Shown: one piece after another, positions 1-29,942 of the stretch
Layout: every line of letters starts with the position of its first letter
How positions within the stretch are numbered: the stretch's first letter is position 1
Origin: a virus
Taxonomy: Duplodnaviria; Caudoviricetes
Direction: 5' to 3' (one strand)
DNA: 29,942 nucleotides
Virus record (IMG/VR): IMGVR_UViG_3300033402_000046
Coordinates: 1-29,942 of that record
Program-made: the position numbers and the translations under genes
The notes under the pieces: model-generated
What the model was told of the DNA's origin: nothing
The model's database searches: none
What the model saw: the letters and a program-made list of their open reading frames with translations, nothing else

Positions 1-316
1 GACTCGTTTTCTACAAAGCCGAAACCAAAACAAAAATCAGCAACCAAGTCTCACCTTTCGCAAAAAACCTCCTAACCTCAGGATACGTCATATCACTCTT
101 CACACTTACGAATAATATAACTACAATCGCTAGAGTAGCCTGAGCACCTAATCGGAAAATCTATTGCCACGGTATACGCTAGCATAATTTTTACAACCAT
201 CGCTGCTACGGTCATTTTTGGAGGAAAAAATTTTGGGGGGAGCTTTTGCCTTAGTTTGTATCGATGATGCATATTTGGATGCTAAAGCTTTGAGTGTCAT
301 CTTGCTTTTGGTTTAG

Positions 317-778
317 TTAGGGGTTTGTGCCGCCGATGTTTATGTTGACGCTGAAGCTTGTGATGTCAACTGTGCTTGAGGATACGGTTAGCGTTAGGAT
401 TGCGGCTACTGATGCTCCGGGCTGGAGGTCTGTGCTTTGCTGATTCCACGTTATGGTTATTGGCCCATTCGCACTTGTTGGGTTCCAGCTGCTTGTCGTC
501 ATGTTCAGTGTTAGTGAGAGGCCGGTGCTGGTGTTTTTGACGTAGATTGTTTGAGTGGTGGTTCCTCCTATGGTTAAGGTTCCCCAGTTTATGGAACTCA
601 GGGAAGTGGTGCATCCGCTGTTAGAGTACACGCCTAAACCTGCTGACGTAGTAAGTGTACCGGCGGAAGACATGGTTGTTGATGTGGTGATGGCTGCAAA
701 AGAGATAAGTGTTAAGGCTATTCCGATTGTGATTAATGCTACTACTGCGGTTGTTATTGAGATTTTTCGTTTTTCCAT
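317..778 (-). CDS. Secreted/membrane-anchored Thr/Ser-rich protein (pilin/surface-protein-like), probably host
   Basis: ORF 317..868; likelier start MEKRKISITTAVVALITIGIAL at 778 (basic N-terminus plus hydrophobic helix), followed by a beta-rich Thr/Ser domain. Confidence 0.6.
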   Translation of the reverse strand: MEKRKISITTAVVALITIGIALTLISFAAITTSTTMSSAGTLTTSAGLGVYSNSGCTTSLSSINWGTLTIGGTTTQTIYVKNTSTGLSLTLNMTTSSWNPTSANGPITITWNQQSTDLQPGASVAAILTLTVSSSTVDITSFSVNINIGGTNP

Positions 779-1150
779 GAGATTTGCCCCGCAAAACCTT
801 GTGTAGTAAGTCTTAATAAACATTATTGTGCACTTGAACAACACAGATACTGAACAACACAAACGCAAATCCAGTAATTCAATCCCAAAAACACAAAACG
901 CACACTATTCATACTGAGGATTCGGAGGTTTTCTTGCTAACTTTTCTTGTAAGAAGAGAAAAAATTGTATTAGTTGAGTTTTTGGGGCGTGGAAAACATA
1001 AAATACTATACTATTTTTTAATTCTTTAGATAACATCTGTAGCCCTTTGTTAAATCGATAACAGCTCTAATTTTTTGTTCAGGTTGTTTTAGGTTGCTTT
1101 TTTGAAGCAAAGCTTAAATTGTTTGCTGGCTGCGTACAAGAAAGCACACA

Positions 1151-1196
1151 AAAGTACAAGGAAGTACGAGGAAGTACAAGGAAGTACGAGGAAGTA
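1151..1196 (+). repeat. Tandem 10-bp repeat (G/A)AAGTAC(A/G)AG, about 4.6 copies
   Basis: aaagtacaag gaagtacgag gaagtacaag gaagtacgag gaagta. Confidence 0.9.
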
Positions 1197-1232
1197 TTTT
1201 CGCGTCTCCCTCAGTGTACTAAAAAGGAGAAA

Positions 1233-1520
1233 ATGTTTAGGTTGCCGTTAACTCAAAGAGTTAGTTTCAAAACGGTGTTGCAGAAGCAGAGTCGCCTGCA
1301 GGTTCCTAAGCTGGTACGATGGGAGTATAAGCTGGAGTCGTTTGAGGTCTTAAAAGTCACCGTGACCATTGTCGGTTTGTTAGGCGTTAGAGAGAGTTTT
1401 TTAGCCAAGATGCAAAAAAGTGGGCGGATACGTATCCCAGATTTGACAATGGCTTTGTTGAAGCGGGATCAGCCAAGCCTTGAAGGGTACGTTATGGAAG
1501 TTACCCTTGAACCAGCATAA
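1233..1520 (+). CDS. AbrB/SpoVT-like DNA-binding protein (tandem swapped-hairpin)
   Basis: ATG at 1233 after AAGGAG; two similar motifs, LQKQSRLQVPKLVR and MQKSGRIRIPDL. Confidence 0.6.
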   Translation: MFRLPLTQRVSFKTVLQKQSRLQVPKLVRWEYKLESFEVLKVTVTIVGLLGVRESFLAKMQKSGRIRIPDLTMALLKRDQPSLEGYVMEVTLEPA

Positions 1521-1714
1521 CAATAGAATCAATAAACGATAAACATCAAGCTTTTGACGGAAAAAGTTCACCCGCACCTTGCGTTGGGATTTGCAACTGC
1601 TCTCGGACTTGCTATTTTGATTTTTCCTTTCGTCTGCTTTTTTAACAATCCGCAGCAGTGCTTATTACATTGTAAACATATATGATTCATAAGCGATAGG
1701 GAGGATGCTGAAGT

Positions 1715-1891
1715 ATGGGGATAGAGGAAAAACGCAAAGACGAATATACAACGATTCGACTTCCAAAAGAACTTATGGATGAAGTAAGAAAGTTGGTAGG
1801 CGTCCGGGGCTTCAGAAGTTCATCGGAAGTCGTTAAACAAGCCCTGCGGGAATACTTAGATGAATGTTACCGAAGAGGCATCATTCAATAG
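1715..1891 (+). CDS. Ribbon-helix-helix (CopG/Arc-like) regulator, 58 aa; absent from the ORF track
   Basis: Translated by hand: MGIEEKRKDEYTTIRLPKELMDEVRKLVGVRGFRSSSEVVKQALREYLDECYRRGIIQ; GGAGG upstream. Confidence 0.85.
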   Translation: MGIEEKRKDEYTTIRLPKELMDEVRKLVGVRGFRSSSEVVKQALREYLDECYRRGIIQ

Positions 1892-2020
1892 AAAGAAAAA
1901 TTTTTGGTATTGGCCTTTTAGCAGAAATATTTTACTTTTACTCACCCCTCCACTGCTGTGGAGTGTAGTTTGTTCACTTACCTTTTAAACGGTTTAGACG
2001 ATATGCAGGAGCCCAAGTGA

Positions 2021-2269
2021 ATGCGTATGAAAAAAACAGTAGTAATAGCCACAGAGGAAGACCTTTTGGTGGATTTGACTTTTCATAATCTGCCTGCTTC
2101 GCTCCTTGCCGAGTTTGCACAAAAAATCGTCAGACCTTACTTCAATGGCAACTTGAACGTTGCCGTCCAAGACTTAATCCGCAAAGCACTCATTGAACAA
2201 GACTTCGTCCTTTCTCACATTACGCATGTTAGGAATTCTGTGGCCAACAAAGAAAAAGGCGGAAATTGA
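2021..2269 (+). CDS. Small hypothetical protein, possibly RHH-like
   Basis: 82-aa ORF with strand-helix-helix pattern (LTFHNLPASLLAEF...LNVAVQDLIRKAL). Confidence 0.55.
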   Translation: MRMKKTVVIATEEDLLVDLTFHNLPASLLAEFAQKIVRPYFNGNLNVAVQDLIRKALIEQDFVLSHITHVRNSVANKEKGGN

Positions 2270-2315
2270 AAACAAGCTAAACGAAGTATTCTGGCAAAAA
2301 AGTGAGGTGAACAGC

Positions 2316-2603
2316 TTGGTTAAGCTGAAACTCGAAAAGGTAGTGACCGATAATCCAGCAGAGGGAAAATACCCTGAAATAGTTCGCACCCGCTTTGGCG
2401 GTTACCGGCTGCTGTTCCCAAAGCAACTAACTCAAGAGCTTAAGCTCTATGTGGGTAAAGACTTTGACATGGATATTGTGAAAGACGGCGAAGCTCTAAG
2501 AGTGATTCTTACTTATTACAAACATGCCAAACCTAAAAGCAGAGTCGTATCAAGTCTTCTCCGCAAACTAAACAACCTCAGAATAATATTTCAAAGGGTA
2601 TGA
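2316..2603 (+). CDS. AbrB-like small protein
   Basis: GAGGTGA precedes TTG at 2316 within ORF 2193..2603; YRLLFPKQLTQELKLYVGKDFDMDI; resembles the next gene. Confidence 0.55.
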   Translation: MVKLKLEKVVTDNPAEGKYPEIVRTRFGGYRLLFPKQLTQELKLYVGKDFDMDIVKDGEALRVILTYYKHAKPKSRVVSSLLRKLNNLRIIFQRV

Positions 2604-2619
2604 TAAGGCGAATCGTGCC

Positions 2620-2841
2620 ATGGTGAAAATTCAACGCCGAAAATGCAAGAAACCCTACCTTCATGGCAAGCGCATATATGAGTATGAACGCGACCTTCTA
2701 GAGCTTCCAAGTAGGTTTCGGCCAACAGTTCGCCCCTTTTTTGATAACGACTTTCAGGTAAACGTCATATCGCAAGATGGCTCGCTTAGAATAATTTATT
2801 CAACTCTAAAAACTAAGGCAGCCCACTCTTTGCCAGGTTAA
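2620..2841 (+). CDS. Small basic AbrB-like protein
   Basis: MVKIQRRK...YEYERDLLELPSRF...DFQVNVISQDGSLRII, parallel to the previous ORF. Confidence 0.55.
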   Translation: MVKIQRRKCKKPYLHGKRIYEYERDLLELPSRFRPTVRPFFDNDFQVNVISQDGSLRIIYSTLKTKAAHSLPG

Positions 2842-2923
2842 TAGTATGAACAAACTTCTCGCGCAAAAATCACATCCTAACTCGCTTCTTCATTTTCATT
2901 TAGAAAATGTGATGGGAAAAACA

Positions 2924-3070
2924 TTTACGCATGCCGAAATCTATCCCTGTAAAATTGGCTGAAAACCAAGCTAAAGCCCTAACTACTTCCCAATTTTACA
3001 TGTAACTAGCAATTTTAGTATATAAAGGCGGCTTTTCAAATTTTGCCCAAGGCATTTCTGCATGCAGAAA
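2924..3070. promoter_or_regulatory. Two related 16-bp palindromes flanking a TATA-like box
   Basis: TTTCTGCATGCAGAAA (3055-3070, perfect) and TTTACGCATGCCGAAA (2924-2939); TATATAAA near 3019-3026. Confidence 0.5.
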
Positions 3071-3173
3071 CGTTTTGCCTGAGACAAAACTGCTGAAAAA
3101 GCATGGATTAATGTGATAAGCAGTTCCAGCCCCTTCTTTCTTCCTTCCAAAGCTTGAGGGAGAGCAGAAAACT

Positions 3174-3551
3174 TTGGCGCGGAAGAAGGGCAAAGGCACA
3201 AGGCTTGAAGTGTTTAGTGGTAAACAGGAGAGCCTAAACCGAGTTATATGCCAGGTTCTTGAATGGAAGAGTCCTCTCATCGTTTACGATGTTTGGCGCC
3301 AACTCAAAGCAATCAAAGGTTTCAGGTACATCGATTCTAAGACGGCTTATAGGCGTATGGAAGCATTAGACCAAGAGGGCTGGATCGATCAGAAAGGAAC
3401 AAGACAGGGAAAAAGAGGCGGGGATAAAATACTCTACGAGTTGACACTCAAAGGAAAAGCAGCTCTTCGGCTAGATGAAAAAAGCTTAGAAGAATTTCTA
3501 CGCACAGCCACGGACGAGCAACTACTCAAGTTCATCGACTCATTTTCATAG
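3174..3551 (+). CDS. Winged helix-turn-helix transcription regulator (PadR/MarR-like)
   Basis: YRRMEALDQEGWI...KILYELTLKGKAAL is a typical wHTH recognition helix and wing. Confidence 0.8.
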   Translation: MARKKGKGTRLEVFSGKQESLNRVICQVLEWKSPLIVYDVWRQLKAIKGFRYIDSKTAYRRMEALDQEGWIDQKGTRQGKRGGDKILYELTLKGKAALRLDEKSLEEFLRTATDEQLLKFIDSFS

Positions 3552-3907
3552 CTCAGGATATAGCAAATACTTTAAGTTCAAATTCAGATCATTCTCATAT
3601 ATTAATTTAATGCCTCTGCCGATCAGGTTTGCAACCGTTTCCAAATTCCGTTGGAAAGCCTATTCATCAAGCTTACACCTGATTAACCACTCTTTGATCT
3701 CTGGGAGACAGCAAAATTTAGATTTGGGGGATATGTCCGATTTTGGACACTTGGCTTTGCAAGCCTCAAAAAGCCAAGTTGGCTTTTCAGTGATAGATGC
3801 TTTTTATTTTTGGTCTGCAAGACCTTAATGAAACGTAGGCAAGCGCTTTTTGTTAAAGCGCCCTTCACTTTCACCTCGCCGCCTTCGAGTGGCCTTTAGG
3901 GGATCTT

Positions 3908-4171
3908 ATGCACAAGAGAAACGCTGAGAAATTACAGTCTGTAAAGATACAGAAAATTATACTTCACAATAGCTTCCACGATAAGAAATTAGCTGAAGTG
4001 ATTTCTAGAATGACACGTTTAGAGGTGATTGGGCAGTTGAAAGAGCCTATTGAAGTTCATCTTGTGCCAGATGTGGAAAAGGGCGAAGTGTTACTTGATT
4101 TGCGAGGAAGGGGCAGTTTGCAACGGGAAAATGATTCTGCACAAAATAGCAGGTTAGGCTGTATTGAGTAA
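3908..4171 (+). CDS. Hypothetical protein
   Basis: 87-aa ORF only; co-oriented with the operon. Confidence 0.35.
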   Translation: MHKRNAEKLQSVKIQKIILHNSFHDKKLAEVISRMTRLEVIGQLKEPIEVHLVPDVEKGEVLLDLRGRGSLQRENDSAQNSRLGCIE

Positions 4172-4194
4172 TCGCAGAATAAACAAAAAATAAG

Positions 4195-4656
4195 ATGATT
4201 ATAACTATGAGGCGTAATCCAGGTTCCATTGTTCTAGTTGAAAGGCGTATTTTTGATCTTCGACAAACAGCTAGACAAACGGTTAAGACTAATGTAGATA
4301 CGCAACTTCTTAGAAATACATGGATTGAGAAACTCGATGATTTGTTTTCTATGGCTACCTCGATGGCAAAGGGTGGCAGTAAACCACAACAAGTTGGCGA
4401 TAAGCCAGAGATTATAGCTCCTAAAGAGCGGCAGCTGTGGGCTCATGTAGCTGCTCATACAGCGGAAGTTATGGGTAACTTGGCAAGGGGGTTTGATGAG
4501 CGGCAGTTTAATGAGGATTTAGCTGAATTGGAACGGTTGGTAGATGAGATCAAAAAGCTTCAAGCTCAAAGAGCTGAGAAAGGAGATCGACCAGCAGAAA
4601 GCAAACCTGCCGACAAATGCAGTGAAACAGGTATCGAAAGCGGTAGCGATCTCTGA
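4195..4656 (+). CDS. Putative terminase small subunit
   Basis: Helical 153-aa protein directly upstream of and overlapping the large subunit; positional inference. Confidence 0.5.
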   Translation: MIITMRRNPGSIVLVERRIFDLRQTARQTVKTNVDTQLLRNTWIEKLDDLFSMATSMAKGGSKPQQVGDKPEIIAPKERQLWAHVAAHTAEVMGNLARGFDERQFNEDLAELERLVDEIKKLQAQRAEKGDRPAESKPADKCSETGIESGSDL

Positions 4657-5953
4657 GGATCCTGTTGTTTTTGCTCGGGATTTCTTTGGCTTTGATGCAA
4701 AGGAGTATCAGGCTGGGCTTCTTCGTGACATGAGTAAGCGTATTGTGGTTCGTTGGAGCCGGCAAGCTGGAAAAACCACGTGCATTGCGTTGAGGGCAAT
4801 CTGGTTTGCATGCATGCACCCGAAGACTTTGACCTTGATTGTGGCTCCTACTCTGCGCCAGAGCATGATTATGGCGGATCGCATTCAAGATTTTCTTGCA
4901 GGCTTGCCGAAAGATAAGAGATCGGAGCTTGTTGAGAAGTTTCAGCGCACAATAGTCCGTTTTCGGAATGGCAGCCGCATAGTTGCTTTGCCTAATAGTC
5001 CGCAGTTGCTTCGTGGCTATACGGCAGCTCAGGTTATCACTGATGAATCAGGATTCTTCAAGGATGATAGGCTCGTTTTTTATAACGTGCTTTATCCTAT
5101 GCTGTCAACAACAGATGGTACATTAATCGCAAGCAGCACACCTTGGAGTAAAGATAGCGTTTTCTTCCGTATGTGCCAAGCGCCAGAATTCAGTAAGCAT
5201 ACCATAACATGCGAGGATGTTATCCAGAGTGGTTTGGTTAAGCAGAGTTTTATTGATGAGATGCGAAGTCAGTTGCCGTTTGAGCGTTTTCAGCGAGAGT
5301 TCATGTCTGAATTCGTAGAAGACATTGATGCATGGCTAACGCAGAGCCTTATCGTCAGCTGTATTGACAGTCAACTATTGTCTTACGATTTTCAAGCTCA
5401 GCCGCAAGGCAATTTTTATATGGGTGTTGATTTTGGCAAGGAACAAGACTTCAGCGTTGTGCTATTGATCGAGAAGCAAAGTTCTATGCTGCGGGTAGTT
5501 CATGTCCATCGTTTCCCATTACATTCGGAATACGCTTCAGTTATAGGTTATATCAAGAGCCTGCAAGATCGGTGGAAAGTAATCCGCGCAATATATTCTG
5601 ACGTCACGGGAGTTGGAAATTACATTGTTGAGGATATGGTTCGTAGTGGGATCCAAGGCGTAACTGGAATAACCTTCACAGTTAAGTCTAAAGAGGAGAT
5701 GGCGACGATTCTGAGGGAAAAGATGCGCAGTGGCGAAGTAAAGATTCCCTATGTTCCGACAAGAAAGCTGGATGATATTGATCTAACGGCTGAATTGAAC
5801 ATTGAAAAGTTTGAGCTTATGAAGACTGGGCACTTGCGCTTTAGTCATCCTGAAGGTGGCCATGATGACGTGTTTTGGAGTATTGCACTCGGTGTTTATG
5901 GTGCTGTCCAGTCACCGTTGCCTGGTAGGGGGGCGGTTATGCTTCCGCATTAA
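4544..5953 (+). CDS. terL: Terminase large subunit
   Basis: Walker A SRQAGKTT, Walker B VITDES, motif III SSTP, nuclease GVDFG and HDDVFWSIAL. Confidence 0.95.
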   Translation: MRSKSFKLKELRKEIDQQKANLPTNAVKQVSKAVAISEDPVVFARDFFGFDAKEYQAGLLRDMSKRIVVRWSRQAGKTTCIALRAIWFACMHPKTLTLIVAPTLRQSMIMADRIQDFLAGLPKDKRSELVEKFQRTIVRFRNGSRIVALPNSPQLLRGYTAAQVITDESGFFKDDRLVFYNVLYPMLSTTDGTLIASSTPWSKDSVFFRMCQAPEFSKHTITCEDVIQSGLVKQSFIDEMRSQLPFERFQREFMSEFVEDIDAWLTQSLIVSCIDSQLLSYDFQAQPQGNFYMGVDFGKEQDFSVVLLIEKQSSMLRVVHVHRFPLHSEYASVIGYIKSLQDRWKVIRAIYSDVTGVGNYIVEDMVRSGIQGVTGITFTVKSKEEMATILREKMRSGEVKIPYVPTRKLDDIDLTAELNIEKFELMKTGHLRFSHPEGGHDDVFWSIALGVYGAVQSPLPGRGAVMLPH

Positions 5954-5975
5954 TCAAAATTGGAGGCGAGAATAG

Positions 5976-6125
5976 ATGAAATTGTTAGAAAATCAATGTA
6001 AGAAATGGAATGATCGATTGGCTGCTTTGCCTGAGTGGATGCAGGAGATTTTCCTTGAGGATCTATCCGATACTATTGAGAATAGATTTGTGGTCTTTGA
6101 GGCTCTTGCCAAAAAAGCAAAGTGA
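5976..6125 (+). CDS. Small hypothetical protein, 49 aa; absent from the ORF track
   Basis: GGAGG RBS; MKLLENQCKKWNDRLAALPEWMQEIFLEDLSDTIENRFVVFEALAKKAK fills the terL-portal gap. Confidence 0.7.
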   Translation: MKLLENQCKKWNDRLAALPEWMQEIFLEDLSDTIENRFVVFEALAKKAK

Positions 6126-6128
6126 TGA

Positions 6129-7520
6129 ATGATGAGTTTTACAAGTAGAATACGTAAAGGTTTTGAAGCCGCTCGAAGCAGGTTTTCAGCGCAGAGACCT
6201 GTTCCGCCACAAGTGAGCAAGCAGCAGATTAAAGATGAAATCCCCGTAACGTGGGAAAAAGACGCTAACTTGCTGGGTTACGTTAATAAGTATATGCTTA
6301 AGAGTTCAGGCGCAGGCTTCGTTGTTCCGCCTTACACCGCCTATTGGGAGCGTCTTTGGGGAGCTGTCCCGATTGAGGATCTGCCGAAGTATAAAGACCT
6401 CTACAATTTTACTCCATACATTAAGGCAGCGATCGATTGTACTGTTAACTTGTGTGTAAGTAATGGTTTTGAGTTGGAAGGCGGTGATGAAGCTGTTCGC
6501 AAGTGGCTTGCGGATTGGCTTGATGAACAGAACATTCTGGAGACGCTGCGCATAGTCGCAACGGATATGCTGGATTTCGGCAACGCTTTCTTGGAGATTT
6601 GCCGAGACGAAACCACTGGCGACGTCGCGTGGCTTAAGCCGCTTGATCCTGTACAAATGCGCGTTAGACGCAACGAGTACGGCGACGTTTTCGGTTATAT
6701 TCAGTTGTTGACTTTTCCCCCAGTGGTTTTTGAAGCCCAGGACATGGTTCATTTTCGCTGGGGCGCCAAATCGTGGTGGTACGAATTCAGCTATGGCACA
6801 AGTCTTCTTAGACCCTTGTTGAAGATTCAAGCTTTGATTAACCAGTTTGAAGATGATATGGCGATTATTGTTCATACTTATTCGAAGCCGATGCTTGTGG
6901 TGAAGGCGGGTACTCCTGAGAGGCCTTTCAGTGATACTCAGCTTCAATCGCTTATGGAGGCTTTTCGAGACCGTAGACCTGCGACGGACGTTTTTGTGCG
7001 AGGCGACGTGGCCGTTGATGTCGTCCAAAGCATGACTAAGGACGTTAATTTGCAGTGGTGGCTTGATTACCTCTACAAGCAACGTGAAGCTGTCCTGGGA
7101 GTCCCAAAAATCTTTATGTCAGAGCCTGAAGGAACAAACAAATCAACAGCTGAAGTCGTCATGCAAGAGTACGTTACACGTCTGCGGATGATGCAGGAAA
7201 TACTCAGCGATATCCTAGAGACTGATTTATTTAAGCAGCTGATCGAGCATAAGTTTGGAGTCGGCGTTGAGGTCCCTGAAATTAAGTGGAAGCCGATTTG
7301 GGATGCATCACTGCAGGATAAGGCTGCTTACTTAGTTAACTTAGTTGAAAATGGCATAGTCACAGTTACTGAAGCGCGTATGCAGCTTGGCTTTCCAGAG
7401 CTTCCTGAAGGAATGCAAACGCCGCCGGGCATGCCTGTTCCTGCTAAAAATAAGGAGAAGCAGTTGAAGCCTGAAGATATCGCTAACGCAGTTGTTGAAA
7501 AAATTGGGAAGGGTAATTAA
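6129..7520 (+). CDS. Portal protein
   Basis: Follows terL; DMLDFGNAFLEI, LKPLDP, MVHFR, YGTSLL, LGVPKIF, TVTEARMQLG are HK97-type portal motifs. Confidence 0.92.
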   Translation: MMSFTSRIRKGFEAARSRFSAQRPVPPQVSKQQIKDEIPVTWEKDANLLGYVNKYMLKSSGAGFVVPPYTAYWERLWGAVPIEDLPKYKDLYNFTPYIKAAIDCTVNLCVSNGFELEGGDEAVRKWLADWLDEQNILETLRIVATDMLDFGNAFLEICRDETTGDVAWLKPLDPVQMRVRRNEYGDVFGYIQLLTFPPVVFEAQDMVHFRWGAKSWWYEFSYGTSLLRPLLKIQALINQFEDDMAIIVHTYSKPMLVVKAGTPERPFSDTQLQSLMEAFRDRRPATDVFVRGDVAVDVVQSMTKDVNLQWWLDYLYKQREAVLGVPKIFMSEPEGTNKSTAEVVMQEYVTRLRMMQEILSDILETDLFKQLIEHKFGVGVEVPEIKWKPIWDASLQDKAAYLVNLVENGIVTVTEARMQLGFPELPEGMQTPPGMPVPAKNKEKQLKPEDIANAVVEKIGKGN

Positions 7521-7521
7521 A

Positions 7522-7833
7522 ATGCCTGGAATTGATGAAAGTGAAACTGTGTGGAGATATAGAGTTAGAGATCCCTCTGACTTTCAGGTGTTCCGCGTTA
7601 AAGAACTCGGCAAAGGCGTTAAGATAACGCTTGGGAAAATCAAGAATTCGCAGCGTTGGGAAATTCAGAATTACATGTTTGAAAAACAGGTCTTTACTAC
7701 TAAAGAACAGGTTCGTAAGTGGCTGGATCAGCATTTGAAAGGTGAGATTCAGTTACTTTTGGATTTTAAGGCTTGGAACGAATATCGGCGTCGCGTAGTC
7801 AATGCCTACGTGAAAATCTCAGAAGTTTCATAG
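7522..7833 (+). CDS. Head-module hypothetical protein
   Basis: ATG 7522 immediately after the portal stop; lies between portal and protease. Confidence 0.7.
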   Translation: MPGIDESETVWRYRVRDPSDFQVFRVKELGKGVKITLGKIKNSQRWEIQNYMFEKQVFTTKEQVRKWLDQHLKGEIQLLLDFKAWNEYRRRVVNAYVKISEVS

Positions 7834-7848
7834 TTATGGTGATTTAAG

Positions 7849-9108
7849 ATGCAGCTTCGTTATTTTGTGCCTTTTAAGGCTCAGGAAGGCGTTTCTGAAG
7901 CTTTAGCGCTGAAGGAAAAACTCATAAACATCGAGGGTATCGCTATAGATACCTCGGTTAACGCGAATAAGTGGCAGGTTCCTGAGGAAGATTTAGATGT
8001 GCTGTCTCAGTCGTTGCTAGGCGTCCAGTTGCGTATGGACCATGCTGAAAGCGTGTTGATGGTTGTTGGTAAAGTTTCCAAAACAAACCGTGTTGGCAAC
8101 CAGGTGTTTTTTACTGCTGAAGTCGGCGAAGAGAAGCTTATCGAGAAGATTCTTCGCAGCTACGTTACGCATGTGAGCATCCAAGTTGACAGTGACGATG
8201 TTGAATGTAGCATGTGCAAGAAACTGTCGCGCAGCGAAGGCCTCTTAACTCACCTGTGTCCGGGCGCGTGGGAAATCGTTCATAACCCCAAAGTGCGCGA
8301 GCTTAGTATTGTTGCAAGCCCGGCATATGAGAATACAGCTTTTAAGCCTGTGGGTTTCGGCGCCGCAATGAACCAGAATCAAAGCAACGCCGAATTGCTT
8401 AACGCAAAAAACGTTTTAGCCTCTAAAATTTGGAAAGCCCAAAAAACAGCCTATTTAGCAAATTTAGCGGACTCCATGAATTTACAGTCATTTGTTAAAA
8501 GTGATGATGAGGGTTCTAAACGAAAGTTGCAAGAACCTGAAAAGCAAAAATTGAAAGCAAAGGAAGTGAAGCAAATGTCTGAACTTAATGCTCAGAATGA
8601 TGCTTCTCCACATCAAGCAGCAGGCGTAGTAAATACGGCACAGCCAGAGAAACCAGGCAAAGACGAAAGCTACGAAGACATAATGAGCCAACTTGAAAAG
8701 CTTAGCGAAGCAGTAAAGAACTGCAGCGGAAGCGGCAATGAAATGGCTGATTTGAACAAGAAAATTGATGATTTGGCAGGTGAAACAGCGAAAAGGGCTA
8801 CTAAACGTAGTTTAAGCAAGAAAATCAGCGACTTACAGAAGCAACTGCAGCAACCAGACGACGAAGACAACGAAGACGGCGCGGAAGCTGAAGGAGCTGA
8901 AGCGGAAGGCTCAGAGGCTGAAGGCTCAAAAGCTGAAAAGAGCGAAGCATGCAAAAGTGAAGGCTCAAAAGCTGAAGGCAAAGCGCACGGTAAAGGCATC
9001 GTTGCAACTGATGAGTTGAACCGTAATGATGTTGGATCTGCGCTTGGCAATTGCGACTGGTACAAAGACTTGCTTAAGGCAGATAAGAAACTGGTAGGAA
9101 TGCAATAA
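7849..9108 (+). CDS. Prohead protease fused to acidic coiled-coil scaffolding region
   Basis: MDH...VVGKV, HVSIQ and RELSIVASPAYE protease motifs; coiled-coil and acidic C-terminus; GGTGA RBS. Confidence 0.85.
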   Translation: MQLRYFVPFKAQEGVSEALALKEKLINIEGIAIDTSVNANKWQVPEEDLDVLSQSLLGVQLRMDHAESVLMVVGKVSKTNRVGNQVFFTAEVGEEKLIEKILRSYVTHVSIQVDSDDVECSMCKKLSRSEGLLTHLCPGAWEIVHNPKVRELSIVASPAYENTAFKPVGFGAAMNQNQSNAELLNAKNVLASKIWKAQKTAYLANLADSMNLQSFVKSDDEGSKRKLQEPEKQKLKAKEVKQMSELNAQNDASPHQAAGVVNTAQPEKPGKDESYEDIMSQLEKLSEAVKNCSGSGNEMADLNKKIDDLAGETAKRATKRSLSKKISDLQKQLQQPDDEDNEDGAEAEGAEAEGSEAEGSKAEKSEACKSEGSKAEGKAHGKGIVATDELNRNDVGSALGNCDWYKDLLKADKKLVGMQ

Positions 9109-9542
9109 TGTCAGCATCAGCACCTTTTTATGAAGGAACGACTCCGCTCGTTTCAGATCGTTACATCATAACCATGATTGCGGCTTCGGCCATATCGGTT
9201 GGCCAAGCCCTTGAATTGGTTCCCGGCAGCAATTGGAATGTTCAAGTTCCGACAACGAATCCGAGCGCACATTTCATAGGTTTTGCGCTTGGCAATGCAG
9301 TCATTGGCGCAACCGTTTCAGTCGTATGCAGAGGTGTATGCAGAGCAATAGCAGGCGGAAGCATAGCAGTAGGCGATCAGTTAGTTACAACAAGCAGCGG
9401 TCAAGTCATAACTGAATCACCAGCACCCACCGAAACGAGTTATGCTTCAGTAGCTTCAGATATCAACAATGCGCGAAGCATAATCGGCGTAGCAATTACA
9501 TCAGCCAGCAGCGGCGGAACAGTTTACGTGCTTTTATTCTAA
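9108..9542 (+). CDS. Capsid decoration/cement protein
   Basis: Between scaffold and MCP; Gly/Ala/Val-rich beta protein (FIGFALGNA, IAVGDQLVTTSSGQV, IIGVAITSA). Confidence 0.75.
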   Translation: MSASAPFYEGTTPLVSDRYIITMIAASAISVGQALELVPGSNWNVQVPTTNPSAHFIGFALGNAVIGATVSVVCRGVCRAIAGGSIAVGDQLVTTSSGQVITESPAPTETSYASVASDINNARSIIGVAITSASSGGTVYVLLF

Positions 9543-9564
9543 AATGTAAGAGGATTGATTGAAT

Positions 9565-10637
9565 ATGGCATTTGTTGAATCGGCATTAACGTGGGTTGAC
9601 ACAGGGGCAGTTGCGTATCCAGCGTTGCACCAGAAAATTATAGAGCTTACAATGCCAGCACTCGTCGTCAAAAAGCTGTTTCCAGAGTTCCCGCTGGTTC
9701 AAGGCAGAACCGCAACGTTTGTGAAGCAAAACGGCAGCAGAGCAGCAGCAATCAGCCAAATCTCTGAGGGAGCTGAAAGTGTTAATCGATTAAAAACATC
9801 AGCATATCCCGATGGATTTTACGCCGTATACAGAATTTACTGTGACACCGTACAAGAAAGGCTTACGCGAACGCATATCACGTGAAAACATTGAAGACCT
9901 CTACATTCCGATAATTGAGGACCAACTTCGACGTGTAGCCCGAAGAATGGCTTTCACTATAGATAGCGATTGCATGACCGTTATTAATAATGCAGCAGGA
10001 AACAGTTTCGCAGGCACGGGCGCAAGCTTGGGCTCAACAGGCACCCCATTCACTATCGCAAATACGCTTGGCAGCAAAGACATCTTAGCAGCTAAAGCAC
10101 TGTTGGAACAAGTAAGCTTAATCGCTGACACGATACTGCTTAACCCAGTAAACGCAAGAGACGTAATGTATCTACCGCAATTTTCACTGTGGGCTCAGTA
10201 TGGCAACGAAGGCGGACAAGGCGTATCTCCCACTCAAACTGGTAAACTCGGCACGATCTTTGGCATGACAGTCTACGTTAGCATGGTTGTCCCCGCTGGA
10301 ACCGCATTTGTACTTAGCACTGGAGGTAACTTCAGCGCAGCGTATGCACCATTGGGCTTTTTCGTTAAGGTTGCAGGTTAAGGCAGCCGCGAAGTAAAAC
10401 GCCCATTGATGACTGACGTTGAAATTAAGAAAGAATTCGATTCCATAGATGTGTCGCTTACTACCCGATACGCACCTGTAATTTTCACGGGAGAATCGTA
10501 CAACTAAGGTCACGAACTGTTTGGCACCTAATGATTTGATAGTAATTAGAGTTAAAGTGACTTTGGCTTCTCACCAGAAACAGGAAGTGACGTATGGAGA
10601 AGCAATAGTAAAAGTAACGGGGTTAGCAACAAGTTAA
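9565..10637 (+). CDS. HK97-fold major capsid protein, spliced: join(9565..9777,9806..10367,10395..10480,10587..10637), 303 aa
   Basis: Exons total 912 nt in one frame; junctions read SEGAE/IPMDFTPY, GFFV/IKRPL, RYAPV/VTYGEAIVKVTGLATS*; T-rich terminator-like tract follows. Confidence 0.9.
9778..9805 (+). other. BHB-type mRNA intron 1 of MCP (28 nt)
   Basis: GGGA/TCCC exon helix, GCTG/CAGC 4-bp central helix, bulges AAA and ATA, GTGTT/AACAT intron helix. Confidence 0.9.
10368..10394 (+). other. BHB-type mRNA intron 2 of MCP (27 nt, contains in-frame TAA)
   Basis: TTTT/AAAA exon helix, TCGT/GCGA central helix, bulges TAA and AGT, GGTTGC/GCAGCC intron helix. Confidence 0.9.
10481..10586 (+). 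other. BHB-type mRNA intron 3 of MCP (106 nt)
   Basis: TACGCA/TG(A)CGTA exon helix, CCTG/CAGG central helix, bulges TAA and AAG, TTTT/GAAA intron helix then a long rod. Confidence 0.87.
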
Positions 10638-10651
10638 ACTGAAATATCGAC

Positions 10652-10678
10652 TATTCTTTTCATTTTCCATTTTTGTTT
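10652..10678 (+). terminator. Archaeal oligo-T terminator-like tract after MCP
   Basis: tattcttttt cattttccat ttttgttt just after the spliced stop at 10637. Confidence 0.55.
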
Positions 10679-10707
10679 AAAAGCAGTTCATATCAGGAAG
10701 GAAAAAA

Positions 10708-10887
10708 ATGGGCATCGGCCACAGAAAGCCAAAACATCTTTGCATTAGCCATCAACATCATTGGATGCGTAGCGGCTGGCGTAAGAGTCCAGTTGGTTTA
10801 GAAACACCGCTACCGACTGATTTTTGTTATCTCTGCCGCATAACCCGTAAACAGTTAGATGACTGGAAAGTGAAAATGCAAAAATGA
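10708..10887 (+). CDS. Small basic Cys/His protein, 59 aa (possible Zn-binding); absent from the ORF track
   Basis: MGIGHRKPKHLCISHQHHW...DFCYLCRITRKQLDDWKVKMQK; purine-rich RBS. Confidence 0.5.
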   Translation: MGIGHRKPKHLCISHQHHWMRSGWRKSPVGLETPLPTDFCYLCRITRKQLDDWKVKMQK

Positions 10888-10998
10888 GTATTCAAAGCTT
10901 CGAAATAATAGGGCAATTTGCCGCCTAAAATAGTTGCGACTTTAGACGGCACAGCTAAAATATTTTTAGGCTATTTAGACTTTGAGTTTTATTTTTTG

Positions 10999-11049
10999 CC
11001 AGGTTGAAAATGCTGGCTCGCTTAAGCATTGTGGCCTGGAGAAGCGAGT
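10999..11049 (+). ncRNA. Candidate pseudoknotted RNA element
   Basis: CCAGG/CCTGG, AATGCT/AGCATT, and loop GCTCGCTT pairing with downstream AAGCGAGT. Confidence 0.35.
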
Positions 11050-11081
11050 AAACATAATTAAAAATTGTGTGAGGTGAAAAT

Positions 11082-11327
11082 ATGCAGAATGGAGATAAGA
11101 TTTTGTCTGTTCTTGGCGCTATAGTTACTATTGCTGGCATGGTTTCTGCGATTTATGGCGGTACCACCACAGGCATAGGCATGATCGCAGGCGGCGTAGG
11201 CATGGTGGCTAAAGGCACTGAAGAATACTATAATGGCGACACTACGCAAGGTGTTCAAGACATCGTTGCAGGTGCTCAGGAAGTAAAAGCTGGAGCAGCA
11301 AGTGCGAGTACAGCGACTAAAAATTAA
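11082..11327 (+). CDS. Small membrane protein (holin-like or virion-associated)
   Basis: GAGGTGA RBS; two Gly-rich hydrophobic segments. Confidence 0.7.
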   Translation: MQNGDKILSVLGAIVTIAGMVSAIYGGTTTGIGMIAGGVGMVAKGTEEYYNGDTTQGVQDIVAGAQEVKAGAASASTATKN

Positions 11328-11395
11328 CGTTGTATTGCCTCATCTTTTAAGTTGAGGCTTAAAATTTATTTAAAATTTAGGAGGAAAAAACAAAA

Positions 11396-11557
11396 TTGAG
11401 TCAAACAATAGTTGAAAACGCAGATTGGAAACTGATAAAAAACGCAGACGGCACGTTGCTACTGCAAGATACTGCTATTCAAGTGGAAATTGGATTAACC
11501 AAGCAAAAACTACTTAGCCTAAGAGCTATCATAGATGGAGTTGCCAGCAATGTCTAA
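11396..11557 (+). CDS. Small hypothetical protein, 53 aa (TTG start); absent from the ORF track
   Basis: GGAGG RBS; MSQTIVENADWKLIKNADGTLLLQD...; stop overlaps the next start. Confidence 0.6.
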   Translation: MSQTIVENADWKLIKNADGTLLLQDTAIQVEIGLTKQKLLSLRAIIDGVASNV

Positions 11558-12176
11558 AACTGCAAACGACCTAGCAAGAAGCATCGATCGCGTCTCAGCA
11601 AAAAACGTGACCCGCTTATCTGACCGGTGCACGCATAAGACGCGCTGGACAATTTTCAAGTTCAGTGACGAAGATGGCTTAGTTGAAAAATTGTTAAAGA
11701 AAGGCTTATCGCAGGAAGCAATTGCTAACTTGTTTCCGCATAGGGTACTTGGAATTTCACGGTTTATGGGGCATCCTAATGCTAAAGGAAACTTGTGCTT
11801 GAACACTGGGATTCAAGGATTCGAGAAGTTAATTGCTGGATTGAGTTCACCGCCTAACGCTTGGAGCAACACGTATGCGTACTTGGGTGTTGGTGATTCT
11901 ACGACAGCTGCAGCAGCTACGCAGACAGACTTACAGGCATCGACAAACTATACTTATGTTGGTATGCAATCGGGTTATCCGTCGCAGTCTTCGCAGACGT
12001 TGTCGTGGCAGGCGTCGTTTGGCAGTTCAAGTGCTAATTATGCTTGGAACGAGTTTGTTGTAACTAATGCTTCGTCTAAAGGTTCAGGTACGTGTATAAA
12101 TCGTCTTGTGAGCTCGCAGGGTACGAAGACTTCAGGTCAGACGTGGGTTTTAACGATACAGATCACCTGGTCGTAG
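11550..12176 (+). CDS. Virion structural protein (fibre-anchoring/collar-like)
   Basis: YLGVGDSTTAAAATQTDL...ANYAWNEF...INRLV...GTKTSGQTWVLTIQIT is a pattern I recognise from phage minor structural proteins. Confidence 0.65.
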   Translation: MSKTANDLARSIDRVSAKNVTRLSDRCTHKTRWTIFKFSDEDGLVEKLLKKGLSQEAIANLFPHRVLGISRFMGHPNAKGNLCLNTGIQGFEKLIAGLSSPPNAWSNTYAYLGVGDSTTAAAATQTDLQASTNYTYVGMQSGYPSQSSQTLSWQASFGSSSANYAWNEFVVTNASSKGSGTCINRLVSSQGTKTSGQTWVLTIQITWS

Positions 12177-12182
12177 GAGAAC

Positions 12183-12674
12183 GTGGTCGTTGTTCTCCAT
12201 TCATTTTCCCGTTTTAGATTTAATGAGCAATTAGAAACTTGGCAGGCGCTAGAGGAAATTAGGAATAGTTTTCCTGTTGTCGACGCTTTTTTGGTTGATG
12301 AGCAGGATTATGATAAAGCGTTGGAAGGCGTCTGGGGAAAGGGCGATTTAATCGTTGTGGAACAGGATATCGTCCCGACTGTTGAGATGATTGCGGGTCT
12401 GTTTGGCTGTGATAAGCCTTGGTGTATTTACGAGTACGAAATCAGGTATATGGATGATAAGAATCCGCCGTTTTATCCGCAGACAGGTTTAGGTTTAACC
12501 AAATTCAGTTGTGAAGCGCAGCAAATTTCTGCGCCTGAAAGATGGGGTAAGGGGCCTTGGTTTAACTTGGACGGCAGGGTCACGGGCGCTCTCATCCAGG
12601 CAGGGTATCGGCCACACGTTCACGGTAAAGTGAAGCATAATAGAATTGTAGATTGGACGGGAAAAACGAAATGA
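12183..12674 (+). CDS. Minimal glycosyltransferase-like protein (GT-A fold)
   Basis: LIVVEQDIVP (DxD-like), GLGLTKFS, terminal HVHGKVKH. Confidence 0.55.
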   Translation: MVVVLHSFSRFRFNEQLETWQALEEIRNSFPVVDAFLVDEQDYDKALEGVWGKGDLIVVEQDIVPTVEMIAGLFGCDKPWCIYEYEIRYMDDKNPPFYPQTGLGLTKFSCEAQQISAPERWGKGPWFNLDGRVTGALIQAGYRPHVHGKVKHNRIVDWTGKTK

Positions 12675-13428
12675 GTATTATTGATTCATCAACTGCAAAT
12701 GTTACAGATTTGGAATCTGTAGCATCGGGCGGCAGTTCTACCACTCAATCGCAATCAGCTTTAGGCGGAACCGTTCAAAATTCAACAGCAGTTCCATGTA
12801 CTACTTTGATTTTCAATGCTATTTCAGTTACGGAGATAACTGGCGGTTTAGTCGTGAATTTCGTGTGTCCAGTCTGCGGTGCTACTTGGTCGTTAACCAT
12901 AATGTTTGATGATTACGATGGCAGCGGAACATACGACATGAACGAATTAATCGCCATAACGTATCCAGATCACGATGATTCAAGCGGTAATGATTGCACT
13001 TTTAGCAATACAGTTATCAATTTAAACTTGGAAGCGCATTTAGACGGCACTGTCGGCTTTTGCTTTTGTATGCAGGCAAGCCCAATTTCTGACATGCTAA
13101 ACAAAAACACGGGAGAAGTTATCAGTTACTGGTGGCAAGCAGGAGAAGTTTTTTTAGCCAATGCTTTACGCACCAAGCATATTGCGTTTGCCCCATTTGT
13201 GGAGCCAACGTAAACTTAACGCCTTTTTTGCCGTCATGGTCAGAAGCAGTTAATAATGTTAATCAGTCTATTTTAACGATTCCGCAGCATGCTGCCCCAG
13301 ATTCAACGCAATGCACAAGCATTACTCAATTAGGTTCTTGCGTTGCTGTTTACTCCGATGGTGTAACGGGGATTTGGTGTTATATCGGATTTACACAGCC
13401 TAACACGAATTGGTGGCAAAATATATGA
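12671..13428 (+). CDS. Cys-rich protein with two CPxCG motifs, split over two frames (12671..13213 and -1 frame to 13428)
   Basis: CPVCGATWSL in frame 0 and CPICGANVNL in the -1 frame; T-TTT-TTA at 13150-13156. Confidence 0.6.
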
Positions 13429-15788
13429 CGATAACTTTAGTTCAAGGTCCATGTACAGGACAGCTAAGTACAAGCACGTATAATACTGTGCCCGTAACTA
13501 TGACTTCTACGCCAACCAATGGAAACGTACTTATTATGATGATTTCCATTGATGCCGGCAGCTATAGTAATGTTGATGTTTCAAGCATAACTGAAACTGG
13601 TGTAACCTGGAATAAAGTTGTTAATTGCGTGTCCGCTGCTAACTCTGGGATAGAGTGCGAAATTTGGCTGGGTGTAATAGGTTCAAGTGCATCAAAAAAC
13701 GTCACAGTAAACTTGAATACTACTATTGGTCCAACAAATCAAGGTGAGCCAAACGCTTGTATTTTAGAGTTTTCAGGCGTTGCAACTACAAGCTATACCG
13801 ATAAAACAGCTACGAATACGGGCGGTACTTCAGGGTCTACAATTTCGACTGGGACAACTGCGACAACTACGATGGCGAGTGAGTTATGGATTGGGGTCTG
13901 CGGCGGAGATGGCAATACTGCTTATGAACCAGTAAATACTCCTACTAACAGTTTTACGTTAGCAACTGGTATAGGTGGACCGACTGCTTGCGAGTTTGGA
14001 GCACTTTATTATATTGCTTCTGCGGAAGGAGCGGCAAGTACTGGTGTGACTGTTGAAAGCGGCGGGGGTGGCGTTGATGATTGGGAAGGATGCATTGCCA
14101 CTTTCTTCGCGGCAGCGAGTTCAACCAACATTAACCTTTCCGATACAGGTTCGGGCTCGGATGCTGTTGCAGTAACCGCGAATGTGCCTGTTACGGATTC
14201 GGGCAGTGGATCAGACGCGATCGGCGCATTGAAGGCGTCTGTTACGCCGTCGACAGATACGGGTTCGGGTTCAGATGCGGTTGGCGTTCAGGCTCAAATT
14301 CCCGTTGTTGATGCTGGAAGTGGAGCGGATTCAATTGTTCCTCCGCAAGTAAAGGTTCCAACGTCTGATTCTGGGACAGGATCCGATAGCGTTTTAGTAG
14401 GCAGTCCCGTTCCCGTTTCCGATTCTGGAAGTGGAACTGACGCAGTTTCTGCGTTACAAGTGCAAGTTCCAATAACAGATGCGGGAAGCGGATCAGATGT
14501 GATTAGTGCATTACGGACGCAGATTCCAGTTACGGATATTGGAGTTGGAACGGACAGCGCATTAGTCGGCAATCCCGTTGATATCTCTGACAGCGGTTCA
14601 GGTTCAGACGCTTTGGCATCAGTTAATGTTCAAGTTCCTGTAAGTGATGCTGGTTTTGGTTTTGATAGTTTGCTTGCCTATTCTTTGGCAGGAGCGCTTG
14701 TTGGATATTGGGCTTTTGAGGAAGGCTTGGGATCAACAGTTCACGATATGAGTGGAAACGGAAACAATGGCACTTTGGAAGGTTCACCTTTGCCAAGTTG
14801 GGTGGCTGGACGATTTCAATATGCGTTGCAATTTACGGCTGCAAACAGCCAATACGTATCGCTTGGCTCGCAAAACAACTTTCCATCTGGCGCAAGCGCA
14901 AGAACGGTGAGTGCTTGGGTATATTTAGCTTCGTATCCCTCGAGTAATGACGAAGGCGTTTTTGCATATGGGGCAGATGTAGCAGACGAATTTTTCTCAC
15001 TGTCAATTAGCCCGTCGGGATACATTTACCTTAACGTAGTCGGCTCAAACAACACGTTCTTCACTTCATTGACGGTTCCGTTTAACGAGTGGGTCTTCAT
15101 AGCAGTAGTCTACGACGGCACTACGAATGTGACTGGCTATGTCGCAACGCCATCGGGGATACAGTCACAAGCATTAACGATCGGAAGTGCGTTATCAACA
15201 ACTATTAGTGGCAGCAATGCTAACATTGGACTTAACCAAAACACAGGAACGTATTTTACTGGAGTCATTAGCGAAGTACGTTTATACAACGCCGCGTTAT
15301 CAGCAGCTCAGGTTTCAGCGTTGTATAATCTAAGTCCGCTTTCTATAACTGCTCAAATTCCATTAAGCGATTCAGGTTCAGGAGCTGATAGCGCGGTAGT
15401 TGGTAGCCCCGTGAACGTTTCTGATAGCGGTTCAGGTTCAGATGTTTTAACATCAATTAACGCTCAGGTTCCTGTAGCTGATGTTGGCTTAGGCACGGAT
15501 GCTTTATCCTCACTGCAGGCTCAAGTGCCTTTAACAGATTCAGGTTCAGGAGCTGACTTTGTAGGAAGTTTACAGGTTAAGATTCCTTTATCTGAACCTG
15601 TAGAAGGCTCTGATTCGCTCATAATCGCGTTTCCAATTTCCCTTTCAGATTCAGTTGTAGGCACTGACACCATTATTTTGGTTGCTGCGCGGCTTGCTAC
15701 TCACGCGATCATAGTTCAGAGTGAGAAGGGCACGGTTACGCTTCAGACTGAAAAAGGTCAAGTTATGCTTCAAAGTGATTCAGATTAA
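13425..15788 (+). CDS. Fibre/adhesin-like virion protein with DxGxGxD repeats and a LamG (ConA-like) domain
   Basis: About 16 repeats of 17-21 aa; LVGYWAFEEG...TVSAWVY...WVFIAVVYDG...FTGVISEVRLYNAALSAAQV is LamG-like. Confidence 0.85.
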   Translation: MTITLVQGPCTGQLSTSTYNTVPVTMTSTPTNGNVLIMMISIDAGSYSNVDVSSITETGVTWNKVVNCVSAANSGIECEIWLGVIGSSASKNVTVNLNTTIGPTNQGEPNACILEFSGVATTSYTDKTATNTGGTSGSTISTGTTATTTMASELWIGVCGGDGNTAYEPVNTPTNSFTLATGIGGPTACEFGALYYIASAEGAASTGVTVESGGGGVDDWEGCIATFFAAASSTNINLSDTGSGSDAVAVTANVPVTDSGSGSDAIGALKASVTPSTDTGSGSDAVGVQAQIPVVDAGSGADSIVPPQVKVPTSDSGTGSDSVLVGSPVPVSDSGSGTDAVSALQVQVPITDAGSGSDVISALRTQIPVTDIGVGTDSALVGNPVDISDSGSGSDALASVNVQVPVSDAGFGFDSLLAYSLAGALVGYWAFEEGLGSTVHDMSGNGNNGTLEGSPLPSWVAGRFQYALQFTAANSQYVSLGSQNNFPSGASARTVSAWVYLASYPSSNDEGVFAYGADVADEFFSLSISPSGYIYLNVVGSNNTFFTSLTVPFNEWVFIAVVYDGTTNVTGYVATPSGIQSQALTIGSALSTTISGSNANIGLNQNTGTYFTGVISEVRLYNAALSAAQVSALYNLSPLSITAQIPLSDSGSGADSAVVGSPVNVSDSGSGSDVLTSINAQVPVADVGLGTDALSSLQAQVPLTDSGSGADFVGSLQVKIPLSEPVEGSDSLIIAFPISLSDSVVGTDTIILVAARLATHAIIVQSEKGTVTLQTEKGQVMLQSDSD

Positions 15789-15799
15789 TAGGTGAAAAC

Positions 15800-16600
15800 A
15801 TGAGTATTCCTAGTGTTGAAATGAACACGGGTGATTGGTCGCCTAGTGTTGTTGCTACGTTGCAGAATAGTGATGGTTCAGTTTTTAATTTGACAAATTG
15901 TACTGTGTTGTTCCAGATGAGTCAGCAGGGGCAAATCTTGTTTAGTCATGCAGCAACAATAACCGACGCGGCGGCTGGAATCGTCCAGTATAATTGGCAA
16001 GAGAGCGACACAGAAGATGTTTACGGCGTCTGCACTGGGGTCTTCATTGTTACGTTGCCAGGCGGAGCCACGCAGACTTTTCCAACAGTCGGCGAATTCT
16101 ACATTATTTTTCCTATTCAGCCGGTAACTACACCGTCAACGCTGCCGCAATTCACGACGTTTAGCGAGGTTATGGGGCACCTTAACGTTCAAGGACCTAA
16201 CTCGACAGGTGCCTACACGGTTTACGGTTTACTCATCAGTCAGCAGGGTATTCAGGCGCAGGTTGATCACGCGAACATTTACATTAACAGCTTGGTGTCA
16301 AATGTGACGTCGACGGATCCGCGTTATCCGTTTGCTCAGCTTGCAGCGTTGGATCTTGCGTGTATGGGTGTTTTGGTGGCTGCTAGTGGTGGCATGTTGT
16401 TGGGTGCGGCGGATTATAAGCTTGGTGACCTGTTTGTTACGAAGGGTACTGTTGGGAAGTTTGCGTTGCAGAGTGCTGTGCAGAGTTTCCAGGATAGTTT
16501 CACCCGTAACGTGTTGAATCTTTCAACTGTTGCGATAGGAGCTGAAGCGCGGTTAGGTAGAGAGGTGCCTCGTTACAAGGGCGGATTGATTAATCCATGA
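15800..16600 (+). CDS. BppU-N-like domain fused to a putative head-tail adaptor
   Basis: N-half VFNLTNCTV...DAAAGIVQYNWQESDT...TFPT; helical C-half FTTFSEVMGHL...VDHANIYINS...AALDLAC; GGTGA RBS. Confidence 0.6.
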   Translation: MSIPSVEMNTGDWSPSVVATLQNSDGSVFNLTNCTVLFQMSQQGQILFSHAATITDAAAGIVQYNWQESDTEDVYGVCTGVFIVTLPGGATQTFPTVGEFYIIFPIQPVTTPSTLPQFTTFSEVMGHLNVQGPNSTGAYTVYGLLISQQGIQAQVDHANIYINSLVSNVTSTDPRYPFAQLAALDLACMGVLVAASGGMLLGAADYKLGDLFVTKGTVGKFALQSAVQSFQDSFTRNVLNLSTVAIGAEARLGREVPRYKGGLINP

Positions 16601-16788
16601 GTCAACCGAATGTTGTTGTTACGGAGAACGCGATTATTGGGAGCTTCAGGATCAGGAATAACCGTATAATCGCTAAGGTTAATGGTGCTAACATGGTTTT
16701 GTCGAGTGTTGAGTTTGAGCAGCTTAAACGTGCTGGGTATGATTTGGAAGCAATTGGCAGTGAATGTGAGACGGGAAGTACAAACTAG
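16597..16788 (+). CDS. Small hypothetical protein
   Basis: 63-aa ORF, ATGA-coupled to the upstream gene. Confidence 0.6.
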   Translation: MSQPNVVVTENAIIGSFRIRNNRIIAKVNGANMVLSSVEFEQLKRAGYDLEAIGSECETGSTN

Positions 16789-16794
16789 CGTATC

Positions 16795-16944
16795 ATGAAG
16801 CGACGATGCCTCGCCAGCAGGATCCTGCGCCCGGTGGTTGTTGAGGAAGCCTGTTATCTTGCAAAATTGACTTTGCATATTAAGGATTGCCGTAAATGTT
16901 ATGGGAAATCAATTTGTGCTAAAAAGAAGAAAGATTTGTTTTAA
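16795..16944 (+). CDS. Small basic Cys-rich protein, 49 aa; absent from the ORF track
   Basis: MKRRCLASRILRPVVVEEACYLAKLTLHIKDCRKCYGKSICAKKKKDLF fills the gap. Confidence 0.45.
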   Translation: MKRRCLASRILRPVVVEEACYLAKLTLHIKDCRKCYGKSICAKKKKDLF

Positions 16945-16956
16945 GGGGTTTGACAT

Positions 16957-17397
16957 ATGTCGACTAATCAGGCTTCAGTGGTTTCGGGGTTGCTGCAGGC
17001 TAATTGGAGTCTTGAAAGTCCCTTGGCAGCTGCTAATATTCTGTGGCCTGTTACGCGTTTGGATGTGATTGGGGTTACTCAGGGGAAAGGGTCCTTGCAG
17101 GTGGCCGTGTATAACGCTAGCCCTAGCAAGCAGGTGGATGCGCTTAGCCGTGAATGTTACCTGGTTACTGAGAAACTTGTCATCGATATAATCGTGGTTA
17201 ACGCGAGCCAGAGCACTGCGGATTTAGCGCTGGCGGAGTCAATGTTAGAGGCTTTGCAGGTTGAGGTTTACCGTATTATTCATTTGCAGGATCCGAATTA
17301 TGTGGTGTCTGGGGAGCCGATTCATAGTAATGCGACTGAAGTGACGCGTGTTATGGTTAACGTCGACGCCGTGTATTTCAATATTTCAAGTTTGTGA
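16957..17397 (+). CDS. Putative tail terminator / neck protein
   Basis: 146 aa alpha/beta protein in the neck region; size and position only. Confidence 0.5.
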   Translation: MSTNQASVVSGLLQANWSLESPLAAANILWPVTRLDVIGVTQGKGSLQVAVYNASPSKQVDALSRECYLVTEKLVIDIIVVNASQSTADLALAESMLEALQVEVYRIIHLQDPNYVVSGEPIHSNATEVTRVMVNVDAVYFNISSL

Positions 17398-17419
17398 GGG
17401 ATTCTGGTCTGTGGTTTAA

Positions 17420-17782
17420 ATGAGTGTTGCGATTTCGATTAACTTGTCGAATTTTGATGTGATAGGTAACTGTCTGAAATGTCTTTGCGAGCAGTATCCG
17501 GAGGCTGTAAGCCAGACTATGATGAGTGTTGCACAAAACATTTTGGCGACTGCGAACACATTGGTTCCGGTGCGGACGGGTTTTTTGAAAAGTACTTTGG
17601 CGCTTGAGCAGCCGAGCAGTTTTCAGATTAATGTTAAAGCTACGGCGCCTTACGCGTATTATGTTGAGTTTGGCACGAGGAAGATGTCGGCGAGGCTTTT
17701 TTTGACGAACTCGGTTAATCAGCATTTGCCTGAGTTTGGACCTGCGATAACCGAGCAGATTCAAGAGATCCTTCAAGGTTAA
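17420..17782 (+). CDS. HK97 gp10-like tail completion protein
   Basis: PVRTGFLKST...APYAYYVEFGTRKMSARLFL signature. Confidence 0.9.
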   Translation: MSVAISINLSNFDVIGNCLKCLCEQYPEAVSQTMMSVAQNILATANTLVPVRTGFLKSTLALEQPSSFQINVKATAPYAYYVEFGTRKMSARLFLTNSVNQHLPEFGPAITEQIQEILQG

Positions 17783-17842
17783 AAGTCCCTTAAAAGTCCC
17801 TTCAGAAGGACTTTAAAGTAACATTGTAATCGAGGTGAGAAA

Positions 17843-18256
17843 ATGTCTACAACTACTCCGATTCTAAGTAGAAATGCAGTTGTCCAGGTGGCGGGAACAG
17901 CTATTGGCTATTTGACGGATTTCACTATGGATGCTAAGGCTGAGCTTATCAAGGAATATGTTTGTCAGTCTGTTGCGACTCCGGCGTTTACGGCTAGTGG
18001 TAACCAGTCTTATACGTTTAAGGCTTCAGCGCTTTATGTTCCTTCGCTTTACGCGGCGCTTCTTAATGATGTGCTTAATGGCACGTTGGTGACGGTTATT
18101 TGGGGTCCGCAGGGTACTTCGTCGGGTTCAGGTACGCCTAAAATCACGTTGAGCAATGTTGTTTTGACGGCTTACAGCGTTAAAAACGGGCAGAAGGGCA
18201 CTATTGCCAACGATATATCTGGTGAAGCGCAGACTGTGGCGGTAAGTACGTTCTAA
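17843..18256 (+). CDS. Tail tube (major tail) protein 1
   Basis: 137-aa beta-rich protein before chaperone and tape measure; GAGGTGA RBS; T-rich tract after the stop. Confidence 0.75.
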   Translation: MSTTTPILSRNAVVQVAGTAIGYLTDFTMDAKAELIKEYVCQSVATPAFTASGNQSYTFKASALYVPSLYAALLNDVLNGTLVTVIWGPQGTSSGSGTPKITLSNVVLTAYSVKNGQKGTIANDISGEAQTVAVSTF

Positions 18257-18306
18257 GAGTTTCTTTGTTTTTATTTTGTTATTAACTTTGTGTGAGGTGA
18301 TTATAC

Positions 18307-18969
18307 ATGGCGACAACGACTCCTATTCTAAGTCGTAATGCGGTTGTTCAGGTGGCAGGGACCGCTATTGGTTTCTTGACAGATTTTACTCTGGATTCTA
18401 AGGCTGAGTTGATTAAGGAGTATGCTAATACGACTGGTGTGACGGCTTTGGCTACGGCGACGTTGACTTCTCAGGCTGTTTCGTCTATTACTGTTTCGCT
18501 TGGGGGTCTTGGTTACACTACGGCTCCCGCGGTTACTATTTCGGGTGGTGGCGGATCTGGTGCTACGGCTACGGCGGTTATAGCCAGCGGCGTAGTGGTT
18601 GCAGTTAACGTTACTGCAGGCGGAAGCGGTTATACGTCTACGCCTTCGGTCAGCATTGCAGCGCCGTCTTCTCCTATAGCGCCGTCAGCTCAGCCAAGCT
18701 TTATTGCCAGCGGCAACCAAAGCATCACATTCAAAGCTTCAGCGCTTTATGTGCCAGCAAACTACGCAGCATTATTAAATGATGTGCTTAACGGTACGCT
18801 TGTCACAATTATTTGGGGTCCGCAGGGTACTACGACAGGGCAGAATTACCCGAAAATAACCTTAAGCAATGTTGTTTTGACTGCGTATAGTGTGAAGAAT
18901 GGTCAGAAGGTCACTATAGCCAACGATATCAGCGGCGAAGCACAGACAATATCAACAGGCACATTCTGA
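18307..18969 (+). CDS. Tail tube protein 2, paralog with about 83-aa Gly-rich insertion
   Basis: Near-identical N- and C-termini to tube 1; insertion with two GG(S/L)GYT..P.V.I repeats. Confidence 0.75.
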
Positions 18970-19128
18970 GGCTTTTTCTTTTTTGTTTTCTTTCCAGTTT
19001 TCCTTAGTAATTTAGATATTTAGTAATTTAGGTAAGCCATGCGGTGAAAAATGTATGGTTGAAATAACGTGAGTTAGCGACAGGAAACGTCATCCTGAAC
19101 GTTACCCTAAAAATCATGGTGATCAAAA

Positions 19129-19682
19129 ATGAGTGAAAACCAACAAAGTAAAGAAGAGAAGTTTGATTCAGAAGGTTTTGAAAAGCTTAAAGTTGCTTTC
19201 AATGAATTCGATGCTGAGCAGAAAGAGCGGTTTAAAAACTTTAGCGTGGGCCTGCTGAAGAACAGTAAGGTTCCGCAGGAGGCTAATGTGCCTGGTGCGG
19301 GCTGGGTTAAATTTGTGTTGCTGAGTCATGAGGAGCTCAGTGAGCTTGGCAAGAAATACAAGGATGATCAACGCGAATTCGAGCTGCAGGCTTTGTTTAA
19401 GATGATGCAGCCGTGTTACCCGGAGATGGTTGAGAAGGATCTGCGTGATGCACCTTGGGATCTGGTGCGTGCCCTAGAGAAGGCGTTGTTGAATGAGGGT
19501 TTTTTAACGCGTCAGGTGAGGCGGTCTATGACTGGATTCATTGGAGCGGAGAAGCACAACGCCTCGCCGCCGTAATTAACCTTTACCATTACACTTTAGA
19601 GTACGCGTCGAGTTTAACGAGTTTTCAGCTTGAGTTTTTGATTCAGGCAGCTGTATGGTACCATAAGTTATCGGAGGGATGA
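19129..19682 (+). CDS. Tail assembly chaperone: gpG-like 19129..19575 (148 aa) and -1 frameshifted gpGT-like to 19682 (about 184 aa)
   Basis: Between tube and tape measure; slippery T-TTT-TTA at 19500-19506; -1 frame open to TGA 19680-19682. Confidence 0.85.
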
Positions 19683-19686
19683 GCAA

Positions 19687-20997
19687 GCGAGTGGTGTTCC
19701 TGCAGAGATAGATATTGTTGCGACTGATGATGCTTCAGATGTTTTCCAAGATGTCAGTAGCAACTTTACAGCTATGAGCGATAATGTCAGCGCGGCTTCT
19801 GAGCAGACGTCTACGGCGGTTACTCAATCTACTCAGAGTTTCAGCCAGGGGGCCATGACGATGAATACGATGGCTATGAGCGGTGCCATGTTGTATATGG
19901 CTGTTAATAATGTTGAGAATTCGGAGGTTGCTTTGAGCCGGGCGCATTTGGTTGAGGAGAAGGCTGCGAATAATGTTACCTTGGCTCAGCAGGCGTATAA
20001 TCAAGCTATTGCAGAGTATGGTCCTACCAGTTTGAAGGCGGCGGATGCTTCGAAGGCGCTTAGTCTTGCTGAGCAAACTCAGGTAGTTGATGCGGAACGG
20101 CTGGGTGATGCGCAGCGGAATTATAACAGTACGCTTATTATGTCTTCGCTTATGGTTATTCCCAGTGTTCTCGGTGTTTTAACTTCGTTGAATACTTTGT
20201 ATGAAGCTGGGACGGTGGCTAAAATGGCGGATACGGTTGCGACTGATGCGTGGGCTGCAGGAGAATATATTGCTTATGGGGCTACTCAGGCTGCGACTGG
20301 TGCTATGGGTTTGTTTGATGCGGTTTGTGATGCGAACCCGATTTTGCTTGTTGTTTTGGCTGTTACCGCACTAGCCGCTATTTTCTATGAGGCGTATGAG
20401 CACTGCAAACCTTTCCGCGATGTCATGAATGATTTGGGCCATGTGATCGGCGGAGCGTTGCTTTCTGCGTTTGATGATTTGAAGAGTGCTGGAGACGCTT
20501 TATGGAACGGGTTGAACTGGGCTTATACGAATATTCTTTTGCCGGTTGCTAATTTTTTTAAGGAAATCTTGGTTTCTGACCTTGATGTCGCTTTGATTCC
20601 GATTAAGGCTTTTGAAGTAGCGATAAATGCTGTGGCTAGTGCTGTGAAGCCTCTTAGCAATTTTATTGGTGATTTGGGTTCTGCTTTGAGTCATTTGTGT
20701 TTTGCTCATGCGGCGCCCGCAGCGGAAGAATTCAATAAACAGTTGACGCAGAGTTTGGCGCTTAGTGATGAGTTGGCGCATAAAACCGGCACGCTTGGTT
20801 CTAGCTTGCAGGCTTTAGGCGGAACCGTTAAAGTTGGCAGTGGCGGCGGAACAAGCAATGTGAATATTCAGGCTCCGAACATCACAATTAACGGCGGCAT
20901 CATGGGGTCCGCTAGTCTTAAGCAGACTCGTGATGCGGTCAGCAAGGGTCTCTGTGATGCGTTGTATAAGCATGGGTTGATGAATAAGGTGATTTGA
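19687..20997 (+). CDS. Tape measure protein (start uncertain; first in-frame ATG 19774)
   Basis: Ala-rich helical protein with ANPILLVVLAVTAL motif; upstream in-frame SGVPAEIDIVATDDAS resembles a tape-measure N-terminus. Confidence 0.85.
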   Translation, partial: ASGVPAEIDIVATDDASDVFQDVSSNFTAMSDNVSAASEQTSTAVTQSTQSFSQGAMTMNTMAMSGAMLYMAVNNVENSEVALSRAHLVEEKAANNVTLAQQAYNQAIAEYGPTSLKAADASKALSLAEQTQVVDAERLGDAQRNYNSTLIMSSLMVIPSVLGVLTSLNTLYEAGTVAKMADTVATDAWAAGEYIAYGATQAATGAMGLFDAVCDANPILLVVLAVTALAAIFYEAYEHCKPFRDVMNDLGHVIGGALLSAFDDLKSAGDALWNGLNWAYTNILLPVANFFKEILVSDLDVALIPIKAFEVAINAVASAVKPLSNFIGDLGSALSHLCFAHAAPAAEEFNKQLTQSLALSDELAHKTGTLGSSLQALGGTVKVGSGGGTSNVNIQAPNITINGGIMGSASLKQTRDAVSKGLCDALYKHGLMNKVI

Positions 20998-21392
20998 TGA
21001 GTTGGCAGATTACTTATGGGTCTACGACGGTTACGTTGCCTTTGGCTCCGCAGACTGTGACGGATGAGGCGCCGACTGTTGATGATACGACTATTACGGT
21101 GCCTGAGCAGGAGCCTGTTCTTGTTTCTATTGGCAGTGATATTAGGCAGTTAACGCTTGAGGGTGTTCTTTACGTTTCTGGCCAGAACATGGCTTATTTG
21201 GATACTAATTACGTTACGCCTCTGCTGGGTTTCCGAGGGTTGGTGTGCACGTTATCGACGCCTAGGTCCAGTTTGAATAGTACGTGGAAGCTGGATAAGG
21301 CTACTTTCATTCAGACGAAGGATTACTCTAACAATCCCGTTCTCAAATTTACTCTTGTCTTCAAACATGCAGCAAGTTATGTGGTTTTGTAG
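20994..21392 (+). CDS. Distal tail (Dit-like) protein
   Basis: 132 aa, directly after the tape measure; GSDIRQLTLEGVL. Confidence 0.65.
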   Translation: MMSWQITYGSTTVTLPLAPQTVTDEAPTVDDTTITVPEQEPVLVSIGSDIRQLTLEGVLYVSGQNMAYLDTNYVTPLLGFRGLVCTLSTPRSSLNSTWKLDKATFIQTKDYSNNPVLKFTLVFKHAASYVVL

Positions 21393-21401
21393 GTGCTACT
21401 T

Positions 21402-24341
21402 ATGGTTTTTACTTTTCAATATTATAATGGTTATTCGTGGGTTGATATAGCGAATGCTGTCATAGACCAGATTATTGATGAGTTGAATGGGCAGCTTGAG
21501 CTTGATTTTATTATCCCAAATACGTCGGCGAATATGACTTTTGTGCAGAGTAATCAGCAGGTTCAGTTGTTGTGGGGCAGCAGTTATGGTTCAGGATCTG
21601 TTATTTTTAGCGGTTTGCTGATGGCGTATACCGCGACTTTTACTCAGATAAAATGCACAGTTTATAATGATACTTTTGAGATTATGCAGAAGCGTCAGGT
21701 TACGGGCGCGTTCAATAATGTTGCTGCGTCGACCGTTTTGGCTGCGATCTGTACTGCTTGCGGTATGACTGCAGGTTCTTGTCCGTCAACTGTGGTTAGC
21801 ATACAGTTTAATTCAACTGACTGTTTAACGGCTGCCACTAGCTTGGCGTCTCTTCTGAACGAGAACGTGTATAATTCGGGTTCAACCGTGATTATCGGCC
21901 AGAAAGGCAATCAGACACCGACGTCGATTTATGTGGATTCTCAGAGCAGCGTTAATTTTGACCGTAGTAAAACGGCGATTGCCGGCGTGATTATTCGTGG
22001 TGTCAGTCCTACGGGGCAAACTATTATTGGTACGGCTGGCAGTGTTGGGGCAGGCAATAACACGATTACTTTGACGAATAATGCTGTGACTAGTCAGTCG
22101 TCTTTGAATGCTTTGGCGTCGGCGTATCTGGAGAGTTTGGCGGAGACGAATAGTGGCTGCCCATTGGAGGCTGACATTAACCAGACTGCGGGTTTGAATA
22201 GCGGCGATTTAGTTACGATTTCTAATGGTGCTGAATTGGGTTTGTCTGGGAATTATGCGATTTATCGTATTACGAAAAATTTGACTAAGAGTACTGTGGA
22301 GATTGTGATTCCTGCAGGCGCTTTTCTCGCGTTGATTAATGAGACGTCGTCGATTAACGGTGTCATAGGCAATTTGGCGAGTTCTACTGCTGCGTTGCAG
22401 ACGTTGTCTCCTGGAAGCGATTCGAATGTTCAGCAGGATGCGTATTTGACGTTGACTGATAATCTCGGCGACGTGGCGACGTTGACGTTGGGTTGTCAGG
22501 CTGCGCCATCTTATGTGACGATGAATCCATCTGGGGCTGATCTTGTTTATGTTATTCCTGCGGTGTCGAATCAGGCTGGGTCAGCAGTGACTTTTAAGGA
22601 TCCGTATATGAGTGTGGGTGTTCCTGCATTTGGTTTGGGAACGTATGTTAACCCGTTTTTGTGGGTTGACTCAGTTTTGGTTTTTACGGATGTTTTGCAG
22701 GTTTTGCATGCTTCAGCTATTGCGTTGGATTCGCCGTTGAAGTTTTATTCCGTTGCTGGGAGCGGTGTTAAGTTGTATGATGCAACTAATAGTGCTGGGT
22801 CAAGCGGGCAATTTTTAACGGTGAATGGTTCAGGGTTGCCAGTGTGGACGACATATACACCGGCAGCATGGAACGGCGGCACAGTAACCAATGCAATAAC
22901 AGCACCATCTTATACAGTGTCTGCAGGTAGTTTGACAACTTTGATTAATTTTGGTGTTCAAACGCCCGGTTTGGCTACGCCCATGCATTGGCTGTTGGGT
23001 TCTGTAGCTTATAGTAATGATTGGCAGATGGATTTGGCGTGTATTTATGATTCTAATAATGTTGATCAGTATTTGATTTTTAATGCTCAATTGACTGGTG
23101 GAACGAGGGCGTTGCCTTTGTTTTCTGCGCAAATTGGTGGATTCGCTATCAGGGATTCTATTGTCGGCGCCTTGGGTACGAGGGAGTTGGATATCATTTA
23201 CATACCAGCAATGACTAACGGGGCGGGAACGACGGTTTTCACCTTTGACTATCTTGGCGACTTGACGCTTGCAGGCAACTTAACTGTTAACGGCACGGGA
23301 ACCTCGGAGATTGAAGGCGCCTTAAACGTCATGGGCGCGGTCACTTTTCAGAATACAAGTGCTGAATATCCGTTTTCAGTATACGGGCAAGCATACTTCA
23401 ATGAAACTGTAAATTTCGCAAGCGAAATAACATTTTATCCAGGTAGCGGTGCATACGCATATTTCATTTGGACAGGCCCCTATGTTCTGGCGCTTCTCGC
23501 TAATTCCAACGCCGGCGTTGGCTCTTATCAATGGCCATCGGGCACTGGCCCTACATATTATTGGGGTGTGCTTGATGTCGGCGCTGTTTATCTTAATCAT
23601 TTGAATGAGTTGAATGGTGGGGATGGGATTTTAGTCGGTGGCACCTTATACTCAAACAACACCACAAATAGCAGTATCGGGTACTGCTCGTATTATGGTG
23701 GTGGCGGCGGCGGAAACAGTGGCGGGATCTGCCTTGACGCTTACGGGAACGTTTGTTTCGTTGGCGGCGGTTCAAGTAACACTTGGAATGTGTATACGGC
23801 GGCATCGGGCGGCAAATCTCTTTTTTCCGTTAGTTACAGCGGCGGCATAGTTATGAATCCGACAAGTGGCTTGGTTTGCACAACAAATAATGCTTATTGC
23901 GGGAGTACAAGTGCGCCTTGGGCTGGTGTGGCCGCAAACTACATGTGGATTATGAATATTCAACAGGTTACGTCTGCTCACACATTATGTATTTCGTCTT
24001 CAGGAGAAATTGGGTATCCTTCTTCGTCATCTATAAGGTACAAAGAGAATATTAGAGAGTTAACCGATTGCTCATGGATATATGCTTTGAAGCCAAAAAT
24101 GTTTGATTATAAAATTGGCGACAAATTGAAAGACCAAGTCGGATTAACAGCTGAAGAGGTTGTTAGAGTGAATCCCCAGCTCGTATATTGTAAAAATGGT
24201 CAGCCTGAGTCAGTTTATTATGAAAATTTAACAGTTCCAATGCTTGTGGAGATGAAAAATCAGAAAAAGCGCATAGAGCAGATTGAGCAAGAAATTAATG
24301 TTTTACAGTTGCAATTTAAAGCTTTGAAAGGTGGTGATTAA
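21402..24341 (+). CDS. Baseplate hub fused to tail fibre/spike with C-terminal intramolecular chaperone (Peptidase S74-like)
   Basis: N-terminal hub-like region (IIDELNG...LNSGDLVTI...YRITK); C-terminal SSIRYKENIREL...LKPKMFDY...GLTAEEV...coiled coil. Confidence 0.85.
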   Translation: MVFTFQYYNGYSWVDIANAVIDQIIDELNGQLELDFIIPNTSANMTFVQSNQQVQLLWGSSYGSGSVIFSGLLMAYTATFTQIKCTVYNDTFEIMQKRQVTGAFNNVAASTVLAAICTACGMTAGSCPSTVVSIQFNSTDCLTAATSLASLLNENVYNSGSTVIIGQKGNQTPTSIYVDSQSSVNFDRSKTAIAGVIIRGVSPTGQTIIGTAGSVGAGNNTITLTNNAVTSQSSLNALASAYLESLAETNSGCPLEADINQTAGLNSGDLVTISNGAELGLSGNYAIYRITKNLTKSTVEIVIPAGAFLALINETSSINGVIGNLASSTAALQTLSPGSDSNVQQDAYLTLTDNLGDVATLTLGCQAAPSYVTMNPSGADLVYVIPAVSNQAGSAVTFKDPYMSVGVPAFGLGTYVNPFLWVDSVLVFTDVLQVLHASAIALDSPLKFYSVAGSGVKLYDATNSAGSSGQFLTVNGSGLPVWTTYTPAAWNGGTVTNAITAPSYTVSAGSLTTLINFGVQTPGLATPMHWLLGSVAYSNDWQMDLACIYDSNNVDQYLIFNAQLTGGTRALPLFSAQIGGFAIRDSIVGALGTRELDIIYIPAMTNGAGTTVFTFDYLGDLTLAGNLTVNGTGTSEIEGALNVMGAVTFQNTSAEYPFSVYGQAYFNETVNFASEITFYPGSGAYAYFIWTGPYVLALLANSNAGVGSYQWPSGTGPTYYWGVLDVGAVYLNHLNELNGGDGILVGGTLYSNNTTNSSIGYCSYYGGGGGGNSGGICLDAYGNVCFVGGGSSNTWNVYTAASGGKSLFSVSYSGGIVMNPTSGLVCTTNNAYCGSTSAPWAGVAANYMWIMNIQQVTSAHTLCISSSGEIGYPSSSSIRYKENIRELTDCSWIYALKPKMFDYKIGDKLKDQVGLTAEEVVRVNPQLVYCKNGQPESVYYENLTVPMLVEMKNQKKRIEQIEQEINVLQLQFKALKGGD

Positions 24342-24342
24342 T

Positions 24343-24627
24343 TTGGCTCAAACAACAGCCCCAGTTGTCACAGGCGTTTTGGTTGAAGTTGTAAGCAACG
24401 GTTTCATTATTACGCCGCAACAGCAACAGACAGCACCGTTTACGCGATCTGCACAATCGGTAAAGCAGGTTTATAATGATTTTCCGGACGCAGTCGCCGC
24501 GTTAGCTGCATTGCTCGGCGTTACGTTGCCAGCCGCATCTGTAACAGCGGCGATAACGGCGGCTCAAATAGCACCTGCATCAACGACAGCAACAGCGTCA
24601 ACTCAAGCAGCTCCGCCATCCCCTTAA
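24343..24627 (+). CDS. Hypothetical Ala/Thr-rich protein
   Basis: ORF 24331..24627; GGTGA precedes TTG at 24343. Confidence 0.6.
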   Translation: MAQTTAPVVTGVLVEVVSNGFIITPQQQQTAPFTRSAQSVKQVYNDFPDAVAALAALLGVTLPAASVTAAITAAQIAPASTTATASTQAAPPSP

Positions 24628-24680
24628 GAAATTTTCAAAATTTAAATTAATTAAATTGAGAATGGAGGCGAAACGGTGAA

Positions 24681-25130
24681 ATGAAGTTGAATCCAGCTGA
24701 ACGCATTAACTTGTTGAATGTGATTCCTCGAGAAGGATCCGCTGCGACGCTGAGGATAGTGCGGGATTTGCAGACAGTTCTGGGTCTTAGTGAGGCGGAG
24801 CATAAGGAGTTTATCATTACGATGCCGCTTCCGAATGGTTCAAAATTTGAAACTGTGAATGTTGATAAACTGGGCGTGCTAAAAGATGTGGCTATTGGCG
24901 AGAAAGCTCGTGATATAATTGTTGAGGCTTTGAAGGGTCTTAGCGAGAAAAAACAGTTGCATATCAGCATGCTCGGCTTGTACGAACGGTTTGTAGAGGG
25001 CAAAAAAACAAAGGAAGACCTTGAAGACGAAGTGGCTACTGCCAAAATGAAGAAGGCGAACAAAGATTGTGAACTGCCAAAACTGCAAGGACCTGCAAAA
25101 GAGAAGCCTCGGCAAAAACCAAGCAAATAA
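24681..25130 (+). CDS. Hypothetical protein
   Basis: 149-aa ORF with GGTGA RBS. Confidence 0.7.
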   Translation: MKLNPAERINLLNVIPREGSAATLRIVRDLQTVLGLSEAEHKEFIITMPLPNGSKFETVNVDKLGVLKDVAIGEKARDIIVEALKGLSEKKQLHISMLGLYERFVEGKKTKEDLEDEVATAKMKKANKDCELPKLQGPAKEKPRQKPSK

Positions 25131-25294
25131 GTTCCTTCTTAATGGCGGGCAGGTATGCGATTATGTTGACTTAACTGGTAAATTGTGGCGACGCCGAATA
25201 GTGTCAACTGAAAGCGGATTGTTAGTTTTGCCTATTGCGTTAGCCTTGCTTGCAGGAGCGGGAACATAAACGCGAGTCGTCAAAAGCGCAATTT
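25131..25294 (+). ncRNA. Candidate structured ncRNA with pseudoknot
   Basis: Four nested helices plus loop-to-downstream pairings fill the intergenic gap (see findings). Confidence 0.45.
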
Positions 25295-25325
25295 CTTGGT
25301 AAATGATAGTAAAAGGTGAAAATGT

Positions 25326-25742
25326 TTGGAACAAAAAAATTTGAAGAGGCAACTTGAATCTCTTTGCGTCGGTGACTTGATCTGTGTGGAATGGTGCGAT
25401 GCTAGCGTTGGCAAGAGCCTAGGCAGTGGGGCATCTATTGATGTGCCTGTGAAGAGCTGGGGTGTTTACGTTGGCTTATTCGGCAACAAAACTAAGCATG
25501 TTGTTATTGCGCAGAACAGTTTCCGCTATGCCGACGGTGTCTTTGACTTGGATTATACGGCTATTCCGCTTAGCTGGGCCGTGGACGTGTCAGTGCTGGT
25601 TAGAGAGCACATTCCCAGAGAGGCGGCTGGCAAGCTTGTTAACAGTTTCTTGCTGGGCGGGCACCGTACGCTAAGACGTACACGGACTTTTCAGCGCCGT
25701 ATGTTTCAGCAGAGGTTAAGCGTTGATGGCAGACCTGATTAA
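25326..25742 (+). CDS. Hypothetical protein (SH3/Sm-like beta-barrel pattern)
   Basis: GGTGA RBS with TTG start; GDLICVEWCDAS...SWGVYVG...YTAIPLSWAVDV. Confidence 0.7.
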   Translation: MEQKNLKRQLESLCVGDLICVEWCDASVGKSLGSGASIDVPVKSWGVYVGLFGNKTKHVVIAQNSFRYADGVFDLDYTAIPLSWAVDVSVLVREHIPREAAGKLVNSFLLGGHRTLRRTRTFQRRMFQQRLSVDGRPD

Positions 25743-25968
25743 GCGTGCTTTGAAGCGCAGGCGATTTCAACGTGGGCAGTTCATAGATGAGGAACCTGAT
25801 GAGACGCTTGTGTACGTAGTAAAGTTTGGTATGGGCATGACTGCGTGTCTTTCAGCGCTTGAAATCGCTAACATGGCGTTTTTGCATAGTTGGAATAGCG
25901 AAGTTTTCAGCGCTATTACAGGCTTAACTGGGATAGTTGTTGGTGTTTTTGTTGGGCGCAAAACGTAG
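25726..25968 (+). CDS. Small two-TM membrane protein (holin-like candidate)
   Basis: Basic N-terminus, two hydrophobic helices, ends GRKT. Confidence 0.6.
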   Translation: MADLIKRALKRRRFQRGQFIDEEPDETLVYVVKFGMGMTACLSALEIANMAFLHSWNSEVFSAITGLTGIVVGVFVGRKT

Positions 25969-25985
25969 AGTAACCAGATAATTCG

Positions 25986-28763
25986 ATGTTTGGTCAGTGG
26001 AGACTACGCAAAATGAGAAAAGAAAAATCTGACTTAACTCGTATCCGAAAGAAACTATCAGAACGCAGGGTTAATGGTGAATGCCGAATCGCGAGAAGGC
26101 GCGACGAGTTTTTCCGTATCAGGCGGTTCCGCAGAGTCTATGACAGGAATGCGGGCAAGTTCGCGTTTAACATTAGTTACGAGACGCATACTAAGCTGAC
26201 TCCGAGGAGCCTTGTTGTGGCTGAAGCGTTTGGCTTAGGCATTGACGAGGCACAGAAGTTTAAGGTTCTTGATGCCGAACTCAAAATCGGATCTCGAGAT
26301 ATTGTTTATATCACTGGTGATTCCCTCACAGGACAGTCAAGTATGTACTGGAAAAAAGATGGGCATCTAAAGTATGGAAATATGAAGGATTTATACGAGG
26401 ATTTTTACGCAAATCAAGCAAAATCCTCGTTTGAAATTCTGAGCTCCATCGACAAAAAGATAAAGGGATCAAGAATTTCATGGCAAAAAGTGTCAGATGT
26501 CAAACGCCAGGGTATAAAAGCAGTGTACGAGATTACGGTTTCCAGTGCTAAGAGTGTTGAGGTTACTAAAGATCACTCGCTCTTCTATTCCGAAGGATAT
26601 CAATTTTATCCTATAGACCTTTCAAGATTAAACACCGATAAAAGACTGGTTTGTTCTGCAAAACTCGACTTTTTTGAAGGGGAAGAAAAAAACGTAGAAG
26701 ATTACTTACTTGTACTTGGCGGGCTATGGATTGCTGATGGATCTTATTACAAGACAAGTATTCAAATTTCAACCGGAAATAATGAAAGCATATTATCGTT
26801 TCTTCAGGCTATACCAAGGTTTGTCACAAAAACAGAACGAATAGCGAGATTTATCATGTCTAATCCTACGCTTGGCAACAAGGAGGTAAGTAGGAAAATT
26901 GGTGAGAGCCTACTTGATGTTCGAAATGCACGCCATTTGTTGCCACGTTATGCTATTAGATCAAACAGAATCCATATTTCCATCAAGAAAAGCGGAGATG
27001 CCAGCGTTTTTAACAAGGGTCTTAAAGAGAAACTAGTTGAGCTAGGTTTTCAAGGAAACTGTTACACAAAAAGAGTCCCAAGTTGGCTATTTACTGCAAG
27101 TAAAAGACAAATTGGCCTATTTTTGAAAGGATACTTTTCGGGAGACGGAAGTTTTCATACAAAGGGAAAAGATCGAGTCATTGTAGAGGCTGCATCAGTT
27201 AATGGAAACCTCTTGAAGGATATTCAAACTCTTTTGGAAAGAATCGGTATTCAAGGTTGTATTAACACCGGAATGCACAAACAGAAAACCGGCTTCACAA
27301 CTGCACACCGTAAAATTAAGATTGCAATTGAGCGAAGGACGTGTATTGAAAAATTTCTAGCAGATATTGGATTCATTTATCCAATAAAGAAAGAGCTAAT
27401 TTTTATCCTTAAAAAAGAAAAGTCCGTAACTTTAAACCAATTAATGACACGAACGGTTAAAGAAATTAAATACATCGGTGACAAAGAAGTCTTTGATATT
27501 TGTGTTCCTAACTCTCAATGTTTCATCGCAAACGGAATACTATGCCACAATAGTGGTAGCGGAAAGAGCGTTTTGCTACGAGCAATTAAGGCAGATTTGG
27601 GTGACGAAGCCATCGACTTGTCAGAGGTTGCAGTAGACCCGGATAAGCCTTTAATTGAAACGGTCGGCGACACAGTTGAAGAAGGCTTAGAGTTGCTAAG
27701 TAAGGTTGGTTTGAACGATGCTTTTCTTTTCCTACGTACATACAGCCAACTAAGCGACGGTCAGAAGTACCGTTACAGAATCGCCAAGCTGATCGAGAGT
27801 GGGAAGCAGTGGTGGCTGATGGACGAGTTCGCTGCATGCTTAGATAGGGATACAGCTAAGATTATTGCGTTTAACTTGCAGAAAATCGCGCGTCAACAGG
27901 GCAAAGCCGTAATGGCAGCTACTACACATGGAGACTTGTTTGAGGACTTAAATCCCAGTGTGCTTGTTCATAAGCGGTTTGGGGAAGAAATCCAAATCAA
28001 CTATTATCCAAACAGACTAGCCTCTGAGTGTAGCCTAATTCGTGAGATGAAGGTTGAAGAGGGAAACAAGGAAGATTGGCATAGACTTAGCGGTTTCCAT
28101 TATCGAGGGCACAATGTTGCAGTTCCCCGAAAAATCTTCCGACTATTAAGAAATGGAGAGCTCTGTGGCGTTATAGTTTATAGTTATCCTCCGCCAAGCT
28201 GCTATGGAAGACGTCTAGTGCTTCCACGCATGACAATCCGAGAAATAAACAAACAACTAAGCATTATTAGCCGAGTCGTTATCCATCCAAAATACCGAAC
28301 AGTCGGCTTAGGCGCCAAACTAATCCATGAAACCCTTCCTCTAGTAGGCACGCCTTATATTGAGATGATTGCAGTCATGGCGAAATATAACCCGTTTGCA
28401 GAAAAGGCAGGAATGCAAAAAATAGCTGAACAACAAAAGGTTGAAAGCGTTTCGGAGGTCTCTACAGTGCTCTTAGAGTTGGGTTTTGACTCGCAACTCT
28501 TAGGCAGTGAACGCTATGTCAAGGGAAGACTAGAGAGCTTGAGCTCGGAACAAATAGATGAGCTTAAAGCTGCATTCATAAGGAATAAACATCCGCGGTT
28601 CAAGAAGGAGTTTGCCATAAGTCGACATCAACCATTTGGCAAAACATCGGACTACGTTGCCTGCATTAAGAGTGCGGATCATGTGAAAATGGCAAAGCTA
28701 GTCAAGCTTGCTGGAATGCTTCTTCAAACTAAAGTTTATCTGTTTTGGCAGGCTCAAAATTAA
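25986..28763 (+). CDS. ABC-type ATPase fused to GNAT-like acetyltransferase, intein-containing
   Basis: Walker A GD[intein]SGSGKS, signature LSDGQKYR, Walker B WLMDEF, ATTH; GNAT ISRVVIHPKYRTVGLGAKLI. Confidence 0.88.
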   Translation: MFGQWRLRKMRKEKSDLTRIRKKLSERRVNGECRIARRRDEFFRIRRFRRVYDRNAGKFAFNISYETHTKLTPRSLVVAEAFGLGIDEAQKFKVLDAELKIGSRDIVYITGDSLTGQSSMYWKKDGHLKYGNMKDLYEDFYANQAKSSFEILSSIDKKIKGSRISWQKVSDVKRQGIKAVYEITVSSAKSVEVTKDHSLFYSEGYQFYPIDLSRLNTDKRLVCSAKLDFFEGEEKNVEDYLLVLGGLWIADGSYYKTSIQISTGNNESILSFLQAIPRFVTKTERIARFIMSNPTLGNKEVSRKIGESLLDVRNARHLLPRYAIRSNRIHISIKKSGDASVFNKGLKEKLVELGFQGNCYTKRVPSWLFTASKRQIGLFLKGYFSGDGSFHTKGKDRVIVEAASVNGNLLKDIQTLLERIGIQGCINTGMHKQKTGFTTAHRKIKIAIERRTCIEKFLADIGFIYPIKKELIFILKKEKSVTLNQLMTRTVKEIKYIGDKEVFDICVPNSQCFIANGILCHNSGSGKSVLLRAIKADLGDEAIDLSEVAVDPDKPLIETVGDTVEEGLELLSKVGLNDAFLFLRTYSQLSDGQKYRYRIAKLIESGKQWWLMDEFAACLDRDTAKIIAFNLQKIARQQGKAVMAATTHGDLFEDLNPSVLVHKRFGEEIQINYYPNRLASECSLIREMKVEEGNKEDWHRLSGFHYRGHNVAVPRKIFRLLRNGELCGVIVYSYPPPSCYGRRLVLPRMTIREINKQLSIISRVVIHPKYRTVGLGAKLIHETLPLVGTPYIEMIAVMAKYNPFAEKAGMQKIAEQQKVESVSEVSTVLLELGFDSQLLGSERYVKGRLESLSSEQIDELKAAFIRNKHPRFKKEFAISRHQPFGKTSDYVACIKSADHVKMAKLVKLAGMLLQTKVYLFWQAQN
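26322..27551 (+). mobile_element. Intein (410 aa) with LAGLIDADG homing endonuclease
   Basis: Starts SLTGQS, block B VTKDHSL, LGGLWIADGS and FLKGYFSGDGS, ends VFDICV...FIANGILCHN followed by Ser. Confidence 0.95.
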
Positions 28764-28909
28764 ACAACCGCCTAATTTTAGAAAACTAAGCTGAAAGGAC
28801 GATTCTTTTCAGATCCATTTGTTTTGTCCGTCTAAGGTATTCCGCATGAGTTTATTGGTGTTTTTTTGCACACGCTTTTGAGGCGTTGATGGATGCATTT
28901 TAGGGAATA

Positions 28910-29221
28910 TTACCTGCAATATTTTGCTGCTTTCTCGATGTAATCTTTGACTTCTTGAAGCAGTGCCGGCGAATAAATTTGAAGACGAATCTTCGCTTTT
29001 TGCCTACCTTTGAATTTTATTGTGAGCGTTTCGTCTTTTATTTCGGCTTTCTTAAAATCGTGTAAAAGGTACATTTCAGGCTCTTGTCTCTCAACGATGT
29101 TTAAGCGTGGGTTAAGTGTCTCTTGTTGGATGATGAGTCGATGAGTGGTTAACCAGCCTACGCCATTTGCAAGTTTGTAAGATAGAATCTCCTTTTCTCC
29201 AGAGAAGCCGTCAAGGTTCAT
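28910..29221 (-). CDS. Small protein, PH-like fold candidate
   Basis: GEKEIL...GWLTTHRLII...C-terminal helix. Confidence 0.55.
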   Translation of the reverse strand: MNLDGFSGEKEILSYKLANGVGWLTTHRLIIQQETLNPRLNIVERQEPEMYLLHDFKKAEIKDETLTIKFKGRQKAKIRLQIYSPALLQEVKDYIEKAAKYCR

Positions 29222-29513
29222 AAGCTCTCACTGGACTAAGTTCTATATTGAATTTTCTTCCCGACTTCAGCAAAAAGTTTGCTTATTTGTGAAGTTTATT
29301 GAAGACCGCACATTCTACGCATTGTTTTGTTGTGCATAACTCCTCTGTAAATGGGCAGCTATGAAATATTTTTTGGATAATCGTTCAACGCCTTATTCTC
29401 TACTGACTCAAAATCTAGCTTAGCATCGCTTAGAAACGTTCGAATTTCATCTGTGGTTGTTTGGATTGCCATTTTATATTATTCAATGAAACCTTTTTCA
29501 AAAGAAGCTTTGC

Positions 29514-29591
29514 GGGCCCGTGGCTCAGTCAGGCTAGAGCGGCGGACTCTTAAACCGTAGGTCGCGGGTTCAATTCCCGTCGGGCTTGCCA
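29514..29591 (+). tRNA. tRNA-Lys(CTT), intronless, CCA encoded
   Basis: Cloverleaf: acceptor GGGCCCG/CGGGCTT, D arm GCTC/GAGC, anticodon CTT at 29549-29551, T arm GCGGG-TTCAATT-CCCGT. Confidence 0.88.
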
Positions 29592-29611
29592 GTTTTGTGC
29601 TGACTGCTCGA

Positions 29612-29942
29612 TTAATGCAGTGCCAAACTTGCTGTCAAAACAATGAGTACAAAAAGCGTTATCAACACGTAATTGCGGTTTTTTTCCCACGCAAAGTAGA
29701 CGACGGAAGAAATTGCTCGGATGTAGGGGGTCAAAATCAGTATTATTAGCCCCAGCGTCATAAACGTGATGGCGTTCTGCGACACGAATAGGTGTTGAAT
29801 CTGGTCAAAAATGAAGGCGAAAAAGTTCTGTCCGCTAATAAACACAGTTTTACTTTGGGAAATCTGCACGTTACCGTATGTTCGGTAAAAGAGGCTTATT
29901 CCAATAATTTCCAGCAGTACGCTGATGACGACGCCTATTATT
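29612..29942 (-). CDS. DUF1634-like membrane protein (5' end outside the window), host
   Basis: LGLIILILTPYIRAISSVVYFAWEKNRNYVLITLFVL; frame stays open to the window edge. Confidence 0.7.
   Translation of the reverse strand, partial: IIGVVISVLLEIIGISLFYRTYGNVQISQSKTVFISGQNFFAFIFDQIQHLFVSQNAITFMTLGLIILILTPYIRAISSVVYFAWEKNRNYVLITLFVLIVLTASLALH

Follow-up and report, generated by a model that had tools for sequence, protein, structure and literature searches.

The 28 nucleotides at positions 9778–9805 of the plus strand interrupt the major capsid protein (MCP) gene of this virus and, judging from the sequence and its relatives, are very probably a bulge-helix-bulge mRNA intron that would be spliced by the EndA and RtcB enzymes of the host. 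The insert and the frame break that it causes are directly observed; the insert and the frame restored by its removal are a real feature, and the interpretation given in the original prediction is supported.

The window, which is the whole stretch of DNA analysed here, corresponds to the entire virus record of 29,942 nt and carries a head-tail block with terminase, portal, cement-like, capsid, connector, and tape-measure-like genes. ORF 9812–10381 matches Pfam Phage_capsid_4 and five PHROG major-head families, and the capsid-family profile presents weak matches to four solved capsid/head proteins (E 1e-5 to 1e-3); the interrupted gene is thus an MCP gene. The predicted structure of an intact capsid homologue was set aside, its mean pLDDT being 46.7. 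Since 21 of the 22 loci of relatives found in species-level genomes come from genomes titled Bathyarchaeia or Bathyarchaeota (the remaining one is a bacterial bin), the host of the window virus would be a Bathyarchaeia archaeon. EndA and RtcB genes are observed in all five tested genomes that hold relatives, the window's own host being a presumed one. A promoter scan with models of bacterial promoters revealed nothing above chance in the window, whose host is presumably archaeal.

Exon 1 of the MCP gene (9565–9777, plus strand, as for all parts of the gene) comprises 71 codons and matches residues 1–71 of the homologues. The 5′ arm of the exon-exon helix, GGGA (9768–9771), pairs with TCCC (9807–9810); the exon strand of the 4-bp central helix, GCTG (9772–9775), pairs with the intron strand CAGC (9800–9803), which in relatives reads CACT or CAAC and matches their own exon codons. 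The predicted cuts fall within the 5′ bulge AAA (9776–9778) and the 3′ bulge ATA (9804–9806), at 9777/9778 and 9805/9806, respectively. Inside, the hairpin at 9779–9799 joins GTGTT (9779–9783) to AACAT (9795–9799) around an 11-nt loop; its first pair is G-U, and it contains a palindrome at 9782–9793. Exon 2 (9806–10367) opens with the 3′ arm. A base-by-base check found all the coordinates originally given for helices, bulges, palindrome, and insert to be correct, and deletion of 9778–9805 joins the ORF starting at 9565 in frame to the one starting at 9812, as had been proposed. Since A stands at both 9778 and 9806, the junction can slide on DNA alone by one base with the same product; the junction 9778–9805 was chosen because the bulge geometry selects it.

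The fold had been described as canonical, and its two 3-nt bulges around a 4-bp helix do stand, but in the window allele this register nearly ties with a slipped one. A9776 and U9799 form a pair in the minimum-energy fold, which gives a 5-bp central helix, and the canonical 4-bp register lies 0.5 kcal/mol higher, with a probability of 0.15 for the pair G9779-U9799. The potential for pairing is seen in the outer and central helices, whose pairs have probabilities of 0.96–0.99 in contexts of 51–181 nt; the whole fold presented z values of -1.75 and -2.30. For the relatives L024 and L038, energy minimisation gives the canonical register itself.

Strict motifs of equal quality occur three times on the plus strand of the window and never on the minus strand, against 3.4 ± 2.0 expected from 30 dinucleotide shuffles, and motif strength alone, being at chance level, was rejected as proof of an intron. 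The strict motifs at 10669–10707 and 14074–14103 lie at no homology break and were taken as chance. The case for the intron rests on the position of the motif, not on the motif itself. When the insert letters were shuffled at the fixed break, a central helix with four of four Watson-Crick pairs arose in 1.2e-3 of 400,000 shuffles; with the exons fixed, this helix together with the 5-bp inner helix arose in 1.8e-5 of 400,000. The palindrome is real but incidental: the window has ten 12-mer palindromes, with 7.4 expected, 0.8% of the shuffled inserts contain one, and the one locus with it among the 307 surveyed below is L134, a sequence that does not differ from the window and was counted together with it. 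Its role as a functional part was rejected on these grounds.

The junction is defined by homology. A protein search with the capsid sequence found 237 relatives, 120 of them among the matches listed. The homologue P0001, which shares 96% identity with exon 2, continues uninterrupted across the junction, and the EGxE motif is unbroken in 78 of the 82 full-length homologues. The homologues, which might have called for another junction, are continuous through this same one. In addition, a structure-blind profile-to-DNA alignment, with inserts allowed anywhere, placed one insert at exactly 9778–9805. Contigs assembled from reads were also compared. One contig of run X7 (a single contig, depth 3.4) lacks exactly 28 letters at 9778, and the loose end of one X8 contig runs on as an empty allele; contigs of runs X1 and X2, which may share the window's source, span the insert without differences. 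In a second set of read contigs, none bridging intron 1 was found. For intron 3, described below, a join is seen in one X12 contig, with a short side of only 20 letters.

Capsid-gene inserts were surveyed across the family by seven scans, which yielded 307 loci; two of the scans kept the best 80 of 150 and the best 80 of 166. Because best-match lists favour uninterrupted genes, the insert frequencies are likely underestimates. After 12 loci without the gene were dropped, the capsid gene was present in 296 sequences, the window among them, and 156 distinct genes were left. Site 1, between codons 71 and 72, is filled in 5 of 155 distinct genes (the two scans limited to their best 80 being among the sources), by 28 nt in the window, 29 nt in L024, L028, and L038, and 643 nt in L032. 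Empty and covarying alleles are both observed. The central helices of the occupied alleles read GCTG/CAGC, AGTG/CACT, and GTTG/CAAC, with two of the four pairs changed on both sides; the exon (5′) strand varies with the amino acid (Ala, Ser, or Val), and the intron strand tracks it. The 4-bp exon-exon helix is present in all five occupied alleles and in 2 of 150 empty ones. A quick tree built from 146 full-length proteins, excluding partial genes and the frameshifted L060, requires three changes to explain the occupied alleles; the starred branches enforce this number (three clades), and site 1 holds only three independent lineages. The spliced protein of L032 scored 100% identical to that of the empty L034. 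A pattern scan for extra short site 1 alleles returned 15 loci, of which 12 were unrelated to the capsid gene and dropped, and three were already known.

Over the whole family, 29 of the 33 distinct frame-breaking inserts passed the motif test, against 0.47 expected from shuffles; among 23 open in-frame inserts, a single one passed, an allele of site 2. The four failures are two alignment patches in the frameshifted L060 and two relaxed forms (L290 and L294). The expected hallmark of archaeal introns, structure kept over sequence, is found both in these inserts and in the three types of central helix at site 1. The 31 passing inserts occupy eight sites, 19 of them site 2, range from 17 to 784 nt, and span all three phases (12, 8, and 11 inserts). 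Because G-U pairs occur in central helices (at three of the eight sites), pairing of the plus-strand RNA is indicated. Of 150 distinct genes, 21 carry an insert at site 2 (25–663 nt), and of 148, two carry one at site 3 (106 and 784 nt). Seven further capsid intron sites were located in relatives, with 17–47 nt, at L196 4550–4579, L294 3253–3283, L291 3320–3341, L071 798–821, L038 2424–2440, L290 3748–3775, and L138 3243–3289, so that the family has about ten sites.

Two of these sites are also occupied in the window. Intron 2 (10368–10394, 27 nt), of the bulge-helix-bulge type and with an in-frame stop, is an insert found by the aligner whose ends were refined by the motif; intron 3 (10481–10586, 106 nt), identified by aligner and motif, has bulge-helix-bulge ends, a long hairpin, and stops in frame. 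They delimit exon 3 (10395–10480) and exon 4 (10587–10637), which includes the stop codon. Removal of all three inserts gives a product of 303 aa with a normal end, while the product predicted from the unspliced RNA is truncated at 106 aa; translation starting at 9812 would lose the first 74 residues and would still stop at intron 2. In relation to L043, exons 1 to 4 present 13/2, 64/23, 11/0, and 5/2 synonymous/non-synonymous codon differences, and the divergence of all four is mainly synonymous against L001, L002, and L043. Because of this, the parts behind each break are regarded as still selected as protein, and all four exons are under purifying selection. Intron 3 and the 784-nt allele of L135 gave only a gappy local alignment. 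Many database homologues end at the second intron site.

The remaining genes of the window were also compared. In 13 of them (8 to 255 loci each), no convincing motif-bounded insert was found, and outside the capsid gene no frame break in relation to relatives was seen in the covered parts of the window, coverage being thin beyond about 21,000. ORF 18307–18969, which matches virion-protein PHROGs, has in relation to some relatives an in-frame extra stretch of about 81–86 aa (18424–18690), which looks like a domain and not an intron. The 925-aa ORF at 25986–28763 encodes an ABC-type ATPase-like protein with an intein (LAGLIDADG domain). The contig ends, at 29514–29941, with an intron-less tRNA-Lys(CTT) and then a DUF1634 gene, which is possibly the edge of a provirus. 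In the relative L053, the terminase gene is interrupted (about 2290–2930) by an insert of 638 nt that includes an HNH nuclease gene containing a stop, and no good bulge-helix-bulge ends were found for this insert.

Other explanations of the broken frame were weighed against these data. Recoding could join the ORFs without splicing, by a +1 frameshift at the A-run 9792–9796 or by ribosome hopping, and frame 2 is in fact open from 9794, where the five-A run lies. However, the alleles of 28, 29, and 643 nt at site 1 demand different shifts and the family spans all three phases; two further stop-containing inserts lie downstream; no matching landing codon lies ahead of 9806; and recoding predicts neither a covarying central helix nor an exon-exon helix. 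It is very improbable. The capsid gene could also be dead, in a defective provirus with insertions, for which the tRNA-Lys and DUF1634 gene at the contig end would make a suitable edge. This is equally hard to credit, since strongly synonymous divergence is kept in the exons after each break, the other structural genes have no frame breaks in relation to relatives, and random insertions would not produce the motif in nearly all frame-breaking inserts at about ten sites common to the family.

Exact removal of a tiny element from the DNA, with the empty alleles as products of this excision, would account for the existence of empty DNA alleles and for an insert that is a hairpin holding a palindrome. 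Nevertheless, because many synonymous differences flank the junction, the empty alleles are other lineages and not excision products; runs X1 and X2 contain the intron-bearing form only, the G-U pairs and 3-nt bulges suit RNA, and target duplication is absent beyond one A, which leaves excision extremely improbable. An assembly or sequencing artefact might be suspected because all records seen with exactly this allele (L134, X1, and X2) have the same sequence as the window and may share its source. Yet contigs span the insert without differences, and the presence of other inserts at the identical base in four further genes, from three clades, largely refutes an artefact, whose probability is negligible. 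A group I or II self-splicing intron was rejected, given the 28 nt against a ribozyme core of some hundreds of bases, and an Rfam search of the window returned only a tRNA.

We therefore retain the bulge-helix-bulge intron. The features of the archaeal type are found together: bulges around a 4-bp helix, a correct product of the cuts, compensatory changes, and EndA and RtcB in the hosts of relatives. Following what is described of archaeal splicing in the accessible text of PMC2738675 and PMC4496867, the gene would be transcribed, the capsid transcript would fold into the motif, the host EndA would cut after the second base of each bulge, that is, after 9777 and after 9805, and RtcB would ligate the exons. 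All three introns would have to leave the mRNA for the 303-aa capsid protein to be made, and the virus thus likely needs the tRNA-splicing enzymes of its host to make its shell.

The long alleles of the family encode proteins. The 643-nt intron of L032 has an ORF in frame with exon 1 and containing three NUMOD3 stretches; its C-terminal part has an RPDI-centred motif in common with the ORFs of the long site 2 alleles L009, L031, and L140, which present zinc-finger-like N-termini and weak Hjc matches. In a fold search with the L032 protein model (pLDDT 61, medium confidence), no match at E≤0.001 was found, and the top matches were Hjc resolvases (best E 0.04, non-significant). These weak fold matches and the shared RPDI motif suggest that the long-allele protein is likely a PD-(D/E)XK-type nuclease. 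The long site 3 allele of L135 encodes a DUF559-like protein. LAGLIDADG was not found among the long-allele proteins, whose matches are NUMOD3, weak Hjc, and DUF559. The intron ORFs of L031 (3596–4075), L140 (1112–1708), and L135 (2649–3376) have no internal stop, and the next exon supplies it; a circular intron would give these ORFs another tail, and the L031 circle stays open for 337 aa.

Mismatches between occupied and empty alleles crowd near the sites. Between L032 and its empty sister L034, 11 of 28 mismatches lie within 30 nt of the site, against 1.2 expected; the corresponding counts are 16 of 26 for L135 and 14 of 48 for L004, against close empty sisters. The window and the X7 contig differ at 14 places, 13 of which are among those listed, and 9 of the 14 lie this close to the site. 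Of the 38 site comparisons, just 5 gave a co-conversion excess at p<0.001; for most, a close empty relative was lacking. The excess near the site is partly due to selection on the exon helix. The crowding, clear for L032, L135, L004, and the window versus X7, has the pattern that homing with co-conversion would leave. Compared with mobile rRNA-type introns, the patchy distribution with co-converted flanks is present; the 28-nt intron, on the other hand, is too short for its own nuclease gene, which at site 1 only L032 has, and the host gene is a capsid gene, not an rRNA gene with a LAGLIDADG nuclease.

Granted that 9778–9805 is an intron, we lean towards regarding it as a homing intron, of the kind seen in the L032 allele, reduced to a minimum; no clear shared sequence with that allele was found beyond the motif. 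Most likely, it would derive from a homing intron minus its nuclease; otherwise, it would be a hairpin carried along by co-conversion. The nuclease gene would be dispensable over time and the splice signal would not, because the capsid gene is essential and the signal cannot be lost from it.

Introns in the cbf5 pre-mRNA of Crenarchaeota were reportedly described by Watanabe in 2002. According to the available part of Yokobori 2009 (PMC2738675), the cbf5 introns have 16–44 nt, too short to encode nucleases, and are cut by EndA between the second and third bulge bases. The window's intron resembles them as a short bulge-helix-bulge intron inside a coding sequence, and the 17-nt intron of a relative is about as short as the shortest of them; in contrast to cbf5 as described there, the gene is viral, with three introns, about ten sites in the family, a mostly strict motif, and long nuclease-coding alleles. 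In the Thermoproteales 16S rRNA genes, as far as the accessible text of PMC4496867 describes them, long nuclease-coding, remnant, and short hairpin alleles occur at fixed loci, with a splice motif and co-conversion, as in the capsid family; here, however, the target is a viral mRNA, and the proteins are of the NUMOD3 or zinc-finger plus PD-(D/E)XK-like type, or DUF559-like, instead of LAGLIDADG. The 5′-UTR intron of HVO_1309 in Haloferax volcanii was shown by experiment to be an mRNA substrate of EndA, which is what we predict here; in the sections available of PMC7714728, that intron is cellular, lies outside the coding sequence, and has no mobility described, and cbf5 is given as the sole other archaeal mRNA example as of 2020. 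Putative 12-bp introns in an archaeal virus, whose splicing was not demonstrated, are attributed to Peng et al. in the same available part of PMC2738675; these are also small insertions in viral coding genes, but they are in frame, whereas the inserts of the window family disrupt the reading frame and have a covarying motif. The main texts of PMC13149111 and bioRxiv 10.64898/2026.10.13.758758, in their accessible form, do not include viruses. A literature search, with subscription papers and supplements largely outside its scope, found no paper on bulge-helix-bulge introns in archaeal virus mRNA. The novelty lies in the essential viral coding sequence, the several introns per gene, and the non-LAGLIDADG proteins of the long alleles.

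Taken further, viruses of Bathyarchaeia quite probably carry mobile, protein-spliced mRNA introns that home by non-LAGLIDADG nucleases, accumulate in the capsid gene, and become reduced to hairpins of 17–30 nt. It is a speculative and rather unlikely extension that, through this family and its three introns per transcript, the tRNA-splicing capacity of the host would gate capsid output and hence the timing of virion assembly. If the intron reading is true, gene callers would be truncating such intron-bearing capsid proteins, candidate homing nucleases would be added outside LAGLIDADG, the long mobile form could explain the origin of short coding-sequence introns like those of cbf5, and mRNA splicing would be a routine and obligatory step for these viruses.

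Follow-up and report, generated by a model that had tools for sequence, protein, structure and literature searches.

A 27-nt insert carrying a stop codon in a viral capsid gene: a probable host-spliced bulge–helix–bulge intron

The capsid gene of the virus studied here is interrupted by a 27-nt insert that carries an in-frame stop codon, which raises the question of how a complete capsid protein can be made from it. The window, i.e. the whole stretch of DNA that was analysed, is the entire virus record, a linear sequence of 29,942 nt that is ~87% complete. Terminase, portal, capsid and tail-like proteins are encoded in it, and the terminase and portal genes, which lie upstream of the capsid gene, are both intact. 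The capsid frame around the insert matches PF25209 and the PHROG major head profiles. An uninterrupted homolog (P0016) has a predicted HK97-type capsid fold (model pLDDT 65), and a Foldseek comparison of this model with phage capsids gives an E-value of 4.6e-13. On the basis of the profile matches, the fold of the homolog and the gene context, the interrupted gene is the HK97-fold major capsid protein (MCP) gene of a head–tail virus. Our reading of the insert, to which we give a probability of roughly 0.8 from sequence comparison, is that it represents a bulge–helix–bulge (BHB) intron spliced by the host, that it is likely the remnant of a nuclease-bearing mobile intron, and that its stop codon has likely been selected.

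The insert was placed by spliced alignment to a profile of 56 uninterrupted homologs, in which an intron is allowed anywhere and which is blind to BHB motifs. This alignment removes exactly 10368–10394, in phase 1 and with no equivalent placement, and restores an Ile that 90% or more of these 56 homologs share. Two further introns are found by the same alignment, both with BHB ends. The gene is thus laid out as follows.

9565..9777, + strand: MCP exon 1, from the spliced alignment
9778..9805, + strand: MCP intron 1, 28 nt, BHB, without internal stop, from the motif-free spliced alignment
9806..10367, + strand: MCP exon 2, from the spliced alignment, with the PF25209 match
10368..10394, + strand: MCP intron 2, 27 nt, phase 1, splitting an Ile codon A/TA, from the motif-free alignment, the BHB fold and the relatives
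10395..10480, + strand: MCP exon 3, from the spliced alignment
10481..10586, + strand: MCP intron 3, 106 nt, BHB ends, five capsid-frame stops, from the motif-free alignment
10587..10637, + strand: MCP exon 4, holding the true stop, from translation of the joined exons

The four exons joined encode 303 aa, while retention of intron 2 gives 262 aa. Intron 1 is absent as DNA from related contigs in public runs, and intron 3 is skipped as DNA in a related contig. An 18-nt in-frame insertion near 10212–10229 in exon 2 was considered as a further intron, but it has no BHB and is taken as a protein indel. No BHB was found nested inside intron 3, and no BHB intron was found in those other window genes that have homolog coverage among the fetched loci.

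The insert and its flanks can be folded into the following elements.

10354..10361, + strand: 5′ arm of the exon–exon stem, pairing with 10396–10404, from the fold
10362..10368, + strand: 5′ helix strand TCGT (exon, 10362–65) and 5′ bulge TA^A (10366–68), from the sequence
10369..10388, + strand: intron stem GGTTGC (10369–74) / GCAGCC (10383–88), 6 bp with an 8-nt loop, supported by covariation
10379..10381, + strand: capsid-frame stop TAA in the loop, from the sequence
10389..10395, + strand: 3′ helix strand GCGA (intron, 10389–92) and 3′ bulge AG^T (10393–95), from the sequence

The four-pair helix contains one G–U pair and is flanked by two 3-nt bulges on opposite strands. The intron stem also contains one G–U pair, and the exon–exon stem TTTT (10358–61) / AAAA (10396–99) is extended by GGGC (10354–57) and GCCC (10401–04). 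The minimum-energy fold of 10350–10407 is this BHB, with −20.6 kcal/mol and a z-score of −3.05, and only 1 of 200 shuffles folds as well. All the stems, bulges and the TAA described in the initial annotation are present where it had put them. The intron ends derived from the alignment coincide with the BHB cut sites, which follow base 2 of either bulge. When the + strand was scanned over 30 kb for strict BHBs, by criteria chosen after the motifs were seen, two motifs were returned, both in the MCP gene; 12 dinucleotide-shuffled sequences give 0.25 on average. A loose scan, with 396 candidates on one strand and 179 on the other, tells nothing by itself. Because the strict criteria are post hoc and the loose scan is rich in chance matches, the motif-free placement is the stronger evidence. 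With placement and fold in agreement, 10368–10394 is very probably an enzyme-spliced BHB intron in a viral capsid mRNA.

A comparison with related capsid proteins points in the same direction. Among the best 120 of 227 protein matches, 92 run through the site uninterrupted (91 by pattern and P0029 by eye), 19 break off at the site, three have a stop-free in-frame insert and six are without the motif. The uninterrupted proteins bear out the earlier prediction of a spliced FFV-I-KRPL junction. Capsids ending at VKVAG, or holding nine extra residues, had been named as evidence against an intron. Proteins ending at VKVAG or VKVAS exist (P0001, P0002); these are not shorter capsids but arise where a gene caller has run into the same intron. 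Extra residues are found in three of the 22 listed proteins interrupted at this site (P0033, P0037 and P0072, with stop-free inserts), so for these three the second observation named does occur. The 19 proteins that break off are listed by gene callers as truncated capsids and would thus be mis-annotated.

At the DNA level, loci with a capsid match were collapsed to 148 distinct genes with an alignment score of at least 450. Fractions in this set are not population frequencies, because it is enriched for intron-bearing genes. There are 58 insertions of at least 10 nt, 42 with and 16 without a BHB. The reading frame is broken by 41 of the 42 BHB insertions, whereas of the 16 others 15 have a length divisible by three and contain no stop. 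One gene, L193, has a 38-nt frame-breaking insert at a neighbouring site that fails the BHB test, and it is counted against the BHB rule. In a few relatives the best BHB was 1–2 nt off the alignment cut, and the cut was moved onto the BHB. BHB introns occur in 35 genes and at seven sites, and 25 of the 148 genes have one of 25–663 nt at the site of intron 2. On a capsid tree of 136 spliced proteins the presence of an intron at this site changes at least 14 times, nine of them forced by well-supported branches, and a gene with a long intron (L195) is 97.6% identical to an intronless one (L106). This patchy presence fits homing, loss of the intron ORF and precise intron loss, and each change on the tree may be a gain or a loss. 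At the intron 2 site, L152:1296-1325 is a 30-nt stop-free BHB insert that a gene caller translates into ten additional residues; introns of this kind thus go unnoticed in proteins that look intact. Some five codons upstream of intron 2 lies a second site, occupied in L206:8503-9296 (794 nt) and in L201:4550-4596 (47 nt, similar ends); sites that neighbour each other could undergo co-conversion, which has been described for rRNA introns. Intron 3 of the window, which contains a long internal hairpin, was seen in none of the other genes in the set of 148, although close to its position P0037 has a 10-residue insert without a stop.

The structure is conserved at the intron 2 site. All four helix pairs are kept in 20 of 20 distinct junctions. 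In the intron stem, five of the six pairs have changed on both sides among 14 relatives; 97.2% of cells are paired, a value reached in none of 500 shuffles, and slid controls give 41–58%. The first six inner pairs are paired at 0.925, against 0.686 when permuted. The exon duplex is stronger in intron-bearing than in intronless alleles (median −11.2 kcal/mol, n=25, vs −5.4 kcal/mol, n=120), and the stronger outer stem of the intron-bearing alleles is built by silent exon positions. The downstream exons are without stops in 25 of 25 genes, and a comparison of the 40 spliced codons past the site with L013 gives 15 synonymous changes and one non-synonymous. By these codon comparisons, the exons downstream of the intron 2 site are under purifying selection.

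Three relatives have long introns at the same junction, of 649 nt (L168), 534 nt (L195) and 663 nt (L210), each with an ORF of 159–202 aa. These ORFs encode cysteine-rich (zinc-finger) repeats and a C-terminal domain with profile matches to Hjc-type nucleases at E 1e-4 to 2e-3. Foldseek on a predicted model of an intron ORF gives no match at E 0.001, and a wide structure search with the model gives no Z above 5.7, I-Ssp6803I scoring Z 4.8, tied with unrelated folds. From the motif and the weak profile matches the ORFs likely encode Hjc-like nucleases. Other long introns encode different proteins. The ORF of L206, at the other site, is Vsr/DUF559-like. At the site of the window's intron 1, a 643-nt BHB intron (L203:5394-6036) holds a NUMOD3-bearing ORF, which continues the frame of the capsid exon upstream of it without an intervening stop. 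In three of the five long introns the ORF ends in the downstream exon. The L195 intron (L195:6301-6834, 534 nt) is open in one frame throughout, so a circle formed from it on excision would lack any stop in this frame; on unspliced RNA, the stop of this ORF is supplied by the first bases of the next exon.

A transition from long to short forms can be followed in one family, where L188, L189, L192 and L197 have introns of 49–50 nt that consist of both ends of the L168 intron, without its ORF. The 27-nt intron of the window is too short to encode a nuclease and can therefore only be a remnant or a passenger. No homolog of the relatives' intron ORF was found in the window. Pattern scans of viral contigs found no long form with the ends of the window intron's own family; of the hits for family members, 12 of 119 and 5 of 7 are capsid loci and the others are chance. 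Since no long form with its own ends was found, the origin of the 27-nt intron has to be judged from the other intron families that occupy this site. By this extrapolation it is likely what is left of a larger mobile intron with a predicted homing nuclease gene.

What then is the role of the stop codon in the loop? A capsid-frame stop is present in 28 of 30 distinct short introns, against eight and nine in the other two frames and 13.9 expected from loop shuffles; these counts are non-independent draws from a locus set enriched for intron-bearing genes. Counted by intron family, 13 of 15 have the stop where 8.6 are expected (P 0.003). The 11-member family to which the window intron belongs uses TAA (nine), TAG (one) and TGA (one), placed 8, 11 or 14 nt from the 5′ cut, i.e. 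with shifts of 3 nt, and followed by 12–15 nt. Changes before the stop thus keep the frame and those after it do not, which points to selection on termination itself. The initial annotation had tied the stop to the length of the intron, a multiple of three, so that retention would truncate the protein. Selection for a stop is supported by the counts, but the link to length is not, because a stop is carried by 20 of the 21 short introns that are not multiples of three as well as by eight of the nine that are, and stop-free multiples of three exist. Stop-free cases are L152 (30 nt), intron 1 of the window (28 nt), and P0033, P0037 and P0072 (read-through); P0004, P0036 and P0051, judged by their tails, also have no internal stop.

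One alternative accepts the spliced BHB intron but regards its stop as a neutral leftover of a nuclease-bearing ancestor or of an AU-rich loop. We consider it unlikely, though deserving attention. The deletion junction of the L168 family falls at the old stop, stop-free introns survive (among them L152, P0033, P0037, P0072 and P0004), and introns that are not multiples of three would terminate within a few codons regardless, all of which favour it. Against it stand the excess across the families and the pattern in the 11-member family, where the loop varies freely while the stop only swaps between the three stop codons and moves in steps of 3 nt. From this pattern, the stop in the loop has likely been kept by selection. 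In four of the five long introns the ATG of the nuclease closely follows a capsid-frame stop, at a distance of −1, 12, 13 or 20 nt, so unspliced RNA is likely the nuclease message in the long forms. The earlier suggestion that unspliced mRNA is kept non-productive may thus hold for the mini-intron, but not for the nuclease-bearing forms.

The splicing enzymes would have to come from the host, and no EndA match was found in the window. Exon 2 of the window retrieves four genome loci, all in Bathyarchaeia assemblies and up to 88% identical. Because of these assemblies we take Bathyarchaeia as the host; the virus probably infects this group, a link made via proviral relatives (83% coding identity to L013), not via a spacer match. 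EndA and RtcB are encoded in all five tested Bathyarchaeia-class genomes, each of which also holds related proviruses, and four of the five give two EndA matches.

These elements can be combined into a possible mechanism. EndA of the host would cut both bulges behind their second base, RtcB would join the exons, and with all three introns removed the 303-aa capsid protein would be made. Long introns would move by homing, and their nuclease would be made from unspliced RNA once translation of the capsid frame has ended at the intron stop. Later the nuclease ORF would be deleted, while the splicing ends and the stop remain. In the mini-intron, unspliced or half-cut RNA would then give the 262-aa fragment, which is without the last three predicted strands. 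The stop would thereby avert a capsid lengthened by nine residues, a tail read in the wrong frame or, when only the 3′ cut has been made, a message that has no stop. As the insert breaks the capsid frame and is predicted to fold as a tRNA-splicing signal, the virus likely needs host RNA splicing for its shell. More speculatively, and with the odds against it, host tRNA splicing could act as a switch of the capsid gene, with translation of unspliced RNA stopping inside the intron and, in the long forms, yielding nuclease, and with spliced RNA making capsid. Mini-introns might then protect their allele against nucleases brought in by co-infecting relatives and make virion production conditional on the splicing capacity of the host, the stop being selected to end translation ahead of the 3′ cut site whatever the frame.

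Three other explanations do without enzymatic RNA splicing. It is highly improbable that the ribosome skips the insert, by Val-to-Val translational bypassing or by read-through. The insert does hold a stop and a hairpin, with in-frame Val codons on both sides, but a Val-to-Val hop would lose the conserved Ile, inserts at this site belong to all three length classes and reach 663 nt, and what is conserved is the BHB geometry at both ends. Equally hard to maintain is a capsid pseudogene of a decayed provirus, or an assembly error, for which one could cite the three interruptions in one gene and the linear, incomplete record. All three interruptions have BHB ends, the codons past the site are constrained as described above, distinct genes from many samples are interrupted at the same site, and a contig of run X1, which may be the source sample, is identical to the window over 9699–10700. 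Removal of the insert at the DNA level, as the intronless alleles that occur as DNA in close relatives might suggest, or self-splicing as a group I or II ribozyme, is the least credible, since the insert ends have no direct repeat (the placement is unique), 27 nt is far below the size of such ribozymes, and Rfam finds only a tRNA in the window.

Very few cellular cases of enzyme-spliced introns in archaeal mRNAs are known. Yokobori et al. (2009, PMC2738675) described spliced BHB introns of 16–44 nt in the cbf5 pre-mRNA of crenarchaea and proposed that they may be deletion derivatives of ORF-bearing introns, with proof needing an ORF-bearing example. The series from long to short introns that their study calls for is supplied by the capsid genes, where ORF-bearing and short forms share one site. 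In contrast to cbf5, as presented there, the capsid case is viral, with three introns in one gene and seven sites in the family; splicing was demonstrated for cbf5, whereas the capsid introns are known from their sequences. The same text cites Peng et al. for putative introns of 12 bp that an archaeal virus carries, with their splicing undemonstrated. Like the capsid inserts they are short and lie in protein-coding genes of an archaeal virus. They are in frame, however, and may not need splicing, whereas the capsid inserts break the frame and covary as BHBs. In Haloferax, the HVO_1309 mRNA has a BHB intron in its 5′ UTR that is cut in vitro (Schwarz et al. 2020, PMC7714728), and this report names cbf5 as the only other mRNA case. 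There too an mRNA serves as substrate of the splicing endonuclease, as is predicted for the capsid, but the intron lies in a cellular untranslated region and breaks no reading frame, while the capsid intron does.

The closest parallel is found in archaeal rRNA, where some BHB introns encode homing endonucleases and others are remnants reduced to short hairpins (Jay and Inskeep 2015, PMC4496867). Both systems share long nuclease-encoding and short hairpin forms at common loci, the BHB core, processing by EndA and RtcB (predicted for the capsid), a patchy distribution and sites a few bases apart. The rRNA introns encode LAGLIDADG proteins, whereas those of the capsid genes are Hjc-like, Vsr/DUF559-like or NUMOD3-bearing; the capsid introns are in translated viral mRNA, and their reading-frame stop is without a counterpart in rRNA. 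A review places BHB introns mainly in rRNA and tRNA genes (PMC8598171). We found no report of BHB introns in viral protein genes in the literature searched, which covered few subscription journals, and the words 'intron' and 'splic' are absent from the main text of PMC10541130, PMC11705971 and PMC13573593, which treat Bathyarchaeia or archaeal (pro)viruses.

From the sequences compared, the capsid introns have the testable features of archaeal BHB introns, and what would be new is the viral mRNA setting, their multiplicity, the non-LAGLIDADG nucleases and the selected stops. Group I introns with homing endonucleases are found in phage protein genes; they are mobile and self-splicing, with a PD-(D/E)XK or related nuclease. 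The capsid introns would resemble them as mobile introns in an essential viral gene, with a cycle of invasion and ORF loss, but they contain no ribozyme core and would need a protein enzyme of the host. An excess of stop codons has been described for retained introns in eukaryotes, and the excess in the capsid introns echoes it in a lineage without a spliceosome. If our reading is true, viruses depend on the tRNA-splicing machinery of their hosts, and BHB introns colonise protein genes by homing. At 27 nt, the substrate is small enough for a direct assay.

Three other features of the window were observed. The 929-aa frame at 25974–28763 contains an intein and a LAGLIDADG domain inside an ABC-type ATPase-like protein, and it has ~1230 nt extra compared with L006. 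At 17822–18969, homologs of ~140 aa match twice, which suggests a duplicated gene or domain. A tRNA-Lys(CTT) gene at 29514–29591 lies near the end of the record and is possibly an integration site.
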